Under the pieces are notes generated by a model. That model saw only the letters and a list, made by a program, of their open reading frames with translations. It made no database searches and had not been told where the DNA came from. Shown here one piece after another: positions 1-64,000 of a stretch of DNA of 64,000 nt (positions within the stretch are counted from its first letter, which is position 1; each line of letters opens with the position of its first letter). This DNA comes from Escherichia coli (GTDB lineage: Bacteria > Pseudomonadota > Gammaproteobacteria > Enterobacterales > Enterobacteriaceae). The translations under genes and the position numbers were made by a program. The stretch lies in assembly GCF_003334405.1 (NCBI RefSeq), contig NZ_QOWM01000014.1. One strand, given 5' to 3'.

Positions 1-10701: not shown

Positions 10702-12864
10702 TTACACCGACTCCAGCCGGGCGTATGCCGCCACCAGCCATTTAATACCCTGGCCCTGAAATGCCACCTGCAAACGGCTATGCTCACCGCTGCCTTCCAT
10801 ATTGACAATGGTGCCTTCACCAAACTTAGCGTGGCGTACGCGCTGGCCGAGCTTGTAGCCGCTGTCGTTCTCGACCATCGGCGTACCCATCCGCTGATGG
10901 CTGACCGGGCGGCTTACCGTGGCGCGCAGGCGCACCTCTTCCACACACTCTTCCGGCAGCTCGCCGATAAAGCGCGACGGGCGATGGTAAACCTCTTTAC
11001 CATACAGACGGCGGGTTTCCGCGTAGGTCAGCGTCAGTTTCTGCATCGCGCGGGTTACGCCAACGTAGGCCAGACGGCGTTCTTCTTCCAGACGCCCGCC
11101 TTCATCCAGCGACATCTGGCTTGGGAACATGCCCTCTTCCATACCAACGATAAACACCTGCGGGAACTCCAGGCCTTTCGCCGAGTGTAGCGTCATCAAC
11201 TGCACCGCATCCTGCCAGGTATCCGCCTGCCCTTCACCTGCTTCCAGTGCCGCATGGGAGAGGAACGCCTGCAGCGGCATTAAATCTTCGTCTTCTTCGT
11301 TGTAGCTGAACTGGCGCGTTGCCGTCACCAGTTCCTCTAAGTTTTCGATACGCGTCTGACCTTTTTCGCCCTTCTCCTGCTCATACATGGTACGCAGGCC
11401 GGAGTCTTTAATTACCCGGTCAGTCTGTACATGCAGCGGCATATCGGCAGTTTCCTGCGCTAAGGCGTCGATTAATTCCATAAATCGCTGCAAGGCGCTG
11501 GCAGCTCGCCCGGCGAGGGCTTTTTCCTGCAACAGCTCACGACATGCCTGCCAGAGTGTTAACTGGCGATCGCGCGATGTCTGACGTACCACGTCCAGCG
11601 TCCGGTCACCAATACCCCGCGTTGGCGTATTCACCACACGCTCAAAGGCCGCGTCGTCGTTGCGGTTGGCAATCAGGCGCAGATACGAGAGCGCATCTTT
11701 GATTTCCTGGCGTTCGAAGAAGCGCATCCCGCCGTAAATACGGTACGGCATACTGGCCTGCAATAACGCCTCTTCGAGCACCCGCGACTGGGCGTTGCTG
11801 CGGTAGAGAATGGCGCACTCGGCAAGCGCTCCGCCGTTGTCCTGCCAGGTTTTGATGCGGTTAACCACAAAACGCGCTTCATCGAGTTCGTTAAAAGCGC
11901 AATAGAGGGAAATAGGCTCACCGTCCGCGCCATCGGTCCACAGTTTTTTACCCAGACGCCCGTTATTGTTTTCAATCAGGGCGTTAGCGGCGCTCAGAAT
12001 ATTGCTGGTAGAGCGGTAGTTTTGCTCCAGACGAATAGTTTCGGCACCGGGGAAATCATTAAGGAAACGCTGAATATTCTCCACCTGCGCCCCGCGCCAG
12101 CCGTAGATTGACTGGTCGTCATCACCGACGATCATCACTTTGCCGGTGTCGCCCGCCAGCAGGCGGATCCACGCGTACTGAATGTTGTTGGTATCCTGGA
12201 ATTCGTCCACCAGGATATTGGTAAAACGTTCGCGGTAGTGTTGCAGGATATGCGGCTTGTTAAGCCACAACTCGTGAGCGCGCAGCAGCAGCTCGGCGAA
12301 GTCCACCAGGCCCGCGCGGTCACACGCTTCCTGATACGCCTGATACACCTTCTGCCAGGTCTGCTCCACCGGATTACCGTAGCTTTGAATATGATGCGGA
12401 CGCAGGCCTTCATCTTTCTGGCTGTTGATGTACCACATTGCCTGCCGCGGCGGCCACTGCTTCTCGTCGAGGTTCATGGCTTTGATCAGACGCTTAAGCA
12501 GGCGTAGCTGGTCTTCACTGTCGAGGATCTGGAAATCCTGCGGCAGATTGGCGTCCATATGGTGCGCACGCAGCAAACGGTGCGCCAGCCCGTGGAAGGT
12601 GCCGACCCACATACCGCCCTGGCTCGTGCCCATCAGTTGCCCGATACGATGACGCATCTCCGCCGCCGCTTTGTTGGTAAACGTCACCGCCATAATCGAG
12701 TATGGCGAGCAGTTTTCCACGCTCATCAACCAGGCGATACGATGCACCAGTACGCGCGTCTTACCACTGCCCGCGCCCGCCAGCACCAGAAGGTTGCTGC
12801 GTGGCGCGGCCACCGCTTCGCGCTGTTTGTCATTAAGGCTGTCGAGCAGGTAAGAAACGTCCAT
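10702..12864 (-). CDS. uvrD: DNA helicase II UvrD
   Basis: Track ORF 10702..13053; the recognised 720-aa UvrD starts MDVSYLLDSLNDKQREAV... at the internal ATG; Walker A GAGSGKT. Confidence 0.92.
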   Translation of the reverse strand: MDVSYLLDSLNDKQREAVAAPRSNLLVLAGAGSGKTRVLVHRIAWLMSVENCSPYSIMAVTFTNKAAAEMRHRIGQLMGTSQGGMWVGTFHGLAHRLLRAHHMDANLPQDFQILDSEDQLRLLKRLIKAMNLDEKQWPPRQAMWYINSQKDEGLRPHHIQSYGNPVEQTWQKVYQAYQEACDRAGLVDFAELLLRAHELWLNKPHILQHYRERFTNILVDEFQDTNNIQYAWIRLLAGDTGKVMIVGDDDQSIYGWRGAQVENIQRFLNDFPGAETIRLEQNYRSTSNILSAANALIENNNGRLGKKLWTDGADGEPISLYCAFNELDEARFVVNRIKTWQDNGGALAECAILYRSNAQSRVLEEALLQASMPYRIYGGMRFFERQEIKDALSYLRLIANRNDDAAFERVVNTPTRGIGDRTLDVVRQTSRDRQLTLWQACRELLQEKALAGRAASALQRFMELIDALAQETADMPLHVQTDRVIKDSGLRTMYEQEKGEKGQTRIENLEELVTATRQFSYNEEDEDLMPLQAFLSHAALEAGEGQADTWQDAVQLMTLHSAKGLEFPQVFIVGMEEGMFPSQMSLDEGGRLEEERRLAYVGVTRAMQKLTLTYAETRRLYGKEVYHRPSRFIGELPEECVEEVRLRATVSRPVSHQRMGTPMVENDSGYKLGQRVRHAKFGEGTIVNMEGSGEHSRLQVAFQGQGIKWLVAAYARLESV

Positions 12865-12922
12865 TGGCACCGCCGCGTAAAAATAGGTTGGGCGGAGAAG
12901 CGCAACGCCCTCCGCCAAAAAG

Positions 12923-12938
12923 CTGGGTATATATACAG
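12923..12938. promoter_or_regulatory. LexA (SOS) box upstream of uvrD
   Basis: ctgggtatatatacag fits the CTG-N10-CAG palindrome about 60 bp upstream of the uvrD start; uvrD is a known SOS gene. Confidence 0.7.
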
Positions 12939-12947
12939 ATTTGCTGA

Positions 12948-13664
12948 TTATATCAGCGAGGTCAGAGATGCCAACCGGGAAATTTCCAGATGCGGCAGTA
13001 AACGGCTGTCCCAGGTTTGCATCAGATCGCCATTTTCCGGTCTGATCCAACAAGCCTGCATTCCGCTGCGAATTGCCCCACCCACGTCAGTGGTGAGATC
13101 GTCCCCAACATGTAAGATCTCGCCGATCGGCACGTTGAGTTTTTCCGCAGCCAAAAAGTACATATCGCTGAACGGTTTTGAGCGCCCGTGCGGGCCAGCG
13201 CGCAGCACAAACTCAAAATAATCCCCCAAACCAAACAGCTCCGGCTGGGCGTTACCGTTGGTGATCGCCACCAGCGGCCATTTCTTCGCCAGCTGTTTTA
13301 AGGTGTCGTGAGTTTGCTGCGGGACGTCGATTCGGCTGCGCCATTTGGCAAAGTTGATCATTGCTGCGTGTGCGCCTGCACTGGCTTCTTCGGCACTCAG
13401 CCCGGCGTCGAGCATCGCTTGTTCAATCGAACGAAAACGCCAGCGCGTCACGTCGTGATAAATCTCGGGTTCCGCTTCCCGTACCGCCTGGCGCAGGCGT
13501 TGCAGATCTTCATTCTGGAAGCTGCGCAGCGCCGGATGATAATTTTGCACAAAGGTAAGCGCCTCTCGCTCGGTGCGCAAAATCACCGGACGGTTATCGT
13601 AAAGGGTATCATCCAGGTCAAAGGTGAGCGCCGAGATGCGCCCCAAAGGCCGGTAAAAACGCAT
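12948..13664 (-). CDS. yigB: HAD-superfamily phosphatase YigB
   Basis: 238-aa ORF with DxDxT motif (FDLDDTLYD); recognised YigB. Confidence 0.88.
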
Positions 13665-14560
13665 TATTTCCCCCGTTTGGCGCGTGGATGCGCCGCATCG
13701 TACACCGAGGCAAGGTGTTGAAAATCAAGATGAGTATAGATTTGCGTGGTGGAGAGGTTGGCATGACCCAGCAGCTCCTGCACACCACGAAGATCGCCGC
13801 TCGACTCCAGCATATGCGTGGCGAACGAGTGACGTAATTTATGCGGATGAACGTGATTATTCAGCCCTTGTTTTATGCCCCATTCGGCAAAGCGTTTCTG
13901 CACATTACGCGCGGAGATACGCTTGCCCAGTTTCGACAGAAAAAGCGCGTCGTCTTCGCTACCAAACAGGTCGCGCAAATCAAGCCAGTGCTCAATCCAC
14001 GCCACAGCGTTGCGACCAATCGGCAGGCGGCGCTCTTTGCTGCCTTTCCCCATAACCCACACTTCACCAGACTCCAGGTCGAGGTGTTTAATATCCAGCC
14101 CCACCAGCTCAGAAAGACGCAGACCCGCGCCGTACATCACTTCCAGCATTGCACGGTCGCGTACAGCGAGGGGATCATTGATATCAATATCCAGCAGCCG
14201 ATTCATATCGTCGACGTCGATGTTTTTCGGCAGATGACGCGGCGCTTTCGGTGCCGAAACACCTTTCGCCGGGTTAGCTTTGAGTTCGTTCTGGCTGACC
14301 AGCCAGTCAAAAAAGCTACGTAGCGCAGAAAGCCGTAACGCCAGACTTGCTGCTCCCAGCCCTTTACGGCGACTGCGTACAGCAAAATTGCGCACCATCG
14401 TCACATCACATTGCTGCCAGCTTTGCAGGCCGTTTTCGCTGGCAAAATTGATGATCGCCTCAAGCTGACGCTGGTAGTTAAGCAGGGTTATCGGGCTAAG
14501 CTGGCGCTCCACGCTCAGATAACGTAGGTAGCGTTCTACATCGGTGTGTAAATCGGTCAT
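13664..14560 (-). CDS. xerC: tyrosine site-specific recombinase XerC
   Basis: 298-aa ORF with the R..HxxR..Y catalytic C-terminus ([12 protein letters not shown]...TQIYTHL); recognised XerC. Confidence 0.92.
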
Positions 14561-15264
14561 ACGCGTTCAATCCAACGCTCCAGAAGCTCCGGCAACATCA
14601 GCGCAATTTCATGAAGTAACTGCGTTCCTTGCCCTTGTTGATAGTGACTGGCATCGCGACTGGTAAACAGCACGACACCCAAATCAGCATCGCTTCCCAG
14701 CATCGACATCGCCACCGATCCCACCGCTTTCGCTTCCGGTAGCACCACCAGCAGCTCTGGTCCGTTAAGCGGCCCAAGATAGTGCTGTTCCTGCCCCAAA
14801 CGCTGAATACGCAGCGGTTCGAAAGACTGACGGCTTAATGCCAGATGAGTGTGGTTCGACGGCGCACCTAAGCGCCAGCGATCCGGAAACAGGCGCAGAC
14901 TCGCACCTGCCAGGCCGAGATCGCGCGCCCAGCGGTGAAAGCGCATCAGCATATCGTCGAGACTGCTGGCGGCGGTGAGACTGCGCTGCAGGTAGAGTAG
15001 GCGATAAAACAGGCCTTCGTTGGCGATAGCCTGTTCCATCAACAGCGCCATGTTCTCTTCCAGAACATGAATATGATTACGTGCGCGGGCCATGTGCCAC
15101 TCGACCAACGAAACGGTGCCGCGTACCGGATGCGGCACACGTATCGCTTCTACTGCGCGCGCATTACGGATAAAAAACTCAGGATTTTTAATCAGATAAT
15201 CGACAACCGCCCGGTCATCAAGCTCCGTGAGTGTTTCCTGCAGTTCTTCCCCTGGTTGCTTCAT
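14557..15264 (-). CDS. yigA: DUF484-family protein YigA
   Basis: 235-aa ORF; recognised YigA; 4-bp overlap with xerC. Confidence 0.85.
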
Positions 15265-16085
15265 AGATGAATAAATCCGTCGTAGACATGTACCGCCGGG
15301 CCAGTCATATATAACGGGTGACCCGGACCTTTCCAGGCGATATCAAGACGACCGCCGGGGAGTTCCACGCGTACTTCTTCGGCCAGCAAACCTTGCTGAA
15401 TCCCTACTGCAACCGCCGCACACGCGCCGCTGCCGCAGGCCTGGGTTTCTCCTGCCCCACGCTCATAAACGCGTAAACGAATATGCTCGCGCTTAACCAC
15501 TTGCATAAAACCGATATTGGCGCGCTCCGGAAAACGCTCGTGGCTTTCCAGAACAGGACCAAGCGTTTCTACCGCCGCGGTATCGACATCATCGACCTGA
15601 ATCACGCAATGCGGATTTCCCATCGACACCACGCCGCATAAGATTGTCTGCTCGGCGGCGCGCATAATATAGGTCTTTTCCGCTTTGTTAGCGCGAAACG
15701 GCACGGCGGAAGGTTCGAAGTTGGGTTCGCCCATATTTACGCGGACCAGATCATCATCGGTGACGGTCAGAACCATCCGCCCGTTGGCGGTGCTGACGCG
15801 GATATCACGCTTATTGGTCAGTCCTTTCAGACGCACAAAACGGGCAAAGCAGCGCGCACCGTTGCCGCACTGCGCCACTTCACTGCCATCAGCATTGAAA
15901 ATGCGATAGTGAAAATCCAGTTCAGGATCATACGGCGGCTCAACCACCAGCAGTTGGTCAAACCCTACCCCCAGGTGCCGATCAGCCAGGCGACGAATCA
16001 GCTCCGGTGAAAAAAAGACATTCTGCGTTACCGCGTCGACGACCATAAAATCGTTGCCAAGGCCATGCATTTTCGAGAACTGCAT
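15261..16085 (-). CDS. dapF: diaminopimelate epimerase
   Basis: ORF 15261..16088; recognised 274-aa DapF starts [13 protein letters not shown] at the second ATG. Confidence 0.92.
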
Positions 16086-16121
16086 CATTTACTCCAATCA
16101 CGCGGGTACAGAAACTGACTT

Positions 16122-16325
16122 TTAGTAATTCACCTGGGATGGACCATCGCCAGTGGCGCGATCGTTTTTATCCGGCACCGTGGATTGCGTTTGCGTCTCT
16201 ACCGGTTTGGTCGGCGGCGGTGCGTTTTTATCTGCAGGCGGGAAATAGAGCGGACCTTTCAGACCGCAGCCCGTCAGGCTGAAGAGAGTAAGTAATACAG
16301 TGAGTGCCTTAAACACGTTTTTCAT
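16122..16325 (-). CDS. yifL: small lipoprotein YifL (LptM)
   Basis: 67-aa ORF with lipobox LTGC (MKNVFKALTVLLTLFSLTGCG...). Confidence 0.8.
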   Translation of the reverse strand: MKNVFKALTVLLTLFSLTGCGLKGPLYFPPADKNAPPPTKPVETQTQSTVPDKNDRATGDGPSQVNY

Positions 16326-16787
16326 TATGGATTGCCTGTAAAGTTCATCGCTTTCTGCTTTCTATCATCGCAGGAGAAGACGTAAAAGCAAGCGTTTAGC
16401 GACTCTTTATGAAGTCTGAAAAGTGAGGAAATGCTGCGAGTATAACGCTTACTCGTGGGGATTTATGTTTTGCTGGTAGTTTCGTGATCGGCACCTCGCG
16501 CCAGGATGGCTTTATGCACTATCGCAATGTGGTTTGTTTGTTGTCTTTTTTAGTTCCGTCAGCGTGAGGATGCTCGCTCGGTAAACCTGATCATAATGTT
16601 TACCAGAAACAGGGAAAGACGTGGTGTAACTGCGCCCTAATGAAGAGACAAATCTTTCGCTACACAGAGACATCATTATTCCGGTGACGGATGAATCGTG
16701 CCGGAACGCAGCCGCAGAGGTGCAAACTTTGAAGCCCTGACCCCATGCCGCTATACTGCCGCCATCACTTAAAAACAGGATACAACA

Positions 16788-17108
16788 ATGAACGACAGTG
16801 AATTTCATCGCCTGGCTGATCAACTCTGGCTGACCATTGAAGAACGCCTGGACGACTGGGATGGCGACAGCGATATCGACTGCGAAATCAACGGCGGCGT
16901 ACTGACCATTACCTTTGAGAATGGCAGCAAAATCATTATCAACCGCCAGGAGCCGCTGCACCAGGTATGGCTGGCAACCAAACAGGGCGGCTACCATTTT
17001 GACCTGAAAGGCGATGAGTGGATTTGTGATCGCAGCGGCGAAACCTTCTGGGATTTGCTGGAACAGGCGGCGACGCAGCAGGCGGGTGAAACAGTCAGTT
17101 TCCGCTAA
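16788..17108 (+). CDS. cyaY: frataxin homologue CyaY
   Basis: 106-aa acidic [32 protein letters not shown]...; recognised CyaY. Confidence 0.9.
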
Positions 17109-17147
17109 GATTGCATGCCGGATAAGCCTCGCTTTCCGGCACGTTCA

Positions 17148-19694
17148 TCACGAAAAATATTGCTGTAATAGCGGCGTATCGTGATCCTGATTGGCAGGCG
17201 GCATGTTACCGATAGATTTTGTGCGGAACGGAATCACCTGTTCACGACCATCAACCTTCACAATCTGATAGAACTGCGGCAGGTTGAAGTTGATGAAGCT
17301 TGAGCCGTAGGTAAAACGGTCATGCGATGACGAGTAGAAGCGACTGACGTCACGTACCAGCTCCTCTTTGCTGCCTTCGCAGTGGTGATATACCTCAACC
17401 CGGTTGCTTTCGTCGAGAATGTAGATATTAAAGCCATTCTCGTCTTGCGTTTCTTCGAAAAAGAACTGGATGATCCCTTCGCTGGCAAAGCCGTCCACCA
17501 CCGCCGGTAATTTGACGTGATTGGTTTCAACCTGCACTGACAGGCCGTGCAGTTTGTTATGCGAAATCGCGCCATAAAACTCGATGGCGTTTTCCAGTTT
17601 CTGTACCGATACATTCAGGCGTTCGAAGAACAACCCCCAGGTTTGACCAGAAACGCGCAGCGCCTTGAAACGCCCGGTTTCCTGGCGGGTGCTGGAAAGA
17701 CGCAATTCAATACACTCAGAAACCAGTTGCTGCACGCGAGTACGAATTAAGCCGCGCAGATGCTGGCTATAACAGAAGACTTCCACGCTATCTGGCGGTG
17801 CGGCGTCCTGATGCATTTTGCCGAGAATAGTTTTCAGGGCTTCGATCATCGATTGCTCGCCGTTGAAGTGCAGCGTACGCACTTCGTTCCACGAGTTGCG
17901 GTACAGCAGGTCAACGCTACCTACCAGGCAATTTTGATTCTCGCCAAAGCTGAAGACATCCAGCTTACGGAAATCGAAATGCACCACCTGATTGCGGAAC
18001 GCCGCTGTCGGGTCATATTCCAGGTTAACGATAATCGCCAGATGGCGGATCTCACACGGGCTGTAGAGCGCCTTCGGTGTCGGTGCAGGTAAGCGCAGCG
18101 GGAAATGGTGCGACACGTCGGCGACCATCTCCTGCAACTTAGGCAAATCGACAATGCCGTTACCTTTAATATACAAACGGGTGCGCGAGGTCAGCAGGCC
18201 GTTAAACCATGCCCACGCCACCAGTTTATTCAGGTAACGGTTATATTCCAGCGGCTGATGGCTGATGATCGACTCAATATTTGGCGCGCGGTTATACAGA
18301 TACCAACCTGAACGGTTAGCCCGGCCCGGCGGCACATAAATAAAGGTCAGATTCGGTTCCGAGAGATCGGGTGAAATCTGCGGGTTTACCAGCGTCACTT
18401 TACCTGGTAATGCTTCAAACGCGGCATACAGCTTACGCGTCAGCACGCCGATATCCTGCGGACTGGCGGAGACGCTAAGGTTATTGCGACGCGCAAAGCG
18501 GATCAGATTACGGTAGCTCTGCATCATCGCGTCGAGCAACTCGTTGTGCGCCTCACGCACCTGATCAATCTTCCAGTTAGCGCGGTTATCGAGCATTGCC
18601 AGACGAGCTTCGTCCCAACCCCACTCGCTCACTAACTGGCTCAACACTGCGCGACGCCAGCCTACGCAGGCGCGTTCACGGCTGAGCTTTTCGCACACTT
18701 TTAAATAGAAGCAGCGACGTACTAAATCCAGACGGGTAAAATCTTCAATCGCCGTCAGGTATTCAGTAACACGCTCCAGCATCATGCAGTATGGATCGAG
18801 ACCAAACGATACAATCTCGCCGTCGTGCAAACGCTGTTTGATATCTTTCGCCAGCAGACGTGGGTTCGGGTATTCCCAGGAATAGGCTTCCAGCAGCAGT
18901 GTTTTCAGTACCGCTTTGTATGGGGAATCGATACTCTTGTAGAGCTGCCAAAGGCTGGCACCAAAGTACTCTTCAGCAGAAAGCGAGCTTAAGCCACCGA
19001 GATCCAGCCATTCATTTGGCGTCAGCACGCCCTGCGCGTAAAGCGTCATCACATAGTCGTCGTAATGCTCTTCTTCGTCGCACGGCACCATATTCCACAG
19101 AATACGCTTACCGGCGAGACGCACGGCGGTACGATAAAATTCGTCAAGCAGCAGTATATGCTGGGTGGAGCCACAATCTTCGCCCCCCAGGCTGCCGCTT
19201 TCATTATGACGGAAGCGGTTTTCATCAATCAGGAAGAAGCTGACTTCCACACCCAGCGAGGCGGCCCAGTTTTCCAGCAGGCTACATTTACGTTGTAGCA
19301 ATTGGCGCTCTTCGCTATCGAGCCAGGATTGATGACAGACCCAGATATCCAGGTCAGAGGAACAACTTTGCCCTACGGACGAGGTGCTGCCCATGGTGTA
19401 TACACCAGTAATTGGAAGCTCACCTTTCGGCGGATCCTGTACTGACATTCCACGATACAGTTCAAGCTCGTTCAGGTAGTGGCGTTGAGTTTCATCAGGC
19501 GTGTAAAGGCAAATGCCTTTGGGAACGTTACCATCAAGGTAACCCGGCATTAGCGGATGGTGATAGTGCAACAATGTCGGCAGTAGACTGTAGACCTGTT
19601 GGAATGCAGGCCCCATAGCAGCAAGCGCGCGATCCACACGCAATTGATTTATGGCATCCAGTCTCTGTTTCAGAGTCTCAATATAGAGGTACAA
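17148..19694 (-). CDS. cyaA: class I adenylate cyclase
   Basis: 848-aa [30 protein letters not shown]...; the first codon is TTG (plus-strand caa at 19692..19694), as known for cyaA. Confidence 0.92.
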
Positions 19695-19847
19695 GACGTA
19701 TCGCCTGATTTGCTACCCGTCATGACTGTGATTCCGCCAACATCAACGGTAACACGCGGCATTCGGGATATTTCGTATGTCAAAGGTAACCGTTACCACT
19801 TTTCGCGCCTGGTTTTTTTAGTTTCACGACGAAAAAATGGTCTAAAA

Positions 19848-19865
19848 CGTGATCAATTTAACACC
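19848..19865. promoter_or_regulatory. candidate CRP site in the cyaA promoter region
   Basis: cgtgatcaatttaacacc resembles TGTGA-N6-TCACA; cyaA is known to be repressed by cAMP-CRP. Position counted by eye. Confidence 0.4.
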
Positions 19866-20080
19866 TTGCTGATTGACCGTAAAGAAAGATGCGCTACATA
19901 CAAGTGTAGCACCGTTTATTCTCTGTAAATTCCTTATTACAACGGCGTGAAACGCCTGTCAGGATCCACTGCCAGACCTCATTTTACGGTTTGCGCAGGC
20001 GTCTACGTTTCACCACAACACTGACATCACTCTGGCAAGGATGTTAGGATGGACCACGGATGATAATGACGGTAACAAGC

Positions 20081-21022
20081 ATGTTAGACAATGTTTTAAG
20101 AATTGCCACACGCCAAAGCCCACTTGCACTCTGGCAGGCACACTATGTCAAAGACAAGTTGATGGCGAGCCATCCGGGCCTGGTCGTTGAACTGGTACCG
20201 ATGGTGACGCGCGGCGATGTGATTCTTGATACGCCGCTGGCGAAAGTAGGCGGAAAAGGCTTATTTGTAAAAGAGCTGGAAGTCGCGCTCCTCGAAAATC
20301 GCGCCGATATCGCCGTACACTCAATGAAAGATGTGCCGGTTGAATTCCCGCAAGGTCTGGGACTGGTCACTATTTGTGAGCGTGAAGATCCTCGCGATGC
20401 CTTTGTGTCCAATAACTATGACAGTCTGGATGCGTTACCGGCAGGCAGTATCGTCGGGACGTCCAGTTTACGTCGCCAGTGCCAACTGGCTGAACGCCGT
20501 CCGGATCTGATTATCCGCTCCCTGCGCGGCAACGTCGGCACTCGCCTGAGCAAACTGGATAACGGCGAATACGATGCCATCATTCTTGCCGTAGCCGGAC
20601 TAAAACGTTTAGGTCTGGAGTCACGTATTCGCGCCGCGTTGCCACCCGAGATTTCTCTTCCGGCGGTAGGACAAGGTGCGGTGGGTATTGAATGCCGCCT
20701 TGATGATTCACGCACTCGCGAGCTGCTTGCCGCGCTGAATCACCACGAAACTGCACTGCGCGTTACCGCAGAACGCGCCATGAATACCCGTCTCGAAGGC
20801 GGATGTCAGGTGCCAATTGGTAGCTACGCCGAGCTTATTGATGGCGAAATCTGGCTGCGTGCGCTGGTCGGCGCGCCGGACGGTTCGCAGATTATTCGCG
20901 GTGAACGCCGCGGTGCGCCGCAAGATGCCGAACAAATGGGGATTTCGCTGGCAGAAGAGCTACTGAATAACGGCGCGCGCGAGATCCTCGCTGAAGTCTA
21001 TAACGGAGACGCCCCGGCATGA
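20081..21022 (+). CDS. hemC: porphobilinogen deaminase (hydroxymethylbilane synthase)
   Basis: ORF 20060..21022; recognised 313-aa HemC starts [19 protein letters not shown] at the internal ATG. Confidence 0.92.
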
Positions 21023-21759
21023 GTATCCTTGTCACCCGCCCGTCTCCCGCTGGAGAAGAGTTAGTGAGCCGTCTGCGCACACTGGGGCAGGTGGCCTGGC
21101 ATTTTCCGCTGATTGAGTTTTCTCCGGGTCAACAATTACCGCAACTTGCTGATCAACTGGCAGCGCTGGGGGAGAGCGATCTGTTGTTTGCCCTCTCGCA
21201 ACACGCGGTTGCTTTTGCCCAATCACAGCTGCATCAGCAAGATCGTAAATGGCCCCGACTACCTGATTATTTCGCCATTGGACGCACCACCGCACTGGCA
21301 CTACATACCGTAAGCGGACAGAAGATTCTCTACCCGCAGGATCGGGAAATCAGCGAAGTCTTGCTACAATTACCTGAATTACAAAATATTGCGGGCAAAC
21401 GTGCGCTGATATTACGTGGCAATGGTGGTCGTGAGCTAATTGGGGATACCCTGACGGCGCGCGGTGCTGAGGTCACTTTTTGTGAATGTTATCAACGATG
21501 CGCAATCCATTACGATGGTGCAGAAGAAGCGATGCGCTGGCAAGCCCGCGAGGTGACGATGGTCGTTGTTACCAGCGGTGAAATGTTGCAGCAACTCTGG
21601 TCGCTGATCCCACAATGGTATCGTGAGCACTGGTTACTACACTGTCGACTATTGGTCGTCAGTGAGCGTTTGGCGAAACTCGCCCGGGAACTGGGCTGGC
21701 AAGACATTAAGGTCGCCGATAACGCTGACAACGATGCGCTTTTACGGGCATTACAATAA
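21019..21759 (+). CDS. hemD: uroporphyrinogen-III synthase
   Basis: 246-aa ORF; 4-bp overlap with hemC; recognised HemD. Confidence 0.9.
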
Positions 21760-21780
21760 CTCTCATAACAGGAAGCCATA

Positions 21781-22986
21781 ATGACGGAACAAGAAAAAAC
21801 CTCCGCCGTGGTTGAAGAGACCAGGGAGGCCGTGGACACCACGTCACAACCTGTCGCAACAGAAAAAAAGAGTAAGAACAATACCGCATTGATTCTCAGC
21901 GCGGTGGCTATCGCTATTGCTCTGGCGGCGGGCATCGGTTTGTATGGCTGGGGTAAACAACAGGCCGTCAATCAGACCGCCACCAGCGATGCCCTGGCTA
22001 ACCAACTGACGGCATTGCAAAAAGCCCAGGAGAGCCAAAAAGCCGAGCTGGAAGGCATTATTAAGCAACAAGCTGCACAACTTAAGCAGGCGAATCGTCA
22101 GCAAGAAACGCTGGCAAAACAGTTGGATGAAGTCCAACAAAAGGTCGCCACCATTTCCGGCAGCGATGCTAAAACCTGGCTGCTGGCTCAGGCCGATTTT
22201 CTGGTGAAACTCGCCGGACGGAAGCTGTGGAGCGATCAGGACGTCACGACCGCTGCAGCGTTGCTGAAAAGTGCAGACGCCAGCCTGGCGGATATGAATG
22301 ACCCGAGTCTGATTACCGTTCGTCGGGCAATTACCGATGATATCGCCAGCCTTTCTGCAGTATCGCAGGTGGATTATGACGGCATCATCCTTAAGCTTAA
22401 TCAGCTTTCAAATCAGGTAGATAACCTGCGTCTGGCCGATAATGACAGCGATGGTTCGCCGATGGATTCAGACGGTGAAGAGCTTTCCAGTTCCATCAGC
22501 GAATGGCGTATCAATCTGCAAAAAAGCTGGCAGAACTTTATGGACAACTTCATTACGATTCGCCGTCGTGATGACACCGCCGTACCGCTGTTAGCGCCAA
22601 ATCAGGATATCTATCTGCGCGAAAATATTCGCTCTCGCCTGCTGGTCGCAGCACAAGCTGTACCGCGTCACCAGGAAGAGACTTATCGCCAGGCGCTGGA
22701 GAACGTCTCCACCTGGGTACGTGCTTACTACGATACTGATGATGCCACCACCAAAGCGTTCCTCGACGAGGTGGACCAGTTAAGCCAGCAAAATATCTCG
22801 ATGGATCTTCCGGAAACCCTGCAAAGCCAGGCGATGCTGGAAAAACTGATGCAGACTCGCGTGCGTAACCTGCTGGCACAACCGGCAGCGGGGACAACGG
22901 AAGCTAAACCTGCACCTGCACCTGCACCTGCACCTGCACCTGCACCGCAAGCTGATACTCCGGCAGCCGCGCCGCAAGGAGAATAA
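21781..22986 (+). CDS. hemX: HemX membrane protein
   Basis: 401-aa ORF with one N-terminal TM segment, a coiled-coil-like Q/A-rich region and a C-terminal [11 protein letters not shown] tract. Confidence 0.88.
22909..22938 (+). repeat. in-frame hexanucleotide tandem repeat (CCTGCA)x5 within hemX
   Basis: Direct read of cctgcacctgcacctgcacctgcacctgca followed by ccgcaa; encodes (Pro-Ala)5. Confidence 0.85.
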
Positions 22987-22988
22987 CC

Positions 22989-24185
22989 ATGCTAAAAGTG
23001 TTATTGCTCTTTGTGTTGCTGATTGCGGGGATCGTGGTTGGCCCGATGATTGCCGGCCATCAGGGTTATGTGCTGATCCAGACCGACAACTACAATATCG
23101 AAACCAGCGTCACGGGCCTGGCGATCATATTGATTCTGGCGATGGTAGTGCTGTTTGCCATTGAGTGGCTACTGCGGCGGATCTTCCGCACTGGCGCGCA
23201 CACCCGTGGGTGGTTTGTCGGACGTAAGCGTCGCCGTGCACGTAAGCAGACCGAACAGGCGCTGCTGAAACTGGCGGAAGGCGATTATCAGCAAGTTGAA
23301 AAGCTGATGGCGAAAAATGCCGATCACGCGGAACAACCGGTGGTGAACTATCTACTGGCTGCCGAAGCCGCGCAACAACGTGGTGATGAAGCACGCGCCA
23401 ACCAACATCTGGAACGCGCAGCGGAGCTGGCCGGCAACGACACCATTCCGGTAGAAATCACCCGCGTACGTCTGCAACTGGCCCGTAATGAAAACCATGC
23501 TGCACGCCACGGCGTGGATAAGCTGCTGGAAGTTACGCCACGCCATCCGGAAGTATTACGTCTGGCGGAACAGGCGTATATCCGCACAGGTGCATGGAGT
23601 TCGCTGCTGGATATTATCCCATCAATGGCGAAAGCCCATGTTGGTGATGAAGAACATCGTGCAATGCTGGAACAACAGGCATGGATTGGCCTGATGGATC
23701 AGGCGCGTGCCGATAACGGTAGCGAAGGTTTGCGTAACTGGTGGAAAAACCAAAGCCGGAAAACGCGTCATCAGGTAGCGTTGCAGGTGGCAATGGCGGA
23801 ACATCTTATTGAATGTGACGATCATGATACTGCCCAGCAAATTATCATCGATGGCCTGAAACGCCAGTACGACGATCGCCTACTGCTGCCGATTCCTCGA
23901 CTGAAAACAAACAATCCGGAACAGCTGGAAAAAGTGCTGCGCCAGCAAATCAAAAACGTCGGCGATCGCCCGCTGTTGTGGAGCACACTGGGCCAGTCAC
24001 TGATGAAGCACGGAGAATGGCAGGAAGCATCGCTCGCCTTCCGCGCAGCGCTGAAACAACGTCCGGACGCCTACGATTACGCATGGCTTGCCGACGCGCT
24101 GGACAGACTGCACAAGCCGGAAGAAGCTGCAGCGATGCGTCGCGACGGTTTGATGTTAACGTTGCAGAATAACCCGCCACAGTAG
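22989..24185 (+). CDS. hemY: HemY (TPR-containing inner-membrane protein)
   Basis: 398-aa ORF MLKVLLLFVLLIAGIVVGPMIAGHQGY...; recognised HemY. Confidence 0.9.
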   Translation: MLKVLLLFVLLIAGIVVGPMIAGHQGYVLIQTDNYNIETSVTGLAIILILAMVVLFAIEWLLRRIFRTGAHTRGWFVGRKRRRARKQTEQALLKLAEGDYQQVEKLMAKNADHAEQPVVNYLLAAEAAQQRGDEARANQHLERAAELAGNDTIPVEITRVRLQLARNENHAARHGVDKLLEVTPRHPEVLRLAEQAYIRTGAWSSLLDIIPSMAKAHVGDEEHRAMLEQQAWIGLMDQARADNGSEGLRNWWKNQSRKTRHQVALQVAMAEHLIECDDHDTAQQIIIDGLKRQYDDRLLLPIPRLKTNNPEQLEKVLRQQIKNVGDRPLLWSTLGQSLMKHGEWQEASLAFRAALKQRPDAYDYAWLADALDRLHKPEEAAAMRRDGLMLTLQNNPPQ

Positions 24186-24233
24186 TTCCTTCTCACCCGG
24201 AGGCAAGCACCTCCGGGGCCTTCCTGATACATA

Positions 24234-24440
24234 AAAAAACGCCTGCTCTTATTACGGAGCAGGCGTTAAAACAGGTCTGTATGACAACAAGTGGGTGCTT
24301 CACTCAACGTTGTGTCCATGGTGTCTGATGAGGCATAAGCGACATCTGTCAGTGGACGATAAGCACCGTAAACGGCTCTGCGTCATTCCGGAGTTTATGA
24401 GGCACTAAGGCGAACATAAGAGATGGAATGAGCATCTACT
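24234..24440 (-). ncRNA. glmZ: small RNA GlmZ (SraJ/RyiA), regulator of glmS
   Basis: The minus strand reads GUAGAUGCUCAUUCCAUCUC... at the 5' end and ends in the hairpin CGCCUGCUCCGUAAUAAGAGCAGGCG plus a U7 tail, matching the GlmZ sequence as I recall it; located between hemY and aslA as expected. Confidence 0.85.
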
Positions 24441-24863
24441 CGTTTATTATGCCACAGAGAATCGGGAAATAACATCCCTTAACACTTGTTATGAGATAAT
24501 TCTGTAATCCTCTTTGCTTCCTGAGTAATAACTTCCTGAGTGAATATTTAACCTGAGCTTGATCCTACACATACTTATTATGAATGATAAAATTCATTCA
24601 ATTAATAACACATATATTAATTGCCGTTAAAACTAAAAACAGCATCAATAATCAACGCGATATAATAAACCTGCCTTACATATCAACTGCGCCAGAGGTA
24701 GGATTGAAAACGCTCTCCTGATTTTCCAATTCATTTTCTGGATAAATAAATAATTTATTTTTGTCACTATTATTTATGTAATCATCCTGTCAGGGAGAGG
24801 GATCTCAATTATCAATGCTTAATTACGTCATCATTTTGATGACATGAAACCGGAGCATTTTGC

Positions 24864-26519
24864 ATGGAATTTTCGTTTTCACCCAAACGTCTTGTTGTTG
24901 CTGTCGCCGCCGCTCTTCCTCTCATGGCCAGCGCAGCAGATACCCCGTCAACTGCCACCGCACGCAAAGGCTTTGCCGGATACGATCACCCAAACCAGTA
25001 TCTGGTTAAACCGGCGACCACTATTGCCGACAATATGATGCCAGTAATGCAGCATCCGGCGCAGGATAAAGAAACCCAGCAGAAGCTGGCAGAACTTGAG
25101 AAAAAAACCGGTAAGAAACCGAATGTGGTTGTTTTCTTGCTGGACGATGTGGGCTGGATGGACGTCGGTTTTAACGGTGGCGGCGTGGCGGTGGGTAACC
25201 CTACACCAGATATCGACGCCGTTGCCAGCCAGGGGCTGATTTTAACTTCGGCGTATTCTCAACCAAGCTCTTCCCCAACCCGCGCCACCATTCTCACCGG
25301 ACAATACTCCATCCACCACGGCATTCTGATGCCGCCAATGTACGGGCAACCGGGCGGGCTGCAAGGGTTAACCACGCTGCCGCAGTTGCTGCACGATCAG
25401 GGCTACGTCACTCAGGCCATCGGAAAATGGCATATGGGGGAAAACAAAGAGTCGCAGCCGCAGAACGTTGGCTTTGATGATTTCCGTGGCTTTAACTCGG
25501 TGTCTGATATGTACACCGAATGGCGCGACGTTCACGTCAATCCGGAAGTGGCCCTGAGTCCGGACCGTTCTGAATACATCAAGCAATTACCGTTCAGCAA
25601 AGATGACGTTCATGCGGTGCGCGGCGGCGAACAACAGGCCATTGCCGACATTACGCCGAAATATATGGAAGATCTGGATCAACGCTGGATGGACTATGGC
25701 GTTAAGTTCCTCGACAAGATGGCGAAGAGCGATAAACCATTCTTCCTCTACTACGGCACTCGTGGCTGCCACTTCGATAACTACCCAAATGCGAAATATG
25801 CGGGTAGCTCTCCGGCACGCACCTCGTATGGCGACTGCATGGTGGAGATGAACGATGTGTTCGCTAATCTGTATAAAACACTGGAGAAAAACGGTCAGCT
25901 TGATAACACGCTGATCGTCTTTACCTCCGATAACGGACCGGAAGCCGAAGTACCGCCGCACGGACGCACCCCGTTCCGTGGTGCGAAAGGTTCGACCTGG
26001 GAAGGCGGCGTTCGCGTACCGACTTTCGTTTACTGGAAAGGGATGATCCAACCGCGTAAATCTGACGGTATTGTCGATCTGGCAGATCTCTTCCCTACCG
26101 CGCTGGATCTGGCAGGGCATCCTGGAGCGAAAGTGGCGAATTTAGTGCCGAAAACCACCTTTATCGATGGTGTGGACCAGACATCCTTCTTCCTGGGAAC
26201 AAATGGTCAGTCTAACCGTAAGGCCGAGCACTACTTCCTCAACGGTAAACTCGCTGCTGTGCGTATGGATGAGTTCAAGTATCACGTCCTGATTCAGCAA
26301 CCTTACGCTTATACCCAGAGCGGATATCAGGGTGGATTCACCGGCACAGTAATGCAAACGGCGGGATCGTCGGTGTTTAACCTCTACACCGATCCGCAGG
26401 AAAGCGACTCCATCGGCGTGCGCCATATTCCGATGGGTGTACCGCTACAGACCGAAATGCACGCGTATATGGAGATCCTGAAAAAATATCCACCACGCGC
26501 GCAGATTAAATCTGACTAA
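24864..26519 (+). CDS. aslA: arylsulfatase-family protein AslA
   Basis: 551-aa ORF with signal peptide and sulfatase-like region ([13 protein letters not shown]); recognised AslA. Confidence 0.9.
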
Positions 26520-26546
26520 GCCGGCGCTATCGCTGAGATCTGCCTT

Positions 26547-26652
<106 letters not shown>

Positions 26653-26677
26653 ATCAACCGCAGGCGGCCGCCGATTT

Positions 26678-27913
26678 CTACTTACTCACCACCAGCAAAT
26701 GCGCATGCATAATGTCGCTGGCCGGGCGACCGTGCGCCAGCAAATCAGCCATTGCTTTAAGATATGGCGGTAGATGGCGGAAATAACGCTGATACCCGGC
26801 ACACAAATAATTCAGTCCCGGTTTGCCGCTGGCATCGAGCATGAAGCGGTGTTTCGGGCAGCCTCCCCAGCACGCTTTTAACACGTTACAACTGCGACAC
26901 TGCGCCGGTAACTGCTTAAATTTATCTTCACCAAACGCCTGCTGTTGCGGGGAATCGATCATTTCTGCAATTGTTTGCTGGTGCATATTCCCCAGCCGAT
27001 ATTGCGGATAAACATAGTGATCACAGGCGTAAACGTCGCCGTTGTGCTCAACAATCACCGAGCGCCCACAGGTTGGCTGATGATGGCAAACCGCACCCGG
27101 CGCACCGACAAAATTGGCAAACGCCCATTCGATATTCATCACGAAAATCTTGCCGACGTCGCGTTTGATCCAGTGGTCGAATATCGCCACCAGAAACTCA
27201 CCGAACTCCTCGGGGCGCACCGACCATTCCGTTAGCTCACCCTGAATATCACCAGGCGCATGTAACTTAAGTCCATCGCGGGCAGTTGTTTCATCAGCCA
27301 GGCGCTCGACCACCGGAATAAACTGGATGAATTCGACTCCCGCATCGCACAAAAAATCATATACCTGCAACGGTTGCTGCGCGCTGGTGCGATTAACGCA
27401 GACCAGCACGTTATAGTCGACATGATGTTTTTGCAGGAGCGTCAGGGCACGCATCACCAGCTTATGCGTGGGTCTGCCACCTTTAGTCACGCGATATTGA
27501 TTGTGGATCTCAGGCGGGCCATCCAGCGATAAACCAACAAGAAAATGATGCTCCGCGAGAAACGCGCACCATTCGTCATCCAGCAGCACGCCGTTAGTCT
27601 GGAAGCTGTTACTTATCTTCCTGCCAGCACCATATTTCGCCTGTAGCGCTACGGCACGGCGGTAAAACGCCAGCCCGAGTAGCGTTGGTTCGCCGCCCTG
27701 CCAGGTAAAAGCCACTTCGTTTTGCGGTTCGCTGGCAGCGATATAGTGACGGACATACGCTTCCAGCGTGTCATCGTCCATATGCGTGACTGGCTTTTCG
27801 CGGTAAAGGGATTGTTTTTCGAGATAAAAACAGTAGTCACAGTTCAGATTACAATCGGAACCGCTCGGTTTCGCCATCACATGAAAAGCACGCGTTGGAA
27901 CCTGTTGCAGCAT
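26678..27913 (-). CDS. aslB: radical-SAM anaerobic sulfatase-maturating enzyme homologue
   Basis: Track ORF 26678..27943; the recognised 411-aa AslB starts MLQQVPTRAFHVMAKPSGSDCNLNCDYCFY (CxxxCxxC radical-SAM motif). Confidence 0.88.
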   Translation of the reverse strand: MLQQVPTRAFHVMAKPSGSDCNLNCDYCFYLEKQSLYREKPVTHMDDDTLEAYVRHYIAASEPQNEVAFTWQGGEPTLLGLAFYRRAVALQAKYGAGRKISNSFQTNGVLLDDEWCAFLAEHHFLVGLSLDGPPEIHNQYRVTKGGRPTHKLVMRALTLLQKHHVDYNVLVCVNRTSAQQPLQVYDFLCDAGVEFIQFIPVVERLADETTARDGLKLHAPGDIQGELTEWSVRPEEFGEFLVAIFDHWIKRDVGKIFVMNIEWAFANFVGAPGAVCHHQPTCGRSVIVEHNGDVYACDHYVYPQYRLGNMHQQTIAEMIDSPQQQAFGEDKFKQLPAQCRSCNVLKACWGGCPKHRFMLDASGKPGLNYLCAGYQRYFRHLPPYLKAMADLLAHGRPASDIMHAHLLVVSK

Positions 27914-28021
27914 GGTCGCTCCTTGCCTGAAGTCATCCTTCAATACGTTAAGGGCGAAATCATACCGTGGGGCAATGAGTTATTACGGGCGTTTATTGCG
28001 AAGGGAGGGTGACGAAATGCA

Positions 28022-28050
28022 CAGAAAACAAAAAACCCCGCCGAAGCGGG
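28022..28050 (-). terminator. rho-independent terminator of the tRNA operon
   Basis: Minus-strand hairpin ccccgcttcggcgggg followed by a T-run, immediately 3' of proM. Confidence 0.7.
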
Positions 28051-28058
28051 GTTCAAAA

Positions 28059-28135
28059 TTGGTCGGCGAGAGAGGATTCGAACCTCCGACCCACTGGTCC
28101 CAAACCAGTTGCGCTACCAAGCTGCGCTACTCGCC
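28059..28135 (-). tRNA. proM: tRNA-Pro (UGG)
   Basis: 77-nt reverse-complement match to the tRNA-Pro sequence ending CCA. Confidence 0.95.
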
Positions 28136-28177
28136 GAAATACTGCTTTTTGAATTTTTAGTTCAATTCTTTAAAGTC

Positions 28178-28264
28178 GTGGTGCGAGGGGGGGGACTTGA
28201 ACCCCCACGTCCGTAAGGACACTAACACCTGAAGCTAGCGCGTCTACCAATTCCGCCACCTTCG
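28178..28264 (-). tRNA. leuT: tRNA-Leu (CAG)
   Basis: 87-nt reverse-complement match including the long variable arm and C8 run. Confidence 0.95.
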
Positions 28265-28284
28265 CATTGTCACAACTTCTAATA

Positions 28285-28361
28285 ATGGGGTGGCTAATGG
28301 GATTCGAACCCACGACAACTGGAATCACAATCCAGGGCTCTACCAACTGAGCTATAGCCAC
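28285..28361 (-). tRNA. hisR: tRNA-His (GUG)
   Basis: 77-nt reverse-complement match (GGUGGCUAUAGCUCAGUUGGUAGAGC...). Confidence 0.95.
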
Positions 28362-28418
28362 CACTACAAATCTTGTTACGCGGTATTACTACCACCGCAG
28401 CTCAAGCGCCGGGACTAA

Positions 28419-28496
<78 letters not shown>

Positions 28497-28598
28497 TTAG
28501 CGCCGTTTCGGGGGTGGATAATACGGACTTCCCACCCCTCTGTCTAGTCCCTTTTTAAATAAATTGCGCGTTTGGTTACGGTTTGTGCGTTTTGCTGC

Positions 28599-29984
28599 TT
28601 ATTCCTCCAGTTTATGCGCTTTCCCGTGGCGATTAAGGCCAAAAACTTTATAAATCGCCGTCACCGCCAGCATAAAGATGATGCCAACAAACAGCGACAT
28701 ACGCGTATCTTCATTAAAGTACATGCCGATCAAAACGCAAATCAGGAATGCCATTGTTACGTAATTGGCCCACGGGAACAGGATTGAGCGGAACGGATGG
28801 CTGGCAATCGCCGCTTTATGTGCACGCCGAAAACGCAGCTGGCTTATCAATATCACAAACCATGGCACCATCCCCGGAAGCACGCTGGCACTGTAGACGT
28901 AGACAAACACACGCTGCGGATTGGGAATGATGTAGTTCAGGCATGAGCCAATTAGCAGAATAGCAATAGATACTGCCACACCCGCAACCGGTACGCCGTG
29001 ACGGGAAACTTTCGCCATTGCCGCCGGTAACTGACGGTTTTTCGCCAGTGCGTAGAGCATACGTCCGCAACTGTACATGCCGCTGTTACAGCCAGAGAGC
29101 GCAGCCGTCAGCACCACAAAGTTGATAATGCCCGCCGCTGCGGTAATACCGATTTTGGCAAAAGTCAGTACGAACGGGCTGCCGTTGCTGCCTATTTCAT
29201 TCCACGGGAAGATGGTGACGATAACGAAAATCGCGCCTACGTAGAAAATCAGGATCCGCCACAGCACCTTGCCTACGGCACTGCGCAGCGTCACCTGCGG
29301 ATTCTTCGCTTCACCGGCAGTAATGCCAATCAGCTCCACGCCCTGGTAGGACGCCACCACAATACACAGAGCGGTCAGGAACCCTTTCCAGCCACCCGCA
29401 AAGAAACCGCCATGCTCTGTGAGATTGCTAAAACCAATCGACTGCCCGCCATTGCCAAAGCCAAAGAAAATCACGCCCAGGCCAATGACAATCATCACGA
29501 TAATCGTGGTGACTTTGATCATCGCGAACCAGAACTCGATTTCGCCGTACAACCGCACCGCCGCCAGATTCGCCAACGCCACCAGCGCCACTGCGATCAA
29601 TGCGGGTATCCACTGCGCCATCTCCGGGAACCAGAACTGGACATAAACGCCAATGGCGGTGATTTCAGAGATCCCCACCGCCATCCACATAAACCAGTAA
29701 GACCAGGCGGTGAGATAGCCAAAGAACGGGCTCATATAACGATGCGCATAAACGGCGAACGAACCGGTAACCGGTTCGAGGAACAACATTTCGCCCATTG
29801 AACGCATGATGAAAAAGACGAACAGCCCGGCGATGATATAGGCCAACAATACGGATGGCCCGGCCCATTTCAGGGTACTGGCGGCCCCCATAAACAGGCC
29901 GACGCCAATGGTGCCCCCCAGGGCGATGAGTTCGATATGTCGAGCTTCCAGCCCACGCTGTAGCTCTGGTTTGTTATCTGCCAT
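28599..29984 (-). CDS. yifK: APC-family amino-acid permease YifK (ThrP)
   Basis: 461-aa 12-TM ORF; recognised YifK. Confidence 0.9.
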
Positions 29985-30115
29985 AAATCCTCGTGTTGTG
30001 TTTGCATGCTTTCCGGTGTTACCGGTTATCGTTATGGGTACATCGAGTGTTGCAAATGTTTTCGTAATTCAGGAGAAATGGCAAATAAAGCATTAAAAAT
30101 TTGAATGCTTTGTGT

Positions 30116-30156
30116 AATAAAAAAGCAGACAGGCGACGGAGTGACCACTCCGTCGC
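30116..30156 (-). terminator. rho-independent terminator at the end of the wec operon
   Basis: Minus-strand hairpin gcgacggagtg-gtc-actccgtcgc followed by a T-rich run, about 20 bp after the wecG stop. Confidence 0.6.
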
Positions 30157-30174
30157 TTTACAAAGAGAGGAAAA

Positions 30175-30915
30175 TCATAGGTTGCCGGTGTAGTGCCAGC
30201 GTAAATAACGCAGCAAACGAAGCTGACGCTTAATGCGGCTCGGCTGCGAAAGCAGGCGGTAGAGCCACTCCAGCCCCAGCGTTTGCCAGATTTTCGGTGC
30301 GCGTTTTACGTGACCGGTGAAAACATCGTAAGTCCCGCCAACGCCCATATACAGCGCATCTGGATGTACCAGACGGCAGTCGCGCATGATGATCTCCTGC
30401 TTTGGCGATCCCATCGCAACGGTGACGATTTGCGCACCGCTGGCATGAATGCGTTCAAACAGCGCCTGACGCTGCTCGGGTTTAAAATAACCATCCTGAC
30501 TGCCAACGATATTCACATTCCACTGGTTGCGCAGTTTAGCTTCAGTTTGCGCCAGCACTTCAGGTTTACCGCCCACAAGAAATACCGGCGTCCCTTCTTT
30601 GCCTGCGCGCGCCATCAGCTCTTCCCAGAGATCGGCACCGGCAACGCGGGAAACCTGCGCCTGCGGGTACTTTTTACGTACTGAACGTACAACGCTGATG
30701 CCATCCGCATATTTAAATTCGGCAGCGTTAATTAACTCCCTGACCTCGGCGTTATCTTCAATAGTCAGCATTTTTTCAGCATTAATGGCAACCAGCGTTC
30801 CCTGCTTAAGCTGCCCGTCAGCAAACAGATAATCGAGGGCGTGCTGCATATCACGCCAACCAATCAACTGTAAGCCACGCAGCGTATAGGTTGGTGCCGT
30901 GGTGTTGTTATTCAT
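30175..30915 (-). CDS. wecG: UDP-N-acetyl-D-mannosaminuronic acid transferase
   Basis: 246-aa ORF; recognised WecG (RffM); last gene of the ECA cluster. Confidence 0.9.
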
Positions 30916-30917
30916 TG

Positions 30918-32270
30918 TTATCCTTCAACCTGCGTCCGGAGCGATGATTTTGTACGTTTATGAATGAGTCCGGCGCTTTCAAAAAGCCAGTACAACAGTT
31001 TTGCGATCATCAGACATGCGCCGAAGACCACGATAAAAAAGACCACGCGTGAGACAAACGAATCCAGCCCTTCACGCGCCAGCACGATCATATTGAAGAT
31101 CGCCCCAAAGCAGAAACTGTGCAATATCGCAGCTTTATAGCGATTAGGCTCGCGGTTGCCCAGCTCATACAGCCAGTCGAACCATTTGATGATCAGACCA
31201 ACCACGATCGCCCCGAGCGGGATGAACAACGCGCCGCCCATCACCACCAGTGAGCCTATAAGCGTAGGCGAGATCGCCAGTCCGGAGTGGTTATTCAGCA
31301 CTTCCCAGGTAAAGTAGTTGGCTGAGTTCAGCACCATACTCGGGCGACCCGGCCACAGCCAGGAAGGGATAAAGACATAGAAATCGCGGACAATTGGAGC
31401 CAGGCCCTGGAAGTCGATGTTGTCGTAGTTCTGCAACAGCAACGCCAGATTCTCCCACGGCGAGAAGGTGTCGCGAGTGAGATAGAGAAACGTATAGAAC
31501 GCTTCATCGCCGCTCACATTCATTCCATAGCGTTTTAGTGCCAGCCAGAACATGCCAACAATCCCCAGCACGCCCGCCGCCGCCAGCATCCACAACGAAA
31601 TCCAGCCGCGAATAATGCCAATAAACAGGAAGATAGCGAATGCGATGATGATATTGGCGCGAGTGCCGCCGACAATCATATAAGTCAGCAAGCCAAAGGC
31701 GACCGTGCTGACGAGGAAAAACAGCCACGCTTTGCTGTCCTGGCGCAGAAAGTAGACCACCAGCATCGCCGGGATGAAAAAGTAAAAGAAGCGTTTTAAC
31801 GCCACGCCGGAGACTTCACTGGAAAAGATCTGACTGTAGGAGTTAAGCCGGAACAGCAAAAAGCCGTTGTGCATGAAGAAGATGCCGACGCTTACCAGCG
31901 CGATACCCATCAGGATCACCCACGTAAGATTGGTCTCCACGCGGTTCATGGTAAACAGCGGACGGCGCGGTACATCAGCAACGCGTTTGCGTAGGCGGGT
32001 TTTGTAGGTGACATAGTAAACCGCGTAGAAGCAGCCCGCAGAAAGCAACGCCTGCAACAAGATTTCTGGCGGCGCGACACCAACATCAAAGCGAAATACC
32101 AGCACGCTGGTCAGCGGGAAGCCGAAGAAAAAGGTGAGCAAAAACAGCAATGAAAAGAAGACATTGAAGTTAAAGCGCACACGGCGAAACTCAAACCAGG
32201 TCAGCGTGGCAATAAACAGCGTGCAGAGCAGCCAGACAACAAACAGGCCACTGAATTGCAGCAGACTCAT
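30918..32270 (-). CDS. wzyE: ECA polymerase
   Basis: 450-aa polytopic membrane ORF; recognised WzyE. Confidence 0.9.
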
Positions 32271-33346
32271 GCGACCTCCCCGGCGGCAATCGCCAACGCC
32301 CGCTGCCAGCCTTGTAGATAGTTAGGGCTAAAGAAGGCAATGGTGTTTTTATCCACCGACGCCAACTGGCGCTGCGCTTCACGCACAATATCCTCGTTGA
32401 GATCGTCGGTAGTAAACAGCACCGGCAAATGTTGTTCCGTCATATCCTGCCAGAACGGATTTTCCCGGTTAAGCACACAAGGAATGCCCGCCTGAATCAG
32501 TAAGCACAGCGTACCAATGCCCTGCTGGCGGGCAAAAATAAAGTAACCAAGATCGCACTGACGAAGTAGCGCCAGATAGGCGTCAAATTCCAGTTTTTCG
32601 CTCAGAATTTGTAGATTTTCTTCGCTGAATAACTCCAGCCCCGCCTGACGAACTTCCTCAATGTACGCTTCGTTATTAGGCGGATATCCCATCGGCACCA
32701 CCACTTTTACCGTATCGCCAAATTGCTGATGAACGGCGCGCAAGGCAGCAATATGCTCATTGCTGCGGTCGCCGGAGTTCCCCACCAGAATGGTCATTTT
32801 CCCTTCACGTTGCCGATCGTTCGCCATCGTATTGAGCGAAGGGTCCATCCGCGTCGGGAAGAACAGCAGTTCGCCCCGCACCTTTGGGTGCGTTTTGGCA
32901 AAAAAGCTCAAATCGCCGCGGGTGGCAAATACACAGCCGACTCGCTTTTGCGCCAGGCGACGTAGTGGGTAAAAAAGCTTATATCTCAAGCCACTGGAAA
33001 GCTCATACAGGTCTGCCCCCCAGATATGCCAGAAAAACTGGCTGGGCTTAATGCCACCACTCAGCAGAGCCAGCCACAGTGTGGGATTGAACTGACCGTG
33101 GAAGAAAAAACGCTGCTGACGGTTAGCTTTTGCTTTCGCGATGACCGCTTCCGCCAGCGATTTTTTCCCAGGGAAAAATTGCACAGAAAGCGCCGGACAG
33201 CTATCACTTAAGCCGTCGTCCTTGCCAACAACCATAAACTCGCGCGCGTGCTCGCTCGTCGCGGCCAGCGCGTCATTGAAAAACCGCAAAACGGTTCGGT
33301 TATGGTGAGGGATATCCGATCCCAGTACGTGAATCAGTACAGTCAT
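32267..33346 (-). CDS. wecF: TDP-Fuc4NAc:lipid II 4-alpha-N-acetylfucosaminyltransferase
   Basis: 359-aa ORF; recognised WecF; 4-bp overlaps with both neighbours. Confidence 0.9.
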
Positions 33347-34593
33347 GCCCGCCTACGCCAGAGTAAAAACACGCCACAACAAAGAGAAAAATAGACGATA
33401 TAAGTTGCCATATATGCCTGCGCCGCGCCCAGTGCACCATGCGCAGGGATTAGCCAGTGGGCAAATACCATCAATAAAGTGAACTGGCTGACTTCCGCCA
33501 GAATATAAAACCGCAGTGACGCTTTGGCGATCACCAGATAACCAAAGACATAAGCGCCCACTTTTAACACATCACCCACTAACTGCCAGGCAAAGAGATC
33601 GCGCATAGCGGTAAATTTATTCGACAACAGCAGCCAGATAGCAAAATCACGCAGCAGCCAGACGGTAAAACTCGCCGCCGCCACTGCCGGTAAGACGAAT
33701 TTCAGCGATTTAACCACTTCCCGGGTGATATCGCGCTTTTCCGTTAGCCGCGACAACGTGGGCAGCAAATATACGCTGAACGATGCCGTAATAAATTGCA
33801 GGTAGGCATCGGAAATACTGCTCACCCCTTGCCAGATCCCCACCTCATCCCAGCTATACTGCGCCGCCAGCAGTTTACGCATCATGATGTAAGCAACAGG
33901 CAAGGTCACCGACGTAATCAACGCCATGAGCGTAAATTTGCTCAACTGCCCTGCCAGACCGTTATCCCAGCTGGGTTTCAGATAGCTTAACGGGATGACA
34001 CCACGTTTGATCAACATGATGGCGGCAGGAATTACCACCAGCGCGGGAATCAGCGCCAGACCCAGCAACGCCCCTTCATAACCGCCCAAACGGTAACTGA
34101 CGTAGTACGCGAGAACGCCAATCAAGCTGCCGACAATCAGCGATAACGCATTACCTGCGGCATCGCGAAAGCCTTTCATCAGCGCCAGTAACAGGTTGCC
34201 CCAGGCGATCCCCATTTGCACCAGCGCCACTAAACGCACCAGCCCCTGATAGTCGGTATTACCAAACAATCCCTGGCTGATTGGCGCAGCTGCCAGCACA
34301 AAAACCAGCGCCATCAGCGTAGAGAAACCAAGTACCATCGCTGATGAAGTGCCGACCACGCGGCGCAGCTGTTGCGGATTATCATGGTACTGGGCAACGT
34401 ATTTGGTTACACCGTTAAAGATGCCAGCCCCGGCAAGCACGCCGAGCACGGTAATCAACTGGCGGAAATTTGCCGCCAGCCCAAGCCCCGCCGGACCAAA
34501 TGACACCGCCAGCAACTTACCGACCAGTAACCCGGCACCAATCTTGACCAGTGTACTGGCCGCCGTCCACAAGGACGCTTTTGCCAACGACAT
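33343..34593 (-). CDS. wzxE: ECA lipid III flippase
   Basis: 416-aa polytopic membrane ORF; recognised WzxE. Confidence 0.9.
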
Positions 34594-34594
34594 A

Positions 34595-35725
34595 TCAGGA
34601 AAAGTAGTTCAACAAAGTCGCAATTACCGTACGCTGATTGACGGGCGACAGGTTGTAGAACAGCGGCAGGCGCAGCAGGCGCTCGCTCTCTTTGGTGGTG
34701 TAGCGATCTTCACCGTGGAACTCACCAAAGTGTTCCCCCGCAGGGCAACCGTGCAGCGGAATGTAATGAAACACCGCCATGATTTCCGCTTCTTTCAGAA
34801 AGTTAATCAACGCGCTCCGGTCATCAATATCCCGCAGTTTAATGTAGAACATATGCGCGTTCTGCACGCAGCCATCGGGAATCGACGGCAGCTCGATACG
34901 CCCGGCTTTCGCCAGAGGCGCTAACGCATCGTAGTAGTTTTGCCACAGCGCCAGACGTTGCTGGTTGATACGATCCGCTGCTTCCAGTTGCGCCCACAGG
35001 TATGCAGCTTGCAGATCGGACATCAAATAGCTGGAGCCAATATCGCGCCAGGTATATTTATCGACCTGACCACGGAAGAACTGGCTGCGGTTAGTGCCCT
35101 TTTCACGGATGATCTCGGCTCGTTCGATTAACGCTTTATCGTTAATCAGCGTCGCGCCGCCTTCACCGCCCGCCGTGTAGTTTTTGGTTTCATGGAAGCT
35201 AAAGCAGCCAATATGACCAATGGTTCCCAGTGCACGCCCTTTGTAAGTGGACATCACGCCCTGAGCGGCATCTTCTACCACAAACAAATTATGCTTTTTC
35301 GCCAACGCCATAATGGTGTCCATTTCGCAGGCCACACCCGCGTAATGGACCGGCACGATAACGCGCGTTTTGTCGGTGATCGCCGCTTCAATCAGCGTTT
35401 CGTCGATGTTCATGGTGTCCGGGCGAACATCCACAAAAACGATTTTTGCGCCACGCAGCACAAAGGCATTGGCGGTGGAGACAAAGGTGTAGCTCGGCAT
35501 GATCACTTCATCGCCAGGCTGGATATCGAGCAGCAGCGCCGCCATCTCCAGCGAAGCGGTGCAGGACGGCGTCAGTAACACTTTGGCGCTGCCAAAACGT
35601 TGCTCCAGCCACTGCTGGCAGCGACGGGTAAAACCGCCATCGCCACACAGTTTGCCGCTACCCATTGCCGACTGCATATAGTCGAGTTCGGTTCCCACCA
35701 CCGGCGGTGCGTTAAATGGAATCAT
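34595..35725 (-). CDS. wecE: dTDP-4-amino-4,6-dideoxygalactose transaminase
   Basis: 376-aa DegT/AHBA-type aminotransferase ORF; recognised WecE. Confidence 0.9.
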   Translation of the reverse strand: MIPFNAPPVVGTELDYMQSAMGSGKLCGDGGFTRRCQQWLEQRFGSAKVLLTPSCTASLEMAALLLDIQPGDEVIMPSYTFVSTANAFVLRGAKIVFVDVRPDTMNIDETLIEAAITDKTRVIVPVHYAGVACEMDTIMALAKKHNLFVVEDAAQGVMSTYKGRALGTIGHIGCFSFHETKNYTAGGEGGATLINDKALIERAEIIREKGTNRSQFFRGQVDKYTWRDIGSSYLMSDLQAAYLWAQLEAADRINQQRLALWQNYYDALAPLAKAGRIELPSIPDGCVQNAHMFYIKLRDIDDRSALINFLKEAEIMAVFHYIPLHGCPAGEHFGEFHGEDRYTTKESERLLRLPLFYNLSPVNQRTVIATLLNYFS

Positions 35726-35729
35726 GTGA

Positions 35730-36404
35730 TCACCTGTATAACCAGTACGCGGTGCTTTCTACATTCGCACCACTTTGTATGTATCGTTTAAGCGCGGCGG
35801 TGTTGCCCATTTGGGTCGCCACCCGCAAAGTTGTTTTACCGCGAGCATACGCCCAGTTTAGCGCCGTTTGCATCAGCTCAGCACCTGCACCGCGTCCAGC
35901 CAGCAGGCCAATTCGCGCATCTGTCGCATTGAGTTCCCGTAAAGAGACATAGCCGCGAATATCGCCGGACGCCGCACGTAAAATCAGACATTGATGATCA
36001 AAGGTGCCGCGCACGGCATTTTCAATCCACTGTGCATAAAAGCGACTGCTGGCGTCAGGCGCATACCACGGCGCACGAAAACGGCTTTGCGCAAATGCGG
36101 CGCTGGCTAACTGACGTAATGCGGGAATATCGGTCTCTTGTGCCACTACAGCACCGCTATCACTGGCATTGTTCACGGGTAGCGCCAAATCAACTTCACC
36201 TTCTACCAGGGAGAATCCCAGCTGTTGCAGGGCATCCAGTTCACCCGTATTTGATGCCGCAATTTTGGCCTGCACCCGTGACCACGGCGCTAACGCGTCT
36301 GGCGTCAGGAGCGGTGCTTCAGACGTAATGCGCACGATGGCGCTGTTAACACCAAAGAAGGCGTTTTCCCAGGTTAGTGGCTCAATACTGGCGCGGACGG
36401 GCAC
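35730..36404 (-). CDS. wecD: dTDP-fucosamine acetyltransferase
   Basis: 224-aa ORF with GNAT-like C-terminus; recognised WecD; the longest ORF overlaps rffH by 23 bp, so the true start may be an internal codon. Confidence 0.8.
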
Positions 36405-37263
36405 GAAGTAACTCCAGCAGATATTGGCCGTAGCCAGTTTTCGCTAATGAACTGGCAGCACGCTTCACACCCTCGTCATCGAGCCAGCCGTTACGCCAGG
36501 CAATCTCTTCCAGGCAGGCAATCTTAAAGCCCTGGCGTTTTTCCACCGTCTGTACAAAGGTGCTGGCTTCAATCAGGCTGTCGTGAGTGCCGGTATCCAG
36601 CCAGGCAAATCCGCGCCCGAGCAGTTCAACGGTCAGGTTGCCCGCCTCGAGGTACATCTGGTTGATGGAGGTAATCTCCAGTTCACCACGCTCCGACGGC
36701 TTCACCTGCTTTGCGTACTCCACGACTTTACTGTCGTAGAAATAAAGCCCGGTCACCGCCCAGTTTGACTTCGGCTGTTTTGGCTTTTCTTCCAGCGAGA
36801 TAGCGCGGAAATTGTCGTCAAACTCCACCACGCCAAAGCGTTCCGGGTCCATCACCTGATAGCCAAAAACCGTCGCCCCTTCGGTGCGCGCCGCAACATG
36901 ACGCAGCTTCGGACTGAAGCCCTGACCGAAGAAGATGTTATCGCCCAGCACCAGACAAGAAGGTTCACCATTAAGGAAGGTTTCACCGATGATAAAGGCC
37001 TGCGCCAGACCGTCCGGGCTGGGCTGTTCGGCATATTCCAGCTGGATACCGAACTCACTACCATCGCCCAGCAGGCGCTGGAAATAACCTTTATCTTCCG
37101 GCGTAGTGATGATGAGAATTTCGCGGATACCGGCCAGCATCAGCACCGACAGCGGATAGTAAATCATTGGCTTATCGTAAATCGGCAACAGTTGCTTCGA
37201 TACGCCGCGCGTAATCGGATGCAATCGGGTGCCGGAACCGCCCGCCAGGATAATACCTTTCAT
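36382..37263 (-). CDS. rffH: glucose-1-phosphate thymidylyltransferase 2
   Basis: 293-aa [21 protein letters not shown]...; recognised RffH. Confidence 0.9.
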
Positions 37264-37281
37264 GTTTGCCTCCGCTGAAAA

Positions 37282-38349
37282 TTAGCCTTTCAGACCTAAA
37301 CGCTCGCCCTGATAGCTGCCGTCCTGCACCTGCTTCCACCAGCTTTCATTAGCCAGATACCACTGAACCGTTTTACGCATTCCACTTTCAAAGGTTTCCT
37401 GCGGCAGCCAGCCAAGTTCACGGGCAATTTTCGAAGCATCAATGGCATAACGCAGATCATGCCCCGGACGGTCAGCGACAAAGGTGATCAGGTCACGATA
37501 GTGCGCCACGCCGTGCGGCTTGTTCGGAGCCAGTTCTTCCAGCAGCTCGCAAATGGTTTCCACAACATCGAGATTCTTACGCTCGTTGTGACCACCAATA
37601 TTATAGGTTTCACCGACTTTCCCGGTGGTCGCCACGCAATACAGCGCGCGGGCGTGATCTTCCACATACAGCCAGTCACGGATTTGCTGCCCGTTGCCAT
37701 ATACCGGCAGCGATTTACCCGCCAGCGCGTTGAGGATCATCAGCGGGATCAGTTTTTCCGGAAAGTGGTAAGGGCCGTAGTTATTCGAGCAGTTGGTGAT
37801 AAGCGTCGGCAGACCATAGGTCCGCAGCCAGGCGCGCACCAGATGGTCGCTGCTGGCTTTTGACGCGGAATAAGGGCTGCTCGGCGCATACGGCGTGGTT
37901 TCGGTGAAGAAATCATCCGTCGAGTGCAGGTCACCATATACTTCGTCAGTGGAGATATGATGAAAACGGAACGCTGATTTTTTATCTTCCGTCAGCGCAT
38001 TCCAGTAAGCCCGCGCCGCTTCAAGCAATGTATAAGTCCCGACAATGTTGGTTTCAATAAACGCTGCCGGGCCGTCAATAGAACGGTCAACATGGCTTTC
38101 GGCTGCCAGATGCATGACACAGTCTGGCTGATGCTCAGTGAATACGCGTGCCAGTTCTGCCCGATCGCAGATATCAACTTTCTCAAAGGCAAAGCGCTCG
38201 CTTTGCGCGACCGGTGCCAGCGACATCAGGTTTCCGGCGTAGGTCAGCTTATCGACCACTACCACCGCGTCGCTCGTTTCGTTGATGATATAACGCACCA
38301 GCGCCGAGCCAATAAACCCGGCACCACCTGTTATCAGAATTTTTCTCAT
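37282..38349 (-). CDS. rffG: dTDP-glucose 4,6-dehydratase 2
   Basis: 355-aa [26 protein letters not shown]...; recognised RffG. Confidence 0.9.
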
Positions 38350-39611
38350 CAGCGCCAGACTCCTTTGGCATCGACGACATACTGCTGATGGACATTGTCG
38401 CCATTGATAACTTTGAACTGACTATGATCGACCAGCATCACCAGCACGTCTGCCGTTGCCAGCGCCTCGTCAAGCTGCGCCAGAGTACAAAGCCCGGTCA
38501 GTTTTTTCGGCAACTGGTGGATGTTAGGCTCAACAACCAGAGTTTCGCCGCTATGCCACTGGGCGATCAGTTCAGCGATTTCCATCGCCGGGCTTTCGCG
38601 CAGGTCATCAATATTCGGTTTAAACGCCAGACCAAAGCAGGCGATTTTCAGTTCACTGGCGCGTTTATCGGTAGCCGCCAGGCAATCAGCCACCGCCGCT
38701 TTCACCTGATCGATAACCCAGAACGGTTTGTGATCGTTCACTTCGCGCGCGGTACGGATAAGCCGCGCCTGCTGGGGGTTCTGTGCCACGATAAACCACG
38801 GATCAACAGCAATGCAGTGACCGCCCACGCCAGGGCCAGGCTGAAGAATATTAACGCGAGGGTGACGATTCGCCAGGCGAATCAGTTCCCAGACGTTAAT
38901 CCCCTGATCGGCACAAATCAGCGACAATTCATTAGCAAAAGCGATATTCACATCGCGGAAGCTGTTTTCGGTGAGCTTACACATTTCCGCCGTCCGCGAG
39001 TTAGTGACGACACACTCACCTTCGAGGAAAATTTTGTACAGTTCGCTGGCGCGGGCCGAACAAACCGGCGTCATACCACCAATCACGCGATCGTTTTTAA
39101 TCAGCTCGACCATTACCTGTCCTGGTAACACGCGTTCCGGGCAGTAAGCAATGTTGACGTCCGCCTGCTCGCCCACCTGCTGCGGGAAAGTGAGATCCGG
39201 ACGCATCTCTGCTAACCATTCTGCCATCTTCTCGGTTGACCCCACCGGCGAGGTGGATTCAAGGATCACCAGCGCGCCTTTTTTCAGCACTGGCGCAATG
39301 GAGCGAGCAGCCGATTCAACGTAGGTCATATCTGGCTCATGATCGCCCTTAAACGGCGTGGGTACAGCAATCAGCCAGGCATCCGCTTCAACTGGCGTCG
39401 TGCTCGCTCGTAAAAAACCGCCTTCTACGGCAGTTTTTACTACACTCGCCAAATCAGGTTCGACGATATGGATTTCGCCACGATTGATGGTATCAACCGC
39501 ATGTTGGTTGATATCGACACCAATTACCTGTTTTTGCCGTGAGGCAAACGCTGCTGCCGTTGGCAGCCCGATATAACCCAGTCCGATAACAGAAATGGTC
39601 GCAAAACTCAT
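38349..39611 (-). CDS. wecC: UDP-N-acetyl-D-mannosamine dehydrogenase
   Basis: 420-aa [24 protein letters not shown]...; recognised WecC. Confidence 0.9.
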
Positions 39612-40738
39612 AGTGATATCCGATTATTTTTTAACGCTTCCAGAATGCGAGAGCATGCCTGACCATCACCATACGGGTTATGGGCGCGGCTCATAGCTTG
39701 ATATTCGTTTTCGTCTTTTAAAAGACGCGTCACTTCCTCGACAATTCGCTGCTTATCCGTGCCTACCAGACGCACCGTACCCGCCGTCACCGCTTCCGGA
39801 CGCTCAGTGGTATCGCGCATCACCAGCACAGGTTTCCCCAGCGAAGGCGCTTCTTCCTGAATGCCGCCTGAGTCGGTCAAAATCAGCCAGGCGTGGTTCA
39901 TCAGCCAGACAAACGGTAAATACTCCTGGGGATCGATCAGAATGACATTTTTCACATGCCCCAGAATGCGATTGACCGGCTCTCTGACGTTCGGGTTGAG
40001 ATGCACCGGATAGACAATCTGGATGTCCTGGTGCGTGGTGGCGATGTCTGCCAGCGCGTGGCAGATTTCTTCAAAGCCACGACCGAAACTCTCACGCCTG
40101 TGACCGGTCACCAGAATCATCTTTTTATCGGGGTCGATAAACGGGTAATTTGCCGCCAGTTCTGAACGCAGCTTGTCGCTGCTCATCACCTGGTCACGCA
40201 CCCATAACAGTGCATCAATGACTGTATTACCGGTAATGAAGATTCGGCTATCCGCAACGTTTTCACGCAGCAAGTTTTGCCGGGAAGTTTCGGTTGGAGA
40301 GAAGTGATACATCGCCAGATGCCCGGTCAATGTACGGTTAGCCTCTTCCGGCCACGGCGAATAGAGATCGCCCGTGCGCAGACCAGCCTCAACGTGACCA
40401 ACAGGAATACGCTGATAAAACGCCGCCAGGCTGGTTGCCAGCGTCGTCGTCGTATCGCCGTGAACCAGCACGACGTCTGGTTTGAACTCGGCAAGAATAG
40501 GTTTTAGCCCTTCCAGAATCCGACAGGTTATCTCTGTCAGGCCCTGTCCTGGCTGCATTATGTTGAGATCGTAGTCAGGTACAATGGAAAAGAGTTTCAG
40601 CACCTGATCGAGCATCTCCCGATGCTGCGCAGTGACGCAAACTTTAGCCTCAAAAAAAGGATCTTTTGCCAACGCATGCACCAACGGCGCCATCTTGATG
40701 GCTTCCGGGCGCGTACCAAATACAGTCAGTACTTTCAC
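39608..40738 (-). CDS. wecB: UDP-N-acetylglucosamine 2-epimerase
   Basis: Track ORF 39608..40780; the recognised 376-aa WecB starts at the in-frame GTG ([16 protein letters not shown]). Confidence 0.88.
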
Positions 40739-40793
40739 ATCGATTCTCTTCGAATAAGCGGCGAGCGCCTTTGCGCTCACCGCAGCAGTGTTG

Positions 40794-41840
40794 CTATTTC
40801 GAGCAACGGCGGGTTAATGCGACACCAGCCCCGATCAGCCCCCCGACAATGCCCCACATAATCATCAGGAAGGCACGACGTGGGCTATCGCGTTTTACCG
40901 GTTCTTCCGGCGTACGCAAATAGCGATAGGTCTGAAAACGCGGATCCAGGGTTGGACCAACATTCAGGGTGTTTAACATGGCCCGATTCTGATCATAGTC
41001 GAGATCAAAGGCCGGACCGACGGCCTGTAAATTTTCCAGTCGAGCCTGAAGCATTGGACGCCCAAGCAGGAACATTTCTGAATCAGGTAATTCCTCGGCA
41101 GGTACATCTGTCGCACTGCGCGAAATATTATGCTGCTCAGCAATTTTCAGCGCCTGCTCAATGCTGTTCATCCGGCGGTCGTAGATGGCTTTCGCCACCT
41201 CTTCCTGACGCTTCACCTGAGCTTTCATCTGGATGGTACGCGCCGCCCATGCGCCTTTCAGCTCATCATTCAGATGGCTGGCTGCACGCTGGCTGGCAAA
41301 AGCAACATACTGACGTAACAGGTTATTAGCGTCAGGCGCGGTTTCGGCAATAAGCTTCACGCTGTCATTGACCGCGCGGGTAAAGTCTCCGGGGATAAAC
41401 TGGATGTTGTTAATCATTTCATCCAGCAACGCCGCATCGGCTTTGCTGTTGCCCACCATCCGCTGTTTGTAATAGTCGGTTTGCAGCCAGAACTCTCTGC
41501 GGGTATCCCACGAGGCCAGTTGCATAACAAACTCTTTATAGGCTTCGTCCATGACCGATGGTTGGTCGGCAGAAGCCATGTTTGAACGGACATCCAGGTT
41601 ACGCAAAAATTGCTGCTGCGAGTAATATCCCCCCAGCATATTCACCGTTGGACGATCGGTAATCGCCGTCGAGCTCCACTCCTGACGAGCAAAAAACGTA
41701 TACGCCAGCGCGATTAACGCAAACGCCAGCCCCATGCCAATAATCCATAGCTTCCCAGCCCACAAGGTACGAAACAACCCACGAATATCCAGTTCATTTT
41801 CAGCGTCTTCGGCCGGTTTCCCAGGCATTGGTTGTGTCAT
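40794..41840 (-). CDS. wzzE: ECA polysaccharide chain-length modulator
   Basis: Recognised 348-aa WzzE ([18 protein letters not shown]...); start at the ATG just after the track's alternative GTG. Confidence 0.9.
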
Positions 41841-41851
41841 CACATCCTCAT

Positions 41852-42955
41852 TTATTTGGTTAAATTGGGGCTGCCACCACGATTTCTACGCAGTCTGCGT
41901 TTTACGCGCTTAATAAAGCGAGCAACTTTCCAGGCACGCTTAATGCAATATCCATAGAGGAAGAATGCTAGCAAAAAGAGCACCAGCATGACCCACTCCG
42001 GGACAAAATGAGAATATTCTGCCAGCACGCCAATGGAAGCGAGCAGTGCTGCGGCAAGGGTAATCAGCACAAACGCCTGACGGGAAGTAAACCCGGCACG
42101 CATGATCAAATGGTGAATATGCTGACGGTCAGGAGAGAATGGGCTCATGCCTTTACGCAGGCGACGGTACATAATCGCCACCATATCCATTAGCGGAATG
42201 GCGATTATCCACAAAGCGGTAACCGGGCTGATGGGATGGGTTTTGCCCTGGGTCGTTTCGAGCAGGATCCAGATAACGGTAAAACCAATCAGCGTACTGC
42301 CCGCATCACCCATAAAGACTTTGTAGCGGCGACCCAGGATACCAAGGTTAAGCATGATGTATGGCAGGATGGCGGCGATCATCGCAAAGCACCAGATTGC
42401 GAGGCTGGTTTGCCCGTCGAACCACAAAATCATACCGATTGCTGCAAACGAGACGCAGGACAACCCGCCCAGCAAGCCATCAATGCCATCAACCATGTTG
42501 AACGCATTAATGGCCGCCCAGACGGCAAATAGCGTCAGGAAGTAACCAAACGGTCCGAGCACCATCTCCCAGGAGCCAAAGATATAACCCAGGCTACTGA
42601 GATAAAGCTTGCCGAACACCATCATAACAATGCCAACAGCGGCCTGTATGGTGGCACGGATTTTTACGCTGATATCAAAACGGTCATCCAGCGCGCCAAT
42701 GAAAACAAGCACACCGGCACAAGCGAGATAGAGAGATGCATGCGGAATATAGTAATCGACAATTCCGAACGTGAAGCAAATCCCTGCGTAAACCGAAATC
42801 CCCCCAACGAGAGGTATCAATCCCTGGTGACGTTTGCGGAAGTTTGGTTTATCCACTAAACCGACTTTTTTTGCCACCTTACGGGCAAAAAACAGAAACA
42901 GTGTCGTGAATAAAAAAATACTGATGAGATCAGTACTCACTGTCAGTAAATTCAC
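41852..42955 (-). CDS. wecA: UDP-GlcNAc:undecaprenyl-phosphate GlcNAc-1-phosphate transferase
   Basis: 367-aa polytopic ORF MNLLTVSTDLISIFLFTTLF...; recognised WecA (Rfe). Confidence 0.9.
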   Translation of the reverse strand: MNLLTVSTDLISIFLFTTLFLFFARKVAKKVGLVDKPNFRKRHQGLIPLVGGISVYAGICFTFGIVDYYIPHASLYLACAGVLVFIGALDDRFDISVKIRATIQAAVGIVMMVFGKLYLSSLGYIFGSWEMVLGPFGYFLTLFAVWAAINAFNMVDGIDGLLGGLSCVSFAAIGMILWFDGQTSLAIWCFAMIAAILPYIMLNLGILGRRYKVFMGDAGSTLIGFTVIWILLETTQGKTHPISPVTALWIIAIPLMDMVAIMYRRLRKGMSPFSPDRQHIHHLIMRAGFTSRQAFVLITLAAALLASIGVLAEYSHFVPEWVMLVLFLLAFFLYGYCIKRAWKVARFIKRVKRRLRRNRGGSPNLTK

Positions 42956-43140
42956 AATGCATGCTCTCAGAGAAAATTATTAGCAGAAGTATAACCACGA
43001 AGACCTTTATTCAGAAGGGAAAGTCCGTTCCAAACCCACCAGTCCTGTGCAAAAATTAACCATTTGATATGCAAATTGCATAACATGCCAGCAAATTCCA
43101 GGAATTTTCCTAACATCGCCAGCGCGGCATTAAGATTACA

Positions 43141-43180
43141 GATATAAAAGCAAAACGCCACGTAAACACGTGGCGTTTTT
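43141..43180 (-). terminator. rho-independent terminator downstream of rho
   Basis: Hairpin aaaacgccacgtgtttacgtggcgtttt with T-runs on both strands, 15 to 50 bp after the rho stop. Confidence 0.7.
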
Positions 43181-43194
43181 GGCATAAGACAAAT

Positions 43195-44454
43195 TTATGA
43201 GCGTTTCATCATTTCGAAGAAATCGTCATTGGTCTTGGTCATTGCCAGTTTATTAATGAGGAATTCCATTGCATCGATTTCGCCCATCGGGTGAATGATT
43301 TTGCGCAGGATCCACATTTTCTGCAGTTCTTCCTGAGTCGTGAGCAGCTCTTCTTTACGGGTACCAGAACGGTTGTAGTCGATAGCCGGGAAGACGCGTT
43401 TTTCAGCGATCTTACGAGAGAGGTGCAGTTCCATGTTGCCTGTACCTTTAAACTCTTCGTAGATAACTTCGTCCATTTTAGAACCGGTATCGATAAGCGC
43501 CGTCGCGATAATGGTCAGGCTGCCGCCCTCTTCCACGTTACGCGCCGCACCAAAGAAGCGTTTCGGACGATGCAGGGCGTTGGCATCCACACCACCGGTC
43601 AACACTTTACCTGACGCCGGAACAACGGTGTTGTAAGCGCGCGCCAGACGAGTGATGGAGTCGAGCAGAATGATAACGTCTTTCTTGTGCTCAACCAGGC
43701 GTTTGGCCTTCTCGATCACCATTTCCGCAACCTGAACGTGGCGAGATGCGGGTTCGTCAAAGGTAGAAGCAACAACTTCACCTTTTACCAGACGCTGCAT
43801 CTCGGTTACTTCTTCCGGACGTTCGTCGATCAGCAGAACCATCAGCACACAATCCGGGTGGTTGTAAGCAATGCTCTGAGCAATGTTCTGCAGCAGCATG
43901 GTTTTACCGGCTTTCGGCGGTGCCACAATCAGACCACGCTGACCACGACCGATAGGTGATGCCAGATCCAGTACGCGAGCAGTTAAATCTTCAGTAGAAC
44001 CGTTACCACGTTCCATACGCAGACGAGAGTTTGCGTGCAGCGGGGTTAAGTTCTCAAAGAGGATTTTGTTGCGGGCGTTTTCAGGTTTGTCGAAGTTAAC
44101 TTCGTTAACTTTCAGCAGCGCAAAATAGCGTTCACCTTCTTTCGGCGGGCGAATCTTACCAGAGATGGTATCACCAGTGCGGAGGTTGAAACGGCGGATT
44201 TGGCTAGGGGAAACGTAGATGTCATCAGGACCGGCGAGGTAGGAGCTGTCTGCGGAACGGAGGAAACCAAATCCATCCTGCAATATCTCCAGTACGCCAT
44301 CACCAAAGATATCTTCGCCACTCTTTGCGTGCTGCTTCAGGATGGCAAAAATAATGTCCTGCTTACGCATACGAGCCAGGTTTTCCAGCCCCATATTTTC
44401 GCCGAGAGTGATCAGCTCAGAAACCGGCGTATTCTTTAATTCGGTAAGATTCAT
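43195..44454 (-). CDS. rho: transcription termination factor Rho
   Basis: Track ORF 43195..44526; the recognised 419-aa Rho starts [19 protein letters not shown] at the internal ATG. Confidence 0.95.
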
Positions 44455-44538
44455 AGTGGTGTGAGTTCTTAAACTTGGGGTAAATCTCGAACTTAATGTT
44501 GTGAATGGTATGGCAGGATCATCCATGCCTGTTTACGG

Positions 44539-44640
44539 TCATCGACTCATGTCTTTTCGCTGCCTGGTCACAGGAGAGTACGCAGAACTGAAACGACAAG
44601 ACGGATTGAGTGACGAGCCAGAAATCTGTTCACTTCGCAT
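44539..44640 (-). CDS. rhoL: rho operon leader peptide
   Basis: Hand translation of the minus strand gives MRSEQISGSSLNPSCRFSSAYSPVTRQRKDMSR-stop (33 aa), matching the leader peptide as I recall it. Confidence 0.75.
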   Translation of the reverse strand: MRSEQISGSSLNPSCRFSSAYSPVTRQRKDMSR

Positions 44641-44780
44641 TTAAGATAAAACGGGAAGCGTTGGAAATTACAAGATTCAAACTTAATAAGGTATGTTTAA
44701 TACGAAGTCAACACTAAGTTAGCATGACTCACGCCGGGCGTCCAGTTTTTAGCGACGGGGCACCCGAACATGAAATTCCC

Positions 44781-45110
44781 TTACGCCAGGTTAGCGTCGA
44801 GGAACTCTTTCAACTGACCTTTAGACAGTGCACCCACTTTGGTTGCCGCCACTTCACCGTTTTTGAACAGCAGCAGAGTCGGGATACCACGGATGCCATA
44901 TTTCGGCGCAGTGCCAGGGTTTTGATCGATGTTCAGTTTTGCAACGGTCAGTTTGCCCTGATATTCGTCAGCGATTTCATCCAGAATCGGGGCGATCATT
45001 TTGCACGGACCGCACCACTCTGCCCAGAAATCGACGAGGATCGCCCCGTCCGCTTTGAGTACATCCGTGTCAAAACTGTCGTCAGTCAGGTGAATAATTT
45101 TATCGCTCAT
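44781..45110 (-). CDS. trxA: thioredoxin 1
   Basis: Track ORF 44781..45215; the recognised 109-aa TrxA starts [13 protein letters not shown] with the WCGPC active site. Confidence 0.95.
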
Positions 45111-45240
45111 ATATAACTCCACAGGAATAAGCCTGGCGTGTTGGTTTCGTTGTTGGTGTAACATTAACCAACTAAAGGTTGACTTTATTTCACCGGATAC
45201 GCTTTCGTAAAGCAATAGTAAGCTGATATTCTACCACACT

Positions 45241-64000: not shown

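What the first reader, a model, noticed from the sequence alone, without database searches (positions are those of the whole stretch)
19692..19865. cyaA begins with a TTG codon and has a CRP-like site upstream
The 848-aa adenylate cyclase frame only reaches full length if initiated at TTG (plus-strand caa at 19692..19694). About 150 bp upstream is cgtgatcaatttaacacc, which resembles a CRP half-site pair. This fits known weak translation initiation and cAMP-CRP feedback for cyaA.
Basis: partly seen in the sequence, partly recalled or inferred. Interest (0 to 1): 0.2.

Follow-up and report, generated by a model that had tools for sequence, protein, structure and literature searches.

The report
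Known cyaA TTG start and CRP operator
This is the textbook control region of the E. coli adenylate cyclase gene: a weak TTG start codon, and a CRP-binding site on the main promoter that lets cAMP-CRP turn down its own synthesis. It is real and strongly conserved, but it has been known since the 1980s.

Summary
Both parts of the observation are correct at the stated coordinates. The 848-aa class I adenylate cyclase ORF (17148..19694, minus strand) starts at TTG 19694..19692, which is the first possible start after an in-frame TAG. The 16-mer TGTTAAATTGATCACG (19863..19848, cyaA strand) lies 154-169 nt upstream.

The CRP match alone is not statistically special in 64 kb. About 4 hits this good are expected by chance and 3 are seen. 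It is still a genuine site, for three reasons:
- The identical 16-mer is the MEME-called site under a CRP ChIP-seq peak at hemC/cyaA in ETEC H10407.
- Its PWM score falls within the range of sites bound in vivo.
- It is invariant in 78 Enterobacteriaceae sequences, although its distance to the TTG varies from 108 to 179 nt.

The TTG is present in 78 of 78 sequences. Coding periodicity starts right after it. The Shine-Dalgarno pairing is weak (-2.9 kcal/mol). The translation initiation region shows the strongest synonymous constraint in the first 250 codons.

The literature reports relative expression of 1:2:6 for UUG:GUG:AUG (Reddy 1985) and repression of cya by cAMP-CRP (Aiba 1985). The site covers the conserved -10 hexamer, which implies promoter occlusion.

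Verdict: confirmed, interpretation supported, already known, low interest.

The parts
17148..19694 (-). cyaA coding sequence, 848 aa plus stop; class I adenylate cyclase
   Evidence: ORF list and translation. NCBIfam NF006977 matches 1-848/848 at 2048 bits against a cut-off of 1761. The control region (window 19600-20100) is 100% identical to MG1655, where b3806 starts at the same TTG.
19692..19694 (-). TTG (UUG) initiation codon of cyaA
   Evidence: First start-type codon after the in-frame TAG seven codons upstream. TTG in 78/78 Enterobacteriaceae sequences. RefSeq/PGAP annotates the same start in MG1655 and in the most divergent E. coli record. Literature: UUG:GUG:AUG = 1:2:6.
19653..19710 (-). 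Conserved translation initiation region, from -16 to codon 14. It includes a weak Shine-Dalgarno AGG at 19704..19706, 9 nt before the TTG.
   Evidence: Positions -16..-1 are nearly invariant. Codons 1-14 have the lowest synonymous diversity of all 237 14-codon windows in the first 250 codons: 0.26 against a median of 0.94 bits. SD:anti-SD duplex is -2.9 kcal/mol, rank 47 of 58 annotated genes in the region.
19695..19848 (-). Inferred 5' untranslated leader, about 150 nt; the 5' end is inferred from the -10 hexamer, not measured
   Evidence: Poorly conserved and full of indels. The distance from the CRP site to the TTG is 108-179 nt and falls in all three mod-3 classes, so it is non-coding. Fold z-score -0.22. 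No Rfam match.
19848..19863 (-). CRP (CAP) binding site core, TGTTAAATTGATCACG. The 22-mer AGGTGTTAAATTGATCACGTTT is at 19845..19866.
   Evidence: 8/10 to TGTGA-N6-TCACA. PWM 11.03 bits, third best in the window. Identical 16-mer reported under the hemC/cyaA CRP ChIP-seq peak in ETEC H10407. TGTTA[A/G]ATTGATCACG in 78/78 relatives.
19855..19860 (-). Putative -10 hexamer TAAATT of the main cyaA promoter (P2), lying wholly inside the CRP site
   Evidence: Read from the sequence. Invariant across relatives. Together with the -35 hexamer it gives 8/12 to consensus, below the 9/12 threshold of the promoter scanner, so it was not called. The assignment to P2 rests on my recollection of Roy 1983 and Aiba 1985.
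19878..19883 (-). Putative -35 hexamer TTTACG, 17 bp upstream of the -10
   Evidence: Read from the sequence. Invariant in the upstream segments, apart from single-base changes in a few sequences.
19891..19912 (.). Conserved inverted repeat TGCTAC-N8-GTAGCGCA just upstream of the -35; function unknown
   Evidence: Flagged as terminator-like on both strands. The arms are conserved in 39 distinct sequences, but only 4 pairs are kept and there is no covariation. Unique in the window.
19727..19742 (.). Second CRP-like 16-mer in the leader (TGTGATTCCGCCAACA on the plus strand); judged a chance match
   Evidence: 2 mismatches. 8.8 bits, with about 15 such hits expected per 64 kb. Lies in the unconserved, indel-rich part of the leader.

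Best explanation
This is the native control region of the E. coli class I adenylate cyclase gene cyaA. Two independent brakes keep the enzyme scarce.

(1) Transcription. The main sigma-70 promoter (-35 TTTACG, 17-bp spacer, -10 TAAATT) carries a CRP site, TGTTAAATTGATCACG, that covers the -10 hexamer and the expected start point. When cAMP rises, cAMP-CRP binds there and excludes RNA polymerase. cAMP therefore represses synthesis of its own synthase, which is negative feedback.

(2) Translation. The roughly 150-nt leader ends in a weak Shine-Dalgarno (AGG, 9-nt spacing) and a UUG start codon, so each mRNA is translated poorly.

Shown here:
- the identity of the gene;
- TTG as the only full-length start, and its conservation;
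- coding periodicity beginning at the TTG;
- nucleotide-level constraint centred on the initiation region;
- the CRP site's score, its conservation, and its overlap with the conserved hexamers.

Taken from the literature:
- CRP occupancy in vivo;
- repression of cyaA by CRP;
- the 1:2:6 effect of the start codon.

Inferred: the exact transcription start, and occlusion as the mechanism of repression.
For: Gene identity: NF006977 matches 1-848/848 at 2048 bits. The stretch 19600-20100 is 100% identical to MG1655 cyaA/hemC and is present in 5426/5426 complete E. coli genomes.

Start codon: TTG is the first start after an in-frame stop. It is TTG in 78/78 relatives, which share the same first 30 aa. 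Variable columns in codons 1-26 fall 3/0/17 by codon position, and L18 and V20 are not conserved as start codons. Synonymous diversity is lowest in codons 1-14, rank 1 of 237 windows. The SD is weak at -2.9 kcal/mol, rank 47/58, and cyaA is one of only two TTG starts among 58 neighbouring genes. UUG:GUG:AUG = 1:2:6, with UUG conserved in gammaproteobacteria (PMC5499595).

CRP site: PWM 11.03 bits, third in the window, 0.023 expected in the intergenic spacer. Identical 16-mer under a CRP ChIP-seq peak (PMC4287617). Invariant while its distance to the TTG varies from 108 to 179 nt. The conserved block spans the -35, the -10 and the site. In the most divergent E. coli record, all five substitutions fall in the leader and none in the promoter/site or the initiation region.

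Feedback: Aiba 1985 is cited. PcyaA-gfp rises in a crp deletion. Crp represses cyaA in Y. pestis and P. mirabilis.
Against: - The CRP motif match is not enriched at window scale. One half-site (TGTTA) lacks the G at the fourth position of the TGTGA consensus, and the score is only at the 26th percentile of bound sites.
- The -35/-10 pair matches 8/12 and was not called by the promoter scanner.
- No transcription start was available: the Cappable-seq supplement is truncated and the primary papers are not held.
- cyaA was not recovered by genomic SELEX for CRP (PMC3105977).
- From memory of Inada et al. 1996 (title only): most CRP-dependent lowering of cAMP acts on enzyme activity, not on cya transcription, so the loop may be quantitatively minor.
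- All comparative data come from one family (Enterobacteriaceae, at least 92% aa identity), so the sequences are not independent.
Confidence: 0.95

Rival explanations
1. Translation really begins at a downstream in-frame codon (ATT5, TTG18, GTG20 or ATG27), and the TTG is merely the mechanical first start of the ORF.
For: ATG27 is invariant. TTG is a weak initiator and the SD is poor. No direct N-terminal data could be read here.
Against: - Residues 1-30 are identical in 78 sequences, with substitutions confined to synonymous positions from codon 4 on.
- TTG18 is CTG in 36% of sequences, and the third base of GTG20 varies in 31%.
- Nucleotide-level constraint is centred on -16..+42, not on codon 27.
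- Three NCBIfam class I cyclase models (NF006977, NF006979, NF006978) align from their position 1 to residue 1 of this ORF.
- Mutating the UUG changes the yield of the enzyme.
Confidence: 0.02
2. The CRP-like sequence is a chance resemblance with no regulatory role.
For: About 4 matches this good are expected per 64 kb and 3 are seen. The consensus search shows no enrichment. Genomic SELEX did not recover cyaA.
Against: - The exact 16-mer lies under a CRP ChIP-seq peak.
- It is invariant in 78 relatives while the flanking leader is riddled with indels.
- CRP represses cyaA in reporter and mRNA assays.
- Two of the other five top-scoring PWM hits in the window (rffM, ilvG) are also published ChIP peaks, so the PWM is informative.
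Confidence: 0.02
3. The CRP site mainly serves the divergent hemCDXY operon rather than cyaA.
For: The ChIP-seq table lists the peak as hemC/cyaA, because both gene starts lie within 300 bp. A promoter-like element faces hemC at 20021..20050.
Against: The site centre (about 19855.5) is roughly 200 bp from that hemC promoter-like element, far beyond the usual class I/II positions of -41.5 to -92.5. It instead coincides with the conserved cyaA -10. The literature attributes the site to cyaA repression.
Confidence: 0.04
4. The site is real, but the transcriptional loop contributes little to cAMP homeostasis. Control is mostly post-translational, through phospho-EIIA(Glc) acting on the cyclase. 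This is compatible with the best explanation and qualifies how much it matters.
For: The title of Inada et al. [quoted passage not shown] My recollection is that removing the CRP site barely changed cAMP levels. The site is of moderate strength.
Against: The site and promoter are invariant across Enterobacteriaceae, which argues for selection on them. Deleting crp raises both PcyaA-gfp activity and cAMP.
Confidence: 0.4

Closest known systems
E. coli K-12 cyaA P2 promoter / CRP operator and UUG start (Roy 1983; Aiba 1984, 1985; Reddy 1985)
   Same: It is this very locus. The sequence is identical to MG1655 over 19600-20100, with the same annotated TTG and the same CRP 16-mer as reported by ChIP-seq.
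   Different: Nothing in the control region differs. The window as a whole is not MG1655: it has 6 SNPs, an intact ilvG and a longer hemX hexamer repeat.
crp autoregulation and other CRP-repressed promoters
   Same: cAMP-CRP acts as a repressor in a negative feedback loop on a component of its own signalling pathway.
   Different: At cyaA the site sits directly on the -10 and start point, which implies simple occlusion (inferred). From memory, crp autorepression works indirectly through a divergent promoter.
Genes with conserved non-AUG starts used to limit or tune expression (infC AUU, spoT UUG, hupB GUG)
   Same: A phylogenetically conserved weak start codon on a regulatory gene (PMC5499595).
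   Different: No autoregulatory sensing of the start codon has been shown for cyaA, unlike IF3 and infC. Here the UUG is combined with a weak SD and an unusually invariant initiation region.

Membership tests
Class I adenylate cyclase (CyaA) | Full-length match to the curated equivalog model above its cut-off | tested here: met
   NF006977, 1-848/848, 2048 bits against a cut-off of 1761
Class I adenylate cyclase (CyaA) | Conserved enterobacterial context hemC <-> cyaA -> cyaY | tested here: met
   MG1655 annotation of the identical region. hemC and cyaA lie under the match in all listed E. coli genomes.
Class I adenylate cyclase (CyaA) | ATP to cAMP catalytic activity | not testable with these tools
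No solved structure of a relative was found by sequence.
CRP (CAP) binding site | Two inverted pentamers TGTGA/TCACA separated by 6 bp | tested here: met
   TGTTA-AATTGA-TCACG, 8/10
CRP (CAP) binding site | PWM score within the range of sites bound in vivo, and above local background | tested here: met
   11.03 bits, at the 26th percentile of 104 ChIP sites. 0.023 expected in the 386-bp spacer, but about 4 expected per 64 kb.
CRP (CAP) binding site | Occupied by CRP in vivo | tested here: met
   By literature look-up only. The ETEC H10407 ChIP-seq peak hemC/cyaA has the MEME site CGTGATCAATTTAACA, the identical 16-mer. No K-12 data were read.
CRP (CAP) binding site | Phylogenetic conservation beyond the flanking non-coding DNA | tested here: met
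   Invariant apart from one spacer base in 78 sequences. The adjacent leader is unalignable and its length varies by 71 nt.
CRP (CAP) binding site | CRP-dependent change in transcription of the target | not testable with these tools
   Literature only: Aiba 1985 (cited), the PcyaA-gfp reporter, Y. pestis and P. mirabilis.
UUG-initiated gene | No in-frame AUG/GUG/UUG between the upstream stop and this codon; downstream alternatives not conserved | tested here: met
UUG-initiated gene | Protein-coding constraint begins at this codon | tested here: met
   First 30 aa identical in all 78 sequences. Variable columns 3/0/17 by codon position in codons 1-26. Upstream indels break the frame.
UUG-initiated gene | Direct mapping of the N-terminus or of the initiating ribosome | not testable with these tools
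   Only second-hand: the Reddy 1985 mutagenesis quoted.
Sigma-70 promoter repressed by occlusion | Recognisable -35/-10 hexamers with 16-18 bp spacing | tested here: inconclusive
   TTTACG-17-TAAATT gives 8/12, below the scanner's 9/12 threshold, but the pair is conserved in nearly all relatives.
Sigma-70 promoter repressed by occlusion | Operator overlaps the -10 hexamer or the mapped transcription start | tested here: inconclusive
   Overlap with the putative -10 is shown by the sequence. The transcription start could not be obtained.

The most novel reading that the evidence does not exclude
Positions -16 to +42 around the UUG are almost invariant, including synonymous sites, and have the lowest synonymous diversity in the first 250 codons. 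This could reflect a conserved mRNA element: the SD GGCG is predicted to pair with UGCC in codons 13-14, and GUCUU, which includes the first two bases of the UUG, with AGAGAC. Such an element would gate ribosome access and add a regulated step to cyaA translation. Separately, the conserved inverted repeat TGCTAC-N8-GTAGCGCA upstream of the -35 could be the operator of an unidentified regulator. Neither is described in the papers I could read.
Probability: 0.12. Interest if true: 0.35.

Novelty: already known. Interest (0 to 1): 0.06.

Why it matters
This locus helps set the cellular level of cAMP, the signal for catabolite repression in enteric bacteria. It is a classic example of two layered brakes on a signalling enzyme: promoter occlusion by the enzyme's own downstream effector, and a weak UUG start. 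Confirming it adds no new biology. It does show that the first-stage reader can recognise a real regulatory architecture from raw sequence, and it documents how strongly the promoter/operator and the initiation region are conserved across Enterobacteriaceae. The only possibly new leads are the nucleotide-level constraint on the initiation region and the conserved inverted repeat upstream of the -35.

Tried and rejected
- Simple consensus scan for CRP sites: no enrichment, 15 hits against 25.8 expected. It was uninformative and was replaced by a PWM built from ChIP-seq sites. The first script timed out.
- Second CRP-like 16-mer in the leader (19727..19742): lower score and not conserved, so rejected as chance.
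- Terminator-like hairpin at 19891..19912: only four conserved pairs, inner stem not kept, no covariation. An RNA or terminator structure is not supported.
- Structured leader or riboswitch: fold z-score -0.22 and no Rfam hit even at E <= 1.
- Consensus fold of the initiation region: 12 pairs, all invariant, so it can be neither supported nor refuted.
- Upstream out-of-frame ATG (19723..19721, 17-codon uORF): in frame in Salmonella and Citrobacter but out of frame in E. coli, and it lies in unconserved sequence. Rejected both as a CyaA start and as a conserved uORF.
- Primary papers (Roy 1983, Aiba 1984, Reddy 1985, Thorner 1990) are not held.
- The PredCRP supplement has no site list with cyaA.
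- The Cappable-seq TSS file is truncated before this locus.
- Several papers that cite cyaA gave no position for the site.
- The finding is already known, and PMC5499595 already reports conservation of the UUG in other gammaproteobacteria.
Full report
**What is in the sequence.**
On the minus strand, the triplet TTG occupies 19694..19692 and opens an 848-codon ORF that ends at 17148. Reading the same frame upstream gives TAG-CAA-ATC-AGG-CGA-TAC-GTC. TTG is therefore the first ATG/GTG/TTG after a stop, and no longer product is possible. The plus-strand string cgtgatcaatttaacacc is at 19848..19865. On the cyaA strand it reads GGTGTTAAATTGATCACG, with its near edge 154 nt and the centre of its 16-bp core about 162 nt upstream of the TTG. 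The coordinates and the description in the finding are accurate.

**Identity of the locus.**
A 901-nt query around the finding matches all 5426 complete E. coli genomes. It lies over 'cyaA: class I adenylate cyclase' and 'hemC' in every listed record. The stretch 19600-20100 is 100% identical to MG1655, where cyaA (b3806) is annotated from this same TTG. The protein matches the NCBIfam equivalog NF006977 from residue 1 to 848 of an 848-position model, at 2048 bits against a cut-off of 1761. Two sister models also align from their position 1, so the N-terminus is the family's N-terminus. The whole window is 99.95% identical to MG1655 in reverse orientation.

**Is the CRP-like match more than chance?**
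Not on motif statistics alone.
- TGTGA-N6-TCACA with up to two mismatches occurs 15 times in the window, against 25.8 +/- 5.3 in shuffles.
- I built a symmetrised PWM from the 16-mers in Table 1 of a CRP ChIP-seq study of ETEC H10407 (PMC4287617). That gave 104 sites, after leaving out the three that lie inside this window.
- The cyaA site scores 11.03 bits, third best in the window and at about the 26th percentile of bound sites.
- About 4 hits this good are expected per 64 kb under i.i.d. and first-order Markov nulls, and 3 are observed. Only 0.023 are expected within the 386-bp hemC-cyaA spacer.

**Independent evidence that the site is real.**
The same table lists a high-confidence CRP peak assigned to hemC/cyaA. 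Its MEME-called site is CGTGATCAATTTAACA, letter for letter the plus-strand 16-mer at 19848..19863.

A scan of one genome per species returned 80 Enterobacteriaceae loci, including Escherichia, Salmonella, Citrobacter, Klebsiella, Raoultella, Enterobacter, Kosakonia, Kluyvera, Cedecea and others. In all 78 sequences analysed (the window plus 77 loci with a complete upstream flank), the best PWM hit in the 400 nt upstream of cyaA is TGTTA[A/G]ATTGATCACG. Its distance to the TTG ranges from 108 to 179 nt and falls in all three mod-3 classes.

The multiple alignment shows a solid conserved block running from an inverted repeat through TTTACG, a 17-bp spacer and TAAATT to just past the CRP site. 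After that comes a leader that barely aligns. In the most divergent E. coli record (94.6% identity), all five substitutions in this stretch fall in the leader. None falls in the promoter/site block or the initiation region.

**Evidence that TTG is the start.**
- TTG is present at the aligned position in 78 of 78 sequences, and the first 30 residues are identical in all.
- Among 77 distinct sequences, the variable columns in codons 1-26 fall 3/0/17 on codon positions 1/2/3. The three first-position changes are at Leu and Arg codons.
- The downstream candidates are not conserved as start codons: codon 18 is CTG instead of TTG in 36% of sequences, and the third base of codon 20 varies in 31%.
- Upstream of the TTG the open frame varies from 6 to 53 codons, with no conserved start codon. 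An ATG that is in frame in Salmonella and Citrobacter is out of frame in E. coli.
- Positions -16..-1 are nearly invariant, and codons 1-14 have the lowest synonymous diversity of all 237 14-codon windows in the first 250 codons: 0.26 against a median of 0.94 bits. Nucleotide-level selection is thus centred on this codon, as expected for a translation initiation region.
- The Shine-Dalgarno element is weak. It is AGG with 9-nt spacing, and its duplex with the 16S rRNA tail is -2.9 kcal/mol, rank 47 of 58 annotated genes in the region. cyaA is one of only two TTG starts among those 58 genes.

**Literature.**
[quoted passage not shown] It also states that UUG is conserved at cyaA in many Enterobacterales and other gammaproteobacteria.

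[quoted passage not shown] A recent study reports that a PcyaA-gfp reporter is derepressed in a crp deletion of MG1655. Crp represses cyaA in Yersinia pestis and Proteus mirabilis.

The primary papers are not in the held library. What I recall of the footprint extent and of the promoter names P1/P2 is therefore from memory and not verified here.

**Mechanism.**
The CRP core (19863..19848) contains the whole conserved TAAATT hexamer (19860..19855). It reaches the position where a start 5-7 nt downstream of that hexamer would fall, about 19848-19850. The conserved TTTACG lies 17 bp upstream. Bound cAMP-CRP would therefore occlude RNA polymerase, giving negative feedback of cAMP on its synthase.

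This step is inferred from the anatomy together with the literature. The hexamer pair is only 8/12 to consensus and was not called by the promoter scanner. I also could not obtain a mapped transcription start, because the Cappable-seq file is truncated. The second brake is translational: a weak SD plus UUG.

From memory of Inada et al. 1996 (title), the transcriptional loop contributes less to cAMP control than the regulation of enzyme activity does. Genomic SELEX did not recover cyaA as a CRP target, which fits a site of moderate affinity with one degenerate half-site (TGTTA).

**Alternatives examined.**
- A second CRP-like 16-mer in the leader (19727..19742) scores 8.8 bits, with about 15 such hits expected per window. 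It lies in unconserved sequence and is probably a chance match.
- The leader shows no unusual folding (z = -0.22) and no Rfam match.
- A consensus fold of the initiation region pairs the SD with codons 13-14 and the start codon with codons 10-11. Every pair is invariant, so the alignment can neither support nor refute it.
- The terminator-like inverted repeat at 19891..19912 keeps only its outer four pairs and shows no compensatory change. It looks more like a conserved DNA motif than an RNA hairpin, and it occurs nowhere else in the window.
- A role for the CRP site at the divergent hemC promoter is unlikely on spacing grounds, since the two are about 200 bp apart.

**Verdict.**
The feature is the long-known cyaA control region, so its novelty is 'already known' and its interest is low. 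The only mildly new leads are the exceptional nucleotide-level conservation of the initiation region and the conserved inverted repeat upstream of the -35. I rate both as low-probability, modest-interest possibilities.

Noticed in passing
window 19891..19912: Inverted repeat TGCTAC-N8-GTAGCGCA immediately upstream of the cyaA -35. It is flagged as terminator-like on both strands. The arms are conserved across 39 distinct Enterobacteriaceae sequences, but the inner stem is not kept and there is no covariation. It is unique in the window. It could be a protein-binding site or an upstream promoter element.
   Followed up: partly
window 19653..19710: The cyaA initiation region (-16 to codon 14) is almost invariant even at synonymous sites, with the lowest synonymous diversity of 237 windows. 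A predicted structure pairs the SD and the UUG with codons 10-14, but it is untestable by covariation because nothing varies.
   Followed up: partly
window 19727..19742: Second CRP-like 16-mer (TGTGATTCCGCCAACA, 8.8 bits) inside the cyaA leader. It is not conserved and is probably a chance match.
   Followed up: yes
window 19721..19723: Upstream ATG opening a 17-codon out-of-frame uORF that overlaps the cyaA TTG. The equivalent ATG is in frame in Salmonella, Citrobacter and E. albertii. The surrounding sequence is not conserved.
   Followed up: partly
window 59336..59337 (ORF 58667..60313, minus strand): Two extra bases (AT) relative to MG1655 restore an intact 548-aa ilvG. The window is therefore not K-12 MG1655, although it differs from MG1655 by only 6 SNPs and 2 insertions in 64 kb.
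   Followed up: partly
window 22908..22946: Hexanucleotide tandem repeat (ACCTGC, 6.5 copies) inside hemX. It is 24 bp (four units) longer than in MG1655, an in-frame length polymorphism.
   Followed up: partly
window 30840..30855 and 59349..59364: Two further 16-mers are identical to published ETEC CRP ChIP-seq sites, both intragenic: CGTGCTGCATATCACG in rffM (11.81 bits) and TGTAATGCTGGTAACA in ilvG (10.01 bits). The ilvG site lies 12 bp from the AT indel.
   Followed up: partly
window 57262..57277: The best CRP PWM hit in the window (GGTGAACGAGTTCACA, 12.07 bits) is not in the ETEC ChIP-seq table. By coordinate mapping to MG1655 it lies inside ilvD.
   Followed up: no
window 20060..20083: The hemC ORF can start at ATG 20060 (320 aa), but MG1655 annotates the third in-frame ATG at 20081 (313 aa, MLDNVLR...).
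   Followed up: no
window 24233..24439; 45081..45180; 60333..60625; 28063..28496; 63844..64000: Rfam gathering-score hits: GlmZ sRNA, the TrxA 5'UTR thermometer, 'Rev39 5'UTR' over the ilv leader region, four tRNAs (argX-hisR-leuT-proM in MG1655), and two tRNAs at the window end.
   Followed up: no
cyaA protein (window 17151..19694, minus strand): No chain in the 2026 PDB copy matches the class I adenylate cyclase by sequence at E <= 0.001. This classic enzyme apparently still lacks a solved structure that sequence search can detect.
   Followed up: no

Follow-up and report, generated by a model that had tools for sequence, protein, structure and literature searches.

A variable CCTGCA hexanucleotide repeat in the 3′ part of Escherichia coli hemX is the MLVA locus CVN014 and very probably changes its length by nearly neutral replication slippage

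CVN014 is one of the loci of the generic MLVA for E. coli and is included in the schemes GECM-7 and GECM-10 (PMC3519732, PMC8143711, citing Lindstedt et al. 2007; Lobersli et al. 2012). Within this generic typing scheme, CVN014 is described as the locus with the highest variability (PMC3877011). The locus is amplified with the primers GCAGCRGGGACAACGGAAGC and TCCCCGCAATCAGCAAMACAAAGA, and the allele is calculated as (product size − 111)/6 (PMC8143711 Table 1). Nine alleles in the range 4–15 with a Nei diversity of 0.83 have been described (PMC3519732), single-locus variants of ST131 carry the CVN014 alleles 2–11 (PMC3407997), and a frequency table of Swedish ESBL isolates comprises the alleles 2–12, with 13% for allele 2, 13% for allele 5, 20% for allele 6, 11% for allele 8, and 17% for allele 9 (PMC5217547). 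Hexanucleotide VNTRs located within coding sequences have also been described for O157, namely VNTR-19, which is also called TR7 or O157-19, in ORF Z3274 and VNTR-3 in Z0268 (PMC3321953), and serial passage yielded mutation rates of about 4e-5 to 1.8e-3 for O157 VNTRs at loci other than hemX (PMC3777172). A gene name for CVN014 is absent from the open-access typing papers cited here, and in the literature searched we did not find a link between hemX and MLVA or between hemX and a tandem repeat in E. coli.

The repeat which we describe here lies at the 3′ end of hemX within an E. coli DNA stretch of 64 kb, referred to as the window in the following. The relevant features of this region are:

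21781–22986, plus strand: hemX open reading frame, 401 amino acids and stop codon (ORF call, Pfam, NCBIfam, RefSeq)
22168–22869, plus strand: conserved Pfam HemX domain, residues 130–363; the CCTGCA array is downstream and outside of this domain (Pfam)
22885–22904, plus strand: CVN014 "R" primer site GCAGCRGGGACAACGGAAGC, exact match and the sole one in the window
22885–22974, plus strand: hypervariable C-terminal spacer of HemX rich in Pro, Ala, Glu, Thr, and Ser, residues 369–398, including the repeat (alignment, pLDDT)
22909–22944, plus strand: perfect (CCTGCA)6 encoding (Pro-Ala)6, the variable core of CVN014; 17 E. coli alleles differ solely in the number of units
22945–22950, plus strand: CCGCAA (Pro-Gln), a degenerate seventh unit which forms a fixed boundary on the 3′ side of the array (sequence reading)
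22975–22986, plus strand: conserved CAA GGA GAA TAA encoding Gln-Gly-Glu-stop of HemX, with the hemY Shine–Dalgarno sequence AAGGAG at 22976–22981 (junction alignment)
22989–24185, plus strand: hemY open reading frame, 398 amino acids, starting 2 nt past the hemX stop codon (ORF call, RefSeq)
23008–23031, minus strand: CVN014 "F" primer site TCCCCGCAATCAGCAAMACAAAGA inside hemY codons 7–15, exact match and the sole one in the window

Both a regular expression search and reading of the sequence give a perfect array of 36 bp, for which Tandem Repeats Finder reports the positions 22908–22946 with a period of 6, 6.5 copies, and 100% matches. It is the sole hexamer array with at least three units across the 64-kb window, and it lies in frame 0 of hemX, where it encodes the residues 377–388 of HemX directly after the residues EAK. 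A preliminary description of this DNA had already recognized a perfect in-frame CCTGCA tandem repeat in hemX with a degenerate CCGCAA unit directly 3′ of it, and in this respect it was right; it had however placed five units at 22909–22943, whereas there are six, and the end given for the array leaves out the last base of the sixth unit. The array is not a chance match because the probability that 30 bases copy the preceding hexamer somewhere in 64 kb is ∼64,000 × 4^−30, that is ∼6e-14 by our own arithmetic. When the single strands of the 36 nt array are folded, weak hairpins based on TGCA are predicted (−5.9 and −7.1 kcal/mol), and such hairpins may aid slippage but would not be required for it. 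Tandem Repeats Finder also detects an imperfect short tandem duplication at 24517–24546 (period 15, 1.9 copies, 93% matches), which sits between hemY and the next open reading frame (551 amino acids, 24864–26519).

The two CVN014 primers, for which no match in the window would be expected by chance, converge around the array and delimit an amplicon of 147 bp (22885–23031) corresponding to (147 − 111)/6 = allele 6. In ten other alleles in which both primer sites are exact, the formula of the typing scheme equals the number of counted units. At the DNA level there is no difference between CVN014 and the hemX array, as both have the same 6-bp unit, the same offset of 111 bp, and a high diversity. 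The hemX CCTGCA array is the MLVA locus CVN014, and the window carries allele 6. The repeat and its hypervariability are already known under this name and have been in routine use since 2007; the placement of the marker in the HemX tail and the comparison across genera given below are an annotation detail and not a new finding.

To follow the repeat within the species, a 281-bp query around the repeat was searched against 5,426 complete E. coli genomes, and the locus was found in all of them (5,426/5,426). The matched spans differ in 6-bp steps, with 257 bp for K-12 at the lower end and 329 bp at the upper end. The 5,426 genomes contain a total of 5,430 matching places, so that a few genomes have a second copy of the hemX–hemY junction, one of which is located on a plasmid. 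The allele spectrum was derived from three systematic samples taken with different query lengths, which after removal of duplicates cover 177 of the 5,426 genomes; two records were resolved from their sequence and the counts corrected accordingly. Each of these samples takes in the worst-ranked record, and rare odd alleles are thus somewhat over-represented in the following numbers of genomes (out of 177):

0 units (tract deleted): 1
2 units: 31
3 units: 7
4 units: 15
5 units: 29
6 units: 24
7 units: 13
8 units: 17
9 units: 10
10 units: 9
11 units: 7
12 units: 5
13 units: 2
14 units: 3
15 units: 2
16 units: 1
20 units: 1

The repeat alleles range from 2 to 20 units and comprise 16 alleles with a Nei diversity of 0.89, and the spectrum obtained in silico is similar to that of the Swedish ESBL isolates (PMC5217547). 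In addition, 22 hemX loci were fetched for direct reading of the alleles. The 17 distinct E. coli records among them that were read base by base contain perfect and uninterrupted (CCTGCA)n arrays with 2–11, 13–16, and 20 units, and the CCGCAA border is unchanged 3′ of the array in all E. coli alleles read apart from the deletion allele of strain NCTC11023. The annotation gives hemX as an intact coding sequence in each of the 22 records.

These data bear out the expectation of the preliminary description that the length of HemX is polymorphic between strains, and with 16 alleles the array is clearly not fixed at five units. The 393 amino acids given there for the K-12 protein are also correct: hemX of K-12 has 2 units and is annotated with 1182 bp, and the difference of 401 − 393 = 8 amino acids corresponds to four Pro-Ala units. 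Whether the length always varies in multiples of 6 bp had been put forward there as a check, and this is the case for 175 of the 177 genomes. The exceptions are the strains NCTC11023 and N96, whose hemX genes are still in frame. The length differences among the sampled alleles are all multiples of 3 bp, and out-of-frame alleles were found in none of the 177 genomes, a sample of the 5,426 that rare out-of-frame alleles may escape.

In NCTC11023 (NZ_LS483297.1), the whole tract and the next 15 bp are lost, which amounts to an in-frame deletion of 51 bp relative to the window. The deletion joins AAACC to GGCAGCC and leaves GAAGCTAAACCGGCAGCC (near positions 520–545 of the fetched locus); from the sequence of the junction, the ends were apparently joined at a short CC/CCG microhomology. 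The resulting HemX has 384 amino acids and is annotated as intact. N96 (NZ_CM169999.1) carries three units; separately from this, 9 bp immediately 5′ of the array are deleted in frame, which changes AAGTTEAK to AAEAK. The 3′ end of hemX is divergent in this strain (93.5% identity over 951 bp), and the HemX tail is similar to that of Escherichia sp. MOD1-EC7003. N96 may belong to a cryptic Escherichia lineage or may have recombined with one. Within E. coli, the length of HemX extends from 384 amino acids with the tract deleted to 429 amino acids with 20 units. As this range is produced by a marker in a disordered tail, differences in the annotated length of HemX should not be taken as errors or as functional divergence.

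The number of units differs even between genomes that are identical around the repeat. With identical flanks of 300 bp on each side, the window has 6 units and K-12 has 2, ARL09/232 has 14 and TCM_B_2 has 20, and LR1 has 13 and an O111:H8 strain has 16. Likewise, five O157:H7 genomes with identical flanks of 600 bp in total have 5, 5, 8, 10, and 15 units. Since identical flanks carry different numbers of units, the array changes faster than point substitutions arise nearby. Perfect arrays, steps of whole units, and different unit numbers on identical flanks are the signature of replication slippage, which we infer to be the mutational mechanism of the hemX array; the whole-unit polymorphism likewise speaks for the earlier suggestion of an in-frame hexamer prone to slippage. 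In addition, the arrays use one single codon pair, whereas the Ala-Pro-rich tails without an array, for example, in Klebsiella michiganensis, mix synonymous codons, which points to a process acting at the DNA level.

Among the records labelled O157:H7, two have much smaller genomes than the others, which have 5.4–5.5 Mb: NZ_CP060946.1 ("O157:H7 str. EC10") with 4.79 Mb and NZ_CP124740.1 ("O157:H7 str. EDL933") with 5.14 Mb. The hemX flanks of EC10 represent a haplotype unlike the one of O157:H7, and the EDL933-labelled record shares the O157:H7 flank. The EC10 record may be mislabelled.

The assignment of the open reading frame is well supported. Residues 130–363 match the Pfam family HemX (PF04375) with an E-value of 3.8e-108, the NCBIfam model NF008173 reaches 719 bits at a cutoff of 313, and the annotation of all RefSeq E. 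coli genomes gives hemX followed by hemY in the matching region. The product name in RefSeq/PGAP and in NF008173 is "uroporphyrinogen-III C-methyltransferase". Pfam does not detect a methyltransferase domain in HemX, and this name looks like a historical misnomer. HemX has been described as a distant homologue of Mic60 lacking the mitofilin domain, and the Mic60 family has roles in membrane contacts (bioRxiv 10.1101/2022.06.14.496148). The gene is dispensable, as a strain lacking hemX could be cultured and assayed and had a lower gentamicin sensitivity than the wild type (PMC12282077). We found nothing in the literature on a role for the HemX tail.

No Pfam domain was found in HemX beyond residue 363. 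In an AlphaFold structure predicted from an alignment of 77 sequences, which is of moderate quality overall (mean pLDDT 62.7), the last helix comprises the residues 348–366, and the residues 368–401 are without secondary structure and have pLDDT values of 30–36. The tail is probably periplasmic. The preliminary description had regarded the repeat as a flexible Pro-Ala linker. Flexibility is plausible for such an unstructured tail, but the term linker is unsupported because the tract sits in the C-terminal tail with 13 residues after the (Pro-Ala)6 tract until the end of HemX; neither Pfam nor the structure prediction gives a second folded domain after it, as would be needed for an interdomain linker.

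Downstream, the HemX tail is bounded by codons that double as the ribosome-binding site of hemY, and the distance from the end of the array to the Shine–Dalgarno sequence AAGGAG is 31 nt. According to RNA folding, the Shine–Dalgarno sequence and the hemX stop codon pair with approximately codons 5–9 of hemY (GUUAUUGCUCUUUG) and form a stem of ∼14 bp between 22972 and 23018. As the Shine–Dalgarno sequence is predicted to be fully paired, this model suggests that the translation of hemY is coupled to the translation of hemX. In the thermodynamic model, the pairing of the Shine–Dalgarno sequence and the local stem are identical for 0 to 20 units, and thus no effect of the copy number on the ribosome-binding site of hemY is predicted. 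Most of 76 junctions from Enterobacteriaceae contain this stem as well. However, compensatory double changes were found in none of the 12 pairs when these junctions were aligned, and without covariation the conservation of the stem may just reflect the constraints imposed by the coding sequence and the Shine–Dalgarno sequence.

For the comparison beyond E. coli, we took hemX from 80 Enterobacteriaceae species with one genome per species, and 77 sequences entered the alignment. The invariant columns of HemX reach up to the motif RVRNL-AQ ending at Q367, and P368 is nearly invariant. Between P368 and Q399, there is no conserved column in the 77 sequences, and then Q399 is again invariant and G400 and E401 are conserved in at least 90% of the sequences. 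As the codons of this QGE end contain the hemY Shine–Dalgarno sequence, its conservation may come from the translation of hemY and not from the function of HemX. The spacer between the residues 368 and 399 is rich in Pro, Ala, Glu, Thr, and Ser, and its length and sequence differ strongly from genus to genus. Apart from E. coli with its variable number of units, CCTGCA arrays are present in the following genomes:

Escherichia albertii: 6 units
Escherichia sp.: 7 units
Citrobacter sp. NCU1: 10 units
Citrobacter sp. Awk 4: 14 units
Citrobacter sp. R56: 13 units
Raoultella ornithinolytica: about 3–4 units

The arrays of Citrobacter and Raoultella are found at the homologous site of hemX (tails near positions 2640–2757 of the fetched loci). 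In the other genera and in two further Escherichia lineages, the latter with one or two units, the expanded array is absent; short Ala-Pro runs with mixed synonymous codons are encoded there. Judging from these sequences, the low-complexity tail of HemX is the conserved property and the microsatellite appears to be derived at the DNA level, having arisen or expanded in a few lineages. The expansion in Citrobacter and Raoultella could go back to a common ancestral proto-repeat or have occurred in parallel, and it could reflect a shared mutational hotspot or selection for a long Pro-Ala tail.

How could the length variation arise and why would it persist? We suggest that, owing to the identical DNA copies, the nascent and the template strand may misalign by whole units during replication so that units would be gained or lost. 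Since one unit consists of two codons, each such event would add or remove one Pro-Ala pair and keep the reading frame. The tract lies in a tail of biased composition which is predicted to be unstructured; the conserved domain ends before it, and 30 nt separate it from the QGE-stop sequence with the ribosome-binding site of hemY. The length changes therefore appear to be tolerated and to behave as nearly neutral. The finding that 0–20 units are tolerated in one species and that the number varies within one serotype also points to near-neutral variation of the tail length.

The variation might on the other hand serve a function, although we found no sign that the copy number affects function, neither in the literature nor in the folding of the hemX–hemY junction, and the NCTC11023 strain without any unit keeps a hemX gene annotated as intact. 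The Pro-Ala tract could be a selected spacer whose length sets the periplasmic reach of the conserved C-terminus of HemX and is tuned in each lineage. A spacer indeed sets the conserved APQGE end apart from the domain in all 77 Enterobacteriaceae sequences, the array may have independently reached its 10–14 units in some Citrobacter, and the distant homology to Mic60 places HemX in a membrane-contact family (bioRxiv 10.1101/2022.06.14.496148). We nevertheless regard such a spacer as improbable: on identical flanks the O157:H7 genomes have 5, 8, 10, and 15 units, which is too fast for plausible adaptive tuning, the number varies from 0 to 20 inside one species, the codons of the hemY Shine–Dalgarno sequence explain the conservation of QGE equally well, and the units of an array are identical as DNA and not just conserved as protein. 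The broader idea that the Pro-Ala length is functional, by altering the reach or the interactions of the C-terminus of HemX as a Mic60-like inner-membrane protein or the translational coupling to hemY, and that the array is a selected graded tuning knob, is in our opinion quite improbable. If it were true, it could also account for the parallel expansions in Citrobacter and Raoultella, and any effect of the copy number on the function of HemX or HemY would make the locus a case of a microsatellite that tunes function gradually and without frameshifts; our results contain no hint of this. Taken by itself, a modulation of hemY expression by the copy number, via the mRNA structure of the junction or via the arrival of ribosomes at the coupled hemY start, is very improbable. 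The array does end just 31 nt upstream of the hemY Shine–Dalgarno sequence, the ribosome-binding site is predicted to lie in a stem, and hemY may need the ribosomes that finish hemX. On the contrary, the repeat takes no part in this stem, and neither the stem nor the unpaired probability of the Shine–Dalgarno sequence changes between 0 and 20 units in the thermodynamic model. The classic stalling motif consists of consecutive prolines, which Pro-Ala repeats do not contain.

Highly mutable simple repeats within genes are typical for contingency loci, and the array could by analogy be considered a phase-variation switch for hemX or hemY. This can be excluded because slippage of a 6-bp unit never shifts the frame and all sampled alleles are in frame, with 177 of 177 differing by multiples of 3 bp; moreover, hemX is an intact coding sequence in 22 of 22 records. 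It is just as hard to conceive that the polymorphism is merely apparent and caused by errors of sequencing or assembly at a low-complexity site. Draft assemblies can indeed miscount simple repeats, but the genomes compared here are complete assemblies and the differences always consist of whole units in perfect arrays. An artefact is excluded since the sizing of PCR fragments in many laboratories has given a very similar allele spectrum (PMC3407997, PMC3519732, PMC3877011, PMC5217547). Thus, we consider it highly probable that the hemX feature is the CVN014 VNTR, a (CCTGCA)n array which gains and loses units by slippage and whose variation is nearly neutral.

Among other repeats, the hexanucleotide VNTRs in coding sequences of O157 resemble the hemX array. 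The unit of O157-19/TR7, which we take to be GGTGCA, would be a rotation of the reverse complement of CCTGCA. Both repeats are however not identical. A primer ascribed to VNTR-19 is absent from the window, and VNTR-19 is located in the EDL933 open reading frame Z3274 (PMC3321953 Table 1), which from its map position we infer to be different from hemX. Like the hemX array, VNTR-19 and VNTR-3 have 6-bp units inside open reading frames, differ by complete units between members of one clonal serotype, and serve as markers in epidemiology (PMC3321953). The difference is that other genes are concerned.

At the protein level, Ala-Pro-rich segments are found in the hinge of OmpA, in the linkers between the lipoyl domains of the pyruvate dehydrogenase E2 subunit, and in the X-Pro repeats of TonB, where they join two folded domains. 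These segments are rich in Pro and Ala, of low complexity, and non-globular as is the HemX tail, which is probably periplasmic. In contrast, the HemX tract is followed by 13 residues in which no domain was detected. We know of no length variation between strains in these segments that would be like the one of HemX. As for the DNA, the repeats in contingency loci of Haemophilus, Neisseria, Campylobacter, and similar bacteria cause frameshifts or changes in promoter spacing and in this way switch expression. These loci and the hemX array presumably share their mechanism of mutation, slipped-strand mispairing within a short and perfect tandem repeat, but with its unit of 6 bp the hemX array changes the length of the protein only.

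Follow-up and report, generated by a model that had tools for sequence, protein, structure and literature searches.

The DNA analysed here (the window) is a 64,000-nucleotide stretch of the Escherichia coli genome in which hemX, hemY, the small RNA gene glmZ (minus strand), aslA (plus strand), aslB (minus strand) and the tRNA genes proM-leuT-hisR-argX succeed one another, as established from the RefSeq annotation, the list of open reading frames (ORFs) and Rfam. hemY extends over positions 22989-24185 of the plus strand (RefSeq annotation and ORF list) and is followed by glmZ, at 24233..24439 on the minus strand, which is recognized by a full-length Rfam match (RF00083, 218.4 bits) with +1 at 24439; the intrinsic terminator of glmZ lies at 24267-24238 on the same strand. 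On the far side of the spacer, a 551-aa ORF (24864..26519, plus strand) codes for an arylsulfatase-like protein, annotated in RefSeq as arylsulfatase AslA. Given that the 5' end of glmZ is at 24439 and the ATG of aslA at 24864, the divergent intergenic interval comprises positions 24440-24863 (424 bp). An earlier note, made from the sequence of the window, had placed a block at 24441-24863; the block is real and situated where the note located it, except for its start, which was one base off and is properly 24440. The locus is that of E. coli K-12, the 424-bp spacer being 100% identical to that of a Keio-collection strain (the interval corresponding to 24440-24863 in NZ_CP087136.1 is 3978538-3978961), and the spacer is found, nearly always in a single copy, in 5424 of the 5426 complete E. 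coli genomes. The spacer allele of 1939 of these 5424 genomes is just 90-95% identical to K-12; between K-12 and a B2-type strain, nucleotide identity is 94.0% in aslA and 97.1% in hemY.

The strong AT-richness attributed to the block by the earlier note is confirmed, and the A/T string quoted there is present at 24742-24779. The spacer has a G+C content of 32.5%, compared with 52.4% for the window, and lies below the flanking genes (hemY 55%, aslA 53%, aslB 53%). A G+C content as low as this is reached in only 0.33% of all 424-bp windows, and the spacer is both the longest and the most AT-rich of the window's 29 annotated intergenic regions that measure 80 bp or more, whose median G+C is 44%. 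The low G+C is uniform along its length, with 31-35% in each sub-block of 60-100 bp. The lowest G+C stretch of the window is found elsewhere, in the coding region yigG-yigF (approximately 7678-8452); these small genes of unknown function (DUF2628), located between rarD and corA, have a G+C content of 33% (yigG) and 36% (yigF) and are compositionally atypical, unlike aslA and aslB.

The glmZ side of the spacer is the better understood one. Reading the minus strand, a sigma-70 -35 hexamer ATGTTA (24470..24475), invariant in Escherichia, is separated by 18 nt from the -10 hexamer CATAAT (24446..24451, positions -12..-7), which is preceded by tgg and invariant in eight Escherichia lineages. The -10 hexamer ends 6 nt ahead of +1, so that the arrangement has the layout of a sigma-70 promoter (spacing of 16-19 nt, 5-9 nt to the 5' end). 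The motif ATGTTA-N15-tggCATAAT (24475-24446) is identical to the promoter motif mutated by Göpel et al. 2011 (NAR 39:1294, PMC3045617), and the expectation that the spacer contains the glmZ promoter is thereby borne out by a promoter that is mutationally defined in the literature. The lacZ fusion used in that work (-424..+32) covers precisely this 424-bp spacer; 5' deletion to -40 left full activity and deletion to -20 killed it, mutation of the -35 element caused a drastic drop in expression, and mutation of the -10 element abolished it (PMC3045617). In the same study the -424..+32 fragment was not shifted by GlrR in EMSA, expression of E. coli glmZ was the same in glrR and rpoN deletion mutants, and it was concluded that glmZ has one constitutive sigma-70 promoter (PMC3045617). 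As the DNA is the same (100% identical to K-12), there is no difference on the glmZ side between the published region and ours; the role of the remaining ~380 bp for aslA was outside the scope of that work. Because the region upstream of -40 is dispensable according to these data, about 380 of the 424 bp have no known role for glmZ. The published deletions and point mutations show that GlmZ is served by one constitutive sigma-70 promoter, carried by the glmZ-proximal ~70 bp. The -40 truncation has a natural counterpart in strain PSS-16, where an IS1A insertion with an adjacent deletion (4051-4816 of its locus) removes the spacer beyond bp 1-50 together with two thirds of aslA (the N-terminal part), so that glmZ retains approximately -50..+1.

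Conservation along the spacer is markedly uneven. Segment identity was measured to K-12 in other Escherichia lineages, including one B2-type E. coli allele. While glmZ itself is 98-100% identical and the coding region of aslA 89-94%, the glmZ promoter block (24440..24509, that is -1..-70) shows 81-99% identity across Escherichia. It is followed by a spacer segment without apparent constraint (24510..24635), where identity is 58-65% (90% in the B2-type E. coli allele) and indels occur, then by a conserved block (24636-24735) with 83-93% identity, as high as coding DNA, and finally by a leader segment (24736-24863) with 80-98%. Within the variable segment there is a 15-bp tandem duplication at 24517-24546, consisting of two copies of CTTCCTGAGT (CTTCCTGAGTAATAA and CTTCCTGAGTGAATA), which is polymorphic in E. 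coli; strain SWHEFF_69 has only one copy. The same segment holds a perfect 9-bp inverted repeat, CAATTAATA-N7-TATTAATTG (24599-24623), partly kept within Escherichia. Across four genera (Escherichia, Kluyvera, Pseudocitrobacter and Superficieibacter) the spacer sequences can hardly be aligned; nevertheless their G+C content stays at 30-34%, and their lengths range from 402 to 496 bp. The blocks that survive across all four are the glmZ -10 element, the GGAG ribosome site, the ATG and one pair of hexamers discussed below. Taken together with the published data on glmZ, this pattern suggests that the spacer is a divergent control region of glmZ and aslA with a mosaic structure, a framework to which we give a probability of roughly 0.75 as a whole.

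The note had further proposed that the DNA is curved and bound by nucleoid proteins, and the two parts of this proposal fared differently. In Table 1 of Shimada et al. 2014 (PMC3946193) the aslA/glmZ spacer is listed among the divergent spacers bound by the RpoD holoenzyme in genomic SELEX, and the same table marks it 'HNS', meaning that it includes one of 987 H-NS SELEX sites. Binding of H-NS in vitro therefore stands. The base composition is of the H-NS type (67.5% A+T over 424 bp), and the 10-mer H-NS motif tCGATAAATT has a single match with two mismatches (24739-24748), which is no more than expected by chance. Curvature is unsupported: a wedge-model estimate, which with its approximate parameters serves as a rough relative ranking only, ranks the block at the window's 57th percentile, and phasing of A-tracts at 10-11 bp is absent.

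H-NS polymerises over AT-rich DNA and can repress a weak promoter together with its leader as long as nothing counteracts it. On this basis, aslA expression would be kept low by H-NS filaments covering a weak aslA promoter and the leader behind it, unless an activator or a particular condition counteracts them, and the strong glmZ promoter, located at the edge of the AT-rich tract, would stay active despite H-NS. The well-known examples are proU and bgl, whose H-NS-bound AT-rich regulatory regions contain upstream and downstream silencing elements. Similarly to these, a long tract with at least 65% A+T spans the weak candidate promoter and leader of aslA and is bound by H-NS in vitro; in contrast to them, the structural genes are not AT-rich and no curvature is predicted. 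Actual silencing of aslA, as proposed in the earlier note, is for us an evenly balanced possibility. Of the genes at the locus, aslB is the only one reported to depend on H-NS: its expression rises 12.9-fold in an hns mutant, an effect that is indirect (via RcsB-P/GadE) and comes from aslB's own promoter.

It should be considered whether the block could be a relaxed, mutation-biased spacer in which nucleoid proteins play no role, its AT-richness being a by-product of a long non-coding gap that contains two ordinary promoters. On the one hand, the central 126 bp (24510-24635) have diverged between Escherichia species to the extent and with the indels described above, intergenic DNA of the window is generally AT-richer than the genes (the median G+C of 44%), and neither H-NS motif enrichment nor curvature is predicted. 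Promoter-like hexamer pairs are also not enriched, because the generic sigma-70 scan of the block gave three matches, none of them the real glmZ promoter, compared with 2.0 +/- 1.4 in shuffles. On the other hand, 32.5% G+C is the extreme of the 29 intergenic regions, two sub-blocks are conserved like coding DNA, and binding of H-NS in vitro is published (PMC3946193). Moreover, G+C remains at 30-34% in all four genera although alignment of their spacers is no longer possible, which argues for constraint on composition. We therefore regard a relaxed spacer as an unlikely explanation and retain the divergent control region as the preferred one.

If the spacer is such a control region, the promoter of aslA has to be sought in it, and being the first gene of a divergent pair aslA must indeed have its promoter there. 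The most suitable candidate is the hexamer pair that survives in all four genera: (C/T)TTACA and TA(G/A)(G/T)AT are kept at a constant spacing of 18 nt, with variable sequence in between. Such fixed spacing with a variable spacer sequence is a classical promoter footprint, and in E. coli it corresponds to a sigma-70 candidate on the plus strand at 24675..24704, with the -35 hexamer CTTACA (24675-24680), an 18-nt spacer and the -10 hexamer TAGGAT (24699-24704), from which a transcription start near 24711 is predicted. A simple scan missed this candidate because just 8 of its 12 positions match the consensus. A different aslA promoter, TTAACA-18-TGTAAT at 24479-24508, was predicted by Shimada et al. 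2014 (PMC3946193); its hexamers are partly conserved within Escherichia and absent in the other genera. Judging by the cross-genus footprint, CTTACA-N18-TAGGAT is somewhat favoured as the aslA promoter. The claim of the earlier note that an aslA promoter is located within the block is thus supported by inference from three sides, namely the position of aslA as first gene of a divergent pair, the binding of RpoD holoenzyme in vitro and the motif shared by four genera.

Upstream of the candidate, at 24636..24661 on the plus strand, there is a conserved element, AAAACAGCATCAATAATCAACGCGAT, which contains ATCAA-TA-ATCAA and would be positioned approximately -50..-75 from the candidate aslA start. 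Escherichia lineages show hardly any variation in it, and Pseudocitrobacter matches it at about 21 of 26 positions; it is possible that this element is a regulator site. Considering the cross-genus conservation as a whole, in the direction of aslA an AT-rich spacer without constraint would be followed first by a conserved block carrying a weak sigma-70-type aslA promoter and next by a leader, likewise AT-rich, of some 150 nt.

A+T content peaks at 24742-24778, inside the putative aslA leader (24711..24863, plus strand, ~153 nt, 80-98% identity within Escherichia). The leader also has a 7-bp palindrome or hairpin (24827-24833 / 24837-24843) and the GGAG ribosome site of aslA (24852-24855, plus strand). 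These features raise the question of whether an unannotated gene is hidden in the block. Its product could be a small protein, a small RNA or a cis-regulatory RNA, for instance a structured aslA leader by which the ribosome site is occluded. A reading of this kind could draw on the 80-98% identity within Escherichia of the sub-blocks at 24636-24735 and 24790-24863, and in the predicted fold of the leader AAUGCUU (24814-24820) pairs with GGAGCAUU (24852-24859) over the ribosome site. In addition, one change affecting both sides of the 7-bp hairpin is seen in E. albertii, and strain E69 has G-U pairs there. However, the structure is not supported by the fold z-score (-1.07) or the covariation term (-0.56), nearly all pairs of the stems are invariant, and in the B2-type E. 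coli allele A-C mismatches break the hairpin stem. The Rfam 15 scan at a permissive threshold (E = 10) returned glmZ only, with nothing inside 24440-24863 at E < 4 and, accordingly, nothing at E = 0.1. Four ORFs of 23-45 aa are contained entirely in the block, and none of them is kept: in other Escherichia they have lost the start or gained stops. A hidden gene is thus quite improbable, and the structured aslA leader, which depends on the predicted fold, may be treated as only a lead.

The divergent control region can be placed in an evolutionary context by comparison of glmZ loci. With a conserved GlmZ pattern 117 loci were found, one genome per species, and the 95 with at least 450 bp upstream of glmZ were used. 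The divergent neighbour of glmZ is aslA at 10 of the 95 loci (six Escherichia lineages, Kluyvera, Pseudocitrobacter and Superficieibacter electus), and the remaining 85, among them Salmonella, Citrobacter, Enterobacter and Raoultella, are without aslA. The two groups do not overlap in composition: the upstream 424 bp have 30-34% G+C with aslA (n=10) and 38-53% without it (n=85), a contrast with a Mann-Whitney p = 2.6e-7 for loci that are phylogenetically non-independent, six of the 10 being Escherichia. Among these 95 species, then, the AT-rich block is confined to loci that have aslA as neighbour. The groups also differ in the glmZ promoter itself. A sigma-54-like core, TGGCAC-N5-TGCA, overlaps the -10 element at 70 of the 85 loci without aslA and at none of the 10 with it; at least one GlrR-like site is present at 67 of the 85 and, again, at none of the 10.

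These differences bear on an upstream enhancer of glmZ, known from the GlrR/sigma-54-type promoters of glmY and of glmZ in Salmonella and Yersinia. Between the promoter types that the earlier note had suggested looking for upstream of glmZ, sigma-70 elements were found (ATGTTA / CATAAT) and sigma-54 elements were absent. Consensus scans of 24440-24863 gave no match to the sigma-54 element TGGCAC-N5-TTGCW with up to two mismatches, none to the GlrR site TGTCN10GACA with up to one mismatch, and none to the IHF consensus WATCARNNNNTTR or the Fis consensus; at the position of the -24/-12 element, the glmZ core of the spacer reads CCCGATTCTCTGTGGCATAAT. The sigma-54-type element is refuted by these empty scans together with the negative EMSA and lacZ results in the literature. 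In the RpoN genomic SELEX survey glmY is listed and glmZ never appears. The E. coli region shares with the GlrR/sigma-54-type promoters its position upstream of a gene of the GlmY/GlmZ family of small RNAs and a remnant of an extended -10 element, TGTG-N-ATAAT. It differs from them in the lack of the -24 GG element, of the three TGTCN10GACA sites (within ~250 bp upstream) and of the IHF sites around the third GlrR site, all of which are missing here; homology to the ancestral enhancer is lost from approximately -40 to -70 upstream of glmZ, where the aslAB cassette is present instead. Even if the frequencies at aslA-less loci mark the enhancer as the ancestral layout and a likeness to the ancestral TGCAATAAT persists in tgGCATAAT, the -10 region of E. 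coli, a GlrR(QseF)/IHF/sigma-54 enhancer in the E. coli spacer has virtually no chance of being real, since the scans are empty, glmZ is missing from the RpoN list, and GlrR non-binding, independence of glrR and rpoN and the sufficiency of -40 (PMC3045617) had already refuted it.

What occupies the place of the ancestral enhancer in the divergent control region is indicated by the distance to the tRNA genes. The nearest tRNA-Pro is ~3.5-3.6 kb from glmZ at loci with aslA and at a median of 306 bp at loci without it, and the homology of E. coli to the proM-glmZ spacers of species without aslA (Salmonella, Citrobacter, Enterobacter, Raoultella and others) ends just past the proM terminator, near 28024. 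In Superficieibacter one species has aslAB and another does not, the indel being 3.47 kb, with breakpoints just past the proM terminator and at glmZ -68, beside a short inverted repeat, ATCCAGAAT(G/A)CTCTGGAT. Conservation within Escherichia likewise falls at approximately -70 of glmZ. From the ends of homology, the tRNA distances and the Superficieibacter indel, we infer an aslA-aslB cassette at approximately 24510..28024, consisting of the AT-rich control region, aslA, aslB and the promoter region of aslB up to the proM terminator, with the block at 24440..24509 remaining outside it. The AT-rich DNA beyond ~24510 would accordingly form the regulatory end of an aslB-aslA cassette of ~3.5 kb, bounded near glmZ -68. 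By extension from the 95 species, insertion of this cassette between the proM tRNA terminator and glmZ -68 would have replaced the ancestral GlrR(QseF)/IHF/sigma-54 enhancer in the genera that carry it. E. coli GlmZ would then be free of QseE/QseF-sigma-54 control, unlike GlmY and unlike GlmZ of Salmonella and Yersinia, because the aslAB cassette took the place of the enhancer.

The cassette is unlike typical foreign DNA because the G+C content of aslA and aslB is ordinary (53%). It resembles tRNA-adjacent genomic islets in its presence/absence polymorphism, both between and within genera, and in its location directly downstream of the argX-hisR-leuT-proM operon. Unlike such islets, it has no integrase, no atypical gene composition and no flanking direct repeats that were noticed, and its junction is past the tRNA terminator, not inside a tRNA gene. 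'Promoter capture', by which the old sigma-54/GlrR region would now drive aslB from beside proM, was considered and rejected, as the cross-genus homology stops at the proM terminator. The aslB-proM spacer (27914-28059) contained no TGGCAC-N5-TTGCW with up to two mismatches in the consensus scan; according to the 2021 RpoN genomic-SELEX paper, the RpoN-dependent promoters experimentally confirmed in RegulonDB include that of aslB.

Some loci depart from both arrangements. Several Citrobacter species have a proM-glmZ spacer of only ~145 bp, with a sigma-54-like or degenerate core and without GlrR-like sites, and in Raoultella there is a sigma-70-only core like that of E. coli, 189 bp from proM, without aslA. 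Comparison of the loci indicates repeated remodelling of the DNA upstream of glmZ.

Two aspects are highlighted regarding the weight of these results. First, an AT-rich, H-NS-binding divergent promoter region is ordinary, and its essentials are already known: the glmZ promoter and the absence of the enhancer were settled experimentally in 2011, and H-NS binding already stands in a published table, so the stakes are low. Second, two modest additions are made here, namely the proposed origin of the AT-rich DNA in a cassette and a candidate position of the aslA promoter. The latter can be tested at a concrete location, and in meningitis-associated E. coli K1 aslA is employed as a marker of virulence. 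The fuller reading joins several parts: insertion of the cassette beside proM would have removed the glmZ enhancer and uncoupled GlmZ from QseE/QseF in Escherichia, Kluyvera, Pseudocitrobacter and one Superficieibacter species, and the block would also carry an aslA promoter common to these genera (with its start near 24711), a regulator site upstream of this promoter and a leader coated by H-NS. We hold this reading tentatively, at somewhat under an even chance. If it is true, a sulfatase cassette would have rewired the regulatory circuit of a small RNA.

Follow-up and report, generated by a model that had tools for sequence, protein, structure and literature searches.

The acetyltransferase WecD is almost certainly translated from a GTG codon at position 36404 that lies 23 nt inside the upstream gene rffH. 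[quoted passage not shown] Positions are those of the window, i.e., the whole 64,000-nt stretch of Escherichia coli DNA that was analysed (contig NZ_QOWM01000014.1). A sequence-only reading of the window had raised the question of whether WecD starts at an internal codon. The question of a mis-called start is legitimate and was a real annotation issue, now resolved. An internal start is not borne out, as both the start codon and the SD ahead of it are conserved, and synonymous sites of rffH are frozen around them; it is also contradicted by the finding of the same aligned start behind different upstream genes and by the drift of the internal GTG codons. The overlap and the 224-aa start are already known and are correctly annotated. 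The same start and overlap are found in RefSeq and in K-12 MG1655, where rffH is at 3973608..3974489 and rffC at 3974467..3975141.

Gene identities and locus layout

The wecD gene (also rffC), for dTDP-4-amino-4,6-dideoxy-D-galactose (dTDP-fucosamine) acetyltransferase, is a minus strand open reading frame at 35730..36404 that runs from GTG to TGA and has 224 codons for amino acids. The rffH gene (rmlA2), for glucose-1-phosphate thymidylyltransferase 2, is at 36382..37263 on the minus strand, runs from ATG to TGA and encodes 293 aa; in RefSeq it is annotated as rfbA/rffH. Both genes belong to the ECA (wec/rff) cluster, which has the order wecA-wzzE-wecB-wecC-rffG-rffH-wecD-wecE-wzxE-wecF-wzyE-wecG on the minus strand of the window, with wecD upstream of the aminotransferase gene wecE. 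The 11 junctions of this 12-gene cluster have spacings of +11, +55, -4, -1, +18, -23, +4, +1, -4, -4 and +2 nt. The description of most junctions as overlaps or gaps of 1 to 4 bp thus fits 7 of the 11, where the spacing is within 4 nt, but not the three junctions with gaps of 11-55 nt.

WecD scores 357.6 bits with the NCBIfam equivalog NF008212 (cutoff 219), residues 1-224 corresponding to positions 1-231 of the 232 in the profile. Residues 2-224 differ by two substitutions from the crystallised E. coli WecD (2FS5_A; PDB 2FS5/2FT0), and PF00583 is found on WecD homologues. By score, coverage, identity and gene position, the product can be assigned as a dTDP-fucosamine acetyltransferase of the NF008212 type. 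The function of E. coli WecD given in the literature is the acetyl-CoA-dependent acetylation of dTDP-Fuc4N (reviewed in PMC7439462). RffH scores 534.3 bits with TIGR01207 (rmlA; cutoff 360.65), with coverage limited to residues 2-286. PDB 1MC3 matches residues 1-293, and RmlA paralogues align only up to residue 286-287. The last seven codons of rffH, which encode the tail RARPRQY, lie beyond the core of the RmlA family.

In E. coli K-12 the corresponding genes are rffH (b3789) and rffC=wecD (b3790), with the same 224-aa product, GTG start and 23-nt overlap. Nothing of substance differs from the window, which represents another E. coli strain. A segment of 1,101 bp across the junction is present in all of the complete E. 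coli genomes searched (5,426/5,426) and is 100% identical to that of NZ_CP025842.1.

The overlap and the wecD initiation site

The 23-bp overlap described in the sequence-only reading is confirmed: both open reading frames are on the minus strand and have positions 36382..36404 in common. Read directly from the sequence, the 23-nt dual-coding overlap at 36382..36404 (minus strand) is GTGCCCGTCCGCGCCAGTATTGA. The rffH frame reads the last 2 nt of the Arg287 codon, then six codons for ARPRQY and finally the TGA stop; the wecD frame reads codons 1-7 (M-P-V-R-A-S-I) and 2 nt of codon 8 (E). An open frame of eight codons is insignificant by itself, and it is the conservation of this frame that is above chance. 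More than 80% of overlapping gene pairs have less than 30 bp in common (PMC12548453), thus an overlap of 23 nt is within the ordinary range.

The WecD initiation codon is the GTG at 36402..36404 (minus strand), whose G and T are the second and third bases of the RffH Arg287 codon, CGT. The use of GTG in place of ATG follows from the overlap, since the first G of the start codon is also the middle base of Arg287. This GTG is the first ATG, GTG or TTG codon past an in-frame TAG at 36444..36446, and 224 aa is therefore the longest form of WecD, as had been stated. Some gene callers begin the protein at an in-frame ATG further upstream (codon -9), for a length of 233-234 aa. This ATG was rejected as a start: it arises only if Tyr278 of rffH is encoded by TAT and not TAC, and in the window codon -9 of the wecD frame is ACG.

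The SD sequence GGAG is at 36412..36415 (minus strand; -11 to -8), inside rffH codons Leu283-Glu284, with a spacer of 7 nt between it and the GTG. A GTG codon with a 4-nt SD makes an initiation site of modest quality. At the other end of the overlap is the rffH TGA stop (36382..36384, minus strand). Its T closes WecD codon 7 (Ile, ATT), and its G and A open codon 8 (Glu, GAG), so that the sequence ATT GAG of these two codons contains the TGA and sets where rffH ends.

Comparison of junctions between genomes

The comparison set consists of the best 80 related loci from contigs representing one genome per species, with WecD identities of 64-94%, which together with the window gives 81 junctions. 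All 80 comparison genomes are Enterobacteriaceae-like, and just one more distant rffH-wecD junction (L090) was examined in addition. In 47 of the 81 junctions rffH is upstream of wecD. Every one of these (47/47) has an overlap of exactly 23 nt with the wecD start at an identical position, the start codon being GTG in 46 of them and ATG in one. GGA at -11 to -9 shows no variation in the 47 genomes, and this includes the synonymous third base of Leu283. The rffH stop has the same position in all 47 and is TGA, or TAA in three genomes. The mean column entropy in these junctions is 0.17 bits in the overlap, compared with 0.53 bits in the flank that is rffH only and 0.94 bits in the flank that is wecD only. 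The check that had been proposed, i.e., conservation of the overlapped codons across species, thus shows them to be strongly conserved. In L090, where the identity of WecD is only 53%, the overlap is again 23 nt and nearly identical in sequence (GTGTCCGTCCGCGCCAGTATTGA). The overlap is ancient.

In the other 34 of the 81 junctions rffH is absent or decayed, and these serve as natural controls. In them wecC overlaps the first 4 nt of wecD (GTGA or TTGA) or is separated from it by a spacer of 9-78 nt, rffG is directly upstream (L015), or a 3′ remnant of rffH is present (L028, L030, L041, L045). In all controls (34/34) WecD starts at the aligned codon, with offsets between -5 and +1 codons. Many of the controls have an in-frame stop 3-7 codons upstream, or have no other start-type codon among the first 30 codons. 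ATG is found at the aligned start in 13 of the 30 junctions that are without any rffH sequence.

WecD also starts at the aligned codon, again with offsets between -5 and +1 codons, in five more distant loci, where the upstream sequence is wecC, rffG, a rffG/rffH remnant or an ABC-like gene. L082 retains the rffG/rffH remnant together with GGAG and GTG, and in L084, L085, L087 and L088 WecD begins at the aligned codon behind other genes. Orthologues align from WecD residue 1, with A5, L10, W12 and E13 invariant. When the best 150 representatives of clusters formed at 50% identity are compared, with identities down to ~31%, most full-length proteins start within about a dozen residues of residue 1 of the query.

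Selection in both reading frames

Sites of rffH were analysed in 46 clean rffH genes, in which four-fold degenerate sites are nearly saturated (1.34 bits). Degenerate third positions that are invariant number 4 of 11 in codons 283-293, as opposed to 2 of 272 elsewhere in the gene (Fisher p=1.8e-5). The four frozen sites are the G of the SD (in Leu283), the T of the GTG (in Arg287) and the second bases of WecD Ala5 (in Arg291) and Ile7 (in Tyr293). The T of the wecD start codon is a four-fold synonymous site in rffH and shows no variation. Only translation of the wecD frame from this GTG explains this pattern of frozen sites.

The reciprocal pattern is found in wecD. In WecD codons 2-7 the third position is invariant in 6 of 6 codons, as opposed to 1 of 67 downstream (p=4e-8). 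Where rffH is missing, the same third positions vary normally (1.45 bits, compared with 0.00 where rffH is present). As they are frozen only in the presence of rffH, the RffH tail RARPRQY must itself be constrained. The variation that is left in the overlap is found only at positions that are third in rffH codons and second in WecD codons. As a result, WecD residue 2 is P, L, H, R or F, residue 3 is V or A, residue 4 is R, H or L, and residue 6 is S or N. These patterns of substitution indicate that the 23 nt truly encode parts of both proteins, with purifying selection acting in both frames, and it is this selection that keeps the overlap frozen and fixed at 23 nt.

The internal GTG codons and the annotation history of WecD

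Long overlaps between genes are recognised as pointing to mis-called starts. If WecD started at an internal GTG, the overlap with rffH would be an artefact of choosing the longest open reading frame. Two such codons are present in the window in frame with wecD: Val24 at 36333..36335 (minus strand), which would give a 201-aa form, and Val44 at 36273..36275 (minus strand), which would give a 181-aa form and is an older annotated start. The 181-aa form is found in older GenBank records, among them AAG58985.1 (Z5301, EDL933) and AAN45301.2 (Shigella flexneri), and the old TIGR02382 model is limited in its coverage to WecD residues 44-224. The 181-aa RffC of EDL933 and TIGR02382 represent the same locus and are the alternative that the sequence-only reading had suspected. 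The 201-aa form is seen only in automated metagenome gene calls.

However, neither internal GTG has an SD, and both were rejected as starts. Codon 24 is a start-type codon in 42 of the 81 junctions, with GTT, GTC, GTA, CTG and GCG among the alternatives in the 47 junctions with rffH upstream; codon 44 is of start type in 55 of 81, with synonymous GTA and GTT elsewhere. Codons 24 and 44 drift as ordinary Val codons do, mostly by synonymous change. Against an internal start are also the synonymous sites of rffH frozen by the wecD frame and the sequence preceding these codons, as codons 1-43 are conserved at the protein level with normal drift at third positions. The features expected of a longest-ORF artefact are thus not displayed: codons 1-43 are protein-conserved, the start and SD are invariant, and the excess of frozen rffH sites is significant (p=1.8e-5). 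From the frozen sites, the conserved codons and the invariant start and SD it follows that the overlap is no annotation artefact.

The short form has also been abandoned by current reference annotations. The 181-aa RffC is contradicted by comparative and structural evidence and is superseded by NF008212 and by the RefSeq protein of 224 aa, which is also the form in UniProt. An internal start as the true start of WecD is thus highly improbable.

The N-terminus of WecD

An AlphaFold2 model of WecD, built with a 14-sequence alignment, has a mean pLDDT of 88.7, with a mean of 92 over residues 1-10. In it an α/β unit at the N-terminus precedes a GNAT-like core. The predicted elements of the N-terminal domain include a β-strand at residues 4-9, a helix at 11-17 and a strand at 21-26, and residues 4-9 are confidently predicted to be the first β-strand of this domain. 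An internal start would delete all three elements. It should be noted that the crystal structure is no proof of the native start, since the protein in PDB 2FS5/2FT0 comes from a cloned 224-aa construct, with residues 2-224 behind an N-terminal extension of 12 residues.

Start-site data

A second possibility that involves the internal codons is that two isoforms of WecD are made: a full-length protein that begins at the overlapping GTG, and a shorter protein that begins at an internal codon and has an incomplete N-terminal domain. Internal starts that give second isoforms are known in E. coli, as is described in a Ribo-RET preprint (10.1101/520783), and codon 44 is GTG in the majority of the junctions given above. 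But codon 44 is without an SD and is not conserved, and the INRI-seq table of alternative starts, which includes the Ribo-RET peaks of Meydan et al., has no in-frame internal wecD start within +135 nt. A pair of isoforms is therefore given as small a chance as an internal start alone.

Near the wecD start, Table S3 of the INRI-seq work (PMC9825163) has only a weak out-of-frame CTG peak (6.6) at -13. This CTG corresponds to about 36415..36417 of the window, 13 nt upstream of the wecD GTG, and lies in the rffH frame. The peak may stem from the initiation complex at the wecD start itself, with its footprint placed imprecisely, or it may be noise. The supplements of the TRAINSPOTTER, TetRP and Salmonella riboproteogenomics papers have no entry for wecD/rffC, and literature searches that combined wecD/rffC with the start codon or with rffH brought up no work on where WecD starts. 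In Salmonella, a σ54 (RpoN) site within wecD, TGGCGCGGAAATTGCACA, has been reported (PMC3844500). The σ54 core TGGC-N7-TTGCA has no match with one mismatch or fewer within wecD of the window (35730..36404).

Initiation of wecD and coupling to rffH

Initiation at wecD would be directed by the GGAG sequence, itself within rffH, 7 nt ahead of the GTG. The positions of the start and SD and the selection in two frames come directly from the comparison of junctions; how ribosomes reach the start, we infer. They may do so by either of two routes. By the first, 30S subunits would bind in the ordinary SD-directed manner between the ribosomes that translate rffH. By the second, ribosomes that end at the rffH stop, 20 nt downstream of the start, would move back and re-initiate at the GTG. 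A ribosome that terminates at the rffH TGA would have its P site ~17 nt downstream of the GTG; by an estimate from the ribosome footprint, the wecD start would then be at its trailing edge and the SD just behind.

Models of coupling by unfolding and by scanning are reviewed in PMC12548453. No stable local RNA structure is predicted at the junction, where the minimum free energy is -36.6 kcal/mol compared with a mean of -36.9 for shuffled sequences (z=0.09); thus coupling by unfolding is without support. Lineages that keep only the ~77-nt remnant of rffH, with SD and start, suggest that SD-directed initiation would be sufficient. These lineages and the absent sequestering structure may be taken as two indirect hints against a strict dependence of wecD on the translation of rffH.

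The two genes have the arrangement expected of a coupled overlapping pair: they are co-directional and in one operon, the wecD start is upstream of the rffH stop and the wecD SD is in rffH. Overlaps of co-directional genes by -4 nt (NTGA) and -1 nt (TGATG) have been linked to translational coupling (PMC6728339, PMC12548453), and the ECA operon itself has junctions of both types. The rffH-wecD junction is like these in being a co-directional operon pair with a start near the upstream stop and an SD embedded in the upstream gene. It is unlike them in that the wecD start is 20 nt upstream of the rffH stop and does not overlap it. Consequently seven codons are dual-coding, and a ribosome that re-initiates would have to move backwards. 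Only spacings of -4, -1 and -8 are enriched according to the review (PMC12548453).

A further, speculative proposal is that the overlap is no mere tolerated accident and that the strictly conserved RffH tail RARPRQY came from the reading of rffH through into the 5′ codons of wecD, i.e., by overprinting, and became functional later. The fixed geometry of SD, 7 nt, GTG, 20 nt and stop would then be a selected device for re-initiation by back-scanning that ties the output of WecD to the translation of RffH. This is considered unlikely. Such a selected coupling role for the RffH tail and the invariant spacing would be the one mildly novel aspect of this junction.

The extreme nucleotide conservation of the overlap could also be read as a sign of recoding, e.g., by a +1 shift of ribosomes close to the rffH stop, with an RffH-WecD fusion enzyme as the product. 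RffH and WecD share a 90% protein cluster, perhaps because some assemblies contain the two open reading frames fused. However, dual coding fully explains the conservation, since only third positions of rffH codons vary. Reading by eye shows no motif at TAT TGA G that is known to be slippery or prone to shifts, no RNA structure is predicted at the junction, and WecD is found without rffH in many genomes. A fusion enzyme made by recoding is thus hardly credible, and the preferred reading remains two separate proteins with a dual-coding junction. As to the protein cluster itself, it was formed at 90% identity and has 6,944 members; it holds both the 224-aa WecD and the 293-aa RffH ("RfbA"), with RffH as representative, and the two proteins are unrelated in sequence. 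It is likely an artefact of clustering or assembly, or results from bridging by fused or frameshifted open reading frames across the overlap.

Implications

The choice of the wecD start is a matter of annotation hygiene and little beyond. A truncated WecD persists in the old 181-aa records and in TIGR02382. The locus also shows how sequence comparison, in place of experiments, can validate a start that lies within an upstream gene, by means of frozen synonymous sites in that gene and of genomes lacking rffGH, which act as natural "deletion mutants" and serve as controls. It further shows why a weak GTG start can be forced by an overlapping frame. For the construction of mutants, it should be noted that the last ~35 nt of rffH hold the wecD ribosome-binding site and first seven codons, thus a clean deletion of rffH must spare them.

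Additional observations on ECA loci

Two other genes of the cluster in the window have a longest open reading frame that differs from the RefSeq gene. For wecB the longest frame is 39608..40780 (minus strand, 390 aa, GTG start) and the RefSeq start is at ~40738 (376 aa); for wzzE it is 40794..41843 (minus strand, 349 aa, GTG start) and the RefSeq start is at ~41840 (348 aa). Of these wecB especially is a second place in the ECA operon where the longest frame is not the annotated one.

Across Enterobacteriaceae the rffG-rffH pair is either present in or absent from the ECA cluster. The wecC gene is directly upstream of wecD in L005, L011, L016, L019, L034, L056 and others. Deletion scars are seen in L028, L030 and L045 (around 1420-1500), where a ~77-nt 3′ remnant of rffH carries the wecD SD and start, and in L082 (2248-2500), which has a 48-aa rffG stub. 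L015 has lost rffH alone and keeps rffG. These arrangements point to repeated loss of the ECA-specific RmlA/RmlB paralogues across lineages.

In L008 (Citrobacter koseri NCTC10786), the rffH sequence upstream of position 1523 has 11 stops in the expected frame with the 23-nt junction intact, and is either a pseudogene or an assembly error. Two records have labels that are at odds with their ECA loci, both of which are of the Enterobacteriaceae type. These are L063 (CACSKA010000013.1), recorded as "Chryseobacterium sp. 18061" and with an RffH 94% identical to that of E. coli, and L080 (JAGTSE010000012.1), recorded as "Proteobacteria bacterium". Both are probably cases of mislabelling or contamination.

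Follow-up and report, generated by a model that had tools for sequence, protein, structure and literature searches.

Between trxA and rho in Escherichia coli lies a long spacer that carries the annotated leader peptide gene rhoL and a C-rich stretch, and the question raised by this locus is whether it attenuates rho expression and, if so, whether the rhoL peptide or the leader RNA is the element that matters. Rho is responsible for terminating much of the transcription in bacteria, and the feedback loop at the rho leader keeps the level of Rho steady, which makes it a biologically important element. We place a probability of roughly 0.9 on the reading that the locus is the known rho leader of E. 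coli, an attenuator that depends on Rho and provides negative feedback on its synthesis. The comparative data suggest that the element under selection in this leader is probably the RNA.

Layout of the trxA-rho spacer

The window analyzed here is a 64-kb stretch of E. coli DNA in which trxA, rhoL, and rho all lie on the minus strand, which the initial annotation left unmentioned; its figure of about 325 bp for the gap between trxA and rho agrees with the 326 bp observed, and its coordinates were right (Table 1). The locus is the same as the E. coli K-12 rhoL-rho attenuator and does not differ from it in sequence or annotation; the window merely shows the opposite strand, as the reverse complement of K-12. 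Over 1916 nt, from trxA to the end of rho, the sequence matches E. coli K-12 MG1655 exactly (100%), and the MG1655 annotation has rhoL (b3782) and rho (b3783) at the corresponding positions. RefSeq places rhoL identically in strain E2865 and in MG1655. A 651-nt query across the spacer was matched in 5426 of 5426 complete E. coli genomes, at 99% identity or more in 5380 of them; the leader itself was at least 99% identical in 5379 of the 5426 and 100% identical in 36 of 40 evenly sampled rows; among the matches listed for these genomes, the rhoL annotation was present throughout.

Table 1. Features of the trxA-rho region and their positions in the 64-kb window
Feature	Position	Strand	Basis
rhlB	45241..46506	+	Gene layout
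trxA CDS (thioredoxin 1), upstream neighbor of rho	44781..45110	-	ORF and translation; RefSeq annotation of E2865 and MG1655
trxA-rho spacer, 326 bp	44455..44780	-	trxA stop at 44781..44783, rho ATG at 44454
trxA 3'-end hairpin without a U tract	44725..44775	-	Fold of -20.3 kcal/mol, z = -2.4
Candidate rho promoter: -35 TGGACG (44744..44739), 17-bp spacer, -10 TAACTT (44721..44716)	44716..44744	-	Read by eye, with conservation
rho leader RNA, ~255 nt if the start is 44709	44455..44709	-	MG1655 identity; putative start
rhoL ORF, 33 codons plus stop, annotated rho operon leader peptide	44539..44640	-	Translation, RefSeq, NCBIfam
Published RNA 3' end inside rhoL (nt 91-92)	44549..44550	-	Term-seq, MG1655 3966322, 95 nt upstream of rho
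C-rich, G-poor tract, likely rut core, best-conserved leader part	44455..44538	-	Composition, conservation
rho CDS, 419 aa	43195..44454	-	ORF and annotation
Bicyclomycin-sensitive termination zone, rho +50 to +87	44367..44404	-	PMC7815308, mapped via exact MG1655 identity
Second C-rich, G-poor stretch, within the rho ORF (+190 to +290)	44164..44267	-	78-nt windows with C 38-42%, G 17%

The 33-codon rhoL reported in the initial annotation was confirmed as an ATG ORF encoding the exact RhoL sequence, MRSEQISGSSLNPSCRFSSAYSPVTRQRKDMSR. The product matches the NCBIfam model NF007433, "rho operon leader peptide RhoL," over residues 1-33 of 33 with 95.2 bits against a cutoff of 85. On the plus strand, the spacer ORFs (47 and 35 aa) are short, begin with GTG, and are without support. 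A covariance-model scan of 43000..45400 with Rfam 15 returned no match at E <= 1 for the leader (44455..44780). Close by, the only real hit was that of the trxA 5' UTR (45081..45180, minus strand) to RF02773 TrxA_thermometer, a known RNA-thermometer family (78.8 bits against a gathering score of 58; E = 3.5e-13).

The upstream part of the spacer is occupied by the trxA 3' end and a candidate promoter for rho. Published Term-seq 3' ends of trxA at MG1655 positions 3966142 and 3966145 correspond to window positions 44729 and 44726, at the base of the trxA 3' hairpin (PMC7815308). In the candidate rho promoter, a TG (44724..44723) stands one base upstream of the -10 hexamer, and both CTGGACGCCCG and TGCTAA.TTA are invariant in 11 Enterobacteriaceae. 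A second promoter candidate reads TTGACT (44711..44706) and TATTAA (44688..44683). The consensus promoter scan of 44300..45300 called no promoter, the candidate rho promoter included. From the placement of this candidate, transcription of rho would start near 44709 and give a leader of 255 nt, with ~44676 as the other candidate start; the leader length obtained from mapping of the rho start in the 1980s reportedly agrees with this value. The 3' arm of the trxA hairpin overlaps the candidate rho -35 hexamer, and trxA termination and rho initiation would therefore share DNA. In the Salmonella-type locus (L084:783..880), an inverted-repeat insertion of about 85 nt, absent in E. coli, follows directly on the trxA stop and stretches the trxA-rho spacer to 418 bp.

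Rho-dependent termination and the C-rich tract before rho

Termination and Rho binding at this leader have been demonstrated in the literature, and Rho-dependent autogenous attenuation of rho, as put forward in the initial annotation, is established for the identical sequence by bicyclomycin (BCM)-sensitive 3' ends, chromatin immunoprecipitation (ChIP), and H-SELEX. Adams et al. 2021 applied Term-seq and DirectRNA-seq with and without BCM (PMC7815308). [quoted passage not shown] The peak of the Rho termination region, at 3966504 (window 44367, rho +87), has a Rho score of 7.82 with p = 1.3e-215, the reads upstream and downstream of it numbering 1310 and 297 without BCM and 1345 and 2386 with BCM (PMC7815308). 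In a rho R66S mutant, the ChIP signal of RNA polymerase rose 12-fold inside rho when normalized to the rhoL region (PMC12121999), and a similar result was obtained in PMC5499598. With H-SELEX, a Rut peak spanning some 160 nt was mapped to the rho 5' UTR (PMC9499579), and autoregulation via leader attenuation is stated in reviews (PMC6582626).

The initial annotation had proposed Term-seq with BCM as its check on the leader. Sensitive 3' ends do appear in the published data, but they lie inside the rho ORF, at +50 and +87, and the published mapping reports no BCM-sensitive 3' end within 44455..44780. Such a location would be expected of Rho that loaded on the C-rich tract and caught up with the polymerase 60-150 nt further on. 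A consensus scan of 44300..45300 found neither an intrinsic terminator nor a terminator/antiterminator pair on either strand.

Between the rhoL stop and the rho ATG lie 84 nt with a base composition of 28.6% C and 14.3% G. Of the 78-nt windows, the best (44436..44513, minus strand) holds 21 C and 7 G; with both strands of the 64-kb window counted, 0.09% of windows of this length reach such a C/G ratio, and the composition of the tract thus exceeds chance. When folded, the 84-nt tract forms two small predicted hairpins (-13.7 kcal/mol, z = -1.9) and is about half single-stranded. The description of this stretch as C-rich and unstructured therefore stands for its composition and in part for its structure. 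The exact boundaries of the rut site are putative.

We compared 80 gammaproteobacterial rho loci together with the Salmonella-type locus and an Enterobacter cloacae-complex locus. Of the 80 gammaproteobacterial loci, 73 reach a C/G ratio of 1.5 or more in the 84 nt immediately preceding the rho ATG, whereas none of the 80 does so over the first 252 nt of rho or over the whole locus. In most of these 80 loci, trxA lies upstream of rho. The nucleotide sequence of the ~85 nt preceding rho is conserved throughout Enterobacterales, Yersinia and Photorhabdus included; outside this order, only the C>G skew and a CACCAnnATG motif are retained. The sequence CACCAYTATG before the rho start (44455..44474, minus strand) is kept even in Aeromonas and Vibrio. 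The skew is lost or weak (C/G < 1.5) in the insect symbionts Candidatus Pantoea edessiphila (L014) and Candidatus Lightella (L017), and in the Pantoea sp. Brub MAG (L016) C makes up just 15%, with C/G at about 1.5. Rho autoregulation may have decayed in such reduced insect-symbiont genomes.

Inside rho, the second C-rich, G-poor stretch has a best 78-nt window of 33 C and 13 G, which ranks among the top 0.3% for the 64-kb window, and could possibly be a further internal rut or Rho loading site or an attenuator element. We also considered a 24-codon N-terminal extension of rho from the in-frame ATG at 44526 (443 versus 419 aa), which was rejected on the basis of 1- to 2-nt indels that break the frame in three relatives. 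The ATG at 44526 is invariant in 11 Enterobacteriaceae, with no stop between it and rho.

A mechanism can be proposed in which transcription would begin just past the trxA 3' hairpin, probably near 44709, and produce a leader whose last ~85 nt form a C-rich, G-poor tract, predicted to be largely single-stranded and untranslated. Rho hexamers would load on this tract, in keeping with the published Rut peak. When Rho is abundant, RNA polymerase would be released in the first 50-90 nt of the rho ORF, and when Rho is scarce, the polymerase would read through and more Rho would be made. The rho gene is itself without a recognizable Shine-Dalgarno sequence (anti-Shine-Dalgarno duplex of -1.4 kcal/mol versus -5.9 for trxA), which would presumably slow ribosome coupling or loading and so give Rho time to act.

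The rhoL ORF across Enterobacteriaceae

Among the Enterobacteriaceae compared, the ATG of rhoL is restricted to E. coli and E. albertii. The triplet aligned to it is GCG in both Citrobacter and ACG in Salmonella, and ATG, GTG, and TTG are all absent from the aligned start site in the four Enterobacter loci and Superficieibacter. Missing starts, indels, or shifted stops were found at rhoL in nine other Enterobacteriaceae, with Citrobacter, Salmonella, Enterobacter, Superficieibacter, and Klebsiella-like relatives lacking either the start or an intact frame. Frame-breaking indels of 1 to 6 nt occur in C. werkmanii, Superficieibacter, Enterobacter BIGb0383, E. cloacae, Klebsiella BIGb0407, and Enterobacter Ag1, and the position of the rhoL stop codon shifts between relatives. 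The variable sites of rhoL fall on the three codon phases as 8, 11, and 12 (34 sites each), which amounts to no periodicity; for the same species, the initial 450 nt of rho give counts of 5, 3, and 73 (150 sites each). The sites that vary among seven species make up 30% of rhoL, 12% of the downstream tract, and 49% of rho third codon positions. In the 108-member cluster of RhoL at 90% identity, the 15 members listed (40 read, all named) are Escherichia or Shigella.

Superficieibacter has TGG at the position of the E. coli rhoL stop (TGA), and a T-to-A change also removes the next in-frame stop, which is TAA in Citrobacter. With both stops lost, the rhoL frame in this genus continues into the frame of the 44526 ATG and into rho.

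Because the start, frame, stop, codon phase, and cluster membership of rhoL are unlike those of a conserved gene, selection on this leader probably acts on the nucleic acid and not on a peptide, with RNA as the conserved core. The ~255 nt of the leader are more conserved than the synonymous sites of rho. On these comparisons, rhoL is an Escherichia-specific ORF laid over a leader RNA whose nucleotide sequence is conserved; the ORF would be dispensable for the conserved mechanism, and its regulatory importance is doubtful. The link between the rhoL peptide and attenuation that the initial annotation implied is therefore unsupported, given that the ORF is Escherichia-specific in the comparative data.

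Alternative readings and known attenuators

The lone published 3' end within the leader lies at window 44549 (MG1655 3966322) and is listed for two of the three growth conditions tabulated in supplementary file 1 (PMC7815308). If transcription starts at 44709, the leader fragment bounded by this end would be about 160 nt long. The 3' end sits on the descending arm of a long hairpin predicted over rhoL, which RNAalifold drew as long and imperfect in 11 Enterobacteriaceae. One tentative reading takes the "rhoL leader peptide" to be an annotation artefact of one genus and the RNA to be the selected element, with the rhoL-region hairpin and the ~160-nt fragment having a role at the RNA level, either in trans (as a Rho decoy or SraL partner) or in cis (as a pause or loading platform); translation of rhoL would then be a recent, possibly Mg2+-responsive add-on in Escherichia. 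We consider this conceivable but unlikely.

A narrower proposal is that the conserved 5' part of the leader acts mainly in trans, the ~160-nt fragment ending at rhoL nt 91-92 being a stable sRNA that would act as a decoy for Rho or, with sRNAs such as SraL, as a partner or sponge. We regard it as unlikely. It would be consistent with the discrete Term-seq 3' end at 44549, although both the stability and the function of such a fragment are hypothetical. Nucleotide conservation independent of codon phase would also fit, but a cis function alone can account for that conservation. The multicopy rhoL fragment weakens Rho-influenced termination elsewhere, including that of sRNAs (PMC9765468), an effect that we read as titration of Rho, and other 5'UTR fragments act as sponges (Adams 2021, PMC7815308). 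In Salmonella, the sRNA SraL pairs with the rho leader and antiterminates, according to reviews (PMC6582626). In the E. coli leader, a 30x30-nt local scan found no pairing site for SraL (RyjA), the best duplex (-22.8 kcal/mol) being at the level of shuffled targets (mean -23.9). SraL regulation of the Salmonella rho leader was reportedly described by Silva in 2019. Structure predictions also speak against the trans-acting fragment: in single-sequence folds, neither the whole leader (z = -1.3) nor rhoL (z = 0.06) is better than shuffles, and only the trxA 3' hairpin beats them. The RNAalifold hairpin is without covariation support, with a covariation term of +1.58, mostly invariant pairs, and double changes in 5 of 70 pairs.

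A regulatory role for the peptide is a further candidate, and we judge it quite unlikely. Here rhoL would be a true regulatory leader peptide, with ribosome occupancy or stalling on it gating the loading of Rho, as in tnaC or toiL/topAI, and translation would be integral to rho control. Its leader-peptide annotation, its match to NF007433, and the near invariance of the ORF within E. coli all favor this role, but the confinement of its ATG to Escherichia, the frame-breaking indels in at least five relatives, the variable stop, and the flat codon-phase counts argue against it. The length of the ORF alone shows no excess over chance, given that, among dinucleotide-preserving shuffles, an ATG ORF of at least 33 codons arose in 22% of those made from the 255-nt leader and in 38% of those made from the 326-nt spacer. 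No Shine-Dalgarno sequence precedes rhoL (anti-Shine-Dalgarno duplex of +1.2 kcal/mol versus -2.4 as the median over every ATG in the window), which is weak evidence because rho is without one too. Translation does probably initiate at rhoL in E. coli, since rhoL is among the start sites detected by retapamulin ribosome profiling (Ribo-RET) and induced at least 3-fold in low Mg2+ (PMC11429745), and the Mg2+-responsive signal may point to a lineage-specific regulatory role. However, the rhoL stop lies 84 nt upstream of rho, and translation of rhoL is therefore unable to shield the C-rich rut tract, which is exposed regardless. Tetracycline had no significant effect on rho termination and relieved the upstream ORF (uORF)-controlled topAI in the same experiment (PMC12121999), and the spacer has no terminator/antiterminator pair. 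Phenotypes have been published for a rhoL deletion and for an IS2 insertion, but the leader RNA was disrupted as well; the deletion, the insertion, and the multicopy clone each alter the leader RNA or Rho dosage besides the ORF.

The idea that the spacer owes its length merely to the trxA terminator and rho promoter that it must accommodate, and that its ORF and C-rich stretch are incidental and without function, would suit the first ~70 bp (filled by the trxA 3' hairpin and the promoter-like element) and the unremarkable ORF length, but it is very improbable in light of the conservation of the remaining ~255 nt above rho synonymous sites, the extreme-tail composition with its skew kept in 73 of 80 loci, and the published BCM and rho-mutant data that refute it, with ChIP and H-SELEX also showing function.

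The E. coli rho leader is said to have been characterized as an autogenous attenuator by Barik in 1985 and by Matsumoto in 1986. The attenuator has thus been known since the mid-1980s, and it has been re-measured genome-wide several times, by Bastet 2017, Adams 2021 (PMC7815308), Delaleau 2022, and Baniulyte & Wade 2025. The Salmonella rho leader is orthologous and aligns closely from the CTGGACGCCCG block to the rho ATG, the last ~85 nt being near-identical, and it undergoes Rho-dependent premature termination that is counteracted by SraL, according to reviews; it differs in the ACG that replaces the rhoL ATG, leaving no rhoL ORF, and in the inverted-repeat insertion of about 85 nt after trxA. 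The uORF-controlled attenuators tnaC-tnaA, toiL-topAI, and mgtL/corL resemble the rho leader in having a short ORF, a long leader, and an untranslated stretch for Rho loading. In those systems, ribosome stalling on the uORF sets the access of Rho, whereas rhoL is unconserved outside one genus and tetracycline leaves rho termination unchanged. Like rhoL, the short leader ORFs trpL, hisL, thrL, and pheL are annotated as leader peptides, but the rho leader has no intrinsic terminator, no terminator/antiterminator alternative, and no run of regulatory codons, and its termination, unlike that of the trpL type, is factor dependent and takes place inside the downstream ORF.

In summary, the sole new point is of modest added value: to judge from the comparison of loci, the rhoL ORF exists only in Escherichia (including Shigella), and the RNA around it is conserved far more widely. 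The literature treats deletions, insertions, and multicopy clones of "rhoL" as lesions of a leader peptide, and the comparative data point instead to the RNA, chiefly its last ~85 nt. If the conserved unit is the RNA, the phenotypes of rhoL mutants would therefore be best read as effects on the leader RNA or on Rho dosage, unless point mutants of the start codon differ. What is gained from the rhoL comparison bears on annotation and on experimental design.
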